A stretch of DNA of 64,000 bases from Pseudomonadota bacterium (GTDB lineage: Bacteria > Desulfobacterota > Binatia > UBA9968). Positions 1 through 64,000 of this stretch are shown here, one piece after another (position 1 is the first letter of the stretch; every line of letters begins with the position of its first letter). The DNA lies in the NCBI GenBank assembly GCA_021324155.1, contig JAJPJQ010000051.1, forward strand, positions 199,293-263,292. Direction: 5' to 3'. The notes under the pieces were generated by a model, which had not been told where the DNA came from, did not search any database, and saw only the letters and a program-made list of their open reading frames with translations. A program made the translations under genes and the position numbers.

Positions 1-760
1 GCTTCCCGACTGGGAGCTTTTTGATCGCGATGTCGGCCGCCTCCTCGGGCTTCTCGCGGATGAAAACCAGGGACCGCATCATCGCGCGCAGCCAGCGCTT
101 GATCTCGCCAGGCCGCTCGGCGATCTTTTTATCCGTCGTGAGAAATCCCTGAAATGGATAGGGAAATAAATCGCCGATGAAGGCCAGCGTCCGCAGCCCC
201 TCGCTCTCGCCGAGGATCGCCTCGTCGCCGTTGACGACCGCTGCGTGGACCGCGCCCGATTTGAGCGAGAGAAAGGTCGTGAACGTGTTGCGCGACGGCA
301 TCGCGACGCGCGTCATCTCGCGCGCGCCGACGCCGTGCTTTGCCGCCACCAGCGTGATCAGCGTGTCTTGCGTGTCGCCGATCGTGCCGACGGCGATGCG
401 CCGCCCCTTCAAATCGGAAATCTTATGCACCTCGGGTGCGCCGAGCAGATACCATGTGACTTTTTCGGTCTGAAACATGACCGCCTTGATCGGCGCGCCG
501 CGGAGCGCCGCGCGCATGCCGCTGCCGCCGGCGCCGCTGTAGTCGACCTCGCCGGACACGAGCGCGGCGATCGCCGTCGAACCGGGAATAACGATCGTCT
601 CGTTCTCGAGCCCCTCGTCGCGGAAAAATCCTTTCACCTCTGCGACGGGCACGGATAAATAATTCAGCGTCGCGCGCGGCGTGATCGTCCGGACCTTCTC
701 GGCCGAGGCGGTCGCGGCGATGAGGCTCAGTAAAAGAATAACGAGCAGCGGTAGCGCCAT
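1..760 (-). CDS. ABC-type substrate-binding protein, NMT1/THI5 (SsuA/TauA-like) family; C-terminus cut by window edge
   Basis: Not in ORF track because it runs off the window. Minus-strand translation from ATG at 758-760 gives MALPLLVILLLSLIAATASAEKV... with a signal peptide and clear similarity to the paralogs at 761..1717 and 2180..3160. Its start abuts the stop of the upstream paralog. Confidence 0.55.
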   Translation of the reverse strand, partial: MALPLLVILLLSLIAATASAEKVRTITPRATLNYLSVPVAEVKGFFRDEGLENETIVIPGSTAIAALVSGEVDYSGAGGSGMRAALRGAPIKAVMFQTEKVTWYLLGAPEVHKISDLKGRRIAVGTIGDTQDTLITLVAAKHGVGAREMTRVAMPSRNTFTTFLSLKSGAVHAAVVNGDEAILGESEGLRTLAFIGDLFPYPFQGFLTTDKKIAERPGEIKRWLRAMMRSLVFIREKPEEAADIAIKKLPVGK

Positions 761-1717
761 CTATTTCGTCCTCTCCCGGCGAATCTCCTCGAGCAAGCGG
801 AAATCGACCATTTTCGTGAGCGGTATCTCACCCATGCCTTTTTCCGTCCGCCGGATGATATCTGCGTGCACCTTCATTGCCGCCTCGCTCGCCGCACCGT
901 CTTTGCTGATCGAGCGCAGCACCGACGCGTAGGATTCTTTCGCCACCGTGGGATCGAGCTTCCATTCACGCTCGACGATTGCGACCGTTTCGGCCGCTTG
1001 CTCGCGCGCGAAGATAAGGGCGCGATAGAGTGCGCGCAGTAGGCGCTTTACCTGAGCGCGTTCACTAGATAATTTTTTCTCGGTCGTAGCGAAACCGTTG
1101 CTCGGGAACTCGATCGCGTCGCCCAGGAACAAAAGCTCGTTGAACCCCTTTTGCTTCAATAGCACGTTGTCCGGCGGATTAGCGATAGTCGCGACGACCG
1201 ATCCGGACATGAGCGCCGCAATGCGCGTCGACGGGAGCCCGATCATGATCAGCACCACGTCGCGATGCGGGTCGAGGCCGTTCTTGCTCAGCGCGACGCG
1301 CGCGGCGAGATCGGTCGTGCCGCCGAACCGGCTGATGCCGACGTATTTGCCTTTGAGCTCGGCGACCGAGCGGATCGACTGCGCCGACATGAGAAAATAA
1401 TTCGGCAGCGCCGCGCCGAAAAAGATCGTCTTGATCGGCGCGCCTTTGGCGGCGAGTCTCAGCGCCGAGTCCGCCGCGCCGTGATAGTCGATTTCGCCCT
1501 GGAAGAGCGCGTTGTGGGCGATGTCGGGAAGCATGAGGACGACTTCGAGATCGATGTTCTCATCTTTGAAAAAGCCGCGGTTGAGCGCGACATAAAGCGG
1601 CAGGTAGCCCAGCGACTTCGACGGCAGCGCGAGTTTTACGCGCTCGGCGAAGGCGATTTCAGGGAGTGAGATTAAAAGAAGTATCAGGAATGCCCGCAAC
1701 GGGGTGGCTTTGAACAT
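761..1717 (-). CDS. ABC-type substrate-binding protein, NMT1/THI5 (SsuA/TauA-like) family
   Basis: 318-aa ORF with an N-terminal signal peptide (MFKATPLRAFLILLLISLPEIAFA). Carries the SsuA/NMT1-type motifs (GYLPLYVA..GFFKDEG, ELKGKxVG) shared with at least 8 paralogs in the window. Confidence 0.7.
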   Translation of the reverse strand: MFKATPLRAFLILLLISLPEIAFAERVKLALPSKSLGYLPLYVALNRGFFKDENIDLEVVLMLPDIAHNALFQGEIDYHGAADSALRLAAKGAPIKTIFFGAALPNYFLMSAQSIRSVAELKGKYVGISRFGGTTDLAARVALSKNGLDPHRDVVLIMIGLPSTRIAALMSGSVVATIANPPDNVLLKQKGFNELLFLGDAIEFPSNGFATTEKKLSSERAQVKRLLRALYRALIFAREQAAETVAIVEREWKLDPTVAKESYASVLRSISKDGAASEAAMKVHADIIRRTEKGMGEIPLTKMVDFRLLEEIRRERTK

Positions 1718-1763
1718 CGGAGCGAATGTTGGCAGGTAGGCCGCTTTACGTCAATACAAAGCG

Positions 1764-2177
1764 CTACTCTCTTAAGTAGCGTTTTTTCCCGGAGAGAACT
1801 CCGACTATAGCGGTTTTGAGAGCCTCAAGTCGGGGATGTACCCAAGTTTCCAAAGCAACCAAGCCGCCACCCATTCCGCCTCCGATTACCTCACCGACAT
1901 GATGTCTTTCGAAGCAAACGCGGGACATATCCCAATCATTGTTGGGCCACTCCATTTCATCGATATCCCTCAGAAGTCTCCGCAGTGTTTCCTCGGAACA
2001 TGCAACGTCCGAAGCCCTGGCGACGACATAAATTTCTCCACCTTCATCACCTTCCAAAATAACTACACCGTCCGCATCTCGTTGTGCCTCGGATAATGAG
2101 GCGAACGTGTGATGTTCGACGCCGTCAGCTTCGGCAATTAAGCTGAGCAGAGGACTGTCGATTTCTTTTTTCGACAT
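1764..2177 (-). CDS. hypothetical acidic protein (low-GC singleton)
   Basis: 137-aa ORF with no recognisable family. Local GC (~50%) is clearly below the flanking genes. Wedged between two substrate-binding protein genes. Confidence 0.4.
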   Translation of the reverse strand: MSKKEIDSPLLSLIAEADGVEHHTFASLSEAQRDADGVVILEGDEGGEIYVVARASDVACSEETLRRLLRDIDEMEWPNNDWDMSRVCFERHHVGEVIGGGMGGGLVALETWVHPRLEALKTAIVGVLSGKKRYLRE

Positions 2178-2179
2178 TA

Positions 2180-3160
2180 CTATCTCCCCACTCCCAGCTC
2201 CTTCTGCACTTCCCGCAGCACGGAGAAGTCCACGACCTTATTGATCGGCGGCGGGTCTTTGAGCTGCATCGGCGCGGTGATCGTAAGCTCGATGTTTTGC
2301 TTGAGCGATTCCTCGCTCGCGCCGCCGGGATCGCGCGGATCGATCGCGCGCACGGACACCGCCGACGCGCTCTCGGCGACGTCGCGCGGGTGCTTGAACT
2401 CGCGCATCGCGATCTTGATCGTCTCCTCGCGGTTCTTCAGCATGAGCTGGAGCGAGCGCACCATCGCTCGCGTCCAACGCTTGATCTTGCCGCGCTCGTG
2501 TGTGAGCTTGGCTTCGCTCGTCGCGTAGCCCGCCCACGGCCACGCGCCGATATCGGCGAGCGACGCCAATTCGGTAAAGCCTTTTTTCTTTAAAATAAAC
2601 GCGGCGTCTGGATTGAACGCGCGCGCCTGGATGATTCCCTGCTGCATCGCCTGGACGGCGGTCTCGGCGCCGCCGGCGGAAAAATAGGTCACGTCCTTTT
2701 TGGGATTCAGACCGTAGTGCTCGAGCACCATCGCCGAGGCGATCTCGGTGCTGCCGCCGGGCGCGGTGATGCCGATCACTTTGCCCTTTAAGTCCTGTAC
2801 GCGCTTGATCTCGGGCGCGCCCACCAGAACGAACGTGCAGCGCTGGTGCGTGAAGAAGATCGCCTTCAACGGCGCGCCGCGGGTCGCCGCGCGCATCGCC
2901 GAGCCGGCGGCGCCGGCGACGTCGATCTCGCCGGCCATGAGCGCCGTCACCACGACGTTGGTGTTGACGACGAGCCACTGCACGTCGAGCCCTTCGTCCT
3001 TGAAGAAGCCCGCGCGCATGCCGACGAAGAGCGGCAGGTAGCCGTAGTCTTTGGTCGAGAGCGCGACGCGGATGCGCTCGAGCGCCGAGGCGGCGCGGGC
3101 CGGAGCGGAGGCGAGCGCGACAAGCGCGAGCGCGGCGGCGAACGCTGCGAGAAATTTCAT
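2180..3160 (-). CDS. ABC-type substrate-binding protein, NMT1/THI5 (SsuA/TauA-like) family
   Basis: ORF 2180..3271 trimmed to the internal Met at 3158-3160 (MKFLAAFAAALALVALASAPARA signal peptide). The upstream 37 codons lack protein-like character. Paralog of 761..1717. Confidence 0.7.
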   Translation of the reverse strand: MKFLAAFAAALALVALASAPARAASALERIRVALSTKDYGYLPLFVGMRAGFFKDEGLDVQWLVVNTNVVVTALMAGEIDVAGAAGSAMRAATRGAPLKAIFFTHQRCTFVLVGAPEIKRVQDLKGKVIGITAPGGSTEIASAMVLEHYGLNPKKDVTYFSAGGAETAVQAMQQGIIQARAFNPDAAFILKKKGFTELASLADIGAWPWAGYATSEAKLTHERGKIKRWTRAMVRSLQLMLKNREETIKIAMREFKHPRDVAESASAVSVRAIDPRDPGGASEESLKQNIELTITAPMQLKDPPPINKVVDFSVLREVQKELGVGR

Positions 3161-3167
3161 GCAGCCT

Positions 3168-3584
3168 TTAGTGCCGCGCGGGAAAGTGGAGCTCGAGATA
3201 GTTGCCCTCGGTATCGAACATATAGATCGTCTTGCCGCTCTTGCGCTCGACGATGCGGTGGAATGTGCCAAGCTCCTTCGCTTTCCTGAGCGCCTCCTCG
3301 TAATCGCGCATGTCCATGTCGAACGCCTGGTGCGCGATGCCGTCTTGGTCGAGCGCGTCGCGTTCGAGCGGCCGCGGCCGCTCGAACAGCACGACGTCGC
3401 TATCGCCGCAGCGCAGCCGGTCGAGGCGCTGGTACTTGCCGTGAATCTCCAGCGCGTCGGGATTGTTGGGATTGCCGCCGACGCGGTCCATGAACTGCAG
3501 GCCGAGCACGTTGACGTAAAAATCGCGCGCGCGGTCGATATCGTCGACCGGAATTCCGACGTGATACAGGCTGGTTACTTTCAT
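3168..3584 (-). CDS. VOC-family protein (glyoxalase/bleomycin-resistance/dioxygenase fold)
   Basis: 138-aa ORF. The N-terminal motif (LYHVGIPVDDIDRARDFYVNVLGL) is typical of the glyoxalase I/VOC fold. Confidence 0.65.
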   Translation of the reverse strand: MKVTSLYHVGIPVDDIDRARDFYVNVLGLQFMDRVGGNPNNPDALEIHGKYQRLDRLRCGDSDVVLFERPRPLERDALDQDGIAHQAFDMDMRDYEEALRKAKELGTFHRIVERKSGKTIYMFDTEGNYLELHFPARH

Positions 3585-3593
3585 GAGCGCCTC

Positions 3594-4601
3594 CTATTGT
3601 TTCAAGAACAGCTTGGCGTATTCCTTGCGCTTCTCGGCGAAGCCGGCGGTGTCGAGCTCGTCCATCTCGATCTCCTGAATGTTATCGGCGCCGTCGAGCG
3701 GCGGGTAGATTCCCTTGCGCGTAACGAACTCGCCGAGCCGCGCCATGCCCTTCATGCTCTCCTCGCCGAGAAAAAAATCGATGAACGCTCTCGCCGCATT
3801 CGGCCGCGCCGCCTTGCTGTCGACACCGATGTAGTGGCCGTGCCCCAGCATCTTGGTCTCCCGCACGTAGTCGAGCGGCGCGCCCTTCTGCGCGAACGCG
3901 ACGACGTACTTCAAATAGCTGATGCCGAGCGGCGTCTCGCCCGTCGTGACGCGCTCGGCGGCGTTGAGCACGCCTTCGACGATCGCCGGGCGCGTCGCCG
4001 CGAAATCGCGAATGAATTTCTCCGCCTTGTCCTTGCCCATCAGCTTGTAGAGGCTCGCCGGCCAGCTCGCGGCGATGACGCCACGCGTCGGGTCGGGCAT
4101 GGCGACCTTGCCGCGAAACTCGGGCTTGAGCAAATCTTCTAGCGACCGCGGCGCCGCCTCGGGCTTGATGATGCTCTTGTTGTAGATCACGCCGACGACG
4201 CCGGTGCGGTAGCGCGGCCCGAGCACCGGATGAACGATGTCCGGCGCGAAATCCTTGCTCGCGGGCGAAATGTATTTCTGGAAGACGTTTTCCTTCAGCA
4301 TGATCAGCATCGGCGTCGAGTTGGTCACGATGACGTCGGACTGAACTTTATTCGAGCGGTGCTCGCCGATCGCGCGGTCGGTCAGCGAAGCGGCCGACGC
4401 GCGCCAGTAATCGACGGCGATGCCGGTTTTTTTCTCGAAGGCTTTCTTGATGTCGTCGAAGATATCGGTCTCGAGCGAGCCATAGATGACGACACGCCCT
4501 TCCTTCTTGGCGTCGGCGAGGAGCCTCGCGTCCTGCGCGAAGACGATTCGCGGGAGACAAAGAAGGAAAGCGGCGATCGCCGCCAAAACGCGCAAGCTCA
4601 T
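3594..4601 (-). CDS. extracellular solute-binding protein, family 1 (Fe3+/polyamine-type PBP2)
   Basis: 335-aa ORF with a signal peptide (MSLRVLAAIAAFLLCLPRIVFAQ). VVIYGS..DIF..KKAFEKKTGI and later motifs match the AfuA/PotD-like family-1 binding-protein architecture. Confidence 0.55.
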   Translation of the reverse strand: MSLRVLAAIAAFLLCLPRIVFAQDARLLADAKKEGRVVIYGSLETDIFDDIKKAFEKKTGIAVDYWRASAASLTDRAIGEHRSNKVQSDVIVTNSTPMLIMLKENVFQKYISPASKDFAPDIVHPVLGPRYRTGVVGVIYNKSIIKPEAAPRSLEDLLKPEFRGKVAMPDPTRGVIAASWPASLYKLMGKDKAEKFIRDFAATRPAIVEGVLNAAERVTTGETPLGISYLKYVVAFAQKGAPLDYVRETKMLGHGHYIGVDSKAARPNAARAFIDFFLGEESMKGMARLGEFVTRKGIYPPLDGADNIQEIEMDELDTAGFAEKRKEYAKLFLKQ

Positions 4602-4602
4602 G

Positions 4603-6444
4603 TCATTCCCCGCCCTGCGCCCATTCGTCGAACTCTTCCAGACCGAGGCGCTGCAGCGTGTCCCTGAACGGCCGGCCGCTGCGCTCGTGGCGGCCGGTCA
4701 GGCGGTAGTATTCGAAAATCAAATCGGGCAGCCACTTCGCGATCGTGAAGCCCTGATATTTTCCATCCGGGATCGGCTCCAGAAATCGCGGCCCGACGTT
4801 CTTCCAGTCGTCGTCGGCGATCCAGCCGCGCTGCGTCGCGAAGATGCTCTGGAGCATCACGCTGCGATGGCCGGCGGCCATCGCGTCGTCCATTGTAAAA
4901 TTCCAGCCGGTGACCGCGTTCAGCGCGTCGATGACGCAGGTAAGGCCATCGGGCTTGTGGTGCGTCAGCGCGAACCAGCAGCCGCCGAAAATACCGGTGA
5001 ACTGCCGGTATTGCTCCGACAGCATATGCGAGCGCGCCCAGCCGTCGGGCGCGTTGTCGTCGAGCGGTCCCCATTTTTCCTTGTCGCGCAGGTCCGGCGG
5101 CGGCTTGGCCGAGCCGCCGCCCTGTGGCTTCATGCCGCCGGAAGCGACCAGCTCGCGCAGCATCTCGCCGAGCTTCGGACGCCACTCGTGCATCGCCGGC
5201 GTGCCGCCTTTGGTGTGCACCGCCCAATTCGGCGCGTCGCCGCCGATCGCCTCGGCGGTCTGCTTCGGCCCTTCGGCGAGGAGATTGCCGAGCCAGCCCT
5301 CGCGGCGCGCCGCCATGTCGAGCAATTTCTCCACCGCTTCGGCGTTGCCCCATTCGAGACGCAAGCCGTTCGTCTGCTCCGGGCCGAGCAGCCCCTTTTC
5401 CCATGCCTCAAAGGCGACGCCGGCGCCGCACGAAAAGTGGCTGCACTCGATGCCGAGGTCGTTGATCTTCTCGGCGAGATAGAGCGCCGCGTTTCCGCGC
5501 ACGCCGAGATTGAAAAACGTGTCGAGCCATTCGCCGCCCGCGTTGAAACGGACCGTGGTGCCTTTGTAAGGGCCCTCGCCCAGCTTCGCATCCCACGGGC
5601 AGAGCCGCTGGCATTGAAAGCACGGGCGCAGCACGACGTCGTTCTTGTCGAAACCCGCGATATGGCTCGGGTCGAGCTCGGTGCTGCGCCAGTTGTAGTT
5701 ATTGAGCGCGCCCCAAGCGTCGCCGTGGCCGTACTTCGTCTTCTTTTTCTTGACATCGTGCGGTTGCAGGACCGAGCGCCAGCGCTGCCCGGCGTCGATG
5801 AGCTTTGCCTTATCGGCGAGCCGCGGGCGCGCCGTGCCGCTGACGACGATCGCCTTCAATTTTTTCGAGCCGAACACCGCGCCGCCGCTGTGCGCCGCGA
5901 AATGATTGTAGTCGTTCGCCAGCATCGCCGCGCGGTTGAGATTTTCGCCGGCCGGCCCGATGCAGAGGACGCGCGCGTCCTTGATGCCCACTTCCTCGCG
6001 GAGCGCGTCCTCCGTCGCGCGCGTGCCGAGTCCCCAGACTCTGGAGGCGTCGCGCAGCTCAGCGACGCCGTCGTGGATGTAAAGATAGCTGGGGCGCGAA
6101 GCGGCGCCGCTCAGAATGATGCCGTCGTAGCCCGCGGCCTTGAGATAGGTGCCCCAAAAACCGCTCGTCGCGCCGCGCCCGAGCGAATAGTTCGTCAGCG
6201 GGCTCAGATAGACGGCCGTCATCTTGGTGCCGCCGGGCGTGAAGCCGTTGCCCGTGATGGGCCCGGTCATCAAAACGACCCGGCTCTCCGGGTCGAAGGG
6301 CTTCGCGTCGACCGGCGTTTCTTTGAGCAGGATATAGGTCGCGAGCGCCTGGCCGCCAATAAATTTTTTTAAGACATCGTTTTCCGGCAGGTTCTCGTCG
6401 CTGAGCTCGCCGGACGTGAGGTCCGCGCGGAGGATTTTCCCCAT
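4603..6444 (-). CDS. aldehyde:ferredoxin oxidoreductase family (tungsten/molybdopterin) enzyme
   Basis: ORF 4603..6495 trimmed to the internal Met giving MGKILRADLTSGE..., a typical AOR N-terminus. Contains a CxxCxxxC cluster (RPCFQCQRLCPWD) and ~610 aa length. Antisense ORF 4486..6372 rejected. Confidence 0.8.
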   Translation of the reverse strand: MGKILRADLTSGELSDENLPENDVLKKFIGGQALATYILLKETPVDAKPFDPESRVVLMTGPITGNGFTPGGTKMTAVYLSPLTNYSLGRGATSGFWGTYLKAAGYDGIILSGAASRPSYLYIHDGVAELRDASRVWGLGTRATEDALREEVGIKDARVLCIGPAGENLNRAAMLANDYNHFAAHSGGAVFGSKKLKAIVVSGTARPRLADKAKLIDAGQRWRSVLQPHDVKKKKTKYGHGDAWGALNNYNWRSTELDPSHIAGFDKNDVVLRPCFQCQRLCPWDAKLGEGPYKGTTVRFNAGGEWLDTFFNLGVRGNAALYLAEKINDLGIECSHFSCGAGVAFEAWEKGLLGPEQTNGLRLEWGNAEAVEKLLDMAARREGWLGNLLAEGPKQTAEAIGGDAPNWAVHTKGGTPAMHEWRPKLGEMLRELVASGGMKPQGGGSAKPPPDLRDKEKWGPLDDNAPDGWARSHMLSEQYRQFTGIFGGCWFALTHHKPDGLTCVIDALNAVTGWNFTMDDAMAAGHRSVMLQSIFATQRGWIADDDWKNVGPRFLEPIPDGKYQGFTIAKWLPDLIFEYYRLTGRHERSGRPFRDTLQRLGLEEFDEWAQGGE

Positions 6445-6635
6445 ATAGCCGCCGGGCAGCGGCGTGCTCCGCGTCCGCGGAAAGAGATCGCTCATCGCAA
6501 CTGAAAATAGGAAAACAGAGGGGTGGCGTCAAGGGCGCGCAAGCCACGAAGCGAGGGGGCATGGGGCGTGAGTAAGATACGGAGAAAATCCCCCCGAAGC
6601 TAATCTTTTATGTCGGCTCGCGCCTCGCGGCTTGT

Positions 6636-7109
6636 TTAGGCCAGGGACGCTCTCGCGGCATCCAGGCGCAGCGCCTCGACGCGCGCGCGCTGATCGGACG
6701 CGCGCGCCGCGAGATCGTCGTAGTCGACACCGCGGAGGGCCGGCGCCGCTACGGCGGCGGCGCTGAGCGCCTGCCAGAGCGCGAGCTTCCCGTGGATGCC
6801 GAGCGCGACGGCTTCGAGACTCTCCAGACGCCGCAGCGGCCCGCTGCTTTTATCGTCCGCGCGCATTTTGAGCCGCGCGCCTTTCTCCGCGATCCACGCG
6901 CTCGCCTTCCGCGTAGCGCTCTCGGCGACGCCGAGCTCGCGCATCAGCTCTCGCAGCTTGTTTCGATCTTCCTCGATTTCAGCGCGCAATTCGGCCAGCG
7001 CCGGCGCGATGTCCTCGGCCGTCGCTTCGAGGTCTTCGAGATGCTGGATTGCGATGGCGGCGCCCGCCAGGTGATCGTTCAGATAAGTCGCTAAATGTTC
7101 TTGCGCCAT
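6636..7109 (-). CDS. hypothetical helical protein
   Basis: 157-aa ORF in the local gene orientation with high GC3. No family recognised from sequence alone. Confidence 0.45.
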   Translation of the reverse strand: MAQEHLATYLNDHLAGAAIAIQHLEDLEATAEDIAPALAELRAEIEEDRNKLRELMRELGVAESATRKASAWIAEKGARLKMRADDKSSGPLRRLESLEAVALGIHGKLALWQALSAAAVAAPALRGVDYDDLAARASDQRARVEALRLDAARASLA

Positions 7110-7177
7110 AGCCCCTCCCGCGGAGGTTCTATGGAAAGTGTAGCACCGGCAGGCGAAACGAGAAGGCGTGTTATTTA

Positions 7178-7456
7178 TTATCCATCCAGGAGAATGCGAT
7201 ACGAGCCGTGGATCGCCTGTAGCCTGTCGCTTTTCGCGTCCCAGACCGACAATTCAAGCTCGCGCAGCCGCGCGGCGCGTTCTTTCACTTTGTCGGTTCT
7301 GCGAAGCTCCGGGTCCGTGACTAATGCGTAGGCGCGATCCAGAGCGATTTTACGATATCCGAGGGCTCGCCTGCATAAACCGGCGCAGCCATCAAATATA
7401 GCCCGAGGAGGATGCGGGACAAGCGAATAAGCTTCATTGCCGAAGCCTATTAACAC
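7178..7456 (-). CDS. hypothetical small protein (doubtful)
   Basis: 92-aa ORF in a lower-GC 400-bp gap. Same orientation as the neighbours but with weak coding character. Confidence 0.2.
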   Translation of the reverse strand: MLIGFGNEAYSLVPHPPRAIFDGCAGLCRRALGYRKIALDRAYALVTDPELRRTDKVKERAARLRELELSVWDAKSDRLQAIHGSYRILLDG

Positions 7457-7507
7457 AGGGAGGAGTAAATCGGCAACCGCTTAAAAGACGGTGAAATTTA
7501 TTTTTTA

Positions 7508-8500
7508 TTACGCTTTGATCTCGATCAGCACCGCCTCCGGATCGGCGCCGTAGCGCCATGGGAGGCCGACGCTGCCGAGGCCCCGCGAGACAAGCAGGAG
7601 CGACGAGCCAAAGGCGTAAAGCCCTTCGTCGAGGCAGAAGTGGCTCTGGCGGACCATCGGCGGGCCGTATTTGAAGCGGATCTGCCCGCCGTGCGTGTGG
7701 CCGGAGAGAATCAACGGCACTTTGCGTGCGGCGGCCTGGTAGAACAGATCAGGATGATGCGCGAGCAGCAGATGCGGCGTTCCATGCGCAGTCGTCATTA
7801 TATCCCAGTCCGGCTTTCCCATGACGTAATCGTCGATGCCGCCGAGGACGAACTTGCCGTGGCCGTGGCGCACCTCGACCGCGGCATTTTTGAGCGTGCG
7901 GATACCGATATTCGCTAGCCGCACGCGGATCTTGTCCGCGTCGCCGCCGAAATAATCGTGGTTGCCGTGGCAGTACCACGCTCCGAGCGGAGCTTGCGAA
8001 AGCGGCGCGAGCGCGGGGATGAAGCCGTCCAAATCGCTCGCCTGCGCCGTTACGATGTCGCCGGCGATCGCGACGAGATCAGGCTCGAAGTCCATCAGGC
8101 CGTCGACGATATCTGCGACGATCTCCGGCTTCAAAAACGTTCCGGTGTGAATGTCGGAAAGGAGCAGCACGCGTAGTCGCGGCATCTCTTTCGGCCAGCC
8201 GAGCGGCTTGAGCGACGCCTCCGCGAGGCCGAAGCGGCGCGGCAACAGCCAGGTGTACGGGTGCCAAAGGCCCAACAGATGCGGAAAGACATAGCGCGAC
8301 ACGTAGCGGTCGATCGCGCGCTCGAAAATCTTGAAGAGGCCTTTGTTCGGATCGAGCCAGCGGCGCTCTCTTCCGGTCATCAGCTTCGGCGGCTTGAGCG
8401 TGCGGCGGCGGGTAATGCGAACTGTACGGTGGTCTTCCTTCTCGGGGAATTTTACTGCGAGCTGGTCGTCGACTCTCATCTCAGCACGATTTTGCCGCAA
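7508..8500 (-). CDS. metallophosphoesterase (calcineurin-like phosphoesterase, YkuE-like)
   Basis: 330-aa ORF with the canonical phosphoesterase motifs (LSDIHTG, AIAGDIV, GNHDYF, SGHTHGGQ). Confidence 0.7.
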   Translation of the reverse strand: MRQNRAEMRVDDQLAVKFPEKEDHRTVRITRRRTLKPPKLMTGRERRWLDPNKGLFKIFERAIDRYVSRYVFPHLLGLWHPYTWLLPRRFGLAEASLKPLGWPKEMPRLRVLLLSDIHTGTFLKPEIVADIVDGLMDFEPDLVAIAGDIVTAQASDLDGFIPALAPLSQAPLGAWYCHGNHDYFGGDADKIRVRLANIGIRTLKNAAVEVRHGHGKFVLGGIDDYVMGKPDWDIMTTAHGTPHLLLAHHPDLFYQAAARKVPLILSGHTHGGQIRFKYGPPMVRQSHFCLDEGLYAFGSSLLLVSRGLGSVGLPWRYGADPEAVLIEIKA

Positions 8501-8606
8501 ATCGGCCGGTGAGACAACGGGGTAAAAGGGAAAAAGTGGTAGCGTGGACGATTTTTTTCGGCGCGCAGCGTGCGCCTCGGGAAAAGTCGCTCCCTGAAGT
8601 GCTCAA

Positions 8607-9557
8607 TTAGTGCTTTTTGTGCCCAAAAGTCTTCTCGTAATCTCTTTGTAACGATTCTGGAATAAATTCGCTTTCCAGCTTTCTTATCTTGCCGATGCCG
8701 ATGAGCGGCTCCTGCGCCCGCGGCACCACGCCCCATTTATTTTTCTGCGCGCGCGCGTTCCATTCCTCCACCGCGGCGGGGCCTTTTTCTTTGAAGTCGT
8801 GCATCAGCTCCCAGGTCGCCTGGAGACCGTTCGCGGTCGTGAGGCTCGGAAACAGCACCGCGGCGGCGCCCAACTCGCAGAATTCCTCCAGCGTCGGCGA
8901 CGGCGGCGGCCCGTAGTACGGCGCGATCACGGGCGCGGGAATGCGCCTGCACGCTTCTTTGATTTCTTCGCGCGTCCGCAGCGTGTTCACCCACACGGCG
9001 TCCACTCCGGCCTTTTCCACGTAGGCGATCGAGCGCGCCATGGCGTCTTCGAAATCGCCCTGCTCCGAGCCGATGGAGTCGCAGCGCGCGACGACGACGA
9101 AGTCGGGATCGAGCTCGTTGCGCGCCGCAACCGCGGCGCGGTACTTCCCGATCGCCTCGTCGACCGAGATGAGCCGCCGGCCGGCGAGCGTGCCGGATTT
9201 CTTCGGCGCCTCCTGGTCCTCGATGTGTAGCGCGGCGGCGCCGGCGCGGATGTATTCCTGCACGGCGTGGTACGCGCTCACCGCGTTGCCGTAGCCGGTG
9301 TCGGCGTCGGCGAAGATCGCGATGTTGGTTCCGGCAGCGAGCCGGCGCGCAGCTTCGACCATCTCGGCGAGGCCGATGAGGCCGACGTCAGGATAGCCGT
9401 AGAGATAGGCCGCGATCTGCGAGCCAGCCATGAAAAACGCTTCGTAGCCCAACGCTTCCGCCATGCGCGCGTGCAGCGGGCTGAAGCCGCCGGGCATCAC
9501 GAGCAGCTCGGGAGATTTCAACAATGCGCGAAAACGCGCGGAGGGTTTGATTGTCAT
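8607..9557 (-). CDS. isocitrate lyase/PEP mutase superfamily enzyme (methylisocitrate lyase / oxaloacetate decarboxylase-like)
   Basis: 316-aa ORF. LVMPGGFSPLHARMAEALGYEAFFMAGS, DADTGYGN and AAALHIEDQ are the ICL/PEPM superfamily signatures. Confidence 0.75.
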   Translation of the reverse strand: MTIKPSARFRALLKSPELLVMPGGFSPLHARMAEALGYEAFFMAGSQIAAYLYGYPDVGLIGLAEMVEAARRLAAGTNIAIFADADTGYGNAVSAYHAVQEYIRAGAAALHIEDQEAPKKSGTLAGRRLISVDEAIGKYRAAVAARNELDPDFVVVARCDSIGSEQGDFEDAMARSIAYVEKAGVDAVWVNTLRTREEIKEACRRIPAPVIAPYYGPPPSPTLEEFCELGAAAVLFPSLTTANGLQATWELMHDFKEKGPAAVEEWNARAQKNKWGVVPRAQEPLIGIGKIRKLESEFIPESLQRDYEKTFGHKKH

Positions 9558-9684
9558 AGGGGCGAAATATCAAGGCAAGAGCCGAGAGGCAACAGGCGTG
9601 AGCCGGAAACGAACCCCTAAGAATATTCAGCGTAGTTTAGATATTCTGGCAAGATACAGCTGATTTCTTCATCGCGATCGCGCT

Positions 9685-10689
9685 TCAGCCTTCGCCGATG
9701 CGCCGGATCGCGATACCGAGCGCGCGCGACGCATTGCCTTCGAGGATGGCGCGGCGCTCGTCGGCGGTGATGGCGAGCTGCGCGATACGCGCGACCGGAT
9801 CGAAATCGCCCATCGCCATCGGGTAGTCCGTGCCGATTACGACGCGGTCGGCGCCGACTGTGCGGACCAAATACGCGAGCGCAGCGGCGGAATGAACGAT
9901 CGTGTCGTAATAGAATCGCGCGAGATATTCCGAAGGCTTCTTGTCGATGTGTTTTCTCAATTCGGCGCGCACGCCGTAGGCGTGATCGAGCCGCCAGATG
10001 TTGAACGCCAGCAGGCCGCCGCCATGCGAGAGACAGAGCCGTAAATTTTGATACTTCTCGAAAAGTCCTTTTAATATCAGACGCTCGATCATGAGCGTCG
10101 TCCGATACGGGAACTGAACGACGTTTCCCAGCATCGCGTTGACCGGATCGTCCATGTCGATGCCATCTTCCGTCGGGTGGACGAACAGCAAGAGGTCGAG
10201 TGCTTGCGCCGCCTCGAAGAACGGCTCGAAAACAGGATCGTCGAGCTGCTTGTCGCCGACCGCCGTCCCAATCTCAAGACCCTTAAGACCGATGCGCTTC
10301 GCGTGATCGGCGACGGCGATCGCTTCGCCCACGTCCTGCAGCGGCACGCTGCCGAAGCCGACGAACCGCTCGGGATATTTTCCGGCGACGGCGCGGATCG
10401 CCTCGTTCTGAAGCCGCGAGAAATATCCCGCAGCGGCTGGGTCGTCCCAGTAAAACAGCATGATCGGCGAAGGCGAAAGCGCCTGGAGATCGATCTGCAT
10501 GCGGTCGAGCTCGCCGAGGCGCACGGCCCCGTCGTACATGGCGGCGGTGAGATTCGCGCGAACTCCGCCGCCGGACTTGATGGTCAAGCGGCCGCCGGCG
10601 AGGTCGGCGGTGGGCGCCTTGTCGCGGAATTTACTCGCGCTTTGAAACGCTTCGATGGGGAAAAAATGCGAGTGCAGATCGATGTTCAT
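9685..10689 (-). CDS. amidohydrolase-2 family protein (ACMSD-like metal-dependent hydrolase/decarboxylase)
   Basis: 334-aa ORF. MNIDLHSHFFP N-terminus (HxH) plus later FVHP, LSHGGG and GTDYP motifs match the PF04909 architecture. Confidence 0.75.
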   Translation of the reverse strand: MNIDLHSHFFPIEAFQSASKFRDKAPTADLAGGRLTIKSGGGVRANLTAAMYDGAVRLGELDRMQIDLQALSPSPIMLFYWDDPAAAGYFSRLQNEAIRAVAGKYPERFVGFGSVPLQDVGEAIAVADHAKRIGLKGLEIGTAVGDKQLDDPVFEPFFEAAQALDLLLFVHPTEDGIDMDDPVNAMLGNVVQFPYRTTLMIERLILKGLFEKYQNLRLCLSHGGGLLAFNIWRLDHAYGVRAELRKHIDKKPSEYLARFYYDTIVHSAAALAYLVRTVGADRVVIGTDYPMAMGDFDPVARIAQLAITADERRAILEGNASRALGIAIRRIGEG

Positions 10690-10698
10690 GCGAGTGGT

Positions 10699-11565
10699 TT
10701 ACGCGCGCTGCAAATTCGCCTGGAAGAAATCGAGCGTCCGCGCCCACGCCTCCCTCGCCGCCTCGGGATGATAGCGCTCGACGTTATTGTCGCTGTGAAA
10801 ACCGTGCTGCGCGCCGGGATAGATCTTGTACGTGTACGATTTGCCGTACTTCTTCATAGCCTCGACCGTGCCGGGAATATCCTGGTTGACGCCGGGATCT
10901 TTCTCGCCGTAGTGCGCCAGCACCGGCGCCTCGACCGTTTTCACGCGGTCGAGCGGCTGCGGGCTGCGGCCGTAGAAGACAACCACCGCGGAGAGGCCGC
11001 GCACTTCCGCCGCTGACGAGAAGGTCATCTCGCCGCCCCAGCAAAAGCCCACCGTCCCGAGACGGTCGCCGCGCACATACGAGAGCGAGCGGAGATAGTC
11101 GCAGGCCGCCGCCGAGTCTTCGGCGACTTTTTGCCATGGCGCGAGCTCGCGAATATTCCCCAGGCCTTCGCCCTTAGGATTCACCTTGGCGGTGCCGCCC
11201 TGGCGCGACAAGAAATCGACCGCGAGCGCGGCGTAACCGGCGCGCGCGAGCCGACGCGCGACGTCGCGCGTGTACTCATTGATGCCCTGATTCGCATGCG
11301 TGATGACGACGCCGGGAGTTTGTCGGCTCCCCGGACGCGCGAGATAACCGGAGATCGGTCCGACCTTGCCTTTGAACTCTACGTTCCCCGCCAAGACTTG
11401 GACTTTGCTCCGCTCACGGACGCCGTCTGCGCCCGCCGCGCAGCCAAAGAGCGCGCCAGCCGCCGCGACGCCGCCCGCGATGCGGAAGGTTTTCAGCACG
11501 AATTCGCGTCGGCTGATTTTGCCGTCGCGATAATCCTGAATCAGCGCTTTCAGCTCCTCACTCAT
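10699..11565 (-). CDS. dienelactone hydrolase family protein (Tat-exported)
   Basis: 288-aa ORF. ISRREFVLKTFRIAGGVAAAGA is a twin-arginine signal. GFCWGG nucleophile elbow and a C-terminal HGF motif match the DLH fold. Confidence 0.75.
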   Translation of the reverse strand: MSEELKALIQDYRDGKISRREFVLKTFRIAGGVAAAGALFGCAAGADGVRERSKVQVLAGNVEFKGKVGPISGYLARPGSRQTPGVVITHANQGINEYTRDVARRLARAGYAALAVDFLSRQGGTAKVNPKGEGLGNIRELAPWQKVAEDSAAACDYLRSLSYVRGDRLGTVGFCWGGEMTFSSAAEVRGLSAVVVFYGRSPQPLDRVKTVEAPVLAHYGEKDPGVNQDIPGTVEAMKKYGKSYTYKIYPGAQHGFHSDNNVERYHPEAAREAWARTLDFFQANLQRA

Positions 11566-11751
11566 TTCTCCTCCCTGTGAATCAGCGCTTCTGCCCCTGG
11601 AAAGCGTCTTTCCCGTTTAGAACCGGCTTAAAATAGGCATATCGCCCGGCGCGGTCAATACGTATTTCTATGAAGATTTGCCGTGCCCGAGCGTGGGCGC
11701 CGAGGAGGATTCCGGCGATTGATCTTTGAGGCATGATGGCCTAGAATTAAA

Positions 11752-11827
11752 CGCGATAGAATTCTTCCTTGTTGGACAGCAAAGACGAAGCCCCGCGGGA
11801 CTTCCTATCGCGTTCGGGGCTTTTTTT
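11752..11827 (+). promoter_or_regulatory. putative leader with mutually exclusive hairpins ending in an intrinsic terminator
   Basis: CGCGATAG (11752-59) can pair with CTATCGCG (11805-12). Alternatively GCCCCG (11790-95) pairs with CGGGGC (11815-20) and is followed by T7 (11821-27). This lies 33 nt upstream of the GGAGG RBS of ORF 11861..12232. Confidence 0.3.
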
Positions 11828-11860
11828 ATTTCGCTAAACAAATCTCAGGAGGGAAACGCC

Positions 11861-12232
11861 ATGACGGGACGCGAGGTGATCAAGGAAAACGACGCGATTT
11901 TACGCGGCATCGTGCGCAGCATCGACAAGAACCTCGACTACTCGACCGTCGAGGCGCCGCAAGCCGAGACGCCGAGATTCACCGTGCAGCTTTCGCTTCG
12001 CGGGCGGCGCGCGACGGTGTCCCTCGCGCTCGACGATCTCATCGCCGCGGCGCAGGATGTGGTCCGTCGGAACGCTATCCGCCAGAAGATTAAGAGCGTC
12101 CACGACCACATGATGGATACTCATGTCGTGGACGTCATGGGCAACAAAACGGCGCGCATGCTGAAGGAATCGGCGGCGAGCCAGGAGGCGTTCCAGAAGC
12201 CCAGCTTTAACCGCCGGTCGCCGCGGCGCTGA
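11861..12232 (+). CDS. hypothetical protein
   Basis: ORF 11726..12232 trimmed to the Met preceded by GGAGGGAAACGCC. 123 aa, no recognisable family. Confidence 0.4.
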   Translation: MTGREVIKENDAILRGIVRSIDKNLDYSTVEAPQAETPRFTVQLSLRGRRATVSLALDDLIAAAQDVVRRNAIRQKIKSVHDHMMDTHVVDVMGNKTARMLKESAASQEAFQKPSFNRRSPRR

Positions 12233-12251
12233 ACCCGCACATCGCGCAATA

Positions 12252-12286
12252 AAAAAGGCCCGGATCTCTCGATCCGGGCCTTTTTG
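12252..12286. terminator. bidirectional rho-independent terminator between convergent genes
   Basis: GGCCCGGATC-TCTC-GATCCGGGCC perfect 10-bp stem with A-run upstream and T-run downstream (aaaaaaGGCCCGGATCtctcGATCCGGGCCtttttgttt). Confidence 0.75.
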
Positions 12287-12303
12287 TTTGGTCTGTGACT
12301 GTT

Positions 12304-12783
12304 CTAACGACCGCCGGGGCCGCCGCGATCACCCCATTCACGCAGCGACCATCCCGGACGCTGACGCGCGCAGAATTGCCGGTCGGCGTCGATGGTCCGG
12401 CGTGACCCTTCGATGTCGGCAGTTACGGAAAAGCAATGATCACGGTTGCGCAGCCGGTAGCCTTCCGCCGGCTGCATCTGGATCTCATTTACGCCAGGCC
12501 GCAGCATATAGCGCGCGCGCCCGACGAGCTCGTTGCTGTCGCGGATTTCGATTTCAGTCTCGCACGAGCGATCGCCGTCGAGACGAACCTTCACGATCCA
12601 ACTGCGCACCCGCTGCCCCTGGACGACGGGATCGGGCGACATATCCAGGTCCTGGATGCGCAGCCGATCACCCCGGCGACAGCCCCCGCCACGGCCGTAG
12701 GGCTGCGCACTGGCGTCCGACGCGAAGCCGATCAGCATCAACGCAGCGAGCGCGCCGAATAACGTGGTCTTCCACCAACCCAT
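12304..12783 (-). CDS. secreted hypothetical protein (signal peptide, 4 Cys, RGD motif)
   Basis: 159-aa ORF with signal peptide MGWWKTTLFGALAALMLIGFASDASA. No family recognised. Confidence 0.5.
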   Translation of the reverse strand: MGWWKTTLFGALAALMLIGFASDASAQPYGRGGGCRRGDRLRIQDLDMSPDPVVQGQRVRSWIVKVRLDGDRSCETEIEIRDSNELVGRARYMLRPGVNEIQMQPAEGYRLRNRDHCFSVTADIEGSRRTIDADRQFCARQRPGWSLREWGDRGGPGGR

Positions 12784-12874
12784 ATATTACCTCCTTAGCT
12801 ACCGCCCTAGCGTTTCTTGGGCCGCCTGCGGCAGTTTGTCGAGTCGATTTTTGACGGCATATATCGACGCCCCC

Positions 12875-13020
12875 TAACGGCAATAGTTATACCGGCAATA
12901 ACCGCCATGGCCGTAATACCCTCTGTGATAGCCTCCGCGGTCTACCCAGATGCAGCCCGCGAGCGACCCTAAGAGAGCAAACGTCAGAAGCGCAGTCGCC
13001 AGCTTTTTGGCTTTTGCCAT
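12875..13020 (-). CDS. miniature Tyr/Gly/Arg/Cys-rich lipoprotein (48 aa)
   Basis: Below the ORF-track size cutoff. ATG 13018-13020 to TAG 12875-12877 gives MAKAKKLATALLTFALLGSLAGCIWVDRGGYHRGYYGHGGYCRYNYCR. It has a lipobox LAGC and is a paralog of 13153..13335. Confidence 0.4.
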
Positions 13021-13104
13021 TGTCTTCACCCCCCTTCAGCCGTTTAGACGAACGTAGCGGCTAAAAGTTTAATAGCTTGAAATTAGTAGTTTAGGTCCAA
13101 TAGA

Positions 13105-13133
13105 AAAAGGCCCGAGTGGCGAAACTCGGGCCT
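13105..13133 (-). terminator. rho-independent terminator (minus strand)
   Basis: GGCCCGAGT-ggcgaa-ACTCGGGCC 9-bp stem. On the minus strand it is followed by TTTTTCT, directly downstream of the small lipoprotein gene 13153..13335. Confidence 0.6.
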
Positions 13134-13152
13134 CGGCGTGATGTAAAATTAG

Positions 13153-13335
13153 CTAGCAATCGCGATAGTATCGGCAGTCACGATAGCGATATTCGCCGGG
13201 GCTATGGAACCTAACGGGGCTTTGAAACGTAACGAGCGGGTAGGGCCCGCGCACGGTATAATAGCAGCCGCCGACCGAGGTCCCCAGAAGCGCCAGAACA
13301 GAACCCGCGAAGAGGAGTCTTTTAAGCTTGTCCAT
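13153..13335 (-). CDS. miniature Tyr/Arg/Cys-rich lipoprotein (60 aa)
   Basis: ORF 13153..13356 trimmed to the internal Met: MDKLKRLLFAGSVLALLGTSVGGCYYTVRGPYPLVTFQSPVRFHSPGEYRYRDCRYYRDC. Has a lipobox VGGC and a Tyr/Arg-rich mature part with 3 Cys. Confidence 0.45.
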   Translation of the reverse strand: MDKLKRLLFAGSVLALLGTSVGGCYYTVRGPYPLVTFQSPVRFHSPGEYRYRDCRYYRDC

Positions 13336-13391
13336 CCACGCTCTCCTTTCTGGCACTGATTAGACGACGGACGCGCAAGATCGTTTACTCG

Positions 13392-14870
13392 TTATTGAGG
13401 AAAATTCGCTACCTTGCGCGCGTCGCCGGTCAGCTCGAGAATATGCATTCCGGTATTGGCACGATCGACGATGTAGATGTATCCGCGCTCGTCCACCTCG
13501 ACGTTGTTGGTTTGGATTGCGACTTTACATGCCTCGCCGCCCCCCGTCGCCGGCACGCACCGTTTGTCGGTGTGCTCGGTAATCGCCGGTATGTAGTAGC
13601 CAATCTCTTTTGGCCGATAAGGGTCGCGCACGTCGACGGCGCGCACGCCGGCGTTGAAATACGTGATAAAGAGAATCCGCTTGTAATAAATCGGCGTGAA
13701 CGACTCATTGCTCGAATGCGCGCCGAAGCGTCCGCCGCGCGCGCAGAAATCTCCGCTCGCGTCCAGCACCTGGAAATTCGAGACCGAAAACGGCCGCGAT
13801 TCTTTCGTTATGTCGACGAAAAAGACCATCTGCCGGAATTCGCGGCATTCGTTTTGCGTCGACTCGTTCACAATCGCGACGAAATCGGCGCGCTGGCCTT
13901 TGCCGCTGCGGGCGAACTCCGAAATATCCATGCCAAGGAGCGGAAATGCAGTGTGCGCGCCGGTCGGCGGATACAGATCGAGGCGCCCGATCTGCGCGTA
14001 GAGGATATTTTCTACCGTCGGCGCGAACGGGTCGCGGGCGTTGGGATCGCCTTTGATGAGCTTGTCGCGGTCGACGATCTGTAGCGTGCCGCTGCCGGCG
14101 GTGCCGTAGCCGAAATAAACGCGGTTGCCGAGCCGGATCGGCCCATGGAGCGGCTGCGGCGGCTCGCCCTTGGAGCCGGGCTCGGCGCCGACCAGGCCGT
14201 AATCGCGAATGAAGCGCGGTTTCGCCGGGTCGCTGAGATCGAAAATTTTGACGCCGCGGCTGCGCCAGCCCTCGTCTTTTTTGTACGCGACAAGATAAGC
14301 AATTCCGGTGTCGCACTCCCACCAGTTTTTGTGTGTGCTGGTGAGCTTCGAGAGCACCGTGGTGACGAGACTAGGCCGCGTGGGATCGGTCACATCCCAG
14401 AGCTCCTGGCCTTGATTGCCGAGCGTGCGGAGGAGAAAGAATTTCGAGCGATCGGCGCCCGGCAGGCCACCGCATACGCGAGACATCTGGGCTCCTCCGG
14501 CCTCTCCGGTTCCTTCCGCGGAGCCGGGGATGTGATGCAAATAGCGCGGCTTGGCCGGGTCCGTAACGTCGAGGATCGACGTGCCGTTCGGCTCATTCTT
14601 GCCGGTCAGTGGATTCAGCGCGCTGCCGCCGTGATGGCCGATATACGCGATCCAGCGACTCCCCTGCTGCTGGATGACCGGCTGATATGCGCTTCGCGCC
14701 TGAAGGTCGTCGGCGCCGACAAGACGCATATTCTGAGTCTCGGCGGGTCGGCTCTTTTCCGCTGCCGAGGCAGCGGGCCCCGCCAACGTGACCAAGCCGA
14801 CGACGACAGCCGGAGCATGCAGGCGCAGCGCCCGCGACGAGACACGATTCATCGCCTTACCCTCCCTCAC
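13392..14870 (-). CDS. secreted LVIVD-repeat beta-propeller protein
   Basis: 492-aa ORF with a signal peptide after MNRVSSRALRLHAPAVVVGLVTLAGPAASA. Recurrent D-hydrophobic-x-DP blocks (ILDVTDP, LWDVTDP, IFDLSDP, VDVRDP, YIVDRAN) are typical of LVIVD repeats. Confidence 0.6.
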   Translation of the reverse strand: MREGKAMNRVSSRALRLHAPAVVVGLVTLAGPAASAAEKSRPAETQNMRLVGADDLQARSAYQPVIQQQGSRWIAYIGHHGGSALNPLTGKNEPNGTSILDVTDPAKPRYLHHIPGSAEGTGEAGGAQMSRVCGGLPGADRSKFFLLRTLGNQGQELWDVTDPTRPSLVTTVLSKLTSTHKNWWECDTGIAYLVAYKKDEGWRSRGVKIFDLSDPAKPRFIRDYGLVGAEPGSKGEPPQPLHGPIRLGNRVYFGYGTAGSGTLQIVDRDKLIKGDPNARDPFAPTVENILYAQIGRLDLYPPTGAHTAFPLLGMDISEFARSGKGQRADFVAIVNESTQNECREFRQMVFFVDITKESRPFSVSNFQVLDASGDFCARGGRFGAHSSNESFTPIYYKRILFITYFNAGVRAVDVRDPYRPKEIGYYIPAITEHTDKRCVPATGGGEACKVAIQTNNVEVDERGYIYIVDRANTGMHILELTGDARKVANFPQ

Positions 14871-14999
14871 GGCTTTTATCGGCCGAGAAAATAGGGCAAC
14901 TCAGGCAACGCCGTCAAGGTATGTTTTTAGCCGCAAACGGAGCAAGCGGAGGAGCAGGATGAACAAAAAAGGACGATTCGGAACCAGCCAGCAGCCTAT

Positions 15000-15221
15000 T
15001 TACAAAGTGAATACCGTCGCACCTTGGCCGCGAACCTCGATCGGGTCGAAGTCGCGGAGCTCGCGAATCTCGATCGTATCCTCGACGAAATCACCGCCAG
15101 TGACGTTGCTCAATAGCTCGACGGCTTTTTCTTTGGTCGGCTGCGCCGAAGATTCGGCGAAGAGCGTCCGGGAGACTTTGGCTTGTCCCGCTTTAACGCG
15201 AAATTTAAGTACGTAAACCAC
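15000..15221 (-). CDS. hypothetical small protein
   Basis: 73-aa ORF in a lower-GC intergenic stretch. Weak support. Confidence 0.3.
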   Translation of the reverse strand: MVYVLKFRVKAGQAKVSRTLFAESSAQPTKEKAVELLSNVTGGDFVEDTIEIRELRDFDPIEVRGQGATVFTL

Positions 15222-15266
15222 GACATTCCTCCTTAAGAAAGAGCTATAGGTTTCTCGGGCCTCTTT

Positions 15267-15395
15267 CTAGCTTGGATTGCGTTTCGAGCCGGTCTGCCTA
15301 CCGTCCTGAGGCCGAACTTTCACCCGCCCCTCAATGGCTCTCAGCCATCCCAACACGACGAGCAGCGAACCCAAGACAATAATCATTTCGGTCAT
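15267..15395 (-). CDS. putative 42-aa single-TM peptide
   Basis: Below the ORF-track cutoff. GGAGG-N5-ATG, then MTEMIIVLGSLLVVLGWLRAIEGRVKVRPQDGRQTGSKRNPS. One hydrophobic helix followed by a basic tail. Confidence 0.25.
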   Translation of the reverse strand: MTEMIIVLGSLLVVLGWLRAIEGRVKVRPQDGRQTGSKRNPS

Positions 15396-15677
15396 CGCGA
15401 CCTCCGTCATCCTTCTGACCAATTTCGTTCAGCAATGAATATGCCAAGCGCATGATTGTATGGAACTTTAAAAGTTTTGCCCAGGTGAGCGCCTTCGATG
15501 ACATAAACCGGCATATTCCAATTGATTCGACGAACCAAATTTCGTTCCTATTCATACTACGAACGAGCCCGGGGCAATCGTCGGTGGGAAGTAAAAATGA
15601 CAGAGTTACCTAGAAGCTCCAGACTGCCTATGCGCTGTAGCTTGTCGCGCGGGAATGAGCCTCGACCGGTTGGCGTT

Positions 15678-16670
15678 CTACTTCTCGACCGTGACACCCG
15701 CCTGCTGCAGAACGGAGCGCATTAAAACAATCTGCTCGTCGAAGAACGGACCTAGAGCCGCGCTTTTGAGAAAGACGTCCTCGACCTGATTCTCTTCCAG
15801 GTATTCTTTCCAGCTGCGAGTAGCCGCTAGCCGGGCGAAAAAGTCCTCCCAATAAGCGACTACCTCGCGACCCACCCCCGGAGGGGCCAGTATGCCGCGG
15901 GCATTCGCGATGATCGGCATCTGGATTCCCTGCTCCTTGATCGTCGGGAGATCCGGCAAAATCGCCAGCCGTTTCTCCGTAAAGGCCGCGATCGGCCGCA
16001 TCTTTCCGTTGGCGATGTACTCGTTTACATCCTGCGGCTGGGGAATGATGATCTGCACGTTGTTCGAGAGCAGATTTGCAATCCGGTCCTTGATCGCGGG
16101 CGTCGATACAAAAGTCCACTTCGCGCCGGTCGCGCTCTGGACAAGCAATCCCGTCAGGCTTTCGATGGCAGTCGCCGAGCCGCCCGCCTGCTTGAGGGCC
16201 ATGGGATTTTTCTTCGCCGCGGCGACGAAATCGTTCATCGTCTTGTACGGCGAATCGCCTCTGACCACTGCGATCGTCGGCTCGAGCACAAGCCGCACGA
16301 CCGGTGTGAGATCTTTGACGCTGTACTTCGCTTGCTTGCTCGTGAGCGGCGTCGCGACCCAAGTATTAGTGAAGACGGCGATTGTATGATCGTCGCCTTT
16401 CTTGGTTACGAGGTATTCCATCGCCTCGATGCTCGCGCCGGCAGTCTTGTTCACGACGCGCAACGACTGATCGAGCAGCTTCTCTTTTCCGATCATCTCG
16501 ACCACCGCGCGAGCGAAAACGTCGGAGCCGCCGCCGAGCGCGCTGTGCACCACGATCTCGACCGGGCGCGTCGGGTGAAAACTCTGCGCTCCGGCTACGA
16601 AAACTTGACAGAGAGACGCGATGTAACATCCGGTCGCGCAGAGTGCGTGCCGCGTAAATCTCATCGGCAT
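15678..16670 (-). CDS. tctC: tripartite tricarboxylate transporter substrate-binding protein (TctC/Bug family)
   Basis: ORF 15678..17114 trimmed to the Met at 16668-16670, which is preceded by AGGAGG. The N-terminal extension overlaps the upstream methyltransferase gene. ~330 aa with signal peptide and the Bug/TctC fold. No tctA/tctB is adjacent. Confidence 0.7.
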   Translation of the reverse strand: MPMRFTRHALCATGCYIASLCQVFVAGAQSFHPTRPVEIVVHSALGGGSDVFARAVVEMIGKEKLLDQSLRVVNKTAGASIEAMEYLVTKKGDDHTIAVFTNTWVATPLTSKQAKYSVKDLTPVVRLVLEPTIAVVRGDSPYKTMNDFVAAAKKNPMALKQAGGSATAIESLTGLLVQSATGAKWTFVSTPAIKDRIANLLSNNVQIIIPQPQDVNEYIANGKMRPIAAFTEKRLAILPDLPTIKEQGIQMPIIANARGILAPPGVGREVVAYWEDFFARLAATRSWKEYLEENQVEDVFLKSAALGPFFDEQIVLMRSVLQQAGVTVEK

Positions 16671-17494
16671 TCCTCCTTCGGCGCTGCGGGCTTTTTCGCC
16701 GCGCCGAGAATCGCCGGCATCGGCAGCTCCACAGCGCCGTTTCTGAGGTACAGGCCGCTGGCGTTGCTCATCATGGTGCGGATGCTGCGCAGCGCCTCCG
16801 GTGTCTGATGCCGCAACAATCCGGCGGTACGCACCGTCGCCGTTTGCATCGTCTGAAACAGCGCATCGACAGACGGCAACCGCCACGTCTGGGCAATTTT
16901 TTTCACCGCCGCATCCGTAAATCCCGCGGCGGCGAGCGACCGCGTGCTCTCCGCCCAGTCGCTGAAGCGAAAGAACGGCGGGCCGTCCGGCAGCGCGACG
17001 CGCATATCCCCGTGCGTCAGGATCGCGCCGAGTGTAATGCCAAAGCCCGCCGCCTCCTGCGGCTTCGCCCAGACGGTGAACGCGAAGCGTCCGCCCGGCC
17101 GGAGCACCCGGCACGCTTCGGCCAGCGCCTTGTCGGGATCGCCCAGGTGCAGCAGGCCGAAGTTCATCGTAACCGCGTCGAAGCTGCCCTCCGCAAACGG
17201 CAGCGCCTCAGCGTCGCCCTGCTCGAAATTCACTTCCGAATATGTCTGCTGCGCCGCGGCGACCATCGGCGCGGAGAAATCGACGCCGGTCACGATCGCC
17301 CCGCGCTGTGCCGCCGCGCCCGCAACGTACCCGGGACCGCTCGCAACGTCGAGCAGGCGGATGCCGGATTCCGCGTTGACGGCGTCCAGCAAGGGCCCGA
17401 TCGACTGCTGTGTCAATTCGCCGAACGCGCCGGCGTACTCGTCGGCGACACTCTCCCAGCCCGCCCGCTCGAAGTCTTTGAAGCTCTGGGACAT
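16661..17494 (-). CDS. class I SAM-dependent methyltransferase (type 11)
   Basis: LLDVASGPGYVAG is a glycine-rich SAM motif I. Also has DAVTMNFGLLHL and LRPGGRF motifs. Start trimmed to MSQSFKDF. Confidence 0.7.
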   Translation of the reverse strand: MSQSFKDFERAGWESVADEYAGAFGELTQQSIGPLLDAVNAESGIRLLDVASGPGYVAGAAAQRGAIVTGVDFSAPMVAAAQQTYSEVNFEQGDAEALPFAEGSFDAVTMNFGLLHLGDPDKALAEACRVLRPGGRFAFTVWAKPQEAAGFGITLGAILTHGDMRVALPDGPPFFRFSDWAESTRSLAAAGFTDAAVKKIAQTWRLPSVDALFQTMQTATVRTAGLLRHQTPEALRSIRTMMSNASGLYLRNGAVELPMPAILGAAKKPAAPKEECR

Positions 17495-17713
17495 GAGGTG
17501 AAAAATAGGCAACGGCGAACACGACGTCAAGAACTGCTGTGATTACGCTCGATTATATGTCGCGTGAATTTTATAGGAGCCCGGCACGTCGAATGTGAAC
17601 GATGGTTGAACGCCGGATGAAGGCTGTCGACGGGAAATCCAAGGACAGCAAGTCCAAGGATTCCAAGTCGACCGACGCCCCGGGCAAGTAACCGCTATTC
17701 TCAGAGCGAAAGA

Positions 17714-17738
17714 GGCGGCTCCCTCCGCCGCCTTTCTC
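17714..17738. terminator. possible bidirectional terminator hairpin
   Basis: GGCGGC-tccctcc-GCCGCC followed by TTTCTC, located between the stop of 17770..18939 (-) and the upstream region. Confidence 0.3.
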
Positions 17739-17769
17739 GCTAGATTTCTTCAATCGATGGTCGGCGCGC

Positions 17770-18939
17770 TCAGCTCCACAATTGTTTGCTCGCGATGCGC
17801 GCGCCCTCGGCCATCGCTTTGAACTTGGCCCATACGACGGTTGGATGAATTTCTGGTTCAGCGGTCGCCTGCGAGGAGAAGCCGCAGTCGCTGCCGGCCA
17901 TGACATTCTCGCGCCCGACGATTTTGGCGTAACGCACGAGTCGCTCGGCAACGACCTCGGGATGCTCGACGATATTCGTCGTGTGGCTGATGACGCCGGG
18001 GATGATAATCTTTCCTTCCGGCAGCTTGATAGTTTCCCACACGCGCCATTCGTGCTCGTGGCGCGGATTGGCACCCTCGAACGAAAACGCGCCGGCTTTG
18101 ACGCGCAGCATGATATCGGCGATGTCTTTCAACCCGAGGTCGTGAATCCGCGGGCCGATGTTGATGCCGTAGCAAGTGTGGAAGCGGATTTTCTCCGGCG
18201 GAATGTCGCGCAGCGCGTGATTCAGCGCTTCGACGCGCAGGTCGGCCCATTGGCGGCTCTGCTCGACGGACTTGCTGGGATTCGCGTTGTAATACGACAC
18301 CAGGCGGGGGTCGTCGACTTGCAGCAACAAGCCGGCCGCGACGATCGCCTGATACTCCTCGCGCATCGCGTCCGCGATCGCGTAAATGTACGCCTCATCG
18401 TTAGGATAATATTCGTTCTTCCTTTGCGCCTCGATGTTTCCCGGCGAGGTCGAAGGCATAAACGCTTCCTCGACCTTCACGCCGTTCAAAGCAGCCTTGA
18501 AATTTTCGATGTCACGCTTGAGCGTCTCGTGGCCCTTGTAGGTCACGGGGCCGGTACAAAACAGCCCACTGGTGGATGAGACGGACTCGCCGCGCAACCG
18601 CGAATACCATGCGTAATACTCGGGAAAGTCCGCGATCTCGCGCGAGGCAACCCACGGCCCGGCGCGCGGCGGCGCCGGCCGCTGTTCGAATCCGGTGAGG
18701 CGCTCGCCGATGTAAGTGACGAAGCCGGGTTTCCCCTGCTCGCCGTCGCTCACGACATCGACGCCCGCCTCCGACTGGCGGCGCACGACGTCATTCACGG
18801 CACTGCGAACTTGCGCCTCGAATACCTGGCTGTCGTAGGGCCGGCCGCTCTCCTTGGCCGTCATCGTTGCGATCAGGTCCGCCGGCCGCGCCAGGCTGCC
18901 GACGAAGGTGGTCAGGATTCGACCGCTGCTCCGTTTCAT
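17770..18939 (-). CDS. cobalamin-independent methionine synthase (MetE) C-terminal-domain-like zinc methyltransferase
   Basis: ORF 17770..18999 trimmed to MKRSSGRIL. FHTCYG (His-x-Cys) and SDCGFS Cys motifs match the MetE/UroD-like zinc site. ~390 aa. Confidence 0.65.
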   Translation of the reverse strand: MKRSSGRILTTFVGSLARPADLIATMTAKESGRPYDSQVFEAQVRSAVNDVVRRQSEAGVDVVSDGEQGKPGFVTYIGERLTGFEQRPAPPRAGPWVASREIADFPEYYAWYSRLRGESVSSTSGLFCTGPVTYKGHETLKRDIENFKAALNGVKVEEAFMPSTSPGNIEAQRKNEYYPNDEAYIYAIADAMREEYQAIVAAGLLLQVDDPRLVSYYNANPSKSVEQSRQWADLRVEALNHALRDIPPEKIRFHTCYGINIGPRIHDLGLKDIADIMLRVKAGAFSFEGANPRHEHEWRVWETIKLPEGKIIIPGVISHTTNIVEHPEVVAERLVRYAKIVGRENVMAGSDCGFSSQATAEPEIHPTVVWAKFKAMAEGARIASKQLWS

Positions 18940-19117
18940 TTTGGATCCTTTCCAGTTAGTTTGCGCGCGGGCGCGCGCCGCCTTTGACGCATAGTCCATC
19001 GCGCGCTGCGGGTCAATGTTGACCGCCGCTTGACCCTTTCGGCTCGGGGATAGTAGACGACGACATGCCGGCCGTTCGGCTGATCACGTTGACGAGCGAT
19101 CTCCGGGGCCGCGGCGC
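18912..19117. repeat. direct repeat copy 1 (206 bp) of the divergent promoter/5' region
   Basis: ~96% identical to 20150..20355 with 7 differences. Contains the intact ATG of the MetE-like gene and a truncated start of the divergently oriented gene (MPAVRLITLTSDLRGRGAKK*). Confidence 0.85.
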
Positions 19118-19177
19118 AAAAAAGGCGGCGGGAGTCTTTTCTTGAACAACGGAACGGGCCGCGCGATAGAAGCCTTG

Positions 19178-19246
19178 CTCATACCGCGCCGTCCGCGCAT
19201 CGCTACTGGCGGACTAGCTTACCACGTGCTCAACCGGCGCGTCGGC
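19178..19246 (+). pseudogene. IS200/IS605-like (Y1 / REP-associated tyrosine transposase) N-terminal remnant
   Basis: The frame of ORF 19142..19417 reads IPRRPRIATGGLAYHVLNRRVGR. This matches the hallmark N-terminus of IS200-like TnpA/RAYT (M.R.PRI...G..YHV..R.N.R). The expected start is ATA, and similarity is lost after ~25 codons. Confidence 0.45.
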
Positions 19247-19384
19247 CGGCTGCGGTTGCGCGCGAATTCCGCGTTCGCCGCAACCATACCTACGAGTGAA
19301 AAGAGGAGCTCACCAGTACATTGCGGACGCTTTTCCGGGCATAGGGCGGCGCTCTGCGGCCAAAGACGAAGTGACGCGTCTGTG

Positions 19385-19460
19385 TGGAGCGGGTCAAGGA
19401 GGAGCGGGGCATCCTAAAAAAAGCGGCAGTGTACTTTGCCAAGGAGCTCAAGAGAAGTAC
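19385..19460 (+). pseudogene. IS3-family OrfA C-terminal remnant
   Basis: ORF 19384..19596 begins (GTG) ERVKEERGILKKAAVYFAKELK. The 'ILKKAA.YFAKE' block is the conserved end of IS3-family OrfA just before the frameshift window. An in-frame stop lies 4 codons upstream. Confidence 0.45.
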
Positions 19461-19519
19461 GCGTTTATTGGAGGCTCAGAGGGAAGCGGAGCCGCAAGGG
19501 AAGTCTTTACCTCTTCACT

Positions 19520-20023
19520 TCAACAGCGATCCGAAAGTCGGAGACCCGAGAGTCGGGCCGTCGAAAGCTTCAGGTGACTATGCAGACCTCCGATGACGGC
19601 CGCCCGCTCCATCAAAGCCGTCAATTGTCCTTCGTGCGCCACCTCGAAGAGCAGAATGGACGCGAGACGCAGCTGATTTTCTGCAACGTAGGCACGCAGC
19701 TGCTCGTCGCTCCCGATCTTCCAGATGCGTCCGAAAGCACGCATCACCGCAAGGACAGTAGGTGCTACGTCGGAAAGACCGGCTGTATCGAGGAGCTTCG
19801 GAAGCGACTCTGGCGATTCTTCATGAACCAAAGCGGTTAACCTTAACGCGATGATTTCCGCATAGTCCTTATCGGCGGCCGTCTCTACGCGCCGGTAAAC
19901 CTCGCCTATATGCTCGAAGAGTTTCACCGGAAATTTTCCAAGCCGACTCCCGGCGGCGGCGCTGGCGATACTCGAATACGAGCCGGGTCGCGAAATCAGT
20001 TGTCGAAGGTCCGAATCACTCAT
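19520..20023 (-). CDS. hypothetical protein carried on the insert
   Basis: 167-aa ORF, lower GC, no family recognised. The only intact ORF inside the repeat-bracketed insert. Confidence 0.35.
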   Translation of the reverse strand: MSDSDLRQLISRPGSYSSIASAAAGSRLGKFPVKLFEHIGEVYRRVETAADKDYAEIIALRLTALVHEESPESLPKLLDTAGLSDVAPTVLAVMRAFGRIWKIGSDEQLRAYVAENQLRLASILLFEVAHEGQLTALMERAAVIGGLHSHLKLSTARLSGLRLSDRC

Positions 20024-20149
20024 GCTGGTAGAAAGTTGGGATCGGTGAGCTGACCCGCATATCTAACTTAACAACTTCTTTTCTAAGATTGGCTTGCCTG
20101 TTCACTCACTGCCACCGCCGGAAAAGACTCCCGACCCCTTAAATTCCGT

Positions 20150-20355
20150 TCAGGATTCGACCGCTGCTCCGTTTCGTTTTGGATCCTTTTCAGTTAGTTT
20201 GCGCGCGGGCGCGCGCCACCTTTGACGCATAGTCCATCGCGCGCTGCGGGTCAATGTTGACCGCCGCTTGACCCATTCGGCTCCGGGATAGTAGACGACG
20301 ACATGCCGGCCGTTCGGCTGATCAAGTTGACGAGCGATCTCCGGGGCGCGGCGCG
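20150..20355. repeat. direct repeat copy 2 (206 bp)
   Basis: Copy of 18912..19117. Here the MetE-like start is degenerate (ATG->ACG on the minus strand), and the divergent gene 20303..21910 is intact. Confidence 0.85.
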
Positions 20356-21910
20356 GCTCGCGCGATCGCTGCCGGCGTTTTTGCGCGCGCGCGTCACGGC
20401 GCGAGACGCCGAAGCGGAGATCGAGCGAGGCGTCCGAGAACGCGAAAAACGTCTTCTCGAATCCGCGCGCGATTGGATCTACGGCAACTCCGACAGCCCC
20501 TATCTCAAACTCCTAAAGCACGCCGGCTGCGAGTTCGCGGATCTCGAGGCCGAGGTCGGGAGCCGCGGCCTGGAGGCGGCGCTTGAGAATTTGGCGCGCG
20601 CAGGCGTCTATCTCACCGACGACGAGCTTAAGGGGAAAAAGGAAATCGTGCGGGGAGAATGCTCCTTCCGCGTTCGCCCGGCCGACCTAGAGCTGCCGGA
20701 CGCGCCTGCCGGCTTTGCTGTCGAGAGCAGCGGCACCGGCAACCGTCCAGTGCGTTCCCAGATCCGTCTCGACTATCTCGCGGCCCGAGCGTACATAACG
20801 GCCGTCTTTTTCTCCGCGCACGATCTTTGGGCCGCCTCGCACGCGCTTTACGACGCGATTCTTCCGGGCGGCGGCGGAGTGAACAACCTGCTCGTCTATG
20901 CGAAATTGGGCATCAGCACCGATCGGTGGTTCGCGCGTAAGATTCCCGCCGACAATCGCCTGGCCGCCTGGTACCATTACCTGCTCACGCAGCTGATCGT
21001 GCTCAACGGTAATTGGTTCGGCCCGGGCTTTCCGGCACCTGAATTCACCGATATCGCCGACGCGCCGCGCATCGTCCGCTGGGCTGCCGGGAAGCGCCGC
21101 CAAGGGACGCGCTGCTGTATCACCACCGCCGCCAGCAACGCGGCACGCATCGCGCGCGCGGCATGGGACATGGGCGAGTCGCTTGCGGGCGCGCGATTCA
21201 TCGTGAGCGGCGAGCCGTTCACGGACGCGAAGCGCGCTCTGATCGAGCGCGCCGGCGCCTTCGCAACATCGCGCTACGCGTACGGCGGCGGCGTCATGGT
21301 CGGTTACGGCTGCGGCGCGCCGGTAGCCGGCGACGACGTCCATGTCGACGAGACCAGGCTCGCGCTCATCGAGCATCCCGCGCCACTCCCGGATATCGAC
21401 CCTGTAATCCGTCCGCTGCTTTTGACCACGCTGCACCCTTCGGCCGGCTCCCGCTTTCTGCTCAACGTCGCGAACGGCGACTACGCCGAGCTCGCGCGAA
21501 GGAGCTGCGGCTGCGCGCTCGAAAAGAGCGGCCTTACGCTCCACGTCCACGAAATCCGCAGCTACGAGAAATTCACGAGCGAGGGAATGAACTACTTCTA
21601 CGGCGATCTGTATGAATTCTTCGAGCGCACGCTGCCCGCCGAGTTCGGCGGCGCGGCCGGCGACTACCAGCTCGTGGAAGAAGAAGATGAGACGGGTCAA
21701 ACCCGCCTCACGCTGATGGTCCACCCCATGATCGGCACCTTCGACGAGAGCAAGCTGCTGCTCCGGCTTCAGCGCCGGCTGGCCGATGGCTCTCCCGCCA
21801 ACCGCTTTCAGGCCGAAATCTGGCGTCGCGCGGGGACCTGCAGGATTCGCAGGGAGGCGCCGCGCGCGAGTCCGCGCGGCAAAATTCTGCCGCTGCAATT
21901 CAGGCGCTGA
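20303..21910 (+). CDS. putative adenylate-forming enzyme (PaaK/CapK/F390-synthetase-like)
   Basis: 535-aa ORF with high GC3 in this frame. ESSGTGNRPV resembles the SSGTTG.P adenylation P-loop of the PaaK-like family. The 403-aa antisense ORF 20687..21898 is rejected. Confidence 0.45.
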   Translation: MPAVRLIKLTSDLRGAARLARSLPAFLRARVTARDAEAEIERGVREREKRLLESARDWIYGNSDSPYLKLLKHAGCEFADLEAEVGSRGLEAALENLARAGVYLTDDELKGKKEIVRGECSFRVRPADLELPDAPAGFAVESSGTGNRPVRSQIRLDYLAARAYITAVFFSAHDLWAASHALYDAILPGGGGVNNLLVYAKLGISTDRWFARKIPADNRLAAWYHYLLTQLIVLNGNWFGPGFPAPEFTDIADAPRIVRWAAGKRRQGTRCCITTAASNAARIARAAWDMGESLAGARFIVSGEPFTDAKRALIERAGAFATSRYAYGGGVMVGYGCGAPVAGDDVHVDETRLALIEHPAPLPDIDPVIRPLLLTTLHPSAGSRFLLNVANGDYAELARRSCGCALEKSGLTLHVHEIRSYEKFTSEGMNYFYGDLYEFFERTLPAEFGGAAGDYQLVEEEDETGQTRLTLMVHPMIGTFDESKLLLRLQRRLADGSPANRFQAEIWRRAGTCRIRREAPRASPRGKILPLQFRR

Positions 21911-21963
21911 GCCGCGCGTTAATTTGACACGGCGGCTTAATAAATTTATACATAGTTATCTTT

Positions 21964-22056
21964 AAGGGCGATGGGGTTCGCCAGCTAAACCATTCGCCGC
22001 GGTTCGCGAATTGATGACCCCTACTTCAAGGAATTGGAGTAGGGGTCTTTTTTTTG
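21964..22056 (+). promoter_or_regulatory. fluoride riboswitch (crcB motif) with intrinsic terminator
   Basis: GGGCGATGGGGTTCGCC...AAACC...CGCC...ATTGATGACCCCTAC matches the fluoride aptamer consensus (GGCGATGG.G.TCGCC / AAAC / CTGATGxCCTCTAC). The terminator stem CCCCTAC...GTAGGGG plus T8 overlaps the aptamer 3' end. RBS GGAGG and ATG follow. Confidence 0.8.
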
Positions 22057-22066
22057 GAGGTGGTAA

Positions 22067-22441
22067 ATGGCTCAGATCGCAGCGGTAGGCGTGGGGGGTT
22101 TTCTCGGTTCGATACTTCGGTATCTTCTCAGCGGATGGGTTCACCGGACGCTGGCGAGCGATTGGTTCCCCTATGGCACACTCGCAGTCAACGTCATCGG
22201 CTGTCTGCTCATCGGATTTTTAGCGGGAGTGGAAGAAAAACACGCCGTCTTCACGGCGGACGTTCGCCTATTTATTTTCATCGGAATCGTAGGAGGTTTT
22301 ACTACATTTTCAGCGTTCGCGTATGAAACCGTTCTGTTAGCGCGCAATGCTCAACTGCTGACTGCATTCGCGAACGTGCTTGTCGAGCTTACGGCGGGAT
22401 TATTCGCGGTCGGCATCGGTCACTGGCTGAGTCGCTTTTAG
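22067..22441 (+). CDS. crcB: fluoride ion channel CrcB/Fluc
   Basis: 124-aa four-TM protein with GGFLGSILRY and GGFTTFSAF signature motifs. It directly follows the riboswitch. Confidence 0.85.
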   Translation: MAQIAAVGVGGFLGSILRYLLSGWVHRTLASDWFPYGTLAVNVIGCLLIGFLAGVEEKHAVFTADVRLFIFIGIVGGFTTFSAFAYETVLLARNAQLLTAFANVLVELTAGLFAVGIGHWLSRF

Positions 22442-22519
22442 ACTGAATGCCTCAAACTTCGCGGCGCGCTGTAAGCGCTGCGCTTGACCGTGCCCCTTCG
22501 AGAATAGTAGACGAAAGCC

Positions 22520-23530
22520 ATGCCCAAACTAACTTTGAGTTTCGCCTCCGCCTACAACGACCGCGTCGAGCCGCTGATGGACGGCACCGTCGAGGTCGAA
22601 GGCATGGAATTCGTCCCGACGCATTCCGGCCCGAGCGAGACCTTCTATCGCCAGCTCAAGTTCTTCGAGTTCGACGTCTCCGAGATGTCGCTGTCATCGT
22701 ATATCATCGCCCGGGCGCGCGGCGTCGACATGGTCGCGATTCCCGTCTTCCCGAGCCGCCGGCTGTTTCATACGGAAGTCGCCTACAACGCCGATTCCGG
22801 CGTCAAGGCGCCGGGCGATCTCGTCGGCAAGCGCATCGGCGTAGCCGAATACCAGCAGACCGCCGCGCTCTGGACGCGCGGCGTTTTGGACCACGACTTC
22901 GGCGTCTCCCAGTACAAAGTGCACTGGTATATGGAGCGCACCGAGGAGCTGAGCCACGGCGGCGCGACCGGTTTTCAGCCCCCGGCGGGCATCTCGTTCC
23001 AGCGCATCCCAACCGACAAGAGCCTCGCGTCGATGCTGCTCGCGGGTGAGCTCGATGCGGCAGCCGTCGTCGGACCGTGGACGCGCGCCGAAAGCTTCGT
23101 CGACCGCTCGCGGCGCATTCCCGGCAGCGGCGATTGGAGCAGGATTAAGCTGCTGTTTCCCGATAAGATCGCCGAGACCAAGCGCTTCTTCCATACGCAC
23201 GGTTTCCTGCCCGCGAACCACACCTATATCGTCCGCGGTTCGATCTATCGCCAGAACCCGTGGATTGCGATCAATCTCTTCAACGGCTTCGTTAAGGCCA
23301 AGGCGCTCGCGGCGCAGAAAATGATCGACCGCATTCCGTCCGGGCTTTTCTTCGGCAAGGAATATGCCGCGATGACGCGCGAGGTCGTCGGCGACGACCC
23401 ATTCGCCTACGGCATCAAGGCGAACCGGAAGATGCTTACGACTCTGATCGACTATTCGCATGAGCAGGGGCTGATCAAGGACAAGCCGAGGATCGAGGAA
23501 CTATTCGCGGAATCGACCCGCGATTTATGA
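22520..23530 (+). CDS. 4,5-dihydroxyphthalate decarboxylase (Pht5)-like cytoplasmic PBP-fold protein
   Basis: 336-aa ORF with no signal peptide. N-terminus MPKLTLSFASAYNDRVEPLMDGTVEVEG... and FDVSEMSLSSY match the Pht5/NMT1-like decarboxylase family. Paralog at 54339..55286. Confidence 0.6.
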   Translation: MPKLTLSFASAYNDRVEPLMDGTVEVEGMEFVPTHSGPSETFYRQLKFFEFDVSEMSLSSYIIARARGVDMVAIPVFPSRRLFHTEVAYNADSGVKAPGDLVGKRIGVAEYQQTAALWTRGVLDHDFGVSQYKVHWYMERTEELSHGGATGFQPPAGISFQRIPTDKSLASMLLAGELDAAAVVGPWTRAESFVDRSRRIPGSGDWSRIKLLFPDKIAETKRFFHTHGFLPANHTYIVRGSIYRQNPWIAINLFNGFVKAKALAAQKMIDRIPSGLFFGKEYAAMTREVVGDDPFAYGIKANRKMLTTLIDYSHEQGLIKDKPRIEELFAESTRDL

Positions 23531-23717
23531 TCCGGATATTGGGGGCTTTAAACCCGCCCCTACATTAGGAATCGCTGGTCAAATCACAAACCAGCGCAAC
23601 ACTCGTCGAGCGATACTGCAATGACGGGCGTATCTGAGATAGGGGCGACCCGCGAACCGTCGACAACGGATCAAAAGATCTTCATTCGTAGGGCCGGGTT
23701 TCAAACCCGCGCGTTTT

Positions 23718-24398
23718 TCACAAAGTCCAGATATCATACAGCAATTCCATCCGTCTGAACGTATGCTTGCGCGTTAATTCCTGAAGCTCGGGCGACGTGA
23801 TGTATTTCACGGCGATCTCCTCGGCGAGGCTGCCGTGATCTTCGTCGGCCTCCGAATGCACGGTGAAAAACCGCACATCCTCGGGATCCATTTTATAATT
23901 CTTGATGAACCCATGGCCGAGCGCCGCGGCTGCCGGTCCAAATGTTCCTTCGGCGCCGATCTGGATCGCCATGACGACGAACCACGGCAGCGTGTGGATG
24001 ATGAGCTCGACGTAATAGAGATGCGCCGCCGTCGACGGCGTCAGCTCGGCGTTCTCCAGATCGCTGCGCTTTAGGCCGACAGACTCCGCGAAGCGGATCG
24101 CGAGCTGATTGTGGCCGGCGGTGCCGGTGTCCATTCCGCGCGTCTCCTCCTCGACCACGCCCCAGAGCTTCTGAGCGATCTCGGGATCGGTGCAGGCGAG
24201 ATAGCGCAGCATCGCGATGCGCGGCACGGTGGCGCGGAACTGATAGTCCTGAATCGCCCAGGCGCGGATTTGCTCCATCGTCGCCGTGCCATTGCACACC
24301 GCCTTCAGGAACGGATGCTTGATGCGGATTTTTGGAAAAGCCTGAATATCTTTTTTAAGCTGCTTGACGAATTCTGCCGATGAAAGCTCCTGGGCCAT
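23718..24398 (-). CDS. TenA/THI-4/PqqC family (heme-oxygenase-like fold) protein
   Basis: 226-aa ORF. The helical protein with an HPF...W..QDY N-terminal pattern is typical of TenA/PqqC-like proteins. The RBS GGAGGA precedes the ATG. Confidence 0.6.
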   Translation of the reverse strand: MAQELSSAEFVKQLKKDIQAFPKIRIKHPFLKAVCNGTATMEQIRAWAIQDYQFRATVPRIAMLRYLACTDPEIAQKLWGVVEEETRGMDTGTAGHNQLAIRFAESVGLKRSDLENAELTPSTAAHLYYVELIIHTLPWFVVMAIQIGAEGTFGPAAAALGHGFIKNYKMDPEDVRFFTVHSEADEDHGSLAEEIAVKYITSPELQELTRKHTFRRMELLYDIWTL

Positions 24399-24404
24399 AA
24401 TTCC

Positions 24405-24497
24405 TCCTAAAAACGTTTCACGTTTCGCGTCGCAAGTTTCACGTACCGGAGCGCTCTCTGATTTCGACCTGAACCTGAAACGTGAAACCTGTAACCA
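24405..24497. repeat. GTTTCACGTTTC / GAAACGTGAAAC hairpin element (family member 1)
   Basis: 12-bp perfect inverted arms GTTTCACGTTTC (24411-22) and GAAACGTGAAAC (24478-89) with additional partial pairing. On the transcribed (minus) strand it is followed by GTTTTT and then the RBS of the TenA-like gene. Confidence 0.6.
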
Positions 24498-24498
24498 C

Positions 24499-25218
24499 TT
24501 ATTTTTTTAACCGGCTGACATAGTATTCCCAGCCGCGCTGCGGGAAGCGCTCGTCCGCGCTGAAGGTCTCCAGCTCCTCGGCCGTGAGCCAGCGCGGCTC
24601 GCCGTGGAGCAGCGCCAGATGCGCGAGCTCGCCCAGCTTGGCGAGGCGGATCGTCCGCTGCACCGACTGCTCAATCGTCTCGCCCACCACAGCGTCGCCG
24701 TGCGCGCGCAGCAGCACCGCCGGGCCTTTGCCCAGCGCTTTGGCGAGCGCGTCGCCGCGCTCGATCGTACGCACCAGCCCGGCGGCCTCGTAGAGCGGCA
24801 GGCCGTCGGCCGAGAGAAATTTCCCATAGTGGTGCAGCAGCTTGAGCTTGATCGGCAGCACGCTGAACAGCGTGCTCCAGACCGAGTGCGTGTGGCAGAC
24901 GCTCATCACATCGGGACGCGTTTTGAAAATGCAGGCGTGAATCGGCCATTCGTTCGGCGGCGTCTTCTCGCCGCCTAGATGATTGCCGGCAAAATCGAGC
25001 ATGCAGAGCCGCTCGACGGTCGCAAGACCGGGGCTCACATTGGCGATCGTGAAAAATGCGTCGGCGCCGGGGACGCGCGCGCCGATGTGGCCGTAGCCGT
25101 CGGTGATGCCTTCGTGATCGAGAATCCGGCACGCGGTTACGAGGGTTTGTTTGACTTTGTCCAGCGCGGGGTCATTGAACGAGACGGCCATCGGTCCTCC
25201 ATTGTTGTACGCGTTCAT
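24499..25218 (-). CDS. class II aldolase/adducin family protein
   Basis: 239-aa ORF. HIGARVPG, the CHTHS (His-x-His) metal site and LLRAHG are typical of the class II aldolase fold. Confidence 0.7.
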   Translation of the reverse strand: MNAYNNGGPMAVSFNDPALDKVKQTLVTACRILDHEGITDGYGHIGARVPGADAFFTIANVSPGLATVERLCMLDFAGNHLGGEKTPPNEWPIHACIFKTRPDVMSVCHTHSVWSTLFSVLPIKLKLLHHYGKFLSADGLPLYEAAGLVRTIERGDALAKALGKGPAVLLRAHGDAVVGETIEQSVQRTIRLAKLGELAHLALLHGEPRWLTAEELETFSADERFPQRGWEYYVSRLKK

Positions 25219-25253
25219 ATCTATGCGTCCCGCCCGGATACTGTCAAGACGAG

Positions 25254-25296
25254 TTGATTGGGTTTGTAGGGTTGATTGAGTTGTTTGGGTTGAATT
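25254..25296. promoter_or_regulatory. direct TTGATTG repeats in the divergent promoter
   Basis: gagTTGATTGggtttgtagggTTGATTGagttgtttgggTTGAATTcg lies between divergent genes 24499..25218 (-) and 25415..26410 (+). Confidence 0.3.
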
Positions 25297-25414
25297 CGAT
25301 AAGGCGAAACCAGAACAAACCGATAGACCCCTCGCGCCGCGAAGGAAATTTCGGTCTTGCAGGGTATGAGATTTTCACTTTAGAATACGCCTGACCGTCG
25401 TCGAGGAGGGCAAT

Positions 25415-26410
25415 ATGAAAAAGCTCACTGTCGGCATCGATCTGGTCCCGCTCACGCGGCGGCAACTCCTGCGCGGCGCAGCTATCGGCGCCGGAGCGGC
25501 ACTGTTACCCTGGGATGTCGCCCGCGCGCAGGCAACCAAGCTCCAGGTCGGCACGATCAAGATCGGCGACCTCTCGCCGTTCTTCATTGCCCAGGAAAAA
25601 GGCTACTTCAAAGAAGCCGGCCTCGACATCAACCCGGTCGCGATGGTCGGTGGCGCGGCGATCCAGCCTGCGCTCGCCTCCGGCGCCCTCAACATCGGCT
25701 GGTCGAACGTCGTGTCGACGTTCCAGGGCCACCAGGAGGGCTTCGACTATCGGTTCATCACGAGCGGCGCGCTCGCTAAACGCGGGACCAACGAGGTCTT
25801 CGGCGTTCAAGTCGCGGCCGATTCGCCGATCAAGTCGGCGAAGGATCTCGCCGGCAAGACCATCGCAACCAACACGATCGGAAACATCACGCAGGCGATC
25901 GGCTCGCATTGGGTCGACAACAACGGCGGCGACTCCTCGAAGCTCAAATGGGTCGAGGTGCCGTTTCCGAACATGGAAGCGGCCGTCGTGCAAAAGCACA
26001 TCGATGCCTTCACCGCCGTCGAGCCGTTCGTGACCGTGCCGTCGCAGGTGAACAAAAAAACCCGCGTGCTCGCGCGGCCGGCTGGGGGCATCGCGCCGCG
26101 CTTCATGATCGCGTCGTTTTTCGCGAGCGACGCGTGGATTCAAAAAAACGAAGGCACCGTCAAGGCCTTCGTCGGCGCGCTCCACCGCGGCATCGATACG
26201 CATAATGCCGATCTCGATGGCGCGAAGGTCATCATCGGCAAACACACCGGCTTATCGCCCGATGTCCTGAAGGTCATGACGCTGACCGCTTTCGAAAAAA
26301 AGCTGCTCGAATCCGATCTCGAGCCGATCATGGATTTGGCGCTGCGGTACAAGCTGATCAACAGAAAATTCCCCGTGCGTGACGTGATAGCGAAGTTCGC
26401 GCTCGCGTAA
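25415..26410 (+). CDS. ABC-type substrate-binding protein, NMT1/THI5 (SsuA/TauA-like) family, Tat signal
   Basis: 331-aa ORF. TRRQLLRGAAIGAGAALLP is a twin-arginine signal. GYFKEAGLD and LAGKTIAT are family motifs. Confidence 0.7.
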   Translation: MKKLTVGIDLVPLTRRQLLRGAAIGAGAALLPWDVARAQATKLQVGTIKIGDLSPFFIAQEKGYFKEAGLDINPVAMVGGAAIQPALASGALNIGWSNVVSTFQGHQEGFDYRFITSGALAKRGTNEVFGVQVAADSPIKSAKDLAGKTIATNTIGNITQAIGSHWVDNNGGDSSKLKWVEVPFPNMEAAVVQKHIDAFTAVEPFVTVPSQVNKKTRVLARPAGGIAPRFMIASFFASDAWIQKNEGTVKAFVGALHRGIDTHNADLDGAKVIIGKHTGLSPDVLKVMTLTAFEKKLLESDLEPIMDLALRYKLINRKFPVRDVIAKFALA

Positions 26411-26426
26411 GCCAAGCCGAAGGAGC

Positions 26427-27473
26427 ATGCCTATGCGCAAAACGCTAATGGGACAACTTCGAACCGCGGCGTTCTTCTTGGCGGTTTTCTTCGCATCCGC
26501 TTCGACGCAGGCGCAGACCCCGCGCTCGGTCGGTATCGGATCGAATCCCGCCGGCACGATCTACTATGCGCTGGCGAGCGGCCTCGCCAACGTCGTCACC
26601 GGCGCCGCGCCGTTCCAGATGACGGTGCAGCCCTACACCGGCAGCAGCACTTATCTACCGCTCCTCGACAACGGTGAGCTCGAGTTTGGCATGGTCAACG
26701 CTGTCGACATGGCGCTCGCCTACAACGGTCCCGACCGCCTCAAGATCGGCGGCCGGAATCCTTATCCTTTTGCGCCGAACACGCGGCTCATCATGCGCGG
26801 CACGCCGCTTCAGAGCAGCCTCGTGGTCCGCAAAGACGCGCCGATCAAAAATATTTACGACGTGAAAGGCAAACGCGTGACGGGCGAATACCCGGCGCAG
26901 CTCGCCGTCTGGTACAACGTCTTCGGCTCGCTCTCGAACGCGGGGCTCACGTGGAGCGACGTCAAGGTCGTGCCGGTGCCCGCCGTGAACGAAGGAATGG
27001 ACGCGCTCATCGCCGGACGCGCTGACGCATCGACGCATGCGATCGGCTCGGCGAAAATCAAGGAGGCGGATGCCTCGGTCGGCATCCGGTACATCTCGCT
27101 CGATTGCTCGCCGCAGGCGGAAGATCGGATGAAGAAAGCGGTGCCGGGCTACTACCTCGCCCATCTCAAAGCCGGCTCGTCGACCGGCATTCTCGAGGAC
27201 ATCTGCGGCTTCGCCTACGACATTTACATGATCGGCCACAAGGGCGTGCCCGACGCCGTCGTGCAAGGGACGCTAAAAGCGATCTGGGACAACGTCGCGA
27301 AGCTCCCGCCGCTCCATCCGAACTTCAAGGACTGGACGCGCGAGCGCGCCGCCAGCGCCGATGTCACCATGCCGTACCATCCGGCCGCCGTGCAGTTCTA
27401 TAAAGAAAAAGGCGTGTGGAACGCCAAGATGGACGAGGCACAGAAAAGATTGCTGGCGGTCAATCAAAAATAA
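26427..27473 (+). CDS. TRAP transporter solute receptor, TAXI family
   Basis: 348-aa ORF with a signal peptide. IGSNPAGTIYYALASGLANVV matches the TAXI N-terminal block. Immediately upstream of the fused TRAP permease gene. Confidence 0.7.
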   Translation: MPMRKTLMGQLRTAAFFLAVFFASASTQAQTPRSVGIGSNPAGTIYYALASGLANVVTGAAPFQMTVQPYTGSSTYLPLLDNGELEFGMVNAVDMALAYNGPDRLKIGGRNPYPFAPNTRLIMRGTPLQSSLVVRKDAPIKNIYDVKGKRVTGEYPAQLAVWYNVFGSLSNAGLTWSDVKVVPVPAVNEGMDALIAGRADASTHAIGSAKIKEADASVGIRYISLDCSPQAEDRMKKAVPGYYLAHLKAGSSTGILEDICGFAYDIYMIGHKGVPDAVVQGTLKAIWDNVAKLPPLHPNFKDWTRERAASADVTMPYHPAAVQFYKEKGVWNAKMDEAQKRLLAVNQK

Positions 27474-27475
27474 CT

Positions 27476-27552
27476 TTCAAGTTTTTAGTTTCGAGTTTCA
27501 CGAAAGAGCATCGATGGTCAACTTGGAACCTGAAACCTGAAACGTTTTTTTT
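27476..27552 (+). terminator. GTTTCGAGTTTCA / GAAACCTGAAAC hairpin plus T9 (family member 2): intercistronic terminator/attenuator
   Basis: tagGTTTCGAGTTTCAcgaaag...ggaaccTGAAACCTGAAACgttttttttt lies between the TAXI receptor stop (27473) and the permease start (27562). Confidence 0.65.
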
Positions 27553-27561
27553 AGGCTTTAA

Positions 27562-29532
27562 TTGAGCGACGATTTCGCTATCGCCTCGAAATTTCGCAGC
27601 CCGACCGGTTTTCCCGGCGCGCTCGGCCGCTTCTTTCTCTGCAGCATCACGGTCCTGGGCTCCTTCTGGGGCATGGGGGTGCAGCATTATCTCCCATGGG
27701 CCTTTTTCAACCAGCAGTATCTCGGGCTTTTTTTCGCACTCGCGATGGCGAGCGTTTTTCTCCTCGTCAAGGCGCGCGCGAAAGACAGCGCGACGGATGT
27801 GCCGTGGCACGATTGGCTGCTCACGGCGGCAGCGCTCGGTACCGGCGGCTACGTCGCCGTCATGTATCCCACGCTCGCTTACCGCCTCGGGGTGCTCTCA
27901 CCGGATCGATGGATACTCGGAGGCATCGCCGTCCTACTCGTGCTCGAAGCCGCGCGGCGCGTTGCCGGCGGCACGCTGGCATGGGTAGCGCTCGGCTGCG
28001 TCCTCTACGCGAACCTCGCTTATCTGTTCCCTGGTCTGCTCTATGCGCGCGGCTCTTCGTGGGCGCGCATCGCGAGCTACTTGTATCTGGATTCCGGCGG
28101 CATTTTGGGCGTGCCGCTCGACGTCGCCGCGACCGTGCTCGTCGCCTACATTTTTTTCGGGCAGGCGCTGTACGCCGTCGGCGGCGATAAATTCTTGATC
28201 GATCTAGCGCTCGTCGCGATGGGCCGCTACCGCGGCGGCTCCGCCAAAGTATCCATCGTGTCGTCGGCTCTTTTCGGCATGGTCTCAGGCAGCGCGGTCG
28301 CGAACGTGGCGGTGAACGGCGCGATCAGCATCCCAATGATGAAGCGCTCCGGCTACGCCGCGCACATGGCGGCGGCGATCGAGGCGGTGGCTTCGACCGG
28401 CGGACAGATCATGCCGCCGGTCATGGGCGCGGCGGCGTTTTTGATGGCGGAATTCTTGAACATCAGCTACGGCCAGGTCGCACTCGCCGCTGCGATCCCC
28501 GCCTCCCTCTATTATCTCGCGCTCTTCGTTCAGGTCGATCTCGAAGCGGCGAAGAAAGGTCTCGCCGGTCTTCCCGCCGAGCAGGTTCCGCGCCTGAGAA
28601 ATGTCATGCGGCGCGGCTGGGTGTTTCTGATTCCGCTGGCCGCGCTCGTCTTCGGGCTCATGATCGCCGATTGGGACGCCGGCAAAGCGGGCATGGCCGC
28701 CGTCATCACCGTCTTCGCCGTCGGCGCGCTGCAAAAGGAGACCCGGCCGACGCCCGCAAAAATTCTCCGCGCGTTCGAGGAAACCGGCCGCACGATGCTC
28801 GACATCGCCGCGATCGTCGCGCTCGCCGGCGTCGTGATCGGTGCACTTCAGCTCTCGGCGATCGCCTTCAAGCTCTCGATGCTGCTCGTGAGCATCTCCG
28901 GCGGGCACGCGCTGCTGCTGCTCACGCTGACGGCCGTCGGCTGCCTGTTTCTCGGGCTGCCGCTGCCGACGACCGTGGTTTACATCATGCTGGCGGTCCT
29001 CGCCGCCCCCGCGCTAGTGCAGGTCGGCATTCCGCCGCTCGCGGCGCATCTGTTTCTATTTTATTTCGGCATGATCTCGCTAATCACGCCCCCGGACTGT
29101 CTGCCGGTCTACGTCGCCGCGGCGATCGCCAAGGCGGATTTCTGGAAAACCGGCTGGCTCGGCATGCGCCTCGCGATTGCCGCCTATATCGTGCCGTTCA
29201 TCTTCGCTTTCCATCCGGCGCTGATCCTGATGGGGACGGTGGCGGAGATCGTTGTTTCCGTCGTCGCCGCCTCGATCGGCGTCTTTTTTCTCGGCGCGGC
29301 GTGCGCGGGCTACCTGTTCCGGGCGCTTCCGTGGTGGAAATGCGGCCTGTTCGGCGCCGCGGCGCTGCTGCTGCTGCTGCCGAAGTGGAGCGGCGCAGCG
29401 CTCGCGCTCGACGCCGCCGGACTTGCGCTCGGCGTCATAATTATTCTATGGGAATGGAACCGATCGGCTGCCGCCGCGACCCGCCCGGAATCCGCCCAGC
29501 GGCTCGAGAATCTCGGATCCGGCAAAACATAG
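27562..29532 (+). CDS. TRAP transporter fused permease (TAXI-type 4TM/12TM DctQM fusion)
   Basis: 656-aa polytopic membrane protein with long hydrophobic segments throughout. Downstream of the TAXI receptor. Confidence 0.75.
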   Translation: MSDDFAIASKFRSPTGFPGALGRFFLCSITVLGSFWGMGVQHYLPWAFFNQQYLGLFFALAMASVFLLVKARAKDSATDVPWHDWLLTAAALGTGGYVAVMYPTLAYRLGVLSPDRWILGGIAVLLVLEAARRVAGGTLAWVALGCVLYANLAYLFPGLLYARGSSWARIASYLYLDSGGILGVPLDVAATVLVAYIFFGQALYAVGGDKFLIDLALVAMGRYRGGSAKVSIVSSALFGMVSGSAVANVAVNGAISIPMMKRSGYAAHMAAAIEAVASTGGQIMPPVMGAAAFLMAEFLNISYGQVALAAAIPASLYYLALFVQVDLEAAKKGLAGLPAEQVPRLRNVMRRGWVFLIPLAALVFGLMIADWDAGKAGMAAVITVFAVGALQKETRPTPAKILRAFEETGRTMLDIAAIVALAGVVIGALQLSAIAFKLSMLLVSISGGHALLLLTLTAVGCLFLGLPLPTTVVYIMLAVLAAPALVQVGIPPLAAHLFLFYFGMISLITPPDCLPVYVAAAIAKADFWKTGWLGMRLAIAAYIVPFIFAFHPALILMGTVAEIVVSVVAASIGVFFLGAACAGYLFRALPWWKCGLFGAAALLLLLPKWSGAALALDAAGLALGVIIILWEWNRSAAAATRPESAQRLENLGSGKT

Positions 29533-29570
29533 CGACGATTCTTAACGGTATCCGGATTACACATCAGGCG

Positions 29571-30011
29571 ATGATAGATCTTAAGTGTCAACCGCTGCGT
29601 AAAGCCGACTTTGAAATATGGCTTCAGATGGGCCGGAAACTTTGGCCCAAATACGGCAATCTCCGGCGTGATTTCGAGAGAATTTCGAAATTGTCGTACG
29701 AGAAGGTTTTCATCTGCTGGGCGGGCAAAATTCCGGCTGGTTTTGTCGAAGTCTCGCTGCGCAGGGATTACGTCGAGGGCGCGAATTCGTCGCCGACCGG
29801 ATACCTCGAGGGCATTTTTGTCGAGAAACGATTTCGCAAGAACGGCGTCGCGCGCATGCTCGTGCGCGAAGCCGAAGCGTGGGCGAAAAGTAAAGGAGCC
29901 ACGGAGTTGGGTTCCGACACGCGGCTGAGTAACCGAAGGAGCCAAAAGTTTCACAAGGCGCTCGGCTTCATACAAGTCGAAAAGAATGTGGCATTCATAA
30001 AGGAGCTGTAA
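29571..30011 (+). CDS. GNAT acetyltransferase, aminoglycoside 6'-N-acetyltransferase AAC(6')-I-like
   Basis: The real gene is the 3' part of the run-through ORF 28671..30011. It is 146 aa from ATG 29571 and GC drops to ~50%. Blocks LWP, RRDYVEGANSSPTGYLEGIFVEKRFRKNGVA, SDTRLSN..SQKFHKALGF align with the AAC(6')-Iy-type pattern (IRHDYVNGCDSSPVVFLEGIFV..FRQRGVA...SDTS.EN..SQKVHQALGF), recalled from memory. Confidence 0.6.
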   Translation: MIDLKCQPLRKADFEIWLQMGRKLWPKYGNLRRDFERISKLSYEKVFICWAGKIPAGFVEVSLRRDYVEGANSSPTGYLEGIFVEKRFRKNGVARMLVREAEAWAKSKGATELGSDTRLSNRRSQKFHKALGFIQVEKNVAFIKEL

Positions 30012-30055
30012 ACAACGTCCTCGCGCTCCGTAGAATGTCGGCATTAGGGGAATAA

Positions 30056-31045
30056 ATGAAATTCGGCATTTTTAACATCGGCGATTACCATCCGCAGTCG
30101 AGTAAGCCGATTCCCGATTATTACGACGACATGCTCGAGCAGGTCGAATGGGCCGAGCGCCTCGGCTACGATGCGTTCTGGTTCGGCGAGCATCACTTCG
30201 ATTTCTTCGGCGTCGTGCCGGCACCGCCGGTGATGATGGCCGCCGCGGCCAAGCGCACGACAACAATCCGTATCGGCGTCGCGGTGGCGCTGCTGCCCTA
30301 TCACAATCCGATCACGATCGCGGAAGAGTACGCGATGGTCGACATCTTAAGCCGCGGCCGGCTCGATTTCGGCGTCGGCCGCGGCACGCCGCCCGAGCTG
30401 AAAGGCTTCGGCGTGACCGAAGACAACCGCGACAAGGTCGTCGAGGCGCTCGAAGTCGTGAAGATGGGCTGGCGCGACAGCAGAATCGAATTTCACGGCA
30501 AGTACTACAATATTCCCGGAGTCAACCTGAACGTAACGCCGGTGCAAAAGCCGTGGCCGCCGCTGTACTTCGCCGCGCTCAGCCCGGGCTCATACGAGGT
30601 AGCCGGCGAGAAAGGCTACCCGATCCTCGGCATTCCCTACGCGAGCTGCACGGACATGGCGGACGTGAAGCAAAAACTCGCGTTCTACAAAGACCGGCTC
30701 GCCGCGCACGGCCACGATCCGAAGAAAATCGATATTGTCGAATGCTTTCACACCCACGTCGCGATGACCGAGAAGGAGGCCGACAGAAACGGCCGCGCCG
30801 GGCTCGTCCCCTATCTCACGGCGCGCAAGTCGATCCGGCCGCGCGACTACGACGAGCTCTACCGCCAGCGCATGATCATGGTCGGCGACCCTAAGCACTG
30901 CGCCGACCACATCGAGGAGGTGCGCGCGGCGGGAAGCAATTACGTCATGTTCCTGATGAACTTCGCGACGCTCGAGCAGGAAAAAATCCTCGCGTCGATG
31001 GAGATCATGGCAAAAGAAGTGCTGCCGAAGTTCGCGGGAAAATAA
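30056..31045 (+). CDS. LLM-class (luciferase-like) flavin/F420-dependent oxidoreductase
   Basis: 329-aa ORF. DAFWFGEHHF and the following TIM-barrel pattern are typical of the bacterial luciferase-like monooxygenase family. Confidence 0.75.
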   Translation: MKFGIFNIGDYHPQSSKPIPDYYDDMLEQVEWAERLGYDAFWFGEHHFDFFGVVPAPPVMMAAAAKRTTTIRIGVAVALLPYHNPITIAEEYAMVDILSRGRLDFGVGRGTPPELKGFGVTEDNRDKVVEALEVVKMGWRDSRIEFHGKYYNIPGVNLNVTPVQKPWPPLYFAALSPGSYEVAGEKGYPILGIPYASCTDMADVKQKLAFYKDRLAAHGHDPKKIDIVECFHTHVAMTEKEADRNGRAGLVPYLTARKSIRPRDYDELYRQRMIMVGDPKHCADHIEEVRAAGSNYVMFLMNFATLEQEKILASMEIMAKEVLPKFAGK

Positions 31046-31057
31046 AGATAAGCTGCC

Positions 31058-31741
31058 CTACCATACGAACGGCACCAGCCGGTAGCGCACTTTTTTCGTG
31101 TAATCCTCGTAGCCCGCGAGTTGGCGCGTGAGAAACCGCTCCTCGATGAGAATTCTCACGGCTAATATCGCGAAGGGCAAGGCGGCGAAAATCACCCCAG
31201 CATAGGATTCGAGCCACAGCGGCATGCCGATCATGAGGAGCACGGCGCCGGTATACATCGGATGCCGGACGATCGAGTAGACGCCGGTGTCGATCACCTT
31301 CTGTTGTCTTTCCTCCTGATACTTCACGACCGGAGCGGCGAAGGCGTTTTCTCTCATCGCCAGCGTCATAATCCACCAGCCGATGACGAAAAGAGCCAGA
31401 CCGAAGCCCGCGGCGATCGGTCTAGGCTGCGGCAACAGATGGAACCGAACGACGTCAAGACGGATGAAGATCATCAAGGCGAAGAAGGCGACGAGTAACA
31501 GCGATACGACGATCTTGTCCGCGAGCGGTTGCCCCTTTTGCACCGGGGGCTTAAAACGCTCTCGCATTAGGGCAGGACTCGCTCGATAGACGACGGCCGT
31601 GCTCCACGCGCAGCCGACGAACACGACCGCGACGAAAATCCACGCGCGCGGCCAGTCGAGCGTCCCGGCCGGAAGAAACAGCGGGAGAGCGAAACAGAGG
31701 ACGGCGATGACGACGCCGAAGATGAGCTTGGAGGTGGACAC
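31058..31741 (-). CDS. isoprenylcysteine carboxyl methyltransferase (ICMT)/phospholipid methyltransferase family membrane protein
   Basis: 227-aa ORF with multiple TM helices. The C-terminal VRHPMYTG...EE..L motif is characteristic of the ICMT/PEMT family. Confidence 0.65.
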   Translation of the reverse strand: MSTSKLIFGVVIAVLCFALPLFLPAGTLDWPRAWIFVAVVFVGCAWSTAVVYRASPALMRERFKPPVQKGQPLADKIVVSLLLVAFFALMIFIRLDVVRFHLLPQPRPIAAGFGLALFVIGWWIMTLAMRENAFAAPVVKYQEERQQKVIDTGVYSIVRHPMYTGAVLLMIGMPLWLESYAGVIFAALPFAILAVRILIEERFLTRQLAGYEDYTKKVRYRLVPFVW

Positions 31742-31806
31742 TGCGTTTCGTATTCGATTGCCGCTTAAAGCATGCGGGAATGAACGCGAGTAGTCCAGAC
31801 GCGGCG

Positions 31807-32874
31807 TTACGAGGGCTTCAGTTCGTTTCGTTCGGTTCCGTCACCGTCCGCTTCCATCTTTACATAAACCGTCCGGGTCGGGAACGGCATCGCGATGCCT
31901 TCGCGCGCGTAGCGCGCATGCAGGCGCTTGATGAACTCGTGCTTGAGCACAGCGGCGTCGGTAAACTCGCGCGCGCGGAGCGCGACGGTGAAGTCGACGC
32001 TCGATTGCCCGAACGCGTGAAAGCGAATCTCCGGCGCGAAGCTGGCGATGCCGCCGGGAACGGTCTTCATAACCTCTTTGGCGACCTCGGCGGTGACGCG
32101 CTCGACCTTTTCGAGGTCGCTGTCGTAGGCGACGCCGATCCCGACGGGAACGACGAGCTCGCGGTCCGGCAGATGATAATTCGTGATGTTGTCCTGCACG
32201 AGCTTGTTGTTCGGCACGACGACCATATTGTTCGGCAGCATGCGGATGCGCGTGCTGCGCCAGCCGATGCGCTCGACATAGCCCTCCTCTCCGCTTTGCA
32301 GCCTGATGTAATGGCCGATGTCGACCGGCCGGTCGACTTTAAGGTAGAGGCCGGCGAAAAAATTCCCGAGCGTATCCTGGAGCGCAATCGCGACCGCGAG
32401 GCTGCCGATGCCGAGTGTCGTAAGAATCGGCGTGAGCGAGACGCCGAGGTTATCGAGCAGCAGCATGACGCCGACGGCGACAAGAATGATTTTCAGCACC
32501 ACCTCGAGCGGTCCGCGGATGTTGCCGAGGCCGTAGCGTGTGCCCGTCGTGCGCAGCAGGAGCAGCGCGCCTTTGCTCGCGAGCACGATCGCGAGCAGCA
32601 GGCCGAGCGTGGACAGCAGCTGATGCAGCGCCGCTTGCGCTTTCGCCGGCACCGGCGCTGCGTCGGCGACGAATAACAGCGCCAGCACGATCAGCAGCGG
32701 ATAGAGATAGCGGTCGAGCAGCGGATACAGACGCTCGTCCACGGCCGTCCGGCGCAGCGCGCGTCTCACGAGCGATGAAATCAGGCGGCTTAGAATAAAG
32801 GCGAGAACCGCTGCGGCGGCGACGGCGACCGCAGCGAGGATCCACGGATTTTCCGGGAGGGCGATGTCCGCCAT
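31807..32874 (-). CDS. mechanosensitive ion channel, MscS family
   Basis: 355-aa ORF with N-terminal TM helices and the conserved MscS pore/beta-domain block (GIGSLAVAIALQDTLGNFFAG...VDIGHYI). Confidence 0.75.
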   Translation of the reverse strand: MADIALPENPWILAAVAVAAAAVLAFILSRLISSLVRRALRRTAVDERLYPLLDRYLYPLLIVLALLFVADAAPVPAKAQAALHQLLSTLGLLLAIVLASKGALLLLRTTGTRYGLGNIRGPLEVVLKIILVAVGVMLLLDNLGVSLTPILTTLGIGSLAVAIALQDTLGNFFAGLYLKVDRPVDIGHYIRLQSGEEGYVERIGWRSTRIRMLPNNMVVVPNNKLVQDNITNYHLPDRELVVPVGIGVAYDSDLEKVERVTAEVAKEVMKTVPGGIASFAPEIRFHAFGQSSVDFTVALRAREFTDAAVLKHEFIKRLHARYAREGIAMPFPTRTVYVKMEADGDGTERNELKPS

Positions 32875-32935
32875 GGCCCCGCTTATAGCAAAATCGGCGC
32901 GTCCGAAGCCAGCGCCGGCGTCGCGGCGCGAGGCC

Positions 32936-33202
32936 TCAGGGATGCTTCCGCTTCACGAAATTTTTCTCGGCGATCGCGACGACGATGAGCACGAAGGAAA
33001 GAAAGCGCACGAAATAGAAAAACGGCCTATCTTCGTTGGGATTCCCGGTCAGCGCGAGCGCCGCGCGGTTGACGCCTTCGATGCCGAAGGACATCGCGAA
33101 GTAAAGAAAGAACCGGTCGCGCGTGTGTTTCCAAAAGCGCAGAAAAAAAAGCGCCGCGGTGAGCGTGGCCATGACGATCGCGCCGAGCAGCATGAGATCC
33201 AT
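32936..33202 (-). CDS. small membrane protein (88 aa)
   Basis: ORF 32936..33508 trimmed to the Met preceded by AGGAGG: MDLMLLGAIVMATLTAALFFLRFW... Two predicted TM helices. Third gene of a 3-gene unit. Confidence 0.4.
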   Translation of the reverse strand: MDLMLLGAIVMATLTAALFFLRFWKHTRDRFFLYFAMSFGIEGVNRAALALTGNPNEDRPFFYFVRFLSFVLIVVAIAEKNFVKRKHP

Positions 33203-33210
33203 TGCTCCTC

Positions 33211-33471
33211 CTAATCGGCGTCCCAGATGAGGCCGTAGAGCAGAACGACGACCGACGCGAGCGCGACGACCAGTCGGTAGGTGAACAGATCGATATCCGC
33301 GCCGAGGATCAGCTTGTCGACTACGAGCAGGCCGTTGTTCAACGCAAGCCCAGCGAAGCAGACTCCGCCCCAGAGCAGCAGCCGATATCCGCTGCGATGG
33401 AAGGCACGCAGCTGCAGCAGCGCGCAGAGCGCGGCGGTGAGAGCACAGAGGGAGTAGAAGAATCCTGCCAT
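33211..33471 (-). CDS. small membrane protein (86 aa)
   Basis: ORF 33211..33585 trimmed to MAGFFYSLCALTAALCALL... Its start overlaps the upstream stop as TAATG, indicating translational coupling. Confidence 0.4.
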   Translation of the reverse strand: MAGFFYSLCALTAALCALLQLRAFHRSGYRLLLWGGVCFAGLALNNGLLVVDKLILGADIDLFTYRLVVALASVVVLLYGLIWDAD

Positions 33472-33863
33472 TAGTCGTCCTTCTTTCGCAGTTTGAACGC
33501 GTCGGCAAATTCCTGGACGCGAGTTTTCGACTTCGAATGGATCAGATTCGTCACCGGCACGATTTGCTTGGCATAGATATCGCATAGTCGGTCAATCATT
33601 TTGCCGACCTCCGACAAGCCGGGCTGGTATTTATATGCGTCGGGATCTCCCGTTTTACAAAGCGCCAATCCCTTCGCCGATAAGGCGGCGAGGATGTCGA
33701 CGGCATCTTTGACGTTTAGGTACAGCCGCATCGAGAGCTCGCGCGCCGTCCACTCCCGGTCGGGCGCGTTTCGCAACAGCAGCAGCGCCTCGAGCTCAGC
33801 GACGGAATCGATTTTATCGGTCACGAACTGAGCAACGTCGTCGGGGATGAATTTTTGATCCAT
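33471..33863 (-). CDS. hypothetical protein with possible winged-helix region
   Basis: ORF 33471..33914 trimmed to MDQKFIPDD. ~130 aa. The central WTARELSMRLYLNVKDAVDILAALSAKGL segment is wHTH-like. First gene of the 3-gene unit. Confidence 0.35.
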   Translation of the reverse strand: MDQKFIPDDVAQFVTDKIDSVAELEALLLLRNAPDREWTARELSMRLYLNVKDAVDILAALSAKGLALCKTGDPDAYKYQPGLSEVGKMIDRLCDIYAKQIVPVTNLIHSKSKTRVQEFADAFKLRKKDD

Positions 33864-33946
33864 GAAACACGACGCGATACGCCGCGGCGGCGCAAATGCC
33901 GCGGCATATCGCACGATATGTTTGTAGAGCCGGGCGGGCTGCGGTG

Positions 33947-34516
33947 TTACGCGCCGGCTCTCGAGGATTGGACGACGAAGCGGTCGCGGCGGTTCCGCTG
34001 CCAGCAGTCGTCGGTGTGATCGCGGCAGACGGGCGTTTCGCTGCCGAAGCTTGTCGTGGAAATTCTGTCGGCGGAAAGCCCTAGGGACATAAGATATTCT
34101 TTCGCGGCCTGCGCGCGCTTCTCTCCGAGCGCGAGATTGTATTCCGTCGTGCCGCGCTCGTCGCAGTGGCCTTCGACCGTCACGCGTACGCCGGGATTGC
34201 GCTTCAGCCAGTCCGCGTCGCCTTTCAGCGTCTCGCGCGCGTCCGAACGCAGCGTGTAGCTGTCGAAATCGAAGTAGATTTCTTTCAGCGGACTATTATT
34301 CGGCGTGATGGGCGACTGCCCGCGCTGCAAATCGCCGAGGCTCCCCTGCGTCTGCCCCCGGCTCGGGACCGCCGACGACGAATCCTTTCGGCCGGCCATG
34401 GAATTGCCAGCGAGCGTCGGATCGTCGCCTTTGGCGGTTTTCGAGCAGCCGGAGACGATCCATACGGCCGTCAAGAGGACAAGCGAAATGACAACGAGGC
34501 TACGCAGTGCTTTCAT
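33947..34516 (-). CDS. pal: peptidoglycan-associated lipoprotein Pal (OmpA-like C-terminal domain)
   Basis: Signal plus lipobox (VSGC). OmpA-like domain motifs are present: IYFDFDSYTL, VEGHCDERGTTEYNLALGEKRA, YL...G.....I.T.S.GSE.P. Confidence 0.8.
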   Translation of the reverse strand: MKALRSLVVISLVLLTAVWIVSGCSKTAKGDDPTLAGNSMAGRKDSSSAVPSRGQTQGSLGDLQRGQSPITPNNSPLKEIYFDFDSYTLRSDARETLKGDADWLKRNPGVRVTVEGHCDERGTTEYNLALGEKRAQAAKEYLMSLGLSADRISTTSFGSETPVCRDHTDDCWQRNRRDRFVVQSSRAGA

Positions 34517-34744
34517 CGTCAACCTCCTTGAGGCGTCTTTATACGACTAATTATGCATATTTGCAAGTTAAATTGAGCTAATTTCTGCAAATATGATTCT
34601 TAAGTCGTATTTCAGCGGGAAAAGTCCAGAGTCGCATGGTTTTCTCCGATGCCCCGAATACAGGAAAATAGCTGCTATAAATCTGAAGCCCGCAGAGTAT
34701 GCGGCTGGGAGACCGAGGGGGCGGCGAGGGCGTAAAAAGGAAAA

Positions 34745-34821
34745 TGGTGGTCGCAGTAGGAGTTGAACCTACGACCTCGCGCATGTGAGGCGCGCGCTCT
34801 AACCAACTGAGCTATGCGACC
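34745..34821 (-). tRNA. tRNA-Val (anticodon CAC)
   Basis: Reverse complement GGTCGCATAGCTCAGTTGGTTAGAGCGCGCGCCTCACATGCGCGAGGTCGTAGGTTCAACTCCTACTGCGACCACCA folds as a cloverleaf. 7-bp acceptor stem, anticodon loop CTCACAT (U33, CAC, A37), T-loop TTCAACT, encoded CCA. Confidence 0.85.
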
Positions 34822-34870
34822 ACGAGAGAGAAACTTCTAACATCTTCACCGGGGCCGTTCAAGGAAACGG

Positions 34871-35164
34871 TCACTTGCCGGGCGGGAAGCTCGCGCTCAG
34901 GTATTTCGTAATCTTCTCCGCCTCGTCGGGGAAGATCTGCGCGCCGCGCGCGAGCATGTCGTTGACGCTGCGCTCCCATTCCTGCGGCGTCTTGCGCGAC
35001 TGCACGACCTTCTGGAGGTTGTGGCAGCCGGTGCAAAGCTCTTTGGTCTCCTGCTGTCCGTCGCCGGCCGGCAGCATCGCCACCCATGCGTCGGCGGACC
35101 AGAGGAGCGCGATCGGGGTGAACAGTCCGGTGACAAAAATCAAAGCTGCGAAAATTCCGCGCAT
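34871..35164 (-). CDS. small periplasmic c-type cytochrome (class I)
   Basis: ~97 aa. N-terminal hydrophobic signal/anchor, single CTGCH heme-binding motif, and a distal Met-containing region. Confidence 0.6.
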   Translation of the reverse strand: MRGIFAALIFVTGLFTPIALLWSADAWVAMLPAGDGQQETKELCTGCHNLQKVVQSRKTPQEWERSVNDMLARGAQIFPDEAEKITKYLSASFPPGK

Positions 35165-35170
35165 CAAACC

Positions 35171-35258
35171 TCCGAATAGCTTTCAGCAATCAGCTATCAG
35201 CAGTCAGCTAGAAAAATCCGTCCCGGATTTCCCGAGCTGAAAGCTGATCGCTGATTGC
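35171..35258. repeat. 27-bp imperfect inverted repeat built from TCAGCNN heptads, 31-nt spacer
   Basis: Plus-strand arm TCAGCAATCAGCTATCAGCAGTCAGCT (35177-35203). Its reverse-complement partner (AGCTGAAAGCTGATCGCTGATTGCTGA) lies at 35228-35254 and reads TCAGCAATCAGCGATCAGCTTTCAGCT on the minus (transcribed) strand, with 3 mismatches. Each arm is four tandem TCAGCNN units. It sits between the TPP enzyme stop and the cytochrome c RBS. Confidence 0.6.
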
Positions 35259-35268
35259 TGACGGCTTC

Positions 35269-37167
35269 TTACGCCTTCTTCGACCTCATTTCGGCGATTG
35301 AGACCTTTGGATACCAGTTCATGTTCGCGCCCTGCCCGGCCTGGGCGACCAGCACGTCGAGCAGGTAGGGCTTGCCGTCGCGCGTGGCATTGACGGCGCG
35401 CTGCATCGCGGGCTTCAAGTCTTTCGGGTCGGCGACAACTTCGCCCTTGATGTCGTACGCCTCGGCGATCTTGGCGAAGTTCACGTCCGGGTTGCCGAGG
35501 TGGCTCAGCATGTCGAGCTTCTTCTCGCGCTGGTTCTTGCCGCGCGTCCACATGCGGTTGCGCGTCTCGTTGTAGCTTCGGTTGTTGAAGACGACCGTGA
35601 TGATCGGCGCCTCGTGGCGGCGCATCGGCCAGAGCGCCTCCGTTTGGTTGAAGAGCATGCCGCCGTCGCCCTGGAGCGCCCAGACCTGTTGATTGGGCTT
35701 CGCGAGCTTGACGCCGATCGCCGCGGGCAAGCCCCAGCCGAGGCATTCGCCGGTGGTGCGGCCGAGCTGGGTTTTGGCGCCGTAGCCGATATTGATGTGG
35801 TCCATGCACTTGTTGCGCTGTGAGCCGAACTCCTCGACGATGATGGCGTCCTTGTCGGCGATCGCCTCGATCTCCTTGCCGACGCGGTCCCACTCGATCG
35901 GCTTGTTGTCCCAGATTTTCTTCGCGTTCGCCTCGCGCCCGGCGCGGAGCCGTTCGGTGAACTTCTTCGTCTCGTCGAAGCGCGCCTGACGAATTTTTTC
36001 GATGCGGTCCTTCGTCGCGACCGCCTTAACGGCGTCGATCAAGTCGCGCAGCGATTCGCGGACGTTGCCGACCAGCGCGTCCTCGATGGCGATCCCGTCG
36101 CCGAGGTGGCGCACGTCGGTGCCGGCGACGACCGCCGGAACTTTTTTCTCCGCCACGAAGCTTTCGTTTGCTTCGTCCCACCGCGCCCCGATATTCATAA
36201 AGAAGTCCACGTTCTGCGGATACCGGATCTGACCGCGCATCTGGCCGAGATAAAGCGGGTGCTGGTTCGGGAAAACCTGACAGAGCTGGCCGCGCTCGAA
36301 GATCGGAACGCCGAGCAGCTCGACCAGCTCGACGATCTCTTTCTGCCCGCCGCTCTGATAAACCTCGGGGCCGATGTTGAACAGCGGGCTCTTCGCCTCG
36401 ACCAGCATCTTCGCCGTTTTCTCGACCGTTTTGGCATTGGGCCGCACGTTCATCGGCACGTCGAATGTGCCGGGCATAAAAATTTTCGTTTTGGCCTTCA
36501 TCTCGAACATGACGTCGCGCGGGAACATCATATAGGTCGGACCGGAAGGCAGCGTCGACGCCACCTTGAACGCCTTCGCCGTCCACTCCGGCACGCGCGC
36601 GACCTCTTTCGGAATCCAGCGCCACTTGGTGTACTGCTTCATCGGCTCGAGCATGTCCTCGAGGTCCTCGTGGCCGTCGCGTCCGTCTTCCGTCGTGTCC
36701 GCGCGGTCGACTGCGATGACGAGCGGAATGCGGTCTTTCATCGCGTTGTAGATGTTGCCCGTCGAATGGGCCGCGCCGACGCGGCTGTACATGCAGAACG
36801 CCGTCTTGCCGGTCGCGAGCGCGTAGCCGCTCGCCATCGCCACCACGTGCGCCTCGTGCGTGGCGAGCACAAGTTTGAGCTTGGGCCGGTCGATGACGGC
36901 ATCGCAGAGCGCGCCGAGGCCCGAGCCGTTGCCGACGAAGAGGTATTCGTTGCCGGTCTGGAGCAGCTGCTCGGCGAGCAGCTCGCCGCCGTTGCCTTCG
37001 AATTCTTTCCAGTATTCTTTGCCGGCGGTCTCGGCGTGCGCCACCGGCGCGAGATTTTTGAGAATCGATTCCGCCGCGGTCATCGTGAAGCCGGCCGCGG
37101 CCATCGCCTTCAGGAAACCGCGGCGGGAAAGACCGAGGTCGAGATAATCTTTAACGAGCGCGCGCAT
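35269..37167 (-). CDS. thiamine-diphosphate-dependent enzyme (ALS/PoxB/benzoylformate-decarboxylase-like) with twin-arginine signal
   Basis: 632-aa ORF with the three-domain ThDP-enzyme layout. The ThDP-binding GDG...NN block is GDGGMLFNQTEALWPM..ITVVFNNRSYN. The N-terminus LSRRGFLKAMAAAGFTMTAAES...AHA is a consensus Tat signal (S-R-R-x-F-L-K). Antisense ORF 36106..37200 rejected. Confidence 0.7.
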   Translation of the reverse strand: MRALVKDYLDLGLSRRGFLKAMAAAGFTMTAAESILKNLAPVAHAETAGKEYWKEFEGNGGELLAEQLLQTGNEYLFVGNGSGLGALCDAVIDRPKLKLVLATHEAHVVAMASGYALATGKTAFCMYSRVGAAHSTGNIYNAMKDRIPLVIAVDRADTTEDGRDGHEDLEDMLEPMKQYTKWRWIPKEVARVPEWTAKAFKVASTLPSGPTYMMFPRDVMFEMKAKTKIFMPGTFDVPMNVRPNAKTVEKTAKMLVEAKSPLFNIGPEVYQSGGQKEIVELVELLGVPIFERGQLCQVFPNQHPLYLGQMRGQIRYPQNVDFFMNIGARWDEANESFVAEKKVPAVVAGTDVRHLGDGIAIEDALVGNVRESLRDLIDAVKAVATKDRIEKIRQARFDETKKFTERLRAGREANAKKIWDNKPIEWDRVGKEIEAIADKDAIIVEEFGSQRNKCMDHINIGYGAKTQLGRTTGECLGWGLPAAIGVKLAKPNQQVWALQGDGGMLFNQTEALWPMRRHEAPIITVVFNNRSYNETRNRMWTRGKNQREKKLDMLSHLGNPDVNFAKIAEAYDIKGEVVADPKDLKPAMQRAVNATRDGKPYLLDVLVAQAGQGANMNWYPKVSIAEMRSKKA

Positions 37168-37200
37168 GGGGCACCTCCTGGGAAGATTGAGTTGGTTTAG

Positions 37201-37554
37201 TCAGTTTTTCTTCTTCGGGATCAGCTCGACGATCAATCCATCGGGGTCGCGGAACTTGATGCGCCCCCCGGCGGTCTTTTCTATAACAGGCGCGCCCAGT
37301 TCGGCAAGCAGCGGCACGAACGATTCGACGTCGTCGACCTCCATGCCGATATGATCGAACGGCCCCGGCGGCGCCGCTTCGGGCTTGTCGTACTGCGTGA
37401 ACGTGAGATCGATGGCATCGTCTTTCAAGTGCAGCGCCATATGGTCGCGCACGCGATGCGTGCCCGTATGCTCGAAGCCGAAAAGCCGCTGGTAAAATGC
37501 GCGGCTCTTTTCCAGATCGCCGCTCTTGATCGCCAAGTGCGTCACTTTGCTCAT
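37201..37554 (-). CDS. VOC-family protein (glyoxalase-like)
   Basis: 117-aa ORF. THLAIKSGDLEKSRAFYQRLFGF and HIGMEVDD are typical VOC motifs. Confidence 0.65.
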   Translation of the reverse strand: MSKVTHLAIKSGDLEKSRAFYQRLFGFEHTGTHRVRDHMALHLKDDAIDLTFTQYDKPEAAPPGPFDHIGMEVDDVESFVPLLAELGAPVIEKTAGGRIKFRDPDGLIVELIPKKKN

Positions 37555-37574
37555 GTCATCTCCTCTCGATCCTG

Positions 37575-38537
37575 TTAGTGCGCCGCCTCGAGCTGCTTGA
37601 TAAAACCGCTTTTTTCCAGCTCGGCCAGCGGCTGGAGCGAAAAAATTTCCTCGGCCTTGAGCTTGCCGACCAGCGGATCGCGCGCCGCCATGATGTCGAT
37701 CGTCGCCTTAGCCGCCGTCAAGTCGCCGACCGGTCGCAATCCCATCTGATGCTGCGGGTGCGTCTTGTAAATCACTTCCAGCGCCTCAGCGTCGGTTAGG
37801 CGTAAGAAGTCCTTGAGATAGGCGAGGCTCTTGGCCTTCTCACGGAGAAAGAAGCGCGCGCCTTCGATGTAGGCTCTCAAAAAGCGCTGCACCGTGTCCG
37901 GTTTTTTCGCGACCCACGTCGGCGACGCGACGATGGCGCTGCCGAAGAACGGCAGCGTGGGCATATCGAGCACGCGAAAACCCATGCGCCGTGCGTAATA
38001 CGATTCGCCGGACGACAGCACGGTCGCCTCCAGCGCGCCCTTCTCCAAAGATATGAGCCGCGCCTGGCCGACCTGGATAATCTGAATATCCTTGTCGGGG
38101 TCGAGGCCAAGCCGCTGGAATAGATAGCGCACCATCAGCTCGGAGATGCCGCCGAAACGGATGATGCCGACGCGCTTGCCCTTCAATTGCTTCACGTCCT
38201 TGATCTCCGGGCGCGTCACGACGTCGTAATCGAGCGTGTTCGACTGCGAGACGAGAAACGTGAGCTTGACGCCGTGCGCCATCGCCTGCAGCGCGGCGAC
38301 CGGCGCGCGCAGATCCAGGTCGACGTCGCCGTTGATGAGCGCGCTCACCGCCGCGGGACCGCCGGTGATGAGAATGATCTCGGTATCGAGGTTGTATTTC
38401 TTGAACAGCCCGGCGCGGTCGGTCACGTAAGTGACGATCGCCGTATTGCCACTGACCGAAGCATAAGAGATGCGGAGCTTTTCAGCCCCCGCCGGAGCGG
38501 CTAGGCATAGGATGAAAACGAGGCAGAGCGTGCGCAT
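37575..38537 (-). CDS. ABC-type substrate-binding protein, NMT1/THI5 (SsuA/TauA-like) family
   Basis: 320-aa ORF with a signal peptide. LKGKRVGI family motif. Paralog of the others. Confidence 0.7.
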   Translation of the reverse strand: MRTLCLVFILCLAAPAGAEKLRISYASVSGNTAIVTYVTDRAGLFKKYNLDTEIILITGGPAAVSALINGDVDLDLRAPVAALQAMAHGVKLTFLVSQSNTLDYDVVTRPEIKDVKQLKGKRVGIIRFGGISELMVRYLFQRLGLDPDKDIQIIQVGQARLISLEKGALEATVLSSGESYYARRMGFRVLDMPTLPFFGSAIVASPTWVAKKPDTVQRFLRAYIEGARFFLREKAKSLAYLKDFLRLTDAEALEVIYKTHPQHQMGLRPVGDLTAAKATIDIMAARDPLVGKLKAEEIFSLQPLAELEKSGFIKQLEAAH

Positions 38538-39686
38538 CTATTGCACTACGAACTGGAGCGTCTCGTTCCGTTCCTTCTGTTCTTCGTAGAGCGCGGTGAA
38601 GCGCATGCCGATTTTGAAATGAGACCGGTCGGGGACGCCTTCGATATCGGTCGCATTGGAGATCCTCAGCGCGAGCGGCTTGCCGTCTTCCGTCGAAACC
38701 GTGAGATAGCGCCCTTCTTCTTCGATCTTGTCGATCTTCCCTTTCACCGTTCTCTCGTTGACGGTCGTAATTTCGGGACCTTCGCCGCGGAGCTCGCGAT
38801 AGATCGTCGCAGCGATGACCGGGTAATGCGCCTCGCGGTCCCAGCCCTTGTACTCCTCCATGCGGAAATTTTTCCGGATCGCTTCGAGCGGCATGCCCTT
38901 TTCCATCATTGCGCGGACTTTCTGCCGCGCGATGACAAGGTAGTCGATCATCGCCTGCAGATCGGTCGTGCCCATAAGCGGCCCGTGCGCCGGCACGATG
39001 ACCTTGGGCTTGAGAGCGATCAGCGCTTCGAGCTGCTTCATCATGCCGACGGTCGTGCCGTGGCTATAGTCGGGGCGGATGTCGGGATGGCGCTCTTTGT
39101 AGCCGGCGAAACCGGCATGGAGAACGCCTTCCTCAGGCATCCAGACTGCGATGTCGCCGGGATTGTAAGCGTCGTCGACGTAGATCAGCTCCATCGTTTT
39201 GCCGCCCAGGCGAAGCGTCATGCGGTCCGTAAACGTGAGCGCGGCGTCGAGCGGATGAAAATTTTTCAGCGCCTCGCTTCGCTCGGGAAAGCGCTTGCGC
39301 CAGGTATTCACCTGGTATGGCTTCCAGCCGGCCCACTCCTTCGCGGTGCGCGCGTGCAGCACGACCGTCGCGGGCGGCGAGAAGAGTGGCGTGCCGCCGA
39401 TGTGATCGCCGTGATTCTGCGTGATGACGACGTAGCGCACCGGCTGCTGCGTCACGGCCTGAATGTGCTTCTGGATGTTCCGCGTCTCGGGCTGGTTATT
39501 GCCGGTGTCGATCACCACGACGCCTTGCGAAGTCACGACAATCATCGCGTTGGCGTCGTTGAGCTTGCCGACGTACGCGTAGACACCGTCGGCGAGCTTT
39601 TTGAATTCCGCCTTGTCGGGCGTGATGGCGTGGACGGGCGTCGCAAACGCGGCGAGCATCACCGCGGCGAAAAAAGCTTTTCTCAC
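38538..39686 (-). CDS. secreted MBL-fold metallo-hydrolase (Q-x-H-x-D-H variant) with C-terminal extension
   Basis: 382-aa ORF with a signal peptide. TQNHGDH metal motif (Gln at the first ligand position), then later His and Asp ligands. Carries ~70 extra C-terminal residues compared with the three downstream paralogs. Confidence 0.7.
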   Translation of the reverse strand: MRKAFFAAVMLAAFATPVHAITPDKAEFKKLADGVYAYVGKLNDANAMIVVTSQGVVVIDTGNNQPETRNIQKHIQAVTQQPVRYVVITQNHGDHIGGTPLFSPPATVVLHARTAKEWAGWKPYQVNTWRKRFPERSEALKNFHPLDAALTFTDRMTLRLGGKTMELIYVDDAYNPGDIAVWMPEEGVLHAGFAGYKERHPDIRPDYSHGTTVGMMKQLEALIALKPKVIVPAHGPLMGTTDLQAMIDYLVIARQKVRAMMEKGMPLEAIRKNFRMEEYKGWDREAHYPVIAATIYRELRGEGPEITTVNERTVKGKIDKIEEEGRYLTVSTEDGKPLALRISNATDIEGVPDRSHFKIGMRFTALYEEQKERNETLQFVVQ

Positions 39687-39687
39687 T

Positions 39688-40605
39688 CTAGTTTCCCTTG
39701 ACTGCGCGGTACGCCGCCTCGATGTTATTGGGGAAACGATCTTTGCCCTCCCAGTCTTCGGTCCCGGGAACTTTCAATTCCTTCTTGATCTCGTCGAGCG
39801 ATTTGCCCTGCTTGACCATGGCGGTCACGCCCTTCATCAGCGCATCGTAATAGTTTTCCATGTCGTCGAGGATCTTCGCCGTACCCGGAACGCCGTGGCC
39901 GGGAATCACGACCTCGGGCTTGAGCGCCTGCATCATCCTAATCGCGTCGAGCGTGTCCGGGATGCTGACGAACGGACGGTGATTGCCGAAGCGCTTCACG
40001 CCCACTGACGCCGCCGTGAACAGCACGCGCTCTTTCGGCAGCCAGATCGCCGTGTCCGCCTCGCTGTGGACGTTTTTCAAATAGTAAAGCTCGAATGTGC
40101 GCTCACCCACAGTAAGCGTCATGCGGTTGCGGTACTCGACGTGCGGCGGCACGAGGCGGAAGCCCTTGAATGCATCGCGCATCTCGGGGGATTTTGCCGT
40201 CTCCCGCTCGATGCGCGCCGGACTGAAGGATTCGGACTGTTTCATCGACGCGCTCGCGCCGCTCGCCGCAACCACGACGGCCGGCGGCGAGAACACGAAA
40301 TCGCCCATGACGTGGTCCGGATGTGGCTCGGTATGGATGACGAAGCGCACGGGATCGGAACCGAGCTTTTTGACCGCCGCAGCAACAACATAAGAGTCTT
40401 TCGGGCTCTGGCCGGCGTCGATAAGGACGACGCCGTCGCTCGTGCGTATGATCGTGCTGTTGGCCTCGTTGAGCACTGCCGCGTAGACGTAGATGCCATC
40501 CTTCACCTGCTTGAAGTGAGGCCCGAGATCCTGCGCCGACGCCGGCGCGGCGAGCCAGAGGCCCAGCGCCGCGAGATAAACAGCGAGAGAAAATTTGGTT
40601 TTCAT
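39688..40605 (-). CDS. secreted MBL-fold metallo-hydrolase (E-x-H-x-D-H variant)
   Basis: ORF 39688..40680 trimmed to MKTKFSLAVYLAALGLWLAAPASA. HTEPHPDH motif, then VHSEAD and PGHG downstream ligand blocks. Confidence 0.7.
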   Translation of the reverse strand: MKTKFSLAVYLAALGLWLAAPASAQDLGPHFKQVKDGIYVYAAVLNEANSTIIRTSDGVVLIDAGQSPKDSYVVAAAVKKLGSDPVRFVIHTEPHPDHVMGDFVFSPPAVVVAASGASASMKQSESFSPARIERETAKSPEMRDAFKGFRLVPPHVEYRNRMTLTVGERTFELYYLKNVHSEADTAIWLPKERVLFTAASVGVKRFGNHRPFVSIPDTLDAIRMMQALKPEVVIPGHGVPGTAKILDDMENYYDALMKGVTAMVKQGKSLDEIKKELKVPGTEDWEGKDRFPNNIEAAYRAVKGN

Positions 40606-40613
40606 CGAACGCC

Positions 40614-41528
40614 TCACTTCCCTTGCACCGCGCGGTAAGCCGCTTCGATGTTGCCGGGGTATCGTTCCTTCGTTGCCCACCCGTCGTACTCGGGCATTTT
40701 GACGGTCTTTTGAATTTCGTCGAGGGATTTTCCCTCGCGCGCCAGTTTGCCGACCCGCTCGAGCAGTAGAGCATAGTAGCGCTCGGAATCGTCAAATATC
40801 TTCGTCGTTCCGGGAATGCCGTGTCCGGGAATGACGGATTCCGGATTGAGCGCCTTCATCATTTTCGCCGCTGCGAGAATATCTGGAATGTTGACGTTGG
40901 GCCGGAAGACGTTGAACTGCTCGACCACGACCGCCGAGGCGGAAAAGAGCACGCGCTCCTTCGGCAGCCAGACCGCAGAGTCGGCTTCGCTGTGGACATT
41001 TTTCATGTAGTAAAGCTCAAAAGTCCGCTCGCCCACGTTGAGCGTCATTCTGTCGCGGTATTCCACGTGCGGCAGCACCATGCGATAGCCTTCGAACGCC
41101 GCGCGCATCTCGGGCGACGACTCCGCGAGCTTGCGGTTGCGGTCGGGATCGGCTTTGTCGCGCGCGAGCATCGATTCGCCCGCCCCTTTCGCCGCGATGA
41201 TCGTCGCCGGCGGCGAGAAGACGAAATGGCCCGTCGTGTGGTCGGGATGCGGCTCGGTATCGATGAGGAAGCGAATGGGCAGCGGCGTGATTTTTTTGAC
41301 CGCGTCGGCGATCGCCCTGGAATCCGTCGGATTATGCCCGCTGTCGATCAGCACGACGCCTTCCTGCGTCACGACAATGCCGCAATTGGAGTTGAGGTTT
41401 TTGCCGACATAGACGTAAATGCCGTCCTTGAATTTTTTGATCTGCGGTCCCAGATCCTGGGCCGGCAGCGGCGCGGCGATGAGCCACAAAGCCACGGCGA
41501 AGAGCGCGGAGAAAAATTTGAGCTTCAT
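40614..41528 (-). CDS. secreted MBL-fold metallo-hydrolase (E-x-H-x-D-H variant)
   Basis: Trimmed to MKLKFFSALFAVALWLIAAPLPA. DTEPHPDH, VHSEAD and PGHG blocks. ~60% identical to 39688..40605 by eye. Confidence 0.7.
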   Translation of the reverse strand: MKLKFFSALFAVALWLIAAPLPAQDLGPQIKKFKDGIYVYVGKNLNSNCGIVVTQEGVVLIDSGHNPTDSRAIADAVKKITPLPIRFLIDTEPHPDHTTGHFVFSPPATIIAAKGAGESMLARDKADPDRNRKLAESSPEMRAAFEGYRMVLPHVEYRDRMTLNVGERTFELYYMKNVHSEADSAVWLPKERVLFSASAVVVEQFNVFRPNVNIPDILAAAKMMKALNPESVIPGHGIPGTTKIFDDSERYYALLLERVGKLAREGKSLDEIQKTVKMPEYDGWATKERYPGNIEAAYRAVQGK

Positions 41529-41539
41529 GAGCTCCCCTC

Positions 41540-42481
41540 TCACTTACCCTTAAGTGTGGCGTAGGCGACATCGATGTTGACGCCCAGGCGGTCCTGGCCG
41601 GCCCACTCGGCGTACTCGGGCATTTTGAGCTCTTTTTTGATCTCGTCCAGCGATTTCCCCTTTTTCGACATTTCGTCCACGCGCTTCATGAGCAGCGTGT
41701 AGAAACCTTCGTACTCGTCGAAAATTTTCGCCGTCGTGGGCTGGCCGTGGCCCGGAACGACGACCTCGGGATTGAGCGCGCGCATCACCTTGTAGCCTGC
41801 GAAGACGTCGTTAAAGCGGACATGCGGGCGAAGGTTGATCATCGTCTTGACGTTCGCCGCCGAGCCGGCGAACAGCACGCGCTCCTTCGGCAGCCAGATG
41901 ATCGAATCGGCCTCGCTGTGGACGTTCTTCAGATAGATCACCTCGAAGGTGCGCTCGCCGAGCTGAATGGTCAGCCGATCTTTATATTCGATCTGCGGCG
42001 CGATGAACTTGTAGTTCTTCACGACCTCGGCGACGTCGGGCGACTGCTTCGCAAGCGTCTCGGCCCGTTTGGGATCGAGCCCTTTTTTCATGCCTTCGGC
42101 CGCGCCCTGCGCATTGAACACGACCGCCGGAGGCGAGAACACGAAATGATTCCAGGTGTGGTCGTTGTGCACTTCGGTGTCGACAAGAAAGCGGATCGGC
42201 TTGTCGGTGACTTTTTTTACCGCCGCCAGCATTTTTTTCGAATCCAGCGAGTTGTTGCAGCTGTCGATCATCAACACACCGTCATTGGTGACCACCATGC
42301 TGCAGGTCGTTGTTGTCTGATCGGGAGCGAACGTGTAGATGCCGTCTCTCACCTTGTGAAAGCCGGGGCCGAGGTCCTGAGCGTTAGCGGTACGAGGAGC
42401 CGACGTCGGCGGTCTTTCGGTCGAGCAGCCGACGGCGAATAGAAAGGACGCGGCGCAAGCCGCAAAGAGCTTGACTCTCAT
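41540..42481 (-). CDS. MBL-fold metallo-hydrolase lipoprotein (E-x-H-x-D-H variant)
   Basis: 313-aa ORF. Lipobox AVGC after the signal. DTEVHNDH, VHSEAD and PGHG blocks. Fourth tandem paralog. Confidence 0.7.
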   Translation of the reverse strand: MRVKLFAACAASFLFAVGCSTERPPTSAPRTANAQDLGPGFHKVRDGIYTFAPDQTTTTCSMVVTNDGVLMIDSCNNSLDSKKMLAAVKKVTDKPIRFLVDTEVHNDHTWNHFVFSPPAVVFNAQGAAEGMKKGLDPKRAETLAKQSPDVAEVVKNYKFIAPQIEYKDRLTIQLGERTFEVIYLKNVHSEADSIIWLPKERVLFAGSAANVKTMINLRPHVRFNDVFAGYKVMRALNPEVVVPGHGQPTTAKIFDEYEGFYTLLMKRVDEMSKKGKSLDEIKKELKMPEYAEWAGQDRLGVNIDVAYATLKGK

Positions 42482-42577
42482 AGGCGCCTCCTATAAGCGA
42501 ATGTCCGCGCTGCAAGCTACTAGGAAAGCCGGGGCGGGTCAATGCAGCCCGCGTTCCCTTAAAGGACCCGAAGTTTC

Positions 42578-44113
42578 TTACTTAAAATCGGGTTTCTCCT
42601 TCATGTAGAACTTTTCCAGCGCCGGCCGGTAGCGGTCCATAATTTCTTTATTCAAGTGGATCGGCGGCTTTTGATCGGGCGGCAGGAACGATTTGTATTG
42701 CACAGCGCCGATCTCCTTTTTGAACGTCTCTTTGGCTTGCGCCACCAGAGCAGGATCGGCGAAAAAATCCACAACGGAAGCCGCGAGCGCCTTGGCGCCG
42801 ACGACCGCGCCTTTATGCGCTAGCGACGTGGCGGGCGCGACGCCGGCAGCCCAATGGTGCGCCGGAATGCCGGGGATATTGGACGGGAAGGACACCCGCC
42901 CCGTCGGAACGATCCACGTCACCTCTCCGGAATCGTTCGACGACGCCGTCTGGCGCGACTCGCGAAGCGCCTCGACCTTGTGATGGAGGCCGATCACCGG
43001 CGCGCCCTGCTTTTTTTGTAGTTCCTTGGCGAGCGCTTCCTCCTCCTCGCTCCACTTCGGCATGCCGATGAGCTCCATGTTTTTCTGCGTTACTTCGGCG
43101 AGCGTCTTATTGCCGCGGGTCGGCCAGATCGCGCTGAAGACCTGAAAGCTCCACTGCGTGCCGGTCATGAGCGCCGCGCCCTCGGCGATCTTCTTCGCCT
43201 TATCGAAGTTCGCCTGCGCGCGCTCGATCGTCGTCTCGCGGAAGAACCACCAGATTTTGGCCAGCGGTGGGATGACGTTTGGCTGATCGCCGCCGAAGCT
43301 GATCACTCGATGGCTCCGCTGCGTGGGCTCCAGATGCTCGCGCAGCTTGTCGAAGCCGATGTCCATCAGCTCCGCCGCGTCGACGGCGTCTCTCCCATGC
43401 CATGGCGCCGATGCCGCGTGCGAAGTCTGCCCTTTGAACGTGAATTCCGCCGAGATGAGCGCGTATTGGCGGACACCGTACTCGGTCTTGAGCTCTTCGC
43501 CGACATGATCGTGAAACGCTATGTCGACGTCTTTAAAGTAGCCATCACGGACGAAGTACGGCCGCGGGATCAGAAGCTCCTCGGCCGGCGAGCCGAAGAT
43601 CTTGAGTGTCCCCTTGAGCTTGAATTGATCCATCGCTTTTTTTATGGCGAAAGCCGCGCCGATCATAACCGCCGCGTTCGTGTTGTGGCCTTCGGCGTGT
43701 CCCGGCGCGCCTTCGACCATCGGCTTGTGGTCGGTGACGCCGGGCGTCTGCGAGTTCCCCGGTGTTGTATCGTACTCGGTATGGATCGCGATCACCGGCG
43801 CGCCCGAACCGTATGTAGCCATGAACGCGGTCGGCATGCCGGATATCCCGCGCTCCACTTTGAAGCCGCCCTTCTCGAGAATCCCGGTCATGAGCTTCGA
43901 GGTTTCGAACTCCTGCATGCCCAGCTCGGCGAAATAGAAGATGTTGTCGCCGAGAAGCGCGATCGCCTTGGCGTTCTCGTCGACCGATTTGAAGACGACT
44001 TCTTTTTGCGCCGACAGATTCTGCGCCGCGGCCGGCACGGCGCCGAGAATCCACACGGCGAGCGACAACAGGGCGGCGAGTCGGAGCGCAGTTTTGCGGT
44101 TGGTGAAAAACAT
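42578..44113 (-). CDS. secreted M20-family amidohydrolase (AbgB/hippurate-hydrolase-like)
   Basis: 511-aa ORF with a signal peptide. Metal-ligand blocks (IAIHTEYD, GHNTNAAV, HDHVGEE) and a dimerisation-domain insert are typical of M20D peptidases. Confidence 0.7.
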   Translation of the reverse strand: MFFTNRKTALRLAALLSLAVWILGAVPAAAQNLSAQKEVVFKSVDENAKAIALLGDNIFYFAELGMQEFETSKLMTGILEKGGFKVERGISGMPTAFMATYGSGAPVIAIHTEYDTTPGNSQTPGVTDHKPMVEGAPGHAEGHNTNAAVMIGAAFAIKKAMDQFKLKGTLKIFGSPAEELLIPRPYFVRDGYFKDVDIAFHDHVGEELKTEYGVRQYALISAEFTFKGQTSHAASAPWHGRDAVDAAELMDIGFDKLREHLEPTQRSHRVISFGGDQPNVIPPLAKIWWFFRETTIERAQANFDKAKKIAEGAALMTGTQWSFQVFSAIWPTRGNKTLAEVTQKNMELIGMPKWSEEEEALAKELQKKQGAPVIGLHHKVEALRESRQTASSNDSGEVTWIVPTGRVSFPSNIPGIPAHHWAAGVAPATSLAHKGAVVGAKALAASVVDFFADPALVAQAKETFKKEIGAVQYKSFLPPDQKPPIHLNKEIMDRYRPALEKFYMKEKPDFK

Positions 44114-44188
44114 CCGTGACCTCCGTGAGAAAAATTACCGCGAAGGTAGTAAACGGACGCGGCCGATGTCAAGGGAGGAGAGTGTGTT

Positions 44189-45274
44189 TCAGCGCGCTCC
44201 GAGAAGCTTGCGGACGCGCTCGGCCGCCTCTTGCCTGCCGGTCGTGATCCACTGCCATTCGGCTTCGTCGAAGTAGCGCACGCCGGCGCGCGGAATAGCC
44301 GCGGGGTTCAGGAACGATTCGTCCACATCGCGCCGCAGAGTCGGCGCGCCGAAGCCTTTGGAATAAATTCCCAGACCCTCTTTGGAAACGATCCAGTTGG
44401 CGAACACGAGGGCGGCATTCGGATGCGGCGCGCGGCCGGCGACGGTCAGAAGCCATGGCGAGGCGTTGATCGTCGGTGCGATCGGCGGGAGTTCAAAGAT
44501 TTCTTCGATCTTGAATCCCTCCTGCTGAAGTGGCCGCACGTTGTCCTCGTCGCAGTTGAGACATATCGGATGCGTGCCGCGGGCGAGCCAGTCGGCCATC
44601 TGCCTGCGCTCGCGACTTAAGGCCGGCTTCTGATCGCGGAAGAGCCTGACTACGAAGTCTTCGCCCATCTGGAGCAGGAAGCGGCCCGCTTTGTTGGCGC
44701 CTGCGCCCACCGTCGCGGGGTCCTCGCTCGCAATCTTGCCGCGCCAGCGTGGCTGGAGCAGATCCGCCGCTGTGCGCAGGTCGTCGGGCCTGACGTAATC
44801 CCTGTTGATGTGGAACTGGCTTCTGACGCCGCTGAACGGACGAAGCACATAGCGCTCCTCGGGATCGGCGAACCAGAGCTTACCGTTTTTCCACCTCGAC
44901 GGATCGGTAACCTCCGGCAGCATCAGCAGCGGCCTCAGTGGATCGAGCATCCGCTCCTTGTAAAGCACCTGAGCGGTCGTATCCGGACCGGCGAGGAAAA
45001 CGTCCATGACATAAAGGCCGGCGTTGCGCTCGTTGCGGACGCGCGCGGCGATCTCGCTCGAGCGGCCGGCGACGAACTCGACCTGAATGCCGAAGCGCGC
45101 GGCAAAGCGCGGGATGATTTCCTTGCGCATCACGGGATCGGGAAAGCCCGCGACGACAACCGATCCTTCCTTTTTTCCCGCTGCAACGGCGGCGTTCCAG
45201 CTTTTCTCCCAGTGAGCGGTCTGAGCAAAAGCCGGCGGCGCCGCAAGGAGGCCGATCAACAGAAGGCGCAGCAT
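44189..45274 (-). CDS. extracellular solute-binding protein, family 1
   Basis: 361-aa ORF with signal peptide MLRLLLIGLLAAPPAFAQ. SVVVAGFPD... resembles the Fe3+/polyamine-type PBP2 N-terminus. Confidence 0.5.
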   Translation of the reverse strand: MLRLLLIGLLAAPPAFAQTAHWEKSWNAAVAAGKKEGSVVVAGFPDPVMRKEIIPRFAARFGIQVEFVAGRSSEIAARVRNERNAGLYVMDVFLAGPDTTAQVLYKERMLDPLRPLLMLPEVTDPSRWKNGKLWFADPEERYVLRPFSGVRSQFHINRDYVRPDDLRTAADLLQPRWRGKIASEDPATVGAGANKAGRFLLQMGEDFVVRLFRDQKPALSRERRQMADWLARGTHPICLNCDEDNVRPLQQEGFKIEEIFELPPIAPTINASPWLLTVAGRAPHPNAALVFANWIVSKEGLGIYSKGFGAPTLRRDVDESFLNPAAIPRAGVRYFDEAEWQWITTGRQEAAERVRKLLGAR

Positions 45275-45282
45275 CGCGAATC

Positions 45283-46284
45283 CTAACCCAGCGGGATCAC
45301 CCGACCCGACCGCAAGACGCTGAGCACGGTCGGATCGAAGACCTGCCGGCCGTTATGATCGGCGTCATCGAATCGAAAACGTCCGGTCGCGCCAGCGATT
45401 TCCGCTCCCGACTCGAGATCGTCGAGCGCGTGCGCTAATTTTCCTTCCGCGCCTGCGAGAGCGTCCGCGAGCAGCATCATCGCGTCCCAGCCGAAGCCGT
45501 GGTTTGCAGTCGGCAACGGGACGGCGCCAGCGCCGAGAGCGTCGACGAACTCCGCTTCTTCCGCGCTGCGCGGCGCGCCGCGCCGGAACATGTCGACGAA
45601 GTAGAAGCCTTCGGCCGAGCCGCCGACTCGCTCGATAAAACTCGGGCGCAGCAAAGAGCGTCCGAGCAGGAGCGGCATGCGCGGAGATATTTGCCGCAGT
45701 TTTTGCGCGAGCGGCAGCGCGCGCGTTTCGTCGGAAAGGACCAGATACGTGAGTTCCGGCCGCCACGAGCCGATCTCGTCGGGCCAGTCGGGCCGCGCGG
45801 CCGACACGGCGCACACCACCGCGCCTGCGGCGGCGAGAAACGAGGCGGTGTTGTCGGCGACGCGCTTTTGGAATTCCGTCTCGTCGTGAAGCAGGAAGAC
45901 ACGCCGGACACCGGCGACGCGCAGCAATTGGTCGGCGACGGACGCTGCGGTCATGCGCGTCGGCACGCCGATGTGAAAAACCGTCCGGCGGTTTTGCCGG
46001 ACCGCGGGATTGTTGTTGGCGACGAAACAGAGAAAATTAAATTCTTCGGAAAGCTCGCCGAGGCGAGTCGATTCGGGAACACCTGTCGCGCCGACGACAC
46101 CGTCGATCCTGCCGGCGTCCGGCGCGAGCGTCGAAGCGAGATCATCGAGATCACCGCGGCGAAACGTCTTCCTTTCGATCTCGACGCTTCGCCGCCGGGC
46201 CGCGAGCGTCGCGCCCAGCGACTGATCGACCGGCGACGGATCCTCGCCGGAGGGCCGGACGAGCAGAATGCGTAGCTGCGGCAT
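45283..46284 (-). CDS. periplasmic-binding-protein type I-like (LivK/ANF-receptor-like) protein, no clear signal peptide
   Basis: 333-aa ORF with high GC3. Alternating beta-alpha pattern. The family assignment is tentative. Confidence 0.35.
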   Translation of the reverse strand: MPQLRILLVRPSGEDPSPVDQSLGATLAARRRSVEIERKTFRRGDLDDLASTLAPDAGRIDGVVGATGVPESTRLGELSEEFNFLCFVANNNPAVRQNRRTVFHIGVPTRMTAASVADQLLRVAGVRRVFLLHDETEFQKRVADNTASFLAAAGAVVCAVSAARPDWPDEIGSWRPELTYLVLSDETRALPLAQKLRQISPRMPLLLGRSLLRPSFIERVGGSAEGFYFVDMFRRGAPRSAEEAEFVDALGAGAVPLPTANHGFGWDAMMLLADALAGAEGKLAHALDDLESGAEIAGATGRFRFDDADHNGRQVFDPTVLSVLRSGRVIPLG

Positions 46285-46293
46285 CGCGAATAC

Positions 46294-47298
46294 TTATTTA
46301 CTCGAACCGTACAACCGATCGAAGAATCCTTCTTGCTCCAATTCCCGAACCAGGCTGGCATCGATCAAATCTTCGGCCTTTTTGCCTTTGACACCAGGCT
46401 TCGCGCCGAATTCTTCGAGGCCAAGGCCGACCGCCTCAGCCTTGGGAAACGGCTTCTGCGGAATCGCGCCGAGCACGTACGTGCGGTACATGAAATCGAG
46501 CAGCGCCGGATCGCGCACGCCGATGTATTGGGTAAAAATGCGGTCCGCAGCCGCGCGGTCGCGGCGCGCAAGCGCGGTCGCGTCGCACATCGCCTTGAGG
46601 AAATTTTTCACGGTCGCGCGGTCGCGCCGAAGCACCGCGCTCGCTACCGCGAAATCGACGCCGGCGCCGATGTAGAGCTTCAGGCTCTCGTTGTCGGCGA
46701 GCACGCGGACTTTATCCATCTCGCCGCGCCGCTCCAGCTCGAAGAGATTATCCTCGTTGCTGGTCGTCGCGTCGATCTTGCCGGCAATGAGCGCCTTCAG
46801 ACGCTCGACGCTGCGCCCGCCGATCGGCACAAGCGTGACGTCGCGCTCGGGATCGAGACCGACGCGGAGAAGCGCCTGGTGCGTAATTCTGTCCTGGCTG
46901 CTGCCGAGCTCGCCGGTGCCGACGCGCTTGCCTTTGAGCTGCGACGGCGCGGTGATTTCCGGCCGCGTCAAGAGCTTGAGAACGCTGTAACCTGTGTTGG
47001 CGATGAAGCCGAGAGCGGCGCCATCGCCGATGGCAGAAACAATGTACGGCGCCGTTGCGGCGTACATGTCCGCGTCGCGGCGCGCGAGCGCCGCCAGCAG
47101 CTCGTCGCTCGACGCCGGCTCCTTCAATGCGACGTCGACGCCGTATTTCTTGAACAGCCCGGCGTCGCGCGCGAGCCAGAGCGGAAGCTTCGGCGGCCGC
47201 GGCGGGTAGGAAACGATAGTGAGGTTTTTCTCCTGCGCCCACGCCGGATGGATCAACGCGCAAAACAAGATCGATAGGAGGATCAAACCGCTTTTCAT
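46294..47298 (-). CDS. ABC-type substrate-binding protein, NMT1/THI5 (SsuA/TauA-like) family
   Basis: 334-aa ORF with a signal peptide. LKGKRVGTGELGSS family motif. Confidence 0.7.
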   Translation of the reverse strand: MKSGLILLSILFCALIHPAWAQEKNLTIVSYPPRPPKLPLWLARDAGLFKKYGVDVALKEPASSDELLAALARRDADMYAATAPYIVSAIGDGAALGFIANTGYSVLKLLTRPEITAPSQLKGKRVGTGELGSSQDRITHQALLRVGLDPERDVTLVPIGGRSVERLKALIAGKIDATTSNEDNLFELERRGEMDKVRVLADNESLKLYIGAGVDFAVASAVLRRDRATVKNFLKAMCDATALARRDRAAADRIFTQYIGVRDPALLDFMYRTYVLGAIPQKPFPKAEAVGLGLEEFGAKPGVKGKKAEDLIDASLVRELEQEGFFDRLYGSSK

Positions 47299-47332
47299 TG
47301 CTGTTTCGGACTTTTACGTTTCACCTTGCCTT

Positions 47333-48763
47333 TTATTTCCCCGCTTCCTGCTCGGGACGGTCGACGATCGGGCGCGGGATGGGATTCTTGTAATCCGGAT
47401 GAAACGCGAGGTCGACCGGCTTGCCGTCCATAAAGAATTTCTCGACGCGCATCGTCGCCCGGATGTCGTTGGCGACATCGCCGTTCACGATGACGATGTC
47501 GGCGACCTTGCCTTTCTCGACGCTGCCGTAATCTCTTTGACGGCCCCACGCCTCGGCGACGTTAAGACTGACGCCCTCGATCGCCTGGATGGGCGTGAGA
47601 CCCGCTTCGACGGCCATCTCGAGCTCGGCGTGCAAGCCGTAGCCGGCGAGAATCGCATCGGGATCGGAGCCCAGATGAATTTTGCCGCCTGCCGCGACGA
47701 AGCGGCGGGCGAACTCCTGCACGTTCTTATATCCCTGCTCGAGCCGAGCGCGTAGCTCCGGCGGAGCTTTGGCGAAGAGCGAGTAAAGCTTCTCGACGTC
47801 CTTCGGAATGTAGGACGGAAGATAGCGAAGGTTGGGATCGTTCAAGAGCGCGGCTTCCTCTTTGCGCATGTCGGCGCCGCGGCGGGCGATCGGCCGGTAC
47901 GTCGTGCCCCAGGTCGGACTCCAGTGGACGTTGCGCGCGACCATCGTCTTGATGAGCTTGTCGAACTGGTCGCGCTCCATGAACGAGAGCGCTTCGGCGG
48001 TGCTCATTTTTCCGGTGATGCGCGCGAAGTCGATCTCTTTTTTCTTTTTCGGGTCCGTGATCGTGGTAAACAGCACAGACCACGCGTGCTCGACGGACTG
48101 ATAGCCCGCATCGGCCGACACATAGATATCCAGCGTATGGCCGATCACCGGCTTGCCGGCGCGGTGCGCCTCCTCGGCGGCCGCCTTGGCATCCTGCGGC
48201 CGGAGCCGCTCGAAGAGCTTGAAGCCGTCGACTCCTTTCGCGATTGCGGCGCGCACCGCCGCGCGCGCCTCCTCTTCGTTGTTGACGAACGTGCTCATGC
48301 GCTGACGCCGCAGTCCGCCCATGCCCTCCGGCGGCGGCCCATCGATCACGTTACCGTTGGCCCAGACGCGCGGGCCGCGGATGGTGCCGTTCTTCACCCC
48401 CTCGCGCTGCGCAATCACCCAGTCGGTCGGATTGTTCGAGATCGTCGGGCATGTGGTGATCCCGAAATGTAGATAGATCTCGCCCATCCAGTCGCGTAGG
48501 TGGCAATGGCCGTCGATCAGTCCGGGCAGGATTGTCCTGCCTTTGGCATTGATCACCTCGGCTCCGTCGGGCGGCTTGACCTCGCCGCGACGGCCGACGT
48601 CGCGGATGCGGCCGTCCTGGAACACGACGACGGCATCGGCGATGGGAGCGCGGCCGGTGCCGTCGATCAGCGTGCCGCCGTCGATGACGACCGGGCGGTT
48701 TTGCGCTGTCGCGTTCGCGGCGGCGAGCGCGAGCATTGCGAGCGCGAAAAAATAGATTTTCAT
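47333..48763 (-). CDS. secreted amidohydrolase-family metal-dependent hydrolase
   Basis: 476-aa ORF with a signal peptide. ILPGLIDGHCHL (HxH) at the N-terminus, GKIHLGSD and a later Asp match the amidohydrolase-1 TIM-barrel fold. Confidence 0.7.
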   Translation of the reverse strand: MKIYFFALAMLALAAANATAQNRPVVIDGGTLIDGTGRAPIADAVVVFQDGRIRDVGRRGEVKPPDGAEVINAKGRTILPGLIDGHCHLRDWMGEIYLHFGITTCPTISNNPTDWVIAQREGVKNGTIRGPRVWANGNVIDGPPPEGMGGLRRQRMSTFVNNEEEARAAVRAAIAKGVDGFKLFERLRPQDAKAAAEEAHRAGKPVIGHTLDIYVSADAGYQSVEHAWSVLFTTITDPKKKKEIDFARITGKMSTAEALSFMERDQFDKLIKTMVARNVHWSPTWGTTYRPIARRGADMRKEEAALLNDPNLRYLPSYIPKDVEKLYSLFAKAPPELRARLEQGYKNVQEFARRFVAAGGKIHLGSDPDAILAGYGLHAELEMAVEAGLTPIQAIEGVSLNVAEAWGRQRDYGSVEKGKVADIVIVNGDVANDIRATMRVEKFFMDGKPVDLAFHPDYKNPIPRPIVDRPEQEAGK

Positions 48764-48837
48764 GCGTCCTCCGTTGGAAACGGTCTAAGCTAACGCAGGA
48801 CGAAGCTCGGCTGCAAGGCCGCAGCGCGTTTTTGGAC

Positions 48838-48878
48838 GCAAAAAGAAAGGCGGCGCCGCCCGTTGCCGGGCGACGCCG
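48838..48878 (-). terminator. rho-independent terminator (minus strand)
   Basis: Minus-strand GGCGTCGCCCGGCAACGGGCGGCGCC hairpin followed by TTTCTTTTTG, downstream of 48925..49212. Confidence 0.55.
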
Positions 48879-48924
48879 TTGTGGTGAGTTATGGAGCGGA
48901 AGTTATGGGAAGGAGACGAGCGGA

Positions 48925-49212
48925 TTAGCCGTAAATATCCATGCCGTTTGGAGCGTCGGAAAATTTGCGCCTACCCATCGTGGACGGCTCGATCGCAGCG
49001 CTCGCGTCGGAATACTCGACGTCCAAAAATTCGGCTTCGTCGAAGTAAAGCTTGTCGCCGTCGATGCCGCCGCCCGGATAACTGCGCTCGAATTGCACGA
49101 GCCAGCTATGGCGCGACTGCGGGCGATACTCGACGACCGTTCCGTCCTCGAGCGCTCGCAGCCAGTGCTGTGGTTTGATTTTGACCTTCGCTCCGATTCG
49201 TACTTTCTTCAT
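48925..49212 (-). CDS. hypothetical protein
   Basis: ORF 48925..49347 trimmed to MKKVRIGAKVKIKP... (95 aa). No family recognised. Confidence 0.35.
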   Translation of the reverse strand: MKKVRIGAKVKIKPQHWLRALEDGTVVEYRPQSRHSWLVQFERSYPGGGIDGDKLYFDEAEFLDVEYSDASAAIEPSTMGRRKFSDAPNGMDIYG

Positions 49213-49270
49213 TGTTGCCTCAACCTCCAGTGCGAGCCCGATGCCGTTTCGTGACTCCACCTCATAATTT

Positions 49271-49699
49271 TTATATTTCTTGTCCCCGCCTAACGGCGCG
49301 CGCGTCGCCATTGGCGAGTTCGACGTCACGGCCCTGGTTGTCGACAATAGAGAACGCGATCAATTCGGTCGGAGTGCAGCGAGTGCCGTCGCAGTTCGCG
49401 CTGAACAGCGCGACGGCATAAAACTGCTTCTCCGGGTTCTGGAACATCGCCAGCACGTGCGTCGCGTCGACCATGACCGCGCTGCCGGGGATCAACTGAA
49501 AATCCTTCAAAACCCCGCCCATCGTCTGTGCCTCCGGGACCTCGGGCGAAGACAAGCCGGGGGTTTGGCCCGGCTTGTCTTCGTCTTCATCGGTGCCCGG
49601 AGAAGCCAGCGCAACGAGAAAGATAAACACGGTCGTCACGCAGACGAGCGCGGAGACTAATATCTTCCAGCCATCCTGAAGTTTTGCGCCGGGTGTCAT
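49271..49699 (-). CDS. hypothetical membrane-anchored protein
   Basis: ORF 49271..49804 trimmed to MTPGAKLQDGWKILVSALVCVTTVFIFLVALASPG... It has an N-terminal TM anchor and an acidic linker. Confidence 0.35.
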   Translation of the reverse strand: MTPGAKLQDGWKILVSALVCVTTVFIFLVALASPGTDEDEDKPGQTPGLSSPEVPEAQTMGGVLKDFQLIPGSAVMVDATHVLAMFQNPEKQFYAVALFSANCDGTRCTPTELIAFSIVDNQGRDVELANGDARAVRRGQEI

Positions 49700-49904
49700 G
49701 TTCGCGCCTCCATCGGAGCTACCCTTGTGCCTTGAGCAACGCGCATGCCAGAAGAAAGAAGCCGGAAAGTAAATAGATTTCTCGCAGCCGGGCGGCCCGA
49801 TCACCCGTAAAAATGTGAATGCGGGGAAATTTTTACTAGCCGGTCAGAAGAGCACTGTTACAGGCGGATGACGGCTAGCGAGGCTTTACCGGAGGGATCG
49901 AGAG

Positions 49905-50762
49905 TTATTGGGGTTTTTCACCCGAGACGAGCGCATACGGGAAGCTTCCGCTCACGTGCAGCGCGTCGCCGTGCTTGTGCCAGGTGAAATAGGTCGCTTT
50001 CAGCCGCTCGGCCAACGCCGGCGCCTCGGCTTCCAGCTCGGCGGCGATCTCAAGCCAGTGCGCGCCGGTTGGAATACCGTCCATCCCCTCCTGGTCGAAG
50101 GTGTAGGTAACGACCCTGGCGCGGGCGCCGCGATAGCCCGCTTTCAGCAGCAGCCGCTGGATGCCGCTCGCCGTGTGAAAGCGGAAATCCTGGCCGTGGG
50201 TCCGGCGGAAGACCTCGTTGACTTTAGCGTCGAGAGCGGCGCCGAGCGCGTCGGTGGACTCTTTGAGGACGGGGTCGAGAATCACGAATTTGCCGCCGTT
50301 ACGCAGGACGCGCAGGACCTCGCGAACGACGCGCTCGGGATTGCCGAAGTGATGCAGGCTGAAGGAGACGAAGGCCCGGTCGAAAGCATTCGCCTTGAAC
50401 GGCAGCGCGTCGGCCTCGCCGGCGCACTGGCTGTATGCCGGAATGGGCTCTTCGTGCCGGTGTCCGACCTCGAGCATCGCAGGCGCCTGGTCGACGCCGA
50501 CGATGCGCCCGCCGTGAAGCCGCTTTGCGACCGGCCGGGCGGCGCGGCCGGTGCCGGTCGCAACTTCCAAGACTGATTCCTCACTTCCGAGCTCCAGCAT
50601 TTCAGCGAGCTTCTCCGCCAGGTCGGCGCGGATCTCCGATTTGCGCCGGTCGAATTCCGCCGCATGCTCGGGGTCGTGGAAACGGGTCTTATGTTCGTGA
50701 CGGCCGCCGCGATGCTCGTGGGAATGACTCGGGCCGTGATCGTGCTTGTCACCTTCGCTCAT
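49905..50762 (-). CDS. class I SAM-dependent methyltransferase with His-rich N-terminal tail
   Basis: LEVATGTGRAARPVA motif I and FDRAFVSFSLHHF motif. The N-terminus HDHGPSHSHEHRGGRHEHKTRFHDPEH has 9 His in 27 aa. Start trimmed to the Met that overlaps the EVE gene stop as ATGA. Confidence 0.65.
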   Translation of the reverse strand: MSEGDKHDHGPSHSHEHRGGRHEHKTRFHDPEHAAEFDRRKSEIRADLAEKLAEMLELGSEESVLEVATGTGRAARPVAKRLHGGRIVGVDQAPAMLEVGHRHEEPIPAYSQCAGEADALPFKANAFDRAFVSFSLHHFGNPERVVREVLRVLRNGGKFVILDPVLKESTDALGAALDAKVNEVFRRTHGQDFRFHTASGIQRLLLKAGYRGARARVVTYTFDQEGMDGIPTGAHWLEIAAELEAEAPALAERLKATYFTWHKHGDALHVSGSFPYALVSGEKPQ

Positions 50763-51166
50763 TTCGCCATCGTCTCGATCGCCTTCCATTGCGCATCGCT
50801 CACCGGCATCACGGAAAGCCGCGGCAGGCGCACGAGATCGAAGCTCTTCAGTTTCGGATCGGCCTTGACCTCGGCCAGCGTCACCGGCCGCGGCATCGCC
50901 TTATCCGCCTCGATGTCGAAGACGAGCAGCTTGGAGTCTTTCTTCGCGGGATCGGGATAGGCATCGCTCGCCGCGCGCGCCAGCCCGACGACCGCCTTCT
51001 CGTCCCCGGTGTGGTAAATCACGATCGCGTCGCCTTTTTTGATCGCCGCTATATGCTTCAGCGCGAGGTTGTTCTTGACGCCGTCCCACATCGTGCGCTT
51101 GTCTTTTTGCAATTGCGCGAACGAATAGGCGGACGGTTCGGTCTTCAATAACCAGCGGTTGGCCAT
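50759..51166 (-). CDS. EVE-domain (PUA-like) protein
   Basis: ORF 50759..51238 trimmed to MANRWLLKTEPSAYSF, a typical EVE N-terminus. ~135 aa. Confidence 0.65.
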   Translation of the reverse strand: MANRWLLKTEPSAYSFAQLQKDKRTMWDGVKNNLALKHIAAIKKGDAIVIYHTGDEKAVVGLARAASDAYPDPAKKDSKLLVFDIEADKAMPRPVTLAEVKADPKLKSFDLVRLPRLSVMPVSDAQWKAIETMAK

Positions 51167-51247
51167 GACCGGTTTTATAGACCGCGCAGCACGGCAATAC
51201 AACGCCTTGACTGTCCGCGCGCTTCCGAAGTATGCCACTTGTGGCTC

Positions 51248-52226
51248 TATGACATTTCCTTACCGCTGCCTGACCATTCTTTCCTGCGTTCTTGCGCTTT
51301 GTTCATCGGCGTTCGCGGCGGAGCGCCTCCGCGCGTCCTACGCCGCGCCCAACGCGAGCCAGTCGCCGCTCTGGGCGGCGCAGGCGCGCGGCTACTTCGC
51401 CAAATACGGTCTCGAAGTCGATCTCCTCTATATCAGCAGCGGCTCGCTCAACGTCCAGGCGCTCGTCGGCAACACCGTGCAGTTCGCCGCCGGCGGTCCC
51501 GCCGCGCTCGAGGCGCGGCTGCGCGGCCCGAAGCTCCTCACTATCGCCAATCCCTTGAACGTGCTCGCGAGCAACCTGGTCACGATTCCCGAGATCAAAT
51601 CGATCGCCGACCTGAAAGGCAAAATCGGCGGCATCTCGCGCTTCGGCTCGTCGACCCATCAGGGCCTGCGCTATTTATTCAGAACCAACGGCCTTAGCGT
51701 CGAGAACGATCTCAAGATGCTCCAGCTCGGCGGCGACGCGAGCCGCCTCGCCGCGCTGAAGGCGGGGAAAATCCAGTACACATTCCTCGGCGCCGCGGCG
51801 AGCGAGCAGGCGCGCGGCCAAGGCCTCAAGGTCCTCGCGACCGCGCGGCAGATGAACATCCCGTTTCCGTGGACCTCGGTCGTCGTCAACGAGCCGTGGC
51901 TGGAAGCGAACCGCGACACGGCTTACAGGTATGTAAAGGCAGTCACTGAAGCGATCCGCTTCATGAAGCATAATCGCGCCGAGAGCGAGAAGATGATCGC
52001 CAAGTATATGCGCATCGACGATCCGCGCCTCGCCAGCGTCGAGTACGAGTTCAACGTCGGACTTTTTCCCGACCTCCCCTATCCGACGCTCGACGGCATG
52101 AAGCTGATTCTGGAAAATCTCGCCGCCGAGACGCCGGAGTTCGCGCGCCATAAGCCGGACGAGTTCGCCGACTCTTCGCTGGTCGAGCGGCTCAAGCGCG
52201 AAAAGTTTGTAGAAAGCCTGAAATAG
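51248..52226 (+). CDS. ABC-type substrate-binding protein, NMT1/THI5 (SsuA/TauA-like) family
   Basis: ORF 51159..52226 trimmed to MTFPYRCLTILSCVLALCSSAFA (signal). LKGKIGGISRFGSS family motif. Confidence 0.7.
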
Positions 52227-52238
52227 CCAGGAGGAGCC

Positions 52239-53165
52239 ATGGCCAAGTTCAAAACCTTCAGCAAAGTTCTGCCGGCGGCGAATCTGCCGATGATGCCCGA
52301 TCAATCGATCGACGCGGAGGCATACCGCAAGCATCTCCGCTGGCTCACGACACACGACATCGGCGGCCTCGTGATCAGCGGCCACGCCGGCGAGCTCGAA
52401 TCGCTCACGCCGAAAGAGCGCATCCAGGTCGCCGAGATGGCGCGCAAGGAGATTCCGGATAATTTCCCGATGGTCGTCGGCTGCACCGGCCTCAGCACGC
52501 GCGAACTGGTCGAGTGCGCGAAAGACGCGAAGGCCGCCGGCGCGGACGGATTGCTCGTCATGCCGATCCCGCACTTCGCCTTCGGCGCCGTCGACCGGCC
52601 GGAGCTGATCGTCCCCTGCTTCGAGGAATTGGCCGATAAGGTCGACCTGCCGATGATCGTCTTCCGCTACGGCGTGAAGACCGGTTTAATGTATTCGGTC
52701 GAAGTCCTTCTGAAAATCGCCGAGAAAGTCCCGCAGGTGGTCGCGATCAAGGACTCGTCGTTCGACTACGAAGAGGCCTGGGTCGCGTTCCAGAATTTCC
52801 CGCGCAAGATCAATTTCCTCGTCGCGCACGGGAGCCTGTTTCTCATCCGCTTCGCCACCTCCGACGGCGCGGTCAGCTCGTTCTCCAACGTCGCGCCGGA
52901 GTTCATCACCAAGCTCTACGAGCTCGCGCACTCGGGCAAGATGGAAGAAGCGACGAAGCTCTTCAACAAAATCCGCCCGCTCTCCGACGCGATCTATCAC
53001 AAGACGCCGCTCATGCAGCACTGGGTAGTGGAAAAAGAGGCGCTCACGGCGCGCGGGCGCTTCCCGCGCTCGACCGTGCGGCCGCCGTTCCAGCCGCTGC
53101 CGCCGGAGCACATCGACGGCATCCGCAAGGCGGTCGCGGCGGCGGGCCTCGCGCCGCTGGCCTAG
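52239..53165 (+). CDS. dihydrodipicolinate synthase/N-acetylneuraminate lyase family (DapA-like) protein
   Basis: 308-aa ORF. GGLVISGHAGE, the TG motif and the active-site Lys region (VVAIKDSS) match the class I aldolase DapA family. Confidence 0.75.
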   Translation: MAKFKTFSKVLPAANLPMMPDQSIDAEAYRKHLRWLTTHDIGGLVISGHAGELESLTPKERIQVAEMARKEIPDNFPMVVGCTGLSTRELVECAKDAKAAGADGLLVMPIPHFAFGAVDRPELIVPCFEELADKVDLPMIVFRYGVKTGLMYSVEVLLKIAEKVPQVVAIKDSSFDYEEAWVAFQNFPRKINFLVAHGSLFLIRFATSDGAVSSFSNVAPEFITKLYELAHSGKMEEATKLFNKIRPLSDAIYHKTPLMQHWVVEKEALTARGRFPRSTVRPPFQPLPPEHIDGIRKAVAAAGLAPLA

Positions 53166-53171
53166 CGGCGC

Positions 53172-54143
53172 ATGAAGGAATTGAAAAACGTTATCCTCGG
53201 CGGGCTCTGCGCCGCCGCCGTTTTACTTCACGCGGTGGCCGACGCGAAGCCGGTGACGTTCGCCTACCAGACGCCGACGCTCGGCAGCACGCTGCCGCTC
53301 GTCGTCGGCATCGAATTCGGCTACTTCCCCGCCGAGGGACTCGACGTCAAGTCGGTCTTCATTATCGGCGGGCCGACCGCGACCGCCGCGCTGATCGGCG
53401 GCGACGTCGACTACGCGCTCATCGCCGGCGTACCCGCCGTGCGCGCGATCGCCGCGGGCGCGCCGCTCATGATCGTCGGCGGCATGCAGCCCTACATCGA
53501 TTACACATTGATGGGCGCGAAAGGCATTGCGTCGCTGAACGATCTCAGGGGCAAAGTCGTCGGCGTCACCGGCGCGGGCGGCATCGCCGAATTCGCCTCG
53601 GTCGAAGGGCTGGCGAAAAAAGGCTTCGTGCGCGACCGCGACTACAAAGTTCTCTACGGCGTCGGCAACAGCCCGGCGCGCGCGCAGGCGCTGGAAGCGG
53701 GCCGCATCCAGGCGTCGCCGTTTTCTTTCATGGAAAAGATCGAGCTCGAGCGCAAAGGATTCCCGACGCTTTTCGACATCGGCGAGGTGGTGAGCAACTT
53801 CCCATTCGTCGTGATCGTATCGACGCGCAAGAAAGCCGAGAGCGACCCCGACGGCGTCGTCGCGCTGCTCCGCGGCCTCAAGCGCGGCATCGACGCCTTG
53901 AAGACCGATCCGGAAAAGGTCATCGCGATGGTGCTCAAGAAAAATAAGTACGGCGACGCCGCGACCGTGCGCAAAGTCGTTGAGCACTTCGCCGGGGCCT
54001 ACTCCGTCGCGATCACGCGCGAGGAGATTGATGCCGTGATCAGCGCCGCGCACATCGAGGCCGAGGCGAAGAAGCTCGGCGGCGCGGATAAATTTTTCAT
54101 CGGATCGTTTTCGGCGAAGGCGCTGGGAGTGGGAAAAAAATAG
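53172..54143 (+). CDS. ABC-type substrate-binding protein, NMT1/THI5 (SsuA/TauA-like) family
   Basis: 323-aa ORF with a signal peptide. LRGKVVGVTGAGG family motif. Confidence 0.7.
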   Translation: MKELKNVILGGLCAAAVLLHAVADAKPVTFAYQTPTLGSTLPLVVGIEFGYFPAEGLDVKSVFIIGGPTATAALIGGDVDYALIAGVPAVRAIAAGAPLMIVGGMQPYIDYTLMGAKGIASLNDLRGKVVGVTGAGGIAEFASVEGLAKKGFVRDRDYKVLYGVGNSPARAQALEAGRIQASPFSFMEKIELERKGFPTLFDIGEVVSNFPFVVIVSTRKKAESDPDGVVALLRGLKRGIDALKTDPEKVIAMVLKKNKYGDAATVRKVVEHFAGAYSVAITREEIDAVISAAHIEAEAKKLGGADKFFIGSFSAKALGVGKK

Positions 54144-54338
54144 AGAATGGAAGGCGCCGACCGGGCTCAGAGCCTCTCAATGGGTTCGCGCTTATTCTTT
54201 CGCCTATAATCGAATGCGCGGCCTTTTCGCTCCGAACGGCGCCCGCGATCGGGAGGATGAGAGGCGCAGGATAAGGCGGTGGACGTCCAACACTGAAGTT
54301 TCTACGCTACTCGGCCGAACGGACCGTAAGGAGATATA

Positions 54339-55286
54339 ATGGCGCGTGAACTTGATTTGACCTTCTCCCTCGCCGACTACGACCGCACGCGGCCGATTCT
54401 CACCGGCGCGGTGAAAGCGGACGGCATCAATTTCCAATTCCGCCCCGCGGTTCCCGGCGAAGCGTGCCTCGTGCCGGTTTACGAGCAGTTCGACATCGCC
54501 GAGATGTCGCTCTCGTGGTACACGATGGCCCGGCTGCGCGGCGAGCCGGTGATTGCGCTGCCGATCTTTCCCATGCGCATGTTCGTCCAGCCGTATATTT
54601 TCTGCTCGGCGTCGGCGCCGATCCGCGCGGCGGAGGATTTGCGCGGGAAAAGAGTCGGCATGGACCAGTACCGCCTGACGGTCGGCCTCTGGGCGCGCGG
54701 CATCCTGCAGGAATTCTACGGCGTCCGCCCCGGCGAGATGGCATGGGTCGCCTCCGAGCCCGAAGGCGCTGGCTTCGAGCCGCCGCCGGACGTGCGCATC
54801 GAGGTCGGCGCGAGCAACGTCGAATCGCTCCTGCTCGACGGCGCGCTCGACGCGCTGATCGCGCCCAACGTGCCGCAAAGTTTCCAGCAGCGCGACCCGC
54901 GCATCCGCCGGCTTTTCGCCGACTGCCGCGCGGAGGTCGTGAGCTACTTTCGCAAGACGAATATTTTTCCCATCACGCACGTGGTCGTCATGCGCGAGGC
55001 GCTCGCGGCGGAGCATCCCTGGCTCGCCGCGCGCCTGGTCGATACCTTCGAAGCCGCCGAGAAAGCCTGCCGCAAGGCGTATGCCTATCCCAAGCGCCTG
55101 GCGCTGCCGGCGGCGGTGCTCGTCGTCGAGGAGGAGGAAGCGGCATTCGGCAAAGAGCCGTTCAAGCACGGCCTCACGGCTGACAATCTGCTTGTGCTCG
55201 AGAAGTTCATCCAGTACGCTCATGAGCAGGGGTACATTTCCCGCCGTCCGAAGCCGACCGAGATGTTCGCCGCCGTGGAAAATTAA
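54339..55286 (+). CDS. 4,5-dihydroxyphthalate decarboxylase (Pht5)-like protein, paralog 2
   Basis: MARELDLTFSLADYDRTRPILTGAV...FDIAEMSLSWY parallels 22520..23530. No signal peptide. Confidence 0.6.
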   Translation: MARELDLTFSLADYDRTRPILTGAVKADGINFQFRPAVPGEACLVPVYEQFDIAEMSLSWYTMARLRGEPVIALPIFPMRMFVQPYIFCSASAPIRAAEDLRGKRVGMDQYRLTVGLWARGILQEFYGVRPGEMAWVASEPEGAGFEPPPDVRIEVGASNVESLLLDGALDALIAPNVPQSFQQRDPRIRRLFADCRAEVVSYFRKTNIFPITHVVVMREALAAEHPWLAARLVDTFEAAEKACRKAYAYPKRLALPAAVLVVEEEEAAFGKEPFKHGLTADNLLVLEKFIQYAHEQGYISRRPKPTEMFAAVEN

Positions 55287-55290
55287 AAAC

Positions 55291-56901
55291 ATGTCCAGCT
55301 TCGCCGATTTCTGCGCGGACTTTTTCGCGCGCTACTTCGAGCTTCACCCGACCGAGGCGATCCACTACGGCGTTCCCGGCTACGATAACCGGCTGAAGGA
55401 CTACACCGACGAGGCGTATCGCGCGGAGAAGGTCTTCGCCGACGAGTCCCTCAAGCGCCTGCGGCAGGTCTCGGTCAAGGGCCTCAGCCCCGACGAGTTG
55501 CTCGACTACGCGCTGCTGGACGGCCGTCTCACGATCGACAACTACGAATTCAAAAAAGAGGACTATCGCCTCAAGTCGCCGGAGCAGTATCTCTCGACGT
55601 CGCATTTCTACATTCTGACGGTCAAGCCGACGAACGACGTCGCCGGCAACCTGCTCGCGCGTCTGGAGCGCTCGCCCGCCATTATCGATCAGGGCATCGC
55701 CAATCTGAGCCGTCCCGAGGCGAACCCGCCGCGTCTCTGGACCGAGATCGCGATCGAGTCCGCCAAGGGCGGGGTGACTTTTCTCGATAATCTCTGGAGC
55801 ATCCCGCGCGTCAAGGAGACGACCAAAGACCCCGGGCGCTTCAACCGCGCGGTCGAGAGCGCGAAGGCGGCGACGCAAAAATTTCTTGATTTCCTCGAGC
55901 GGAACCTGCGGCCGCGAAGCCGCGGGGTCTACGCCGTCGGCCCCGAGCACTATCACCTGCTGCTCAAGAAAAAACACTTCTTGAGCATCGACGCCGCGCA
56001 GCTGCTGGCGCAGGGCGAGGCGCTGTTCGCCGAGACGAAGAACCAGCTCGCCGCGCTCGCCGAGAAGATCGCGCCGGGGAAAGGCATCGAGGCGGCGGCG
56101 CGGCAAATCCAGGACCGTCATCCGCCGGCCTCCGAGCTGCTGCCCGTTTATCGCAAGGCGATGGAGGCCGCGCGCGCGTTCGTACGCGATCAGGGCCTCG
56201 TCACGTTTCCGCCGCGAGAGGAGCTGCGCGTCGTCTACACGCCGGAGTTCGAGCGGCACGAGATGCCGTTCGCCGCGTATCTCTCGCCGTCGCCGAAGGA
56301 CAGCGAGCAGATCGGCTATTATTATGTCACGCCGGTCGAGAGCGACGACCTGCTGCGCGAGCACAACTACACGGGCCTGGAGAATACCTCCGTTCACGAG
56401 AGTTATCCCGGCCATCACCTGCAATTCACGGTAGCGAACTCGATTCCCGCGGCCTGCACGCTGCCGCGCCTGATGAACGAATCGTCGGTCTTTTACGAGG
56501 GCTGGGCGCTGTATTGCGAGCAGCTCATGCAGGAGCAGGGTTTCTTGAAGACCGAAGAGCACCGCTTCGTCATGCTGAAGGACCGCCTGTGGCGCGCGCT
56601 CCGCATCATCATCGACGTGAAGACGCAGACCGGCCGGCTGACTTACGACGAGGCGGCCGATCTGATGGTGCGCGAATTACAATTCCCGCGTCAACAGGCC
56701 GAGGGCGATTTGAATTGGTACAGCCAGTCGCCGTCTGTCCCGATGGGCTACGCGCTCGGCTGGTCGATCATCAACCGCATGCGCGAGACGGAAAAAGCCA
56801 AGCACGGCCCGCGCTTCGATCTCCGCGCCTTCCACGACCGGCTCCTGAGCGCCGGCAGCATCTCACTCCCGCTCGTAGAGAAAAGACACTTTTCCGAGTA
56901 A
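55291..56901 (+). CDS. DUF885 family protein
   Basis: The real start MSSFADF lies inside ORF 55081..56901. ~536 aa. HESYPGHHLQ (HExxPGHH) is the DUF885 signature. Antisense ORF 55207..56562 rejected. Confidence 0.55.
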   Translation: MSSFADFCADFFARYFELHPTEAIHYGVPGYDNRLKDYTDEAYRAEKVFADESLKRLRQVSVKGLSPDELLDYALLDGRLTIDNYEFKKEDYRLKSPEQYLSTSHFYILTVKPTNDVAGNLLARLERSPAIIDQGIANLSRPEANPPRLWTEIAIESAKGGVTFLDNLWSIPRVKETTKDPGRFNRAVESAKAATQKFLDFLERNLRPRSRGVYAVGPEHYHLLLKKKHFLSIDAAQLLAQGEALFAETKNQLAALAEKIAPGKGIEAAARQIQDRHPPASELLPVYRKAMEAARAFVRDQGLVTFPPREELRVVYTPEFERHEMPFAAYLSPSPKDSEQIGYYYVTPVESDDLLREHNYTGLENTSVHESYPGHHLQFTVANSIPAACTLPRLMNESSVFYEGWALYCEQLMQEQGFLKTEEHRFVMLKDRLWRALRIIIDVKTQTGRLTYDEAADLMVRELQFPRQQAEGDLNWYSQSPSVPMGYALGWSIINRMRETEKAKHGPRFDLRAFHDRLLSAGSISLPLVEKRHFSE

Positions 56902-56968
56902 GTTTCGGTTTTCGCGTTTCGAGTTTCGTGTCGCCCGGAATCCGAACCCGGAACTCGAAACTGGTCGA
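56902..56968. repeat. GTTTCGAGTTTCG / GGAACTCGAAAC hairpin element (family member 3)
   Basis: gtttcggttttcgcGTTTCGAGTTTCGtgtcgcccggaatccgaacccgGAACTCGAAACtgg lies directly after the DUF885 stop. It shares the GTTTCGAGTTTC core with the elements at 24405 and 27476. Confidence 0.55.
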
Positions 56969-57000
56969 TAATTTCTCGGAGCTCAGGTATAGCAACGACA

Positions 57001-57945
57001 ATGGCGAAAACTAAAGAACGCCCGACTCAACCATTGTTGGGCGCGCACATGTCGATCGCCGGCGGCGTCCACAATTCTCTGCTCGAAGGCAAGAAGGTCG
57101 AGTGCCAGGCGATCCAGATCTTCACGCGCTCGTCGCGGCAGTGGGCCGTGCGGCCGTACGAGAAAGAAGAGATCGCGCTGTTCCATCGACACCGCAAGGA
57201 CACCGGCATCGGCACGGTCGTCGCGCACGATTCCTATCTCTTGAACCTGGGCTCGCCGGACGCGGCGCTGAGAAAAAAATCGATCGCGGCGTTCATCGAC
57301 GAGCTCATGCGCTGCGAAATGTTGGGCGTCGCCGCGCTGATCGCGCATCCCGGCGCGCACATGGGCGCGGGCGAGCTTCAGGGCATCAAGACGATCGCGC
57401 GCTCGCTCGACGAGGTCCATAAATCCTGCCGCGGCTTCAAGACGAAAGTCGCGCTCGAGATCACCGCCGGACAGGGAAGCTGCCTCGGCTATCGCTTCGA
57501 GCAGATCCGCGACATCATCGACGCGACGAAGGAGGGCGAGCGCCTGCGCGTCTGCTTCGACACCGAGCACGCGTTCGCCGCGGGCTACGATTTCCGCACC
57601 ACGAGCGGCTACGCGGCGGTGTTCGACGAATTCGACGAGCTCGTCGGCATCGAGCGCCTCGCGGCGTTTCACCTGAACGATTCGAAAAAGGAATTGGGCT
57701 CGCGCGTCGACCGCCACGATCACATCGGACAGGGACAGCTCGGCGTCGAGGCGTTCCGGCTGATCCTGAACGACCGGCGCTTCTTCGGACTGCCGATGTG
57801 CCTGGAGACGCCGAAAGGAAAAGATTTGAAAGAAGACCGCGAGAACCTGACGCTGCTCAGAAGCCTGATCGGGCGCGCCGCGCCGCCGGTCATCCCGCCG
57901 GGATCGAGATCCCGGGAAAAAAGTACTGCACGACCAGCCCGATAG
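57001..57945 (+). CDS. nfo: endonuclease IV (AP endonuclease family 2)
   Basis: LGAHMSIAGG, the three His/Asp/Glu metal-site blocks (HDSYLLNL, AHPGAH, CFDTEHAFAAGYD, HLNDS) and ~285 aa core. The atypical C-terminal ~25 aa overlaps the convergent VIT gene. Confidence 0.8.
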   Translation: MAKTKERPTQPLLGAHMSIAGGVHNSLLEGKKVECQAIQIFTRSSRQWAVRPYEKEEIALFHRHRKDTGIGTVVAHDSYLLNLGSPDAALRKKSIAAFIDELMRCEMLGVAALIAHPGAHMGAGELQGIKTIARSLDEVHKSCRGFKTKVALEITAGQGSCLGYRFEQIRDIIDATKEGERLRVCFDTEHAFAAGYDFRTTSGYAAVFDEFDELVGIERLAAFHLNDSKKELGSRVDRHDHIGQGQLGVEAFRLILNDRRFFGLPMCLETPKGKDLKEDRENLTLLRSLIGRAAPPVIPPGSRSREKSTARPAR

Positions 57946-58621
57946 CATAGCCGAATAGCGACGCGGCGACCGCAATAACAAAAAATTGCGCGCCCGAGGC
58001 GAAGAGCGGCTTCGCCGCGAGACGGCCCTTGAAGACGCCGACGGAAAAAAGCGTCAAGCCGGCGAGCGCGATCGAGACGTACAGTGCTTGCAAGCCCGAT
58101 AGCAGCAGATACGGCGCGAGCGGGATCGCTCCGCCCAGAACGAACGAGAGACCCATGACCAGCGCCGCCCGGACCGGCCGGTTGAGCTCGGCGGTTCCGA
58201 GGCCAAAAACTTTTTCCTGAAACGTCCGCAAAAACACTCCCTGCTGCTGTCCCAGCAGCTTGACGACGCGGTAGCCCTGCTCTTTCGTCATGCCTTCCTG
58301 GCTGAGCGCATTGAGCAGTCCTTCGGCGGCGATATAGGGCTCGGCTTCCGCCAGCTCGGCCGCGTCTTTAATCTCTTTATCGAAGATTTCCTTTTCGGCG
58401 TTGGAGGAGAGATACGATCCCGTCGCCATCGATACGGCGCCGGCGAACATCGCCGTCAGGCCCGTGATAATCACGACCAGATTATTTTCGGTCGCGCCCT
58501 GAATGCCGGCCAAAAGACCGACCGTGCTCATGAGCCCGTCCTGGATGCCGAAGACGAACTCGCGCACGCGCGCGCGGCTTTCGATGATCTCGCGCTTGCG
58601 TTGGATTTCGTCGAGGGCCAT
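57890..58621 (-). CDS. VIT1/CCC1-family iron/manganese transporter
   Basis: 243-aa ORF. FVFGIQDGLMSTVGLLAG N-terminal block and 5 TM helices are typical of the VIT family. Confidence 0.7.
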   Translation of the reverse strand: MALDEIQRKREIIESRARVREFVFGIQDGLMSTVGLLAGIQGATENNLVVIITGLTAMFAGAVSMATGSYLSSNAEKEIFDKEIKDAAELAEAEPYIAAEGLLNALSQEGMTKEQGYRVVKLLGQQQGVFLRTFQEKVFGLGTAELNRPVRAALVMGLSFVLGGAIPLAPYLLLSGLQALYVSIALAGLTLFSVGVFKGRLAAKPLFASGAQFFVIAVAASLFGYAIGLVVQYFFPGISIPAG

Positions 58622-58624
58622 AAA

Positions 58625-58660
58625 AAATAGTTTCGAGTTGTGTGTTTCGAGTCTGATCGT
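58625..58660. repeat. GTTTCGAG tandem element (family member 4)
   Basis: aaaaaataGTTTCGAGttgtgtGTTTCGAGtctg. On the minus strand it reads CTCGAAAC..CTCGAAACTATTTTTT after the stop of 58661..59215. Confidence 0.45.
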
Positions 58661-59215
58661 TTACCGCCCGATTTGTGACCTGTATTCTTTTACCGCCTTT
58701 ACGAAATTAGGTATCTTCTCGGGTGGGATGTCGTCGTATATGGGAATATTCTCATTTGCTGCTTCACGACCCCTTATTGGATTCGGTTCCAATTTAACGA
58801 CGCCGAGCAAAGGACGATTTCGCCGCTCAGCCATGTCCTTCTCGTCGGCGAACCATCCCTTAAAAAAACGGTATCGTGGCTTGAAAATTGTGAAAACTGG
58901 GAAGTCGGTATTCGAGGGAGCGCGCCGCTCGATCTCCGGCGCGTTCACAACGAAGTAGCCTTGGTCGTCGGTTAGTACTTCCACCGCATCGTAAAATTGA
59001 GTGTTGGTTTGTACGACGGCATATAGCTCGTAATACCAAGCCGCGACCACTGCGGCTCCGCGGATGGGCAAGTTGGTTCGCGCATCCACCACCTGACCTC
59101 GATACGGACCTCGTGTGCCCCAAAGAGAATAATCGCCAGTCCTTCTCGCGGCGCAACCGGACGATATTGGAAGCAAAATCAAAAAAAGTAAGAAGATCTT
59201 GATAGTCGATTGCAT
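58661..59215 (-). CDS. hypothetical lipoprotein (lower GC)
   Basis: 184-aa ORF with signal plus lipobox (ISSGC). GC clearly below the neighbours. No family recognised. Confidence 0.4.
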   Translation of the reverse strand: MQSTIKIFLLFLILLPISSGCAARRTGDYSLWGTRGPYRGQVVDARTNLPIRGAAVVAAWYYELYAVVQTNTQFYDAVEVLTDDQGYFVVNAPEIERRAPSNTDFPVFTIFKPRYRFFKGWFADEKDMAERRNRPLLGVVKLEPNPIRGREAANENIPIYDDIPPEKIPNFVKAVKEYRSQIGR

Positions 59216-59225
59216 GTACTTGAAG

Positions 59226-59753
59226 TCAGTATTTTAAATTCAATTCCCCGGTATTTTCGCCCGGCCGCCACTCCGCCGGGCAGAGACGGCCGGTGCGGAG
59301 CGCCTTGAGCACGCGCAGCGTCTCCTCGACGCTGCGCCCCACGTTCATGTGGCTCACCATGAGATAATTCACTTCGCGCGCGGGATTGAGAATAAACGTC
59401 GCGCGCGCGCTGACGCCCTCCTTCTCGATGAGCACGCCGTAATCGCGGCTCATTTTTTTCTCGACGTCGCTGAGCAGCGGAAAGTCGATGCCGCCAAGCT
59501 CGTCGATCCACGAGCGGTGCGTCTCGATCGGATCGACGCTCGCGCCGAGCACCTCGGCCTGCTCGACGCGAAAATCTTTCGCGAATTTGCTGAAGCCCGT
59601 CACCTCCGTCGGGCAGATGAAGGTGAAATCCGCCGGATAGAAAAACAGCACGAGCCATTTGCCCGGAAACGACTCCAGTGAGTAATTGGCGATCTTGCCG
59701 CCGAGAATGCCCTGGAGCTTAAACTCGGGCGCCTTCGAACCCATCGCGACCAT
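59226..59753 (-). CDS. peroxiredoxin (AhpC/TSA 2-Cys family)
   Basis: FYPADFTFICPTE peroxidatic-Cys motif and a resolving Cys near the C-terminus (RLCPAEW). ~170 aa. Confidence 0.8.
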   Translation of the reverse strand: MVAMGSKAPEFKLQGILGGKIANYSLESFPGKWLVLFFYPADFTFICPTEVTGFSKFAKDFRVEQAEVLGASVDPIETHRSWIDELGGIDFPLLSDVEKKMSRDYGVLIEKEGVSARATFILNPAREVNYLMVSHMNVGRSVEETLRVLKALRTGRLCPAEWRPGENTGELNLKY

Positions 59754-59787
59754 ATTCTCTCCTCGAAAACGGAAGTCGAGAAATTTC

Positions 59788-60471
59788 TTAATCCGGCAGG
59801 TTGCGCCAGAGGGAGAAGGTCACGTCGTCCCGCTCCGCCGCTTCGGCCGTGAACCACGGCTCGGCCGACTCGCCGCCCTTCAACAGTCCGAAAAAGTAAA
59901 TCCGCAGCATCTGCTCGATCAATTGCGGCAGCGGCAGGTCGCGCTTCGGATGATACCAGGTGTAGATCCAGTTCATCATCCCGAAGAGCGCGAAGGTCGC
60001 GGCGCGGATGTCGATCACCCGGCCGCTCTCGCGTCCCTGCACCTCGCCGATCAGGTCCATCAGGATCTTGACGTAGCGGCGCTTGAGCACGAGCATCTGC
60101 TCCTGGAATTTGCCCGTGAGCGACTCGTCCTCGTGCGCCATAACTTTCATTTCGTGCATGTTGTGGAGAAAAAAGCCGAGATGATTCTCGGCGAAGAGGC
60201 GGACGCGAACGCGCGCGTCCTCATCGGGGTTCACCGTCTCCCAGCGCTGTAGCAGCGTCAGGATGCAGCGCTCCTGAATCAGGAACAGCAGCTCTTCTTT
60301 CGTCCGGAAATAATAGTAGAGGCCGGCGAGGCTCATGCCGGTCGCGCGCGAGATATCGCGGATCGATGTGCTGTGGAAACCCTTCTCGGCGAATATCTTC
60401 GCCGCGCACTTGAGGATCGTTTCGAGCTTCTCGTCGTAGTGGCGCGTAGGAGTATCGCTGCGGGTCGCCAT
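59788..60471 (-). CDS. TetR/AcrR-family transcriptional regulator
   Basis: N-terminal HTH (ILKCAAKIFAEKGFHSTSIRDISRATGMSLAGLYYYFRTKEELL) is the classic TetR signature. Upstream of the peroxiredoxin on the same strand. Confidence 0.75.
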   Translation of the reverse strand: MATRSDTPTRHYDEKLETILKCAAKIFAEKGFHSTSIRDISRATGMSLAGLYYYFRTKEELLFLIQERCILTLLQRWETVNPDEDARVRVRLFAENHLGFFLHNMHEMKVMAHEDESLTGKFQEQMLVLKRRYVKILMDLIGEVQGRESGRVIDIRAATFALFGMMNWIYTWYHPKRDLPLPQLIEQMLRIYFFGLLKGGESAEPWFTAEAAERDDVTFSLWRNLPD

Positions 60472-60594
60472 GACGAATCATCTTCGCAAAGGGACAATGG
60501 GGTGTCAATCGAAGCTGAATATGGGGCGGTCGCATGCCTCGCAGCACAGGCGATTAATGCTTCTTCCACGGCGTTGTGCGAAGTATACTGAAGC

Positions 60595-61680
60595 ATGCGC
60601 CTTCCCGTGAACCCGCCGGTCTTGCCGATGCTCGCCAAGCGTCTCTCCGAATTGCCCGCGGGCGACGGCTGGATCTTCGAGCCGAAGTGGGACGGGTTTC
60701 GCGCATTGGTGTTTCGCGACGGCGACGAAGTTCTGATTCAGAGCCGCGACGAGAAATCGTTCAACCGCTACTTTCCCGAGCTGATCGACCCGCTGCGCGC
60801 GCAGCTGCCGGCGCGCTGCGTGCTCGACGGCGAGATCGTCGTCGTACAGGACGGCGCGCTCGAGTTCGACACGCTGCAGCAGCGGATTCATCCCGCCGCG
60901 TCGCGCGTCAAGCTGCTCTCGCAGCGAACTCCGGCGTCGATCGTCTTCTTCGATCTGCTCGCCGAAGGAGATGAGGATCTGCGCGAGACGCCGTTCGCGG
61001 ATCGCCGGCAAAGGCTCGAAGCGCTCCTTTCGTCCGCCGCGCCGCCGCTGCACTTGACGCCCGCGACCCGCGATTTGAAAACCGCGCGCGACTGGTTTCG
61101 CCGTTTCGAGGGCGCCGGCCTCGACGGCGTCGTCGCCAAGCCGGTTGCGGGCATTTACGAGCCCAATAAGCGCGCGATGCTCAAGATCAAGCACGAGCGC
61201 GAGTGCGATTGCGTCGTCGCGGGTTTTCGCTGGCACAAGAAAGGCGCGCGCACGATGGTCGGCTCGCTGCTGCTCGGTCTCTACAACGACGCCGGCGCGC
61301 TGCAACACGTCGGCGTATGCGCGAGCTTTACCGAAGCCAAGCGCCGCGAGCTGGTGGAATTTCTCGCGCCCTACCGCAAGAACGCGCTGGCGGATCATCC
61401 GTGGAAAGATTGGGCCGAGCAGGAATCGGGCGACGGCGACGGGCAGCGCATGCCCGGCGCGCAGAGCCGCTGGAGCGGCGGCAAGGACATGTCGTGGGAG
61501 CCGCTCCGTCCGGAGCTCGTCGTCGAAGTCGCTTACGACCACATGCAGAGCGACCGCTTCCGCCATACGGCGCAGTTTCGCCGCTGGCGCACGGACAAGA
61601 AGCCGCGCGACTGCACGTACGAGCAGCTCGAAGTCGTCGCGCCGGAAGAGCTGGCGGCGATTTTCGCGCGCGGCCGCTGA
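60595..61680 (+). CDS. ATP-dependent DNA ligase (LigD ligase-domain / LigC-type)
   Basis: EPKWDGFR (motif I lysine), later adenylation motifs and an OB domain. 361 aa. Confidence 0.8.
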   Translation: MRLPVNPPVLPMLAKRLSELPAGDGWIFEPKWDGFRALVFRDGDEVLIQSRDEKSFNRYFPELIDPLRAQLPARCVLDGEIVVVQDGALEFDTLQQRIHPAASRVKLLSQRTPASIVFFDLLAEGDEDLRETPFADRRQRLEALLSSAAPPLHLTPATRDLKTARDWFRRFEGAGLDGVVAKPVAGIYEPNKRAMLKIKHERECDCVVAGFRWHKKGARTMVGSLLLGLYNDAGALQHVGVCASFTEAKRRELVEFLAPYRKNALADHPWKDWAEQESGDGDGQRMPGAQSRWSGGKDMSWEPLRPELVVEVAYDHMQSDRFRHTAQFRRWRTDKKPRDCTYEQLEVVAPEELAAIFARGR

Positions 61681-61690
61681 AAGAATTTCG

Positions 61691-63007
61691 CTAGCGCCGA
61701 TGCCGCGCGCGCCCGTCGCGCCACGCGCGCGTGGGATCGTCGTCGGGGTCCGGCGTCTCCTGCGGCGGACGCAGGTCTTCGGGCACGTGGCGCAGATTCA
61801 CCCGGATGCGCGTCCAGGTCGACGACCGGCCGCGCATCGAGTCGACCAGCACGTCGTCGGCGGCGAGCAGCGCGGCGGCTTCGGGATGTTTGTTTTTCCA
61901 CCGCTCCAGGCCGGCGCGCGCCGCTTCCTTATCCGGCGAATTCGCAATCGTGACCAGCGGCGCTTTCGCGCGCGGCTTTTTCGCCGCGGTGTTCTTTGCC
62001 GCCGCGGCGCGGGCGCGCGACGGCGCGACGCGCGGCGCCTCGCCTTCCATCTTGCGGAAGTGGGGCGGCCAGGGCGCGTCGCCGAGGCCGTCGGCCTCGT
62101 CTTGTGCCGCGAGCTCCAGCAGCTTTTCGAGCGAGCCCGGCGCTTGATCCATATCCGCGTGCGGATCGCCCAATTCGGCCAGGCGCCGCGGCACCGTGAG
62201 CACGGTGAAATCGGCCGGATCGCAGTCGGCGACCTCATCCCAATGCAGCGGGGTCGACACGCGCGCGTCGGCAAGCGGGCGCACGGAGTAGGCCGAGCAG
62301 GTCGTGCGGTCCTTCGCGTTCTGGTTGTAGTCGAGGAACACGCCGTGGCGCTCTTCCTTCCACCATTTGGAGCTCGCCAGCGCCGGCGCGCGCCGCTCGA
62401 TCGCGCGCGACAGCGCGAGCGCGGCGCGCCGCACTTCGACGAAGCTCCAGCGCCGCTCGATTCGCGCGTTCACGTGCATGCCGCGCGAGCCGCTCGTCTT
62501 GGGCCAGCCGCAGAGACCCATCTCCTCGAGAAACGCTTTCACCTCGAGCGCGACGCGGCGCACGTCGTCCCAGGCGACGCCCGGATTGGGATCGAGGTCG
62601 ACGCGCAATTCGTCGGGATGGTCGAGATCGCCCGCGCGCACCGGATGCGGATGGAGCTCGATGCAGCCGAGGTTAACGATCCACGCGAGTCCGGCCGCGT
62701 CATCGACCACTATCTCCTCCGCCGTGCGGCCCGATGGGAACGACAGCGTCACGGTGCGCAGCCACGGAGGCCGCTGCGCCGGAGCGCGCTTTTGATAAAA
62801 CGGCGGCGCATCGGCGCCGTCGACGAAGCGCTTGAGCACGAGCGGGCGGTCGCGAATCCCGCCGAGCGCGCCCGACGCGACCGATAGATAGTAGCGCACG
62901 AGATCGAGCTTTGAGAGCTTGGTCTGCTTTGAAAAATAGGCCTTGTCGGGGTTCGTCACGCGAACCTCGCGCCCGTCGATCGACAGAATCTCGGAGGTGT
63001 CTTTCAT
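61691..63007 (-). CDS. NHEJ polymerase/primase (LigD Pol domain) with long basic/proline-rich C-terminal tail
   Basis: LRVDLDPNPG and SGSRGMHV match the PolDom (LigD_N) catalytic blocks. The ~140-aa C-terminal extension is low-complexity. Antisense ORF 61145..62887 rejected. Confidence 0.75.
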   Translation of the reverse strand: MKDTSEILSIDGREVRVTNPDKAYFSKQTKLSKLDLVRYYLSVASGALGGIRDRPLVLKRFVDGADAPPFYQKRAPAQRPPWLRTVTLSFPSGRTAEEIVVDDAAGLAWIVNLGCIELHPHPVRAGDLDHPDELRVDLDPNPGVAWDDVRRVALEVKAFLEEMGLCGWPKTSGSRGMHVNARIERRWSFVEVRRAALALSRAIERRAPALASSKWWKEERHGVFLDYNQNAKDRTTCSAYSVRPLADARVSTPLHWDEVADCDPADFTVLTVPRRLAELGDPHADMDQAPGSLEKLLELAAQDEADGLGDAPWPPHFRKMEGEAPRVAPSRARAAAAKNTAAKKPRAKAPLVTIANSPDKEAARAGLERWKNKHPEAAALLAADDVLVDSMRGRSSTWTRIRVNLRHVPEDLRPPQETPDPDDDPTRAWRDGRARHRR

Positions 63008-63352
63008 CCTAAGAATCCGGCCAGCGGTCCGCCAATTATGGCGCAGGCCCTTTACAGCTTAGCAATTTTGCTTCATGCACCGAAGGCCAACGTTTCAAGA
63101 CACAAGCACACCAGAACGACGCCGCACGACGGATCTGAAACTCACCCAAGAATTTGCTAAGATCGCAAAACGCCGAATGCCGAGTTACTTAGAAAGAGCG
63201 CGGCCCGGCCTGATTAATGTGACAAGCTCGTCCCTGTTCTGCAACGGAGCCGCGATGACTACTATTAACATCCCCCGCCGCACAGGTTGCCGGAATTGAT
63301 CACCGCCCGCACCGAAAGACGGGCCGCGCGGCGGATTTTTTTCGGCTGGTAC

Positions 63353-64000
63353 ATGGTCGCCGCGAGCGTCGTGGCGAACACGATCTTCTCGGCCGCCTAC
63401 TTCCAGGGCTTCGGCGTTCTCATTCTTCCGATCGAGCGCGCCTTCGGCTGGGACCGCTGGGTTATCTCGGCCGCCATGTCGCTGCGCCAGCTGGAGTCCG
63501 GCATCGTCAGTCCGGCCGTCGGCTTCCTGCTCGACCGCGTCAGCGGGCGTAAGTTGATTTTCTGGAGCGCCGTCATCTCCGGCGCCGGCTTCATCGGCCT
63601 CGGCTTTACTAGCGGCGTGGTCACGTTTTTTATTTTTTTCGTGATCATTTCGCTGGGCGCATCCGGCGTCAGTCATGCGGTCACCTGGCCGGTGATCATC
63701 TCGCGATGGTTTCGCCGCAATCGGGGCCTGGCCACCGGCCTTGCGGTGACCGGCCCGATCTTCGGCTCGCCGTTCGTCATACTCAACACGCAAATCGAGG
63801 AGGCCTACGGCTGGCGCGTTGTCCTCTTCGCCTACGGCGCGCTCGTCCTCGTCATTGTCACCCTAATCAGCATGCTGGTGCGCGATCGACCGGAGCCTTA
63901 CGGTCTCACGCCCGACGGTGATCCGCCCGAGGGGGGCGCCGCCGCGCAGCGCCTCGCCGGCGCGCCGTACAAGCGAGCGGATGCGGGACTGACGCTCCGC
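63353..64000 (+). CDS. MFS transporter (partial, continues beyond window; start uncertain)
   Basis: From ATG 63353: MVAASVVANTIFSAAYFQGFGVLILPIERAFGW... with successive TM helices. The basic stretch just upstream (RRAARRIFFGWY) is in frame, so a GTG/TTG start further 5' is possible. Confidence 0.55.
   Translation, partial: MVAASVVANTIFSAAYFQGFGVLILPIERAFGWDRWVISAAMSLRQLESGIVSPAVGFLLDRVSGRKLIFWSAVISGAGFIGLGFTSGVVTFFIFFVIISLGASGVSHAVTWPVIISRWFRRNRGLATGLAVTGPIFGSPFVILNTQIEEAYGWRVVLFAYGALVLVIVTLISMLVRDRPEPYGLTPDGDPPEGGAAAQRLAGAPYKRADAGLTLR

Follow-up and report, generated by a model that had tools for sequence, protein, structure and literature searches.

A 1-kb insert with inverted REP-like ends between two copies of a divergent promoter region in a Candidatus Binatia genome

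DDE insertion sequences are associated with a fixed short target duplication, under about 15 bp, next to their terminal inverted repeats, while REPIN/RAYT and IS200/IS605 insertions are not known to duplicate their target. In phage 21 and e14 at icd, the element carries its own copy of the target, and the long diverged repeats keep the gene functional. Target-site duplications reach 19-26 bp for IS1630 (PMC2853133). Much longer duplications have been given the name "insertion with long target duplication" (Nobusato et al. 2000, Gene 259:99; Furuta, Abe & Kobayashi 2010, PMC2853133); in these, target duplications of 46-423 bp surround the inserted DNA, the repeats are 93-99% identical, and the empty sites have a single copy (PMC2853133). 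The classical inserts carry restriction-modification genes, whose cleavage has been proposed as the driver, and the cases are mostly in naturally competent bacteria (PMC2853133). Over about 25 years, such insertions have been recorded nearly always around restriction-modification genes, which has fostered the view that the breaks are made by the nuclease that these genes encode. A structure of a different scale, Dup-IS-Dup, arose de novo in the laboratory in Pseudomonas fluorescens SBW25 and has been read as insertion into a break while the duplication formed (PMC11708052).

The locus described here was found in the window, which is the whole stretch of 64,000 nucleotides that was analysed, and comes from an uncultured soil Binatia bacterium. 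It has the following features:

17770-18939, minus strand: intact MetE-like gene (cobalamin-independent methionine synthase II family), 389 aa
18912-19117, no strand: copy 1 of the 206-bp duplication, with MetE-like codons 1-9, the 125-nt intergenic region and the 5' end of the 535-aa gene as a dead remnant
19118-20149, no strand: 1032-bp insert, GC 57%, not in any related genome examined
19118-19141, plus strand: left REP arm, AAAAAAGGCGGCGGGAGTCTTTTC, with 2 mismatches to the family 18-mer core
19181-19258, plus strand: 5' fragment of a RAYT (Y1/IS200-like transposase), codons 1-26, start changed from ATG to ATA
19255-19469, plus strand: internal fragment of the IS3 family, OrfA aa ~29-97, carrying in-frame stops and a frameshift
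19520-20023, minus strand: intact 167-aa gene, the sole intact gene of the insert
20121-20140, minus strand: right REP arm, reverse complement AAGGGGTCGGGAGTCTTTTC, family 18-mer without mismatch
20150-20354, no strand: copy 2 of the duplication, with the MetE-like 5' end as a dead remnant, the complete intergenic region and codons 1-17 of the 535-aa gene
20303-21910, plus strand: intact 535-aa conserved hypothetical gene, "PaaK-like" in the initial annotation

The two direct-repeat copies on either side of the insert align by BLAST over 206 columns at 96.6% identity, with 6 mismatches and 1 gap, and the repeat search gave 198 nt at 97% when ungapped; the latter found no other direct repeat longer than 31 nt in the 4.5-kb region around the insert. 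The initial annotation had proposed a long direct repeat flanking the insert, which the repeat search, BLAST and pairwise alignment all recovered; its coordinates for copy 1 were also correct, but its end for copy 2 (20355) overshot by one base owing to the 1-nt indel between the copies. This indel is an extra C in copy 1 near 19104-19109, and the substitutions (copy 1/copy 2) are at 18938/20176, 18952/20190, 18980/20218, 19037/20275, 19046/20284, and 19087/20325. Each copy includes 28 nt of the MetE-like gene (9 codons plus 1 nt), the entire intergenic region, and 52 nt of the 535-aa gene (17 codons plus 1 nt); the earlier count of 9 MetE-like codons stands with the additional nucleotide, while that of about 15 codons for the divergent gene was too low. 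The duplicated target thus comprises the promoter region with 9 and 17 codons, so each gene keeps a complete native 5' end. The MetE-like gene has its functional start in copy 1 (CAT at 18937-18939 on the plus strand); the true start at 18939 gives the 389-aa form that matches its homologues, and 178 nt of native upstream sequence are retained. The functional start of the 535-aa gene is in copy 2 (ATG at 20303), behind 153 nt of native upstream sequence.

Both displaced partial gene copies have decayed, one by an ATG to ACG change and the other by a frameshift. The ACG in place of the MetE-like start in copy 2 had been read correctly from the outset, with G at 20176. The remnant of the 535-aa gene in copy 1 begins with ATG at 19065, has a T8 substitution and a +1 frameshift, and translates as MPAVRLITLTSDLRGRGAKKAAGVFS followed by a stop, rather than as the sequence ending in GAKK and a stop that had been given for it. 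The "PaaK-like" label of this gene has almost no support: the 535-aa sequence has no match in Pfam, NCBIfam, or PDB, and among the 120 homologues listed, the PaaK name is on 1 IMG entry only. A scan of 18500-20700 against Rfam gave no family match at E <= 1, and a promoter and terminator scan of the insert region was uninformative.

The divergent pair is uninterrupted, with one copy of the segment, in eight related Binatia genomes, where the genes are about 125-214 nt apart. In L009, L010, and L011 the single segment aligns to both repeat copies. L180-L183 and the closest relative, P0075 (88% amino acid identity), also have the empty site, with the genes 129-214 nt apart, and in L180-L183 the intergenic region is too diverged for polarising the differences between the copies. 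These genomes agree with the earlier proposal that a lineage-specific insertion split a divergent gene pair. Since the outgroups carry one copy, a chance insertion between repeats that already existed was rejected.

Direct repeats at 96-97% identity are also what strain mixtures yield, and all of the sequences here are metagenome assemblies, so a two-strain chimera or a mis-joined repeat needs to be weighed. The insert and both repeats are identical in an ENA contig of 730 kb and in the NCBI MAG GCA_037025705.1, but these two may be one assembly. A second Candidatus Binatia MAG, GCA_037025685.1, shares the structure, insert and repeats included, and has 2 SNPs in 6033 nt, both outside the feature. 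An independent Logan contig (L002), made with a different assembler and recovered from 3 samples, spans 19057-20248 and thereby crosses the complete insert with its two junctions. Its ends coincide with the first and the last 31-mer to contain the copy-specific SNPs 19087 and 20218; since it breaks only where the copies share 31-mers, the assembly graph is unbranched at the insert borders. The decay of the dispensable half of each copy, through a lost start codon and a frameshift, also makes biological sense. An assembly artefact is therefore extremely unlikely, and the earlier view that the locus is not mis-assembled holds as far as assemblies show (two MAGs, the ENA contig, and the Logan contig), the check having been made with assemblies only, all possibly from related samples of one study.

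The ends of the insert are inverted copies of a widespread REP-like 22-mer, AAAAGGGGTCGGGAGTCTTTTC. The left arm is flush with the end of copy 1, and 9 nt (AAATTCCGT, 20141-20149) lie between the right arm and copy 2; the arms are complementary at 18 of 20 positions and both match the family consensus. The exact 18-mer was found in more than 120 metagenome contigs, and about 35 convergent, REPIN-like doublets with 17-100 nt between the arms occur in metagenome contigs and fold as strong DNA hairpins (z -4.7 to -9.6). In unrelated contigs the arm motif is conserved approximately 40 nt upstream of RAYT starts, and convergent pairs 716-754 nt apart enclose PF01797 proteins of 221-226 aa, forming RAYT units of about 750 bp. 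The intact RAYT relatives in other contigs match PF01797 at E 1e-13, and the left 155 nt of the insert (arm, 40-nt leader, and RAYT start) have 70-79% DNA identity to the left ends of the intact units. The arms of the insert are 997 nt apart (979-nt spacer), compared with 716-754 nt for the RAYT units.

With inverted REP arms and a RAYT start, the insert is therefore a degenerate REP-RAYT-REP unit, and the recognition of its inverted REP termini is new here. The initial annotation described the insert as a scar; this is apt in that it contains mobile-element debris, but because it is bounded by inverted arms of a RAYT-associated REP family, it is one recognisable degenerate mobile unit and not a random scar. 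None of 44 further convergent REP pairs that were tested has a long direct repeat at its flanks. The duplication is therefore an exception within the REP family and was rejected as a family trait; the result also agrees with the earlier statement that 206 bp is too long for the target-site duplication of an insertion sequence. Among these pairs, one 39-nt non-adjacent match was seen in L148 and disregarded.

The two transposase fragments recognised in the initial annotation were both recovered. Over its 26 codons, the RAYT fragment shares 88-96% identity with the N-termini of PF01797 proteins (E ~5e-6 in 5.8 billion sequences), in agreement with the IS200-like N-terminus with an ATA start reported earlier; no HUH or Tyr region is found in the insert, which has only codons 1-26 with the start mutated. 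The IS3 fragment is longer than had been noted, as it comprises OrfA aa 29-97 followed by the start of OrfB ("KYAFI," 19455-19469), and it has neither a DDE domain nor IS3 ends, the OrfA being pseudogenised and OrfB limited to 5 codons. Confirmation of these fragments came solely through a word-seeded search of a large protein collection: neither short fragment has a Pfam or NCBIfam match, even at E <= 10, and in searches against plasmids the RAYT fragment matched nothing (tblastn), while the IS3 fragment had weak matches only (E 0.4-9), several of them under features called "IS3 family transposase." No second copy of the insert and no intact transposase was found in the window by blastn and tblastx.

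The insert's GC content is 57.0%, compared with 61.4% for the window and 62-69% for the flanks; the lower GC noted initially is real, but modest. Neither the rest of the 64-kb window nor about 560 kb from related Binatia loci gave another REP copy. Judged by its composition and relatives, the insert looks foreign, because the REP is absent from these sequences, GC is 57% versus 61-69%, and its passenger protein shares no more than 62% identity with the nearest homologue.

Integrative elements are typically flanked by long direct repeats, slightly diverged, by which the interrupted genes are restored, and if the repeats were attL and attR of a target-carrying element that was later deleted to 1 kb, hybrid repeats with a crossover point would be expected, which the pattern of copy differences fits. 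However, no working transposase or recombinase is encoded in the insert, the genes called within 10 kb of it include no integrase or recombinase, and its ends are the arms of one small REP-RAYT unit, unlike what a random deletion would leave of an island. The target is the promoter region of protein genes rather than a tRNA or other usual att locus, and the site is empty in the eight relatives, so it is not a recurrent attachment site. Site-specific integration is thus very unlikely, and the locus differs from phage 21 and e14 at icd in having no integrase, no att core, and no recurrent use of the site.

Compared with described systems, the structure matches "insertion with long target duplication" and would be a new case of this rare type; that the type already had a name was missed in the initial annotation. 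The screen of Furuta et al. (2010) looked for direct repeats longer than 30 bp (here 206 nt at 96.6%), a related genome without the insert and with one repeat copy (here L009-L011, L180-L183, and P0075), and an insert shorter than 20 kb that is not associated with a prophage, integrase, or tRNA (here 1032 bp in a promoter target). It also looked for restriction and modification genes, which define the screen rather than the type of rearrangement, and the only intact ORF here is neither. As in the catalogued cases, the insert is a few kb or less, there is no integrase, and the repeats correspond to one copy in the empty site. Unlike the classical cases, this one has an insert bounded by RAYT-family REP arms and lies in the genome of an uncultured Binatia bacterium, and its duplicated target is a complete divergent promoter with two gene starts.

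The insert also resembles REP-RAYT units (Nunvar et al. 2010, PMC2817692) in having two inverted REP arms around the start of a Y1 transposase. Its arms enclose gene sequence between two inverted cognate REPs, as in the definition of those units, but the PF01797 Y1 HUH transposase with catalytic motifs is absent from the insert, where the RAYT is cut after codon 26 and followed by IS3 debris and a passenger gene. In such units cognate REPs are abundant in the same genome; the 64 kb covered here has no further copy of this REP. Family doublets form hairpins in many metagenome contigs like REPINs (Bertels & Rainey 2011, PMC3116915), although the insert itself has a 979-nt spacer. A duplication of 206 bp is unlike that of DDE insertion sequences, and the IS3 family, with OrfA-OrfB frameshift, DDE domain, and TG...CA ends, is represented only by a pseudogenised piece of OrfA and 5 OrfB codons. 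Like Dup-IS-Dup in SBW25 (PMC11708052), the element is exactly at the joint of direct target copies without a normal target-site duplication. The SBW25 structure, however, is an unstable duplication of ~60 kb around an active IS481 from the same genome (PMC11708052), while here the duplication is 206 bp, fixed, and 3.4% diverged, and the unit is dead and foreign.

The origin we favour, with a probability of about 50%, is one event of break repair or capture in which the breaks were staggered 206 nt apart, retained because both genes were preserved. A foreign 1-kb unit entered the head-to-head junction of the MetE-like and 535-aa genes in a Candidatus Binatia lineage, and the 206-bp duplication would have arisen in the same event as the insertion. 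The target strands may have been broken 206 nt apart, the overhangs filled, and a linear or hairpin-ended unit attached by illegitimate end-joining; by an equivalent route, a tandem duplication in the making at a replication fork may have taken up the unit at its open joint. Fixed-stagger transposase chemistry would then not be the maker of the duplication, and retention would be explained if this is the sole way for DNA to enter a compact divergent promoter without killing either gene. We infer these break-repair steps, as none is visible in the finished sequence. The left junction is flush with the A-run of the REP, the right one has the 9-nt filler, and neither has microhomology; the missing microhomology and the filler fit end-joining, with which they are compatible, but they are no proof of it. 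By analogy, the lack of restriction-modification genes would argue against break repair, as the classical examples carry such genes and these are thought to give the breaks.

The REP arms may have provided reactive ends for break repair, through RAYT or hairpin processing, either in the donor or in trans. It is doubtful that they did more, with RAYT in trans or hairpin processing moving a REPIN-like unit with a 1-kb passenger spacer, and HUH-type single-strand insertion at a fork or gap producing the 206-bp duplication. If true, this would be the first example in nature of a REP/RAYT system that takes a passenger gene from one genome to another and would give a mechanistic entry point for "insertion with long target duplication."

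The differences between the copies bear on whether more than one step was involved. Five of the six polarisable differences are derived and in the dispensable half of each copy. The larger share of the differences is in copy 2 (4-5 of 7, none of them shared with L009-L011), and the right end of copy 1 has two derived changes, 19087 C and the extra C. The derived changes are thus in copy 2 on the left and in copy 1 on the right, a pattern that fits a single homologous crossover in 19047-19086 equally well. The divergence between the copies is 3.4%, versus 0.03% between the two MAGs; either the event is old and the repeats were spared gene conversion and deletion, or part of one copy came from another strain, which would favour routes in two steps.

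In one such route, the unit would first have inserted without duplication at codon 18 of the 535-aa gene; homology-facilitated illegitimate recombination would then have brought rescue by adding copy 2 from related-strain DNA, with a homologous crossover downstream and an illegitimate joint at the right end of the unit. The concentration of unique differences in copy 2, the filler at the right junction only, and the greater divergence between the copies than between the MAGs would all be accounted for. All differences should then be foreign versus resident, yet copy 1 has its own two changes (maybe later decay), the copy-2 variants are in no sampled relative, and the incoming fragment must end exactly 28 nt into the MetE-like gene. 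This rescue is unlikely.

Two alleles joined by homologous recombination predict exactly the observed structure, including the flush borders. The unit would have inserted at MetE codon 10 in one chromosome and at codon 18 of the 535-aa gene in another, either a sister chromatid after a local hop or another strain, and a crossover inside the unit would have restored both genes. HUH-type elements move locally at replication forks, in keeping with such a hop; ISDra2 is cited as an element of this kind (PMC11708052). The product, with both genes intact, would be selectively favoured, and alleles from different strains would give 3.4% divergence without a long wait. However, two independent insertions of a non-autonomous unit are needed, 206 bp apart and in the same orientation, although the REP has no other copy in 64 kb, and each intermediate disrupts a gene. 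A single insertion of either kind was found in none of the 8 related genomes, and since the Logan contig shows no branching where the insert begins and ends, neither of the parental junctions occurs at appreciable depth. Recombination between two alleles is accordingly rather unlikely.

[quoted passage not shown] Because the host is uncultured, the case serves as an illustration and not as an experimental system.

The passenger gene was initially called an intact 167-aa orphan ORF; it is intact, but not an orphan. The protein is a full-length member of a conserved all-helical family of 170-190 aa, with homologues in 22 clusters at 53-67% identity. A relationship to a diverged RAYT domain (tblastn E 0.02) was dropped because the hhalign probability was only 1.4%. 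No homologue was found in 513 kb of REP-bearing contigs, and no REP near the homologues in L005-L008. The protein has no Pfam, NCBIfam, or PDB match, and its predicted fold has no likeness to a nuclease or methyltransferase. The AF2 model is confident (pLDDT 92), and Foldseek gave weak matches (E >= 0.026) to the helical body of tRNA nucleotidyltransferase and to HD domains.

The direct repeats that flank the insert occupy 18912-19117 and 20150-20354, with 198 nt at 97% identity ungapped in a repeat search and 96.6% identity over 206 columns (six mismatches and one gap) by BLAST; the repeat search found no other direct repeat longer than 31 nt in the surrounding 4.5 kb. In copy-1 coordinates the six substitutions are at 18938, 18952, 18980, 19037, 19046, and 19087, with copy-2 variants including 20176 G, 20190 T, 20218 A, 20275 A, and 20284 C, and copy 1 has an extra C near its right end relative to copy 2. 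Homologues of the MetE-like protein begin MKRSS…, which places the true start of its gene at the ATG at 18939 on the minus strand (389 aa). Each copy contains 28 nt of this gene, the complete 125-nt intergenic region, and 52 nt (17 codons and 1 nt) of the divergent 535-aa gene. In copy 1 the MetE-like start survives and the 535-aa gene is left as a frameshifted remnant that reads MPAVRLITLTSDLRGRGAKKAAGVFS and then stops; in copy 2 the 535-aa gene is intact and the MetE-like start codon is now ACG. The direct duplication described in the initial annotation was confirmed by repeat search, BLAST, and pairwise alignment, and the content given there for each copy is right in outline.

The window belongs to a Candidatus Binatia genome. 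ENA contig k141_2919860 (730 kb) and the NCBI MAG GCA_037025705.1 show this region without any difference, and a second MAG, GCA_037025685.1, has the whole structure on a 6-kb contig with two SNPs (16617 and 20687), both outside the feature. A Logan contig, made by a different assembler and recovered from three samples, corresponds to 19057-20248 and crosses both junctions. Copy-specific bases set its limits: the first 31-mer to include 19087 (copy 1) opens the contig and the final 31-mer to include 20218 (copy 2) closes it, as expected of a k=31 graph for a true repeat within one genome. The graph is thus free of branches at the borders of the insert, where a chimera of two strains carrying the element at different sites would produce them. 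By these four agreeing lines of assembly evidence the structure is real, with a small residual doubt, and an assembly artefact is highly improbable.

A scan of species-representative genomes for relatives of the 535-aa protein gave 47 loci, nearly all from Binatia. In the three closest of these (L009, L010, and L011; 78-88% nucleotide identity) the genes lie side by side in divergent orientation, and a single segment aligns to copy 1 and copy 2 alike. The genes are 214 nt apart in four loci (L180-L183) and 129 nt apart at the locus of P0075, the closest relative found (88% amino acid identity). The uninterrupted divergent pair that had been expected in related genomes was seen in eight relatives, and the initial interpretation is essentially right. 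Since the site in relatives is free of the insert, the insertion and duplication are derived in this lineage. Both copies lack about 33 nt (11 codons) of the N-terminal coding part of the 535-aa gene in L009-L011, just inside the right duplication border (~19100-19106 and ~20338-20343, versus ~5990-6020 of L009). The short form is also present in P0075, so this deletion is older than the duplication.

The insert is 1032 bp long (19118-20149) and has a GC content of 57.0%; the window as a whole has 61.4% and the flanks have 62-69%. The best inverted repeat of the region, 19122-19141 with 20121-20140 (18 of 20 positions complementary), lies at its two ends, and these REP arms are the sole two copies of the motif within the 64-kb window. 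From left to right the insert contains:

19118 onward, left end: left REP arm (19118-19141, plus strand) and RAYT leader
After the RAYT leader: first 26 RAYT codons, with ATA in place of the ATG start
Directly abutting the RAYT codons: internal IS3 fragment
After the IS3 fragment: about 50 nt without assignment
19520-20023, minus strand: 167-aa gene, with 97 nt of upstream sequence
After that upstream sequence: right REP arm (20121-20140, minus strand)
20141-20149, between the right REP arm and copy 2: the 9 nt AAATTCCGT

The RAYT frame, IPRRPRIATGGLAYHVLNRRVGRLRL, shares 88-96% identity with the N-terminal 26 residues of many PF01797 (Y1 transposase) proteins, one of them named RayT, with E about 5e-6 against 5.8 billion sequences. 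The IS3 piece spans OrfA from about residue 29 to residue 97, is broken by stops and a frameshift, and runs on into KYAFI, with which OrfB usually begins; protein sequence matches thus bear out both of the transposase fragments first noticed here, IS200/RAYT-like and IS3 OrfA. Over its left 155 nt the insert is 70-79% identical in alignment to the left ends of intact REP-RAYT units and, given this alignment and the arms, it is a degenerate REP-RAYT-REP unit carrying a passenger gene. It has the flanking REPs of a REP-RAYT unit but not the transposase, and has nothing of an IS3 element except the sequence similarity of the fragment. The nonamer AAATTCCGT matches neither the REP consensus nor the target and may be filler or donor flank. 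A similar sequence, AATTCCG, is found inside the insert at about 19266-19272, and may be there by chance.

In contigs with RAYT homologues, the arm sequence is ~40 nt upstream of each RAYT start and an inverted copy is just past the gene. The 18-mer GGGGTCGGGAGTCTTTTC is found exactly in at least 120 metagenome contigs from many environments (L056-L178), and the conserved REP core is AAAAGGGGTCGGGAGTCTTTTC. This REP occurs as convergent doublets 17-100 nt apart, which form strong hairpins when folded as DNA (z -4.7 to -9.6), and as convergent pairs 716-754 nt apart, with a few internally deleted units of intermediate spacing. Of nine units with the 716-754-nt spacing that were checked, five still enclose an intact ORF of 221-226 aa and four are disrupted; one of the intact ORFs matches PF01797 (E 1e-13). 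This is the organisation by which REP-RAYT units and REPINs are defined (PMC2817692). RAYT 5' ends that are truncated or frameshifted seem to be frequent in the family (57 aa in L056, frameshifted in L057, disrupted in L111 and L148). The REP motif occurs nowhere else in the window, nor in ~560 kb of DNA from related Binatia loci, which makes the unit look like an isolated arrival from outside; at least one other Binatia MAG, GCA_046757725.1 (L058), has a RAYT belonging to this family. There the RAYT (L058:235-2106) is split after codon 59 by an insertion sequence that codes for an rve_3 transposase and has perfect terminal inverted repeats of 21 nt (468-488 and 1735-1755). RAYT proteins of the family are only 70-75% identical to each other despite the exactly conserved 18-mer, many database proteins matching the RAYT N-terminus (P0024-P0054) are just 53-120 aa long, and L085 has up to four REP copies in 5 kb.

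The 167-aa protein, initially described as an orphan, is a full-length member of a conserved family of 170-190 aa, with 22 homologue clusters at 53-67% identity. Its AlphaFold model is of high confidence (pLDDT 92) and all-helical, and appears weakly similar to the helical body of class II A/CCA-adding enzymes (tRNA nucleotidyltransferases) and to HD domains, while one homologue (P0003, L008:234-1112) is fused to a C-terminal nucleotidyltransferase domain (PF01909). A relationship to RAYT was ruled out (hhalign probability 1.4%). The gene was not found together with this REP in either the REP-bearing contigs or the loci of its homologues.

Insertion with long target duplication has been defined by repeats of more than 30 bp, a single-copy empty site in a related genome, and no involvement of another mobile element or site-specific system; the listed repeats are 46-423 bp with 93-99% identity (PMC2853133). 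The mechanism was not established, and double-strand breaks by inserted restriction enzymes were proposed (PMC2853133). The present case has the structural features of this class but carries no restriction-modification genes, and a single event of this type is the best explanation, with a probability of about 0.5. Breaks staggered by 206 nt would be filled in and then joined to the unit; alternatively, the unit might be captured at the joint of a nascent duplication. The product would be retained by selection because it would be the sole way of inserting DNA here that spares both genes and the promoter. The nearest experimental analogue is the laboratory-born "Dup-IS-Dup," read as insertion into a break during duplication (PMC11708052). 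On the left, copy 1 directly abuts the A-run of the REP; on the right, 9 additional nt intervene, and microhomology is present at neither junction. Neither profile searches nor the called genes revealed a gene for a transposase, integrase, or nuclease in the insert or its surroundings, and a decayed integrase-borne island is very unlikely. A long flanking direct repeat was found in none of 44 other convergent REP pairs (RAYT units and doublets, 350-nt flanks compared); long duplication is not normal for this family.

Judged against L009-L011, the four differences on the left that can be polarised have their derived state in copy 2, and the two on the right have it in copy 1. Decay of the dispensable halves after duplication in situ would give this pattern, and so, equally well, would a homologous crossover within 19047-19086, where the copies are identical. 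Divergence is 3.4% between the copies and 0.03% between the two MAGs, which points either to an old event or to an origin of part of one copy in another strain. A pair of insertions separated by 206 bp and later resolved by a crossover within the unit, for which the parental junctions would be …GACGAAGGTGG joined to AAAAAAGGCGG… and …CCTTAAATTCCGT joined to GGCTCGCGCG…, is an unlikely source of the structure. Slightly less likely again is a simple insertion that was rescued afterwards when a relative's DNA was integrated by homology-facilitated illegitimate recombination; mechanisms other than those considered share the remaining probability. The identity of the insert as a degenerate, REP-bounded RAYT unit carrying a passenger gene, the empty site in eight relatives, and the placement in a class of rearrangement that has been described but not explained are new here. 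As a natural case, though in a host organism that cannot be manipulated, the locus loosens the link between such duplications and restriction enzymes.

The 535-aa protein (gene at 20303-21910) has no sequence match in Pfam, NCBIfam, or PDB, and its large family lacks any Pfam domain. Its 676 homologues at E < 1e-10 are almost all "hypothetical," and the initial "PaaK-like" label is barely supported, with only one IMG entry so named among the 120 homologues listed. Many paralogues of the gene are present in Binatia genomes (L012, L016, L019, L024, L037, and L046), several in tandem arrays, and L012 has three consecutive copies.

Follow-up and report, generated by a model that had tools for sequence, protein, structure and literature searches.

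Among repeats of bacterial intergenic spacers, those with a 7-nt unit come closest to the elements examined here, and cyanobacterial STRR heptamers of this kind were reportedly described by Mazel and colleagues in 1990. Rehm et al. (2015; PMC4692102) characterised intergenic tandem heptameric repeats, GGGAATC in Xanthomonas and GGGGAYT in Nostoc, which lie between aligned ORFs less than about 50 bp away from a stop codon and are under-represented between divergent ORFs. Some 70 pairs of inverted arrays per genome are capable of forming stem-loops, arrays of four units are preferred, and the number of units varies at the same locus among close relatives. The four-unit preference was tied to G-quadruplexes, and the function of the repeats was left unexplained. 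As cited in that paper, a general excess of heptamer SSRs has been on record since 2007 (Mrazek et al. 2007) with no accepted cause, and DNA polymerase geometry has been suggested to favour slippage by 7 nt. Another group, the direct TAACTGA heptamers of Beggiatoaceae, Cyanobacteria and Bacteroidetes, is found just upstream of start codons (MacGregor 2015; PMC4679880); nearly all of these arrays are direct, with one inverted case in 170, and their function is also unexplained. Palindromic intergenic repeats are further represented by the REP and BIME sequences and their associated RAYT transposases (Di Nocera et al. 2013; PMC3733652).

The original prediction held that four intergenic sites in the window (the whole 64,000-nt stretch of DNA analysed) carry a shared core of 12-13 nt, arranged as long hairpins or as tandem copies. 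Direct reading located all four where they had been placed (Table 1), although their defining feature proved to be a tandem 7-nt unit rather than the longer core, and the run of nine T residues expected at site 2 is in fact a run of eight. The pattern GTTTCNNGTTTC has five matches in the window where 0.20 would be expected, a count that none of 100 shuffles attained. The exact 12-mer, allowing up to two mismatches, gave 14 matches against 7.7 expected, which is not significant alone. Hence the signal is GTTTC at a spacing of 7 nt and not a word of 12-13 nt. The architecture is a tandem array of two to five GTTTC-N-R units, a loop, and an inverted array of Y-N-GAAAC units, with inverted arrays at sites 1 to 3 and direct units at site 4.

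Table 1. Heptad elements of the window, with the coordinates of their core words, arrays and T runs and the genes on either side.
Element	Position	Strand	Description	Core words	Arrays	T run	Neighbouring genes
Site 1	24409..24497	minus	heptad palindrome filling the spacer from the aldolase to the haem-oxygenase-like gene	GTTTCACGTTTC at 24415-24426; GAAACGTGAAAC at 24477-24488	GTTTC-type 24415-24442; GAAAC-type 24467-24495 (plus-strand reading)	A5 at 24409-24413 = T5 on the transcribed minus strand	class II aldolase, then haem-oxygenase-like/TenA protein; beyond T5, SD AGGAGG (24403-08) and ATG (24398-96)
Site 2	27474..27552	plus	heptad palindrome and T8	GTTTCGAGTTTC at 27488-27499; GAAACCTGAAAC at 27532-27543	27474-27500; 27525-27543	T8 at 27545-27552	TAXI-TRAP binding-protein gene (stop at 27473), then DctQM permease gene (TTG start at 27562)
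Site 3	56902..56962	plus	four GTTTC-type heptads and a degenerate inverted arm, directly after the DUF885 stop	GTTTCGAGTTTCG at 56916-56928; GGAACTCGAAAC at 56950-56961	GTTTC-type heptads 56902-56928; inverted arm 56934-56961	none found after the hairpin	DUF885 protein, then xylose-isomerase-like TIM-barrel protein (start at 57001)
Site 4	58622..58657	minus	direct heptads only, without inverted arm; T6 adjoining the ATG	GTTTCGAG at 58630-37 and 58644-51, same orientation, 14 nt apart	direct heptads 58630-58657	T6 at 58622-27 on the sense (minus) strand	unknown ORF, then VIT1-family protein
Fifth element	35183..35261	minus	near-perfect TCAGCNN/NNGCTGA heptad palindrome, 4+4 units			hairpin without T run	TPP-enzyme gene (stop at 35269), then SD and ATG of a small cytochrome-c-like ORF
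Possible degenerate single-arm relic	47299..47332	minus	two GTTTC 14 nt apart, making up an entire 34-nt same-strand spacer

The heptads are readily seen when the sites are written in register. Site 2 reads CTTTCAA GTTTTTA GTTTCGA GTTTCAC in its first array and TTGGAAC CTGAAAC CTGAAAC in its second, and the first arm of site 3 reads GTTTCGG TTTTCGC GTTTCGA GTTTCGT. At site 4 the direct heptads GTTTCGA GTTGTGT GTTTCGA GTCTGAT are followed by TATTTTTT and then the ATG. Tandem Repeats Finder, run independently, returned period-7 arrays at site 1 (4.6 and 4.4 copies), at sites 2 and 3, and at 35178-35261. Furthermore, among the roughly 45 spacers of the window, a lag-7 self-identity of 0.41-0.67 marks exactly the heptad spacers, site 4 standing at 0.41. 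The candidate relic also scores 0.41 and is a weak case.

The fifth element was absent from the original list and surfaced in a scan for any unit sequence. Its sense strand reads TCAGCAA TCAGCGA TCAGCTT TCAGCTC, followed after the loop by TAGCTGA CTGCTGA TAGCTGA TTGCTGA. All five elements of the window occupy short spacers between same-strand genes in a constant layout, namely a stop codon, 0-10 nt, the element, 1-40 nt and a start codon. The genes downstream have unrelated functions. The loops are unrelated, and the copies in the window have only the heptad in common.

The forecast that the sites are hairpin-forming received support of very different strength from site to site. Site 1 folds at -28.8 kcal/mol with a z-score of -2.9 against shuffles, whereas the advantage over shuffled sequence is slight at sites 2 and 3 (z -1.7 and -1.4), and no stable fold was obtained for site 4, where there is no inverted partner. 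The fifth element forms much the strongest hairpin of the window (-52.3 kcal/mol, z -9.3), and two typical copies from other genomes fold at z -5.5 and -9.6.

Elements of this architecture are widespread. A search for GTTTCNNGTTTC-N21-51-GAAACNNGAAAC in one genome per species matched at least 120 loci, and nearly all of the matches listed exceed the two units per arm that the pattern demands. Among these listed matches, about 60 are from Acidobacteriota (Pyrinomonadaceae, Terriglobales and Bryobacterales), about 30 are from Bacteroidota, 20 of them from Flavobacterium, and a few come from Nitrospira, Verrucomicrobiota, Planctomycetota, Binatia and Chloroflexota. The Flavobacterium carriers include F. 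reichenbachii DSM 21791 and F. aquidurense DSM 18293. Named homologues at 86-92% identity, together with syntenic contigs, indicate that the window itself probably belongs to Candidatus Binatia. The unit consensus in the listed matches is G-T-T-T-C-N-R, with A more frequent at N than G, T or C.

The gene contexts of these loci were assigned with our own ORF heuristic. By these ORF-based gene guesses, tandem junctions hold 91 of the elements, convergent junctions 24 and divergent junctions 11, at a median distance of 8 nt from the stop codon and 17 nt from the start codon. Expressed per kb of spacer, heptad arrays number 1.41 in tandem, 1.48 in convergent and 0.57 in divergent spacers, and are thus 2.5 times rarer in the last. 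Separate gene calls for two of the loci (L168 and L171) agree with this placement. The elements lie behind stop codons, in same-strand and convergent spacers, across several phyla. Many copies also finish 1-10 nt ahead of a start codon, including some in divergent spacers such as that of L006.

We then find that the period, and not the GTTTC unit, is the general feature. The 875 kb of collected loci contain 285 period-7 arrays with three or more units, of which 100 lack GTTTC; arrays of this size at periods 5, 6, 8, 9 and 10 number 1, 15, 15, 25 and 5, respectively. Inverted pairs of any doubled 5-mer in the collected loci show the same dominance, with 184 at period 7 (49 of them without GTTTC) and 3, 12, 7 and 1 at periods 6, 8, 9 and 10. 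The alternative units include GTCAGTN, AATCGTN, CTAGCTN, AATGCGG, GGTGACA, CCAGTCT and TCAGCCR. Dozens of other unit sequences occur in the same genomes, and several can be found together inside a single 8-kb locus. Period 7 is the general rule and GTTTC is merely the commonest unit.

Arrays of GTTTC units have three further regularities. Four units is the commonest size, accounting for 56 of 134 cases in each arm at the loci listed, and the gap between the two arrays has a median of 24.5 nt. An inverted partner is present nearby for 170 of 189 GTTTC arrays (about 90%) compared with 58 of 106 arrays of other units (about half); single-arm arrays number 31 besides site 4. Finally, the arms have a polarity, GTTTC preceding GAAAC 142 times and following it once, a count in which about 120 of the 142 are forced by the seed pattern, leaving as informative only about 22 forward cases (about 17 extra in seeded loci and 5 unseeded) against 1 reverse.

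Intrinsic terminators typically consist of 5-14 G/C-rich pairs closing a loop of 3-8 nt. Sites 1 and 2 resemble these in having, after a stop codon, a stem-loop that runs straight into a sense-strand T5 or T8; site 4 has T6 without a hairpin, and sites 3 and 5 have a hairpin without a T run. Sense-strand T runs thus follow directly after three of the four GTTTC sites, for which we calculate a chance of about 2e-6 from the rarity of such runs in the spacers of the window. The next start codon lies 1-12 nt from the T run at sites 1 and 4, so that complete termination at these two sites would shut off the gene that follows. The elements differ from typical terminators in their A/U-rich, long and interrupted stems with central regions of 25-50 nt, in the sequence that the sites have in common, and in that most members of the class elsewhere have no T run. 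In high-GC genomes the 3' arm leads into a T run on the sense strand in 7 of 66 cases and on the antisense strand in 8 of 66, or about 10%. A consensus terminator scan of the window reported none of the GTTTC sites, and the ordinary intrinsic terminators of the window, such as those at 12233-12303 and, for a fluoride riboswitch, at 22016-22047, look unlike the elements.

Comparisons of the two strands gave no sign of selection on the sense RNA. The sense strand folded more stably in 47 of 89 cases and the antisense strand in 42, G.U pairs numbered 134 against 156, and among site 2 orthologues the comparison of sense with antisense stability was mixed. The 5-nt core matches in 95% of in-register unit pairs while position 7 is Watson-Crick paired in only 57%, with no strand-specific excess at that position (G.T 54, A.C 53). 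Position 7 carries a different signal along the array. Likeness there is rarer between adjacent units than in shuffled arrays (z -4.1) and commoner between units two apart (z +2.8). The unlikeness of neighbours runs counter to plain slippage, which predicts identical ones.

We compared the junctions of sites 1 and 2 with those of relatives. For site 2, soil-metagenome relatives of the TAXI binding-protein gene provide five versions, with 4+3, 2+4, 3+4, about 2+2 and 2+1 units, and the loop remnant, T run and TTG start are the same in all five. In relatives at 75-83% protein identity the element is absent and the spacer is a plain 35 nt. More distant relatives carry, at the same position, hairpins or arrays of GTTCAAG, of TGGAGTGA (period 8) or of NNTCAGC, and some have direct TTGAAC/TGGAAC repeats. 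The site 1 hairpin is missing even from the closest relatives, whose haem-oxygenase-like protein is 90-93% identical. Their junctions are spacers of 13-66 nt that range from GGATTAG-AAAGGAA (two units) up to five direct GGATTAG-like heptads, and a further branch has a TGGAGTNN hairpin.

This series at site 1 indicates that heptad arrays can grow in place out of local sequence, and it shows that these junctions acquire repeat-built structures again and again. Judged from these comparisons, arrays are gained, lost and resized rapidly between relatives. In Pyrinomonadaceae, copies at unrelated loci have a common loop (GTTAAAGARC...TCAGAC) in both orientations, and per this loop some spread of whole elements may also take place.

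Based on these data, we give about an even chance to a model in which the sites are local copies of widespread, fast-evolving intergenic palindromes made of inverted heptamer repeats, built by slippage and likely to serve as leaky terminators or 3'-end hairpins. According to this model, replication slippage by 7 nt would create and remodel the arrays in place, and the two arms would be kept similar by one templating the other (quasi-palindrome correction), with neither transposition nor one sequence-specific protein behind their likeness. Once transcribed, the element would form a long A/U-rich hairpin separating two cistrons. In the source genome it might then work as a leaky intrinsic terminator or as a 3'-end-protecting, possibly RNase-processed, hairpin, and a terminator or 3'-end role is the most likely one here because three of the four GTTTC copies run into sense-strand T5-T8. 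Expression of the neighbouring genes would in this way be uncoupled, and at site 2 the TAXI-TRAP binding protein could be made in excess of its permease.

The slippage part of this model can also be taken without any function, the elements being a by-product of slippage and palindrome templating that survives only where it is harmless, downstream of genes. The fast turnover, with close relatives lacking the elements, and the in-place amplification series at the site 1 junction agree well with this idea, as does the lack of a strand-specific wobble signal. The downstream genes are functionally unrelated, the deficit in divergent spacers could reflect mere selection against promoter disruption, and DNA polymerase geometry has itself been blamed for the heptamer excess (as cited in PMC4692102). 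Against a pure by-product stand the T runs fused to three of the four window copies, with their chance of about 2e-6, and the T run of site 2, which is kept in five homologues although the arms change. A mutational process alone also does not lead one to expect a peak at four units in place of a geometric decay, neighbouring units less alike than expected, or a polarity of 142 to 1 (about 22 informative cases against 1), and we regard this explanation as being on the unlikely side. Slippage by itself fails to explain the polarity, the four-unit peak or the preference for 7.

These three questions, why 7, why four and why GTTTC first, keep alive a further explanation in which a conserved factor would read each element, in steps of 7 nt, as a series of binding sites, the hairpin being secondary. 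One candidate is a Csp or S1-type OB-fold RNA chaperone, one molecule of which would bind each heptamer on the U-rich 5' arm and open the hairpin, resulting in antitermination or translation control. RNase E is another, its preference being RN|WUU, with which R-G|UUU is compatible. A third is a ribbon-helix-helix DNA binder resembling the omega repressor, a protein whose binding sites are contiguous 7-bp heptads, direct or inverted. A factor would fit a GTTTC core that is 95% conserved and common to several phyla while the paired variable positions are poorly complementary, the polarity of 142 to 1 (about 22 informative against 1), the sharp peak at four units, and the many copies that stop 1-10 nt before a start codon, in divergent spacers too. 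It would also fit the existence of one-armed arrays (site 4 and 31 others), and TAACTGA heptamers upstream of starts have been proposed as S1, Csp or CsrA sites (PMC4679880). The same genomes, however, hold dozens of unrelated units, several of them within 8 kb, and the same junction has different units in relatives. Furthermore, the arms of other units have no common T/A or pyrimidine bias, and the elements are equally common in convergent spacers, where there is no start codon. On balance a factor of this kind is unlikely. The stronger proposal, that inverted heptad arrays are conserved polarity-defined cis-elements which a widespread factor (Csp/S1 OB-fold, RNase E or omega-like RHH) reads in 7-nt steps with a preference for GTTTCNR, is decidedly unlikely; if true, it would provide a functional cause for the heptamer excess in bacteria together with a tunable device for intercistronic control.

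The last explanation to be weighed is a mobile element of the REP or MITE type, which a transposase such as RAYT would disperse in trans. Presence and absence at orthologous sites, the loop common to Pyrinomonadaceae copies at unrelated loci in both orientations, and a REP-like placement would all be expected of such an element, and a short Y1-transposase-like peptide is encoded at 19178-19246. This peptide, LIPRRPRIATGGLAYHVLNRRVG, had been predicted to be a decayed RAYT fragment and perhaps linked to the elements. It has 23 residues, resembles the N-terminus of Y1 transposases by eye only, draws no Pfam match with the threshold relaxed to E<=10, and is separated by 5 kb from the closest of the elements, so that neither the identification nor the link could be upheld; beyond this look-alike, no RAYT gene was found within the 64-kb window. 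The elements have no GTAG/CGTC head and no visible target-site duplication, and only the heptad is common to the window copies. Unit number differs among homologous copies and direct heptads appear to grow in place from local sequence, while the variety of units is too great for recognition by any one transposase. Mobility in trans is accordingly very unlikely.

The elements stand closest to the published heptamers of Xanthomonas and Nostoc. With these they share tandem 7-nt units, the four-unit preference, placement near stop codons, depletion in divergent spacers, inverted pairs and length variation. They differ from them in being A/T-rich (GTTTCNR), in their strict polarity (about 22 informative cases against 1), in the many units per genome and in the host phyla, and inverted pairing, which concerns a subset of the Xanthomonas repeats, is here the rule (170 of 189 GTTTC arrays). 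As neither GTTTCNR nor TCAGCNN contains G tracts, and GTTTCNR cannot form a G-quadruplex, the four-unit preference seen here is no G-quadruplex requirement. The GTTTC family has the same preference and placement, hence the G-quadruplex explanation cannot be general.

The TAACTGA and STRR heptamers are similar in their 7-nt units, in their two to six tandem intergenic copies that often end a few nt before a start codon (compare site 4), and in their patchy distribution over phyla. Their unit is different, however, and only site 4 fits the direct geometry, the inverted pair being the norm among the elements described here.

REP and BIME sequences are likewise short, dispersed, imperfect and extragenic palindromes that lie behind stop codons and inside operons, with proposed roles in termination and mRNA stabilisation. 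They are, however, palindromes of 20-40 nt with a GTAG or CGTC head, and neither tag flanks any of the five elements, whose arms are heptad arrays of 14-35 nt with variable unit number. By MITE criteria, too, no target-site duplication is visible, the length varies by heptads, and occupied and empty borders cannot be aligned base for base.

Collectively these comparisons sort the remaining claims of the original prediction. A dispersed family of intergenic palindromes that share sequence in addition to structure was correctly anticipated, given five matches to GTTTCNNGTTTC against 0.2 expected and at least 120 loci in other genomes. Its likening to REP/BIME is apt for the placement, behind stops, inside operons and rarely in divergent spacers, but fails for the head and for any common body sequence. 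An association with terminators agrees with the T runs at three of four sites here (about 2e-6) and not with the class at large, where T runs stand at about 10% on either strand. A site for a single global regulator appears unlikely, with orthologous junctions carrying different units in relatives. The elements are best filed as an A/T-rich, polarity-defined, cross-phylum form of the poorly understood heptamer-repeat palindromes, and not as REP/BIME.

Any model of heptamer repeats now has to meet two constraints, the polarity of the arms (142 to 1, about 22 of them informative) and the dominance of period 7 independently of the unit. The family is carried by culturable and genetically tractable Flavobacterium as well as by abundant soil phyla, which makes the question directly testable. 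In Acidobacteriota, Bacteroidota and Binatia many operon junctions are occupied by such elements, which affects the prediction of operons and terminators; the elements are also likely spots of assembly and annotation error.

In the literature searched, which lay largely outside subscription journals, we found no description of the GTTTC family or of its polarity, and searches with the repeat as a string or degenerate motif gave only unrelated eukaryotic matches. Rfam 15 reported only a tRNA and the fluoride riboswitch in the window, with nothing at sites 1 and 2 at E<=10, and typical copies taken from other genomes matched nothing but generic miRNA-precursor hairpins, with scores well under the threshold. 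Three other candidates, integron attC sites, CRISPR repeats and NarL 7-2-7 sites, were dropped since their consensus sequences and spacings do not fit.

Viral contigs were tried as a control background and are uninformative for bacterial chromosomes. In these contigs GTTTC gave 18 loci at period 7, 10 at period 6 and 12 at period 8, compared with 4 for a permuted core. For the reverse arrangement there were 45 loci, an excess that we read as near-duplicate contigs, with most sharing a match length of 64 nt and 32 of the 45 coming from a single sample.

Several candidate rules for the unit were also examined. The tetranucleotides CTGA and ACTG are about 2.5-fold enriched among the units, too weak an effect after multiple testing to count as a common motif. 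A general rule that the U-rich arm comes first was dropped, as no shared T/A or pyrimidine bias was seen in the arms of other units. The idea that the arrays supply backup stop codons in all three frames was rejected as a general rule. No stop triplet occurs on either strand in the GTTTCGR units of site 3, in site 2's second inverted unit, in the exact units at site 4, or in those of L011 and L044. A TGA is present in the complementary arm at site 1 (GTTTCAC) and in the outer unit of site 2.

One hairpin in the window shares the architecture of the reported GTTTC sites but is built from a different unit, TCAGCNN; it occupies the spacer that separates a TPP-enzyme gene from a small cytochrome-c-like ORF.

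In Binatia-like relatives, hairpins of 8-nt units (TGGAGTNN / NNACTCCA) occupy several junctions, and near-identical contigs differ in the number of these units. In the spacer between the class II aldolase and haem-oxygenase-like genes, which holds the first reported site in the window, two relatives (L165 and L166) carry five direct GGATTAG-like heptads with Shine-Dalgarno-like GGA motifs, whereas closer relatives have just two; together these spacers form an in-place amplification series.

Features found in the window and in loci (L-numbers) from other genomes or metagenomes.
Feature	Location	Strand	Details
TCAGCNN heptad hairpin	window 35183-35261	-	near-perfect, 35 bp, -52.3 kcal/mol, z -9.3
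Period-9 array, GTTGATTGG	window 25253-25293		4.6 copies; spacer of divergent genes
Two GTTTC, 14 nt apart	window 47299-47332		entire 34-nt spacer, genes on same strand
Direct repeat	window 18912-19109, 20150-20347		198 nt, 97% identity
Fluoride riboswitch	window 21958-22030	+	Rfam RF01734, 44.3 bits
Terminator of the riboswitch	window 22016-22047		typical, G/C-rich, with T8
Inverted heptad array pairs	L088 1086-1111 with 1239-1264; L095 130-148 with 562-580		
8-nt-unit hairpins	L171 9907-9965, 15920-15990; L172 same positions; L135 near 1160-1260		
Acido-Lenti-1 RNA (n=3)	L006 2977-3023, 5122-5167, 5274-5319		Rfam matches above gathering score

The inverted arrays of L088 and L095 are separated by 130-410 nt, compared with the usual gap of about 25 nt; a small ORF or cassette may lie between them. 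A 64-nt match with reversed arm order (GAAACNNGAAAC...GTTTCNNGTTTC) is common to dozens of phage contigs (L193-L236, sample 3300045988), which we take to be a putative single conserved locus of one phage family. Within the window, the paired GTTTC motifs may represent a decayed single-arm heptad array. The period-9 array is flanked by divergent aldolase and NMT1-family binding-protein genes.

The copies of the direct repeat enclose a 1.24-kb segment that contains the RAYT-like peptide, a 23-residue look-alike of the Y1-transposase N-terminus (19178-19246), and an unannotated 167-aa ORF (19520-20023, minus strand). The bracketed segment looks like an insertion or duplication located where two divergent genes begin. 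Downstream of the fluoride riboswitch is a 124-aa ORF (22067-22441). Elsewhere, a single 8-kb Pyrinomonadaceae locus (L006) combines its three Acido-Lenti-1 RNA matches with two GTTTC hairpins.

Follow-up and report, generated by a model that had tools for sequence, protein, structure and literature searches.

An AAC(6')-I-like acetyltransferase gene inserted into a TAXI-TRAP transporter operon of uncultured Binatia: a probable aminoglycoside-modifying enzyme

Between the permease gene of a TRAP transporter and a gene for a luciferase-like oxidoreductase, a Binatia genome carries a short reading frame of low GC content. The locus raises three questions: whether the frame is a gene, whether its product modifies aminoglycosides, and how it came to lie inside a transporter operon. 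We studied it in a stretch of 64,000 nucleotides from contig JAJPJQ010000051.1 (assembly GCA_021324155.1), which we call the window; all positions are those of the window, and the features discussed are collected in Table 1. An initial annotation had described the frame as a horizontally acquired gene for an AAC(6')-I-like aminoglycoside acetyltransferase. The reading that we favor, with a probability of about 0.62, is that the gene codes for an AAC(6')-like accessory enzyme of Binatia, with aminoglycoside 6'-N-acetylation as its probable activity, and that it goes back to a single old insertion into the transporter operon.

In a mechanical list of open reading frames the gene is visible only as the tail, the last third, of a run-through frame of 446 amino acids with a TTG start (28671..30011, forward strand). 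The first ~300 codons of this long frame are Arg/Ala-rich and run off-frame across the TRAP permease gene, whose own frame is a different one. The frame that concerns us begins with the ATG at 29571 and continues for 146 codons to the TAA at 30009-30011, with a product that reads MIDLKCQPLRKADFEIWLQMGRKLWPKYGN at its start and NVAFIKEL at its end. The 146-aa GNAT proposed by the initial annotation is therefore borne out in its frame, in its place at the end of the 446-aa frame, and in the sequence blocks that had been quoted for it (LWP, RRDYVEGANSSPTGYLEGIFVEKRFRKNGVA and SDTRLSNRRSQKFHKALGF), all of which are present in the translation. No ATG, GTG or TTG codon occurs between the stop codon of the permease gene (TAG, 29530-29532) and 29571, so the latter is the earliest possible start. 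Orthologs and solved enzymes can be aligned from residue 5-7 of the protein onward, which fixes the 146-aa model.

The same gene is already in the public databases in a shortened form. The window matches contig JBAIGY010000017.1 of the metagenome-assembled genome (MAG) GCA_037025705.1 exactly; the locus from that MAG, our L001, is a 20,321-nt exact substring of the window, from position 19691. Its gene model (P0005) begins 40 codons late, at an internal TTG, and the resulting 106-aa protein has no name from any source. This truncated protein scores 131.3 bits against the NCBIfam family model NF043067, failing the cutoff of 140, so that calling the start too late is enough to put the deposited protein below the threshold for naming the family. 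Family calls near a cutoff are fragile in this way.

A gene that is listed only inside a run-through frame, has a weak ribosome-binding site and is truncated in its public model might be a spurious ORF, or a pseudogene decaying in an intergenic stretch. We give this reading practically no chance, because the evidence of selection and of homology disproves it. Between the window and three syntenic orthologs the dN/dS ratio of the AAC gene is 0.07-0.16, the same range as in the flanking permease, LLM (luciferase-like) and TAXI genes (0.07-0.17). A ratio of ~0.1 sits poorly with decay, and so do an end-to-end alignment with curated family models and solved structures, an AlphaFold model with a pLDDT of 94.6, and catalytic motifs that are invariant. 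The 146-aa gene is real, and purifying selection acts on it.

Table 1. Features of the AAC locus and of its neighbors in the window
Feature	Position	Strand	Evidence or remark
SsuA/NMT1-like solute-binding protein, first in same-strand cluster	25415..26410	+	
TAXI-family TRAP solute-binding subunit	26427..27473	+	TIGR02122, 146.7 vs cutoff 84.35
TRAP transporter fused permease, upstream flank of the insertion	27562..29532	+	TIGR02123, 587 vs cutoff 321
Spurious 5' part of the 446-aa run-through ORF	28671..29570	+	off-frame read over the permease gene
38-nt spacer, permease stop to AAC start	29533..29570	.	only a weak Shine-Dalgarno sequence (AGG)
CDS of GNAT of AAC(6')-I sub-family A type, 146 aa	29571..30011 (including stop)	+	translation, NF043067, match to 1s3z, predicted fold, dN/dS
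Trp25, LWP block	29643..29645	+	aligns with Trp22 of AAC(6')-Iy (1s3z); nearly invariant in 89 homologs
Internal TTG, codon 41, start of the public 106-aa model	29691..29693	+	P0005/L001 gene model, GCA_037025705.1
Glu80, LEGIF block	29808..29810	+	aligns with Glu79 of AAC(6')-Iy; invariant in 89 homologs
R89-K-N-G92-V-A94, putative acetyl-CoA pyrophosphate-binding motif (R/Q-x-x-G-x-G/A)	29835..29852	+	sequence
Asp116, GSDT block	29916..29918	+	aligns with Asp115 of AAC(6')-Iy; invariant in 89 homologs
44-nt spacer, AAC stop to LLM start	30012..30055	.	without inverted repeat
Luciferase-like (LLM class) flavin oxidoreductase, downstream flank	30056..31045	+	adjoins the permease in AAC-less relatives

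By sequence, the protein is a GNAT well above the gathering score of the Pfam family PF00583 (64.6 bits against a cutoff of 20.7, residues 26-133), and its best NCBIfam match is NF043067, 'AAC_6p_group_E' (E = 2.5e-42). This model is an equivalog with the product name aminoglycoside 6'-N-acetyltransferase, and is the family-level model that NCBI uses for naming. The match spans positions 3-140 of the 140 in the model, and its 144.1 bits clear the curated cutoff of 140 by only 4 bits, so membership is marginal. The syntenic orthologs score 148-153 bits and a sister clade from Binatia 137-139 bits, just under the cutoff, which means that the Binatia clade as a whole (137-153 bits) straddles it. 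The matches that follow NF043067 are 17 models for named AAC(6') alleles, with scores of 36-100 bits against cutoffs of 225-325. The highest of these are for AAC(6')-III (99.6 against 305), Iy/Iaa (98.7 against 270) and the Acinetobacter model (94.8 against 225), and none of the allele-specific cutoffs (Iy/Iaa, Ig-Ix, Iad, AacA48, III and others) is reached. RimI, PaiA and other generic GNAT models follow with at most 28 bits.

A sequence search of the PDB gave the same picture. The three leading matches are AAC(6')-Iy (1s3z; E = 6e-27), AAC(6')-Ig (4evy; 4e-25) and AAC(6')-Ih (4e8o; 6e-22), and the next has an E-value of 4.5e-5. Over 136-141 aligned residues the identity to these enzymes is 38.2%, 35.5% and 32.9%, respectively. 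Identity thus stays above the 30% below which the protein would have looked like a generic GNAT, and the active-site blocks do align, so the description as AAC(6')-I-like holds. Existing names point in the same direction: NCBI already calls one ortholog (P0002) 'aminoglycoside 6'-N-acetyltransferase' and JGI calls another (P0001) 'aminoglycoside 6'-N-acetyltransferase I', while many homologs with 40-50% identity are named merely 'GNAT family N-acetyltransferase' by NCBI. Sequence and predicted structure together support assignment of the protein to the AAC(6')-I lineage, and not to the generic GNATs.

The predicted structure is an AlphaFold2 monomer model built on 89 homologs, with a mean pLDDT of 94.6 and a pTM of 0.87. 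All of the top 10 Foldseek matches are chains of AAC(6')-Iy, -Ig or -Ih (TM 0.86-0.92, rmsd 1.7-1.8 Å, 142-146 columns); superposed on 1s3z, 4evy and 4e8o, the model has TM scores of 0.90-0.92 and an rmsd of 1.7 Å. The next structural family, a polyamine acetyltransferase (DpA), follows at TM 0.79 and rmsd 3.2 Å. The monomer model leaves the last 16 residues (131-146) without an intramolecular strand. AAC(6')-Iy, -Ig and -Ih are grouped as 'sub-family A' of AAC(6')-I in the summary of Stogios et al. (2017) given in PMC5722643, which describes sub-family A enzymes as dimers with domains swapped through the C-terminal beta-strand, and as acetylating substrates other than aminoglycosides as well. 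A C-terminus without a strand in the model is compatible with such a strand-swapped dimer but proves nothing, and the Binatia enzyme would most likely be a dimer of this kind.

Twelve alignment columns are invariant in the 89 homologs: L24, F58, R64, D66, Y67, E69, G70, G77, E80, G81, R89 and D116. The residues W25, E80, R89 and D116 match the same residues in AAC(6')-Iy, -Ig and -Ih. For AAC(6')-Iy, we take Trp22, Glu79 and Asp115 to be residues that contact the aminoglycoside in its structure, with the Trp stacked on an aminoglycoside ring. In GNATs, the loop that binds the pyrophosphate of acetyl-CoA follows strand beta4; in our protein this loop aligns with FRQRGVA of AAC(6')-Iy, with R89 invariant and G92 and A94 conserved in at least 90% of the 89 homologs. 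At position 69, all 89 environmental homologs have Glu, where AAC(6')-Iy, -Ig and -Ih have Asn. This replacement could mark a different specificity.

The conserved residues suggest how the enzyme might work. Acetyl-CoA would be bound through the R89-x-x-G92-x-A94 loop, and a ternary complex would form from enzyme, acetyl-CoA and a polyamine-like or polycationic substrate, which Trp25, Glu80 and Asp116 would hold in place. A primary amine of the substrate would then attack the thioester directly; the likeliest candidate is the 6'-NH2 on ring I of an aminoglycoside. Acetylation of the 6' position would abolish binding of the drug to the ribosomal A-site, and a resistance phenotype might follow. 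The resistance profile typical of AAC(6')-I enzymes includes amikacin and leaves out gentamicin C1.

An antibiotic is not necessarily the physiological substrate, given that sub-family A enzymes also acetylate non-aminoglycosides according to the summary in PMC5722643. It is possible, though on balance we doubt it, that an enzyme of this fold and lineage has its real job on some other amine (a polyamine, an amino sugar, or an amine of a peptide or protein) and that any turnover of aminoglycosides is incidental. Besides the substrate range summarized in that source, several features of the Binatia protein would suit such a role: the borderline NF043067 score (144 against 140) with a sister clade below the cutoff, the Glu at position 69 in place of the Asn of the characterized enzymes, a polyamine acetyltransferase (DpA) as the next-best structural neighbor, and purifying selection on an old, chromosomal gene in a lineage from soil. 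The distance to the polyamine enzymes is large, however, both in structure (TM 0.79 and 3.2 Å, against 0.92 and 1.7 Å for the AAC(6') enzymes) and in sequence (E = 9e-5 against 6e-27), and the Trp, Glu and Asp residues aligned with those of AAC(6')-Iy that presumably contact the aminoglycoside are all kept. We therefore retain 6'-N-acetylation of aminoglycosides as the probable activity.

The position of the gene can be compared with that in related genomes. Besides the window (represented also by L001 and by the near-identical L002), the site is occupied in L003-L009 and L011, where orthologs 78-82% identical to the window protein lie in exactly the same slot, from the TRAP fused permease to the LLM gene, both on contigs from soil metagenomes and in MAGs of Binatia. 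Scanning with the LLM protein yielded 10 further loci (L010, L012-L015, L021, L022, L024, L063 and L083) that keep the synteny of solute-binding protein, TAXI subunit, permease and LLM gene, but have no AAC gene. In eight of them (L013-L015, L021, L022, L024, L063 and L083) the LLM gene starts only 8-50 nt from the permease stop. The other two, L010 and L012, have a spacer of ~120-160 nt with a GC-rich, REP-like palindrome, which is absent from the window; a TBLASTN search for a remnant of the AAC gene in L010 or L012 found none. The junction sequences are too diverged to define the boundaries of the insertion; an 8-mer, TAAACAAC, is common to the L012 spacer and the region of the stop codon in the window, and is too short to count.

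A phylogenetic tree of the flanks (648 columns from permease and LLM) shows that all the more distant lineages lack the AAC gene, including L015, on a contig labeled Verrucomicrobiia. The AAC gene is an insertion relative to an ancestral, tightly packed permease-LLM junction. In the same tree, every one of 200 bootstraps unites the window, L009 and L011 in a clade with L010 and L012, which are empty, and none shows the holders of the AAC gene as monophyletic. The simplest account of this distribution would be a single insertion, with the gene lost or replaced afterward in the ancestry of L010 and L012. The insertion is old: the slot is shared by orthologs from holders whose flanking proteins have only 85-94% identity to those of the window, and the synonymous divergence (dS) of the AAC gene is 1.0-1.4.

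One insertion plus losses may be too simple, because the trees of the AAC gene and its flanks disagree and because the AAC gene has the higher dS. In pairs of the window with a relative, dS of the AAC gene is 2-4 times that of the flanks, and between L009 and L011 the two are about equal. In the AAC tree, which is based on 143 columns only, the window groups with L009 and L011 in just 1 of 300 bootstraps. Moreover, all the orthologs have kept a low GC content at third codon positions (GC3) despite saturation of their synonymous sites. This combination of low GC3, dS and tree pattern could come from a relaxed codon bias, from faster evolution or from recombination at the slot. A more far-reaching idea, which we regard as unlikely, is that the permease-LLM junction is a recurrently exchanged slot for single genes, with the AAC gene moving between lineages without recognizable mobility machinery. 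It would fit the persistently low GC3, the raised dS, the disagreement between trees, the REP-like palindrome in relatives, and the purifying selection on the gene.

For the single insertion that we favor, we propose the following history. The AAC gene would have entered the chromosome of uncultured soil Binatia once, as a single accessory gene, in the ancestor of a sub-clade. Its target would have been an existing operon in which a TAXI-TRAP transporter with its permease was followed by the LLM gene, and some descendants would now carry the REP-like palindrome in the slot instead.

The base composition of the gene bears on its origin. Its GC content is 0.524 (0.537, 0.395 and 0.639 at the first, second and third codon positions), whereas the five neighboring genes have 0.595-0.648, with GC3 of 0.78-0.82. 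When codons for the AAC protein were sampled from the codon usage of the window itself, the expected GC3 was 0.787 ± 0.033 (z = -4.4), and the observed value was reached in none of 5000 simulations. The dip is real and mostly synonymous. The initial annotation had seen it as a low-GC islet in surroundings of ~68% GC; the dip stands, but the flanks are at 0.60-0.65 and the window mean is 0.614.

Low GC is nevertheless insufficient as proof of foreign origin. CrcB, a conserved gene at 22067-22441, is more extreme in its GC3 (z = -7.5), and the ORFs at 1764-2177, 15678-17114, 58661-59215 and 63185-63793 are also strongly GC3-poor. Because conserved native genes of the window are at least as atypical, composition alone is weak evidence for acquisition. 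The syntenic orthologs share the dip, with GC3 of 0.65-0.68 compared to 0.81-0.87 in their own neighbors. The family is not low in GC by nature, because GC3 is 0.79-0.82 in the sister clade from Binatia.

This sister clade consists of the nearest relatives of the syntenic genes, P0004 and P0006-P0011, which are 66-70% identical to them; in the AAC tree, 262 of 300 bootstraps group the four syntenic orthologs themselves as a clade. The genes of the sister clade are native in composition and lie in a different context, between ECF sigma/anti-sigma genes and a PAP2 gene. At least one contig with this arrangement belongs to Binatia, judging from its Prs protein, which has 85-96% identity to proteins of Binatia/Binatota MAGs. 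Identity within the Binatia branch is 66-82%. All other homologs that we found are at most 51% identical, and most are from Bacteroidota. The family looks like a Binatia-associated branch, of which the copy in the window would be a compositionally odd member at a second locus.

The 10 kb on either side of the AAC gene contain no genes for an integrase or a transposase and none of plasmid type; nor did we find direct or inverted repeats flanking it or, by eye, attC core sites of the RYYYAAC/GTTRRRY type. The downstream spacer, at only 44 nt, has no room for an attC site. With none of these elements at the locus, we reject an integron cassette, and the gene bears no mark of another mobile aac(6') module. 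The horizontal acquisition that had been proposed thus holds in part: the gene is inserted relative to an ancestral permease-LLM junction, but the event is ancient and without a signature of mobility, and the nearest relatives are Binatia genes.

A TBLASTN search of 72,556 plasmids matched 173 records, all with less than 60% identity. The best matches, at 36-42%, are AAC(6')-E606, AacA48/AAC(6')-Iag, AAC(6')-III and genes on rhizobial or cyanobacterial megaplasmids; the best plasmid-borne AAC(6') genes are 39-42% identical over 85-95% of the query. A progenitor of a mobilized clinical aac(6') gene would be expected to have a plasmid allele more than 90% identical to it, and none among the 72,556 plasmids is above ~42%. 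With the allele models also far below their cutoffs, we find no basis for the earlier suggestion that the gene is an environmental AAC(6') progenitor.

That suggestion belongs to a wider one, of a recently acquired low-GC resistance islet that might have given rise to clinical aac(6') genes. The composition (GC 0.524 and GC3 0.639, against ~0.62 and ~0.81 in the flanks; z = -4.4) and the empty sites in close relatives are what such an islet would show. We consider it very improbable, since the insertion is too old and the gene too distant from the clinical alleles. Orthologs in the same slot have an equally low GC3 (0.65-0.68) and an AAC dS of 1.0-1.4, which indicates an old event, and native genes such as CrcB are just as GC3-poor. 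The surroundings of the gene show neither mobility genes nor an attC site nor flanking repeats, and the genes most closely related to it are likewise from Binatia. Identity to plasmid-borne AAC(6') reaches only 39-42%, and the allele-specific models give 65-100 bits against cutoffs of 225-325.

The TAXI-TRAP pair that had been placed upstream of the gene is verified by the scores of both of its members (Table 1). The genes of the cluster, from the first solute-binding protein to the LLM gene, share one strand, with successive gaps of 16, 88, 38 and 44 nt. We found no terminator-like site in the 38-nt and 44-nt spacers, and the single promoter-like match (30009-30036) is at chance level. Matches to Rfam, searched for RNA elements between the genes, are all far below the gathering scores. 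In the ortholog at L003, the ATG of the AAC gene overlaps the permease stop codon as ATGA. Because of the shared strand, the short gaps, the lack of a terminator-like site in the spacers and this overlap, the AAC gene is likely to be transcribed by read-through from the transporter operon, and we infer co-transcription from this arrangement. Expression may be low, because the ribosome-binding site is poor and two orthologs (L009 and L011) have no canonical start codon; their apparent start is a CTG behind AAGGAG. The operon predates the arrival of the AAC gene, so its transporter and oxidoreductase are no safe guide to the substrate of the enzyme and add little to the case for a non-antibiotic amine.

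The picture of the origins of clinical aac(6') genes is unchanged by this locus, because the gene has neither signs of mobility nor close kinship to clinical alleles. It also holds little surprise for a specialist, because automated pipelines already give its orthologs the same name. What is useful is the correction of an annotation and the description of an insertion polymorphism, in which a conserved transporter operon received one gene in a clean, datable event. If the slot were exchanged between lineages and the enzyme were a true aminoglycoside acetyltransferase, there would be a new, Binatia-specific branch of AAC(6')-I enzymes, maintained by selection from soil producers of aminoglycosides.

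Among known enzymes, the plasmid- or integron-borne AacA48/AAC(6')-Iag, AAC(6')-E606 and AAC(6')-III belong to the same protein family as the Binatia protein, but their identity to it is only 39-42%, and the Binatia gene is without their context of attC site, integrase or plasmid. Within 'AAC_6p_group_E' the Binatia protein passes the cutoff (144.1 against 140) over the whole model, yet stands at the edge of the family. AAC(6')-Ig and -Ih of Acinetobacter (4evy and 4e8o) are similar to it in sequence (36% and 33% identity) and fold (TM 0.92), and the C-terminal 16 residues that lack a strand in our monomer model would fit their strand-swapped dimer; with 94.8 bits against the Acinetobacter cutoff of 225, however, it is not one of their alleles. 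The closest counterpart is AAC(6')-Iy/AAC(6')-Iaa of Salmonella enterica (1s3z), a 'cryptic' chromosomal enzyme. Here, too, the score (98.7 bits against a model cutoff of 270) indicates another allele family, the Binatia protein has Glu69 in place of Asn, and its host is an uncultured member of Binatia in which its activity is only predicted. The two proteins are nevertheless alike in length (~145 aa), in sequence (38% identity), in the LWP, LEGIF, R-x-x-G-x-A and SDT blocks, and in the fold of the whole chain (TM 0.92, rmsd 1.7 Å). The Salmonella AAC(6')-Iy gene is chromosomal and lies next to transport genes without a promoter of its own, and the Binatia gene resembles it in this arrangement.

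The public record of the AAC(6')-like gene (assembly GCA_037025705.1, contig JBAIGY010000017.1) uses an internal TTG start, which gives a 106-residue protein that is missing the LWP block. Against NF043067, the curated AAC(6') family model with a cutoff of 140 bits, this public version scores 131.3 bits and so falls below the cutoff, whereas the full 146-residue protein scores 144.1 bits. In L009 and L011, two related loci that carry the gene in the same slot, it lies in frame with the TAG stop codon of the upstream TRAP permease gene, and from that stop to the protein's conserved N-terminus neither locus has an ATG, GTG or TTG codon. An AAGGAG box precedes an in-frame CTG (L009:9968) by 5 nt, which suggests that these orthologs use a non-canonical start.

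The gene has a sister clade (66–70% identity) on other Binatia contigs, flanked by an ECF sigma/anti-sigma pair on one side and by a PAP2 or DUF2846 gene on the other. These copies have native composition (GC3 0.79–0.82), and several of their gene models are likewise truncated at the N-terminus, at the methionine of the conserved MGRKLWP. Within the window, several other genes and ORFs besides the acetyltransferase fall far short of the usual GC3 of the window, with z-scores between -7 and -10, among them crcB, a conserved fluoride channel gene; a Pfam scan of two window ORFs (1764-2177 and 58661-59215) found no match for either.

Coordinates of the features discussed
Feature	Locus	Position
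Public AAC gene model	window	29691-30011
AAC 5' region	L009	9935-10003
AAC 5' region, equivalent	L011	upstream of 5518
GC3-poor genes/ORFs	window	22067-22441 (+); 1764-2177 (-); 58661-59215 (-); 63185-63793 (-); 15678-17114 (-)
Sister-clade gene	L087	6001-6387
Sister-clade gene	L089	6001-6450
GC-rich palindrome	L010	1076-1100
GC-rich palindrome	L012	2194-2220
GC-rich palindrome	L003	1962-1988
GC-rich palindrome	L006, L007, L070, L076, L084-L086	
Verrucomicrobiia-labelled entry	L015 (DATJFG010000030.1)	
Verrucomicrobiae-labelled entry	P0106	
Glu69 codon (DYVEG block)	window	29775-29777

In the close relatives L010 and L012, which lack the acetyltransferase gene, the spacer between the permease and LLM oxidoreductase genes is occupied by a GC-rich palindrome with the pattern TAGGGGCnG...CnGCCCCTA (for example, GTAGGGGCGGGTTTGAAACCCGCCCCTAC). 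The same palindrome is repeated at unrelated sites in Binatia and also Dehalococcoidia loci, and appears to be a dispersed element of REP-like type; a search of the window found no copy. Some contigs labeled as Verrucomicrobia contain genes that are 86–95% identical to Binatia genes. For L015, a more distant locus lacking the acetyltransferase gene, and for the entry P0106, the label in the public record probably results from an error in MAG binning.

Glu69 is invariant across the 89 environmental homologs in the alignment. The characterized enzymes AAC(6')-Iy, -Ig and -Ih instead have Asn at this position (YVNG), and Glu69 may be a specificity determinant.
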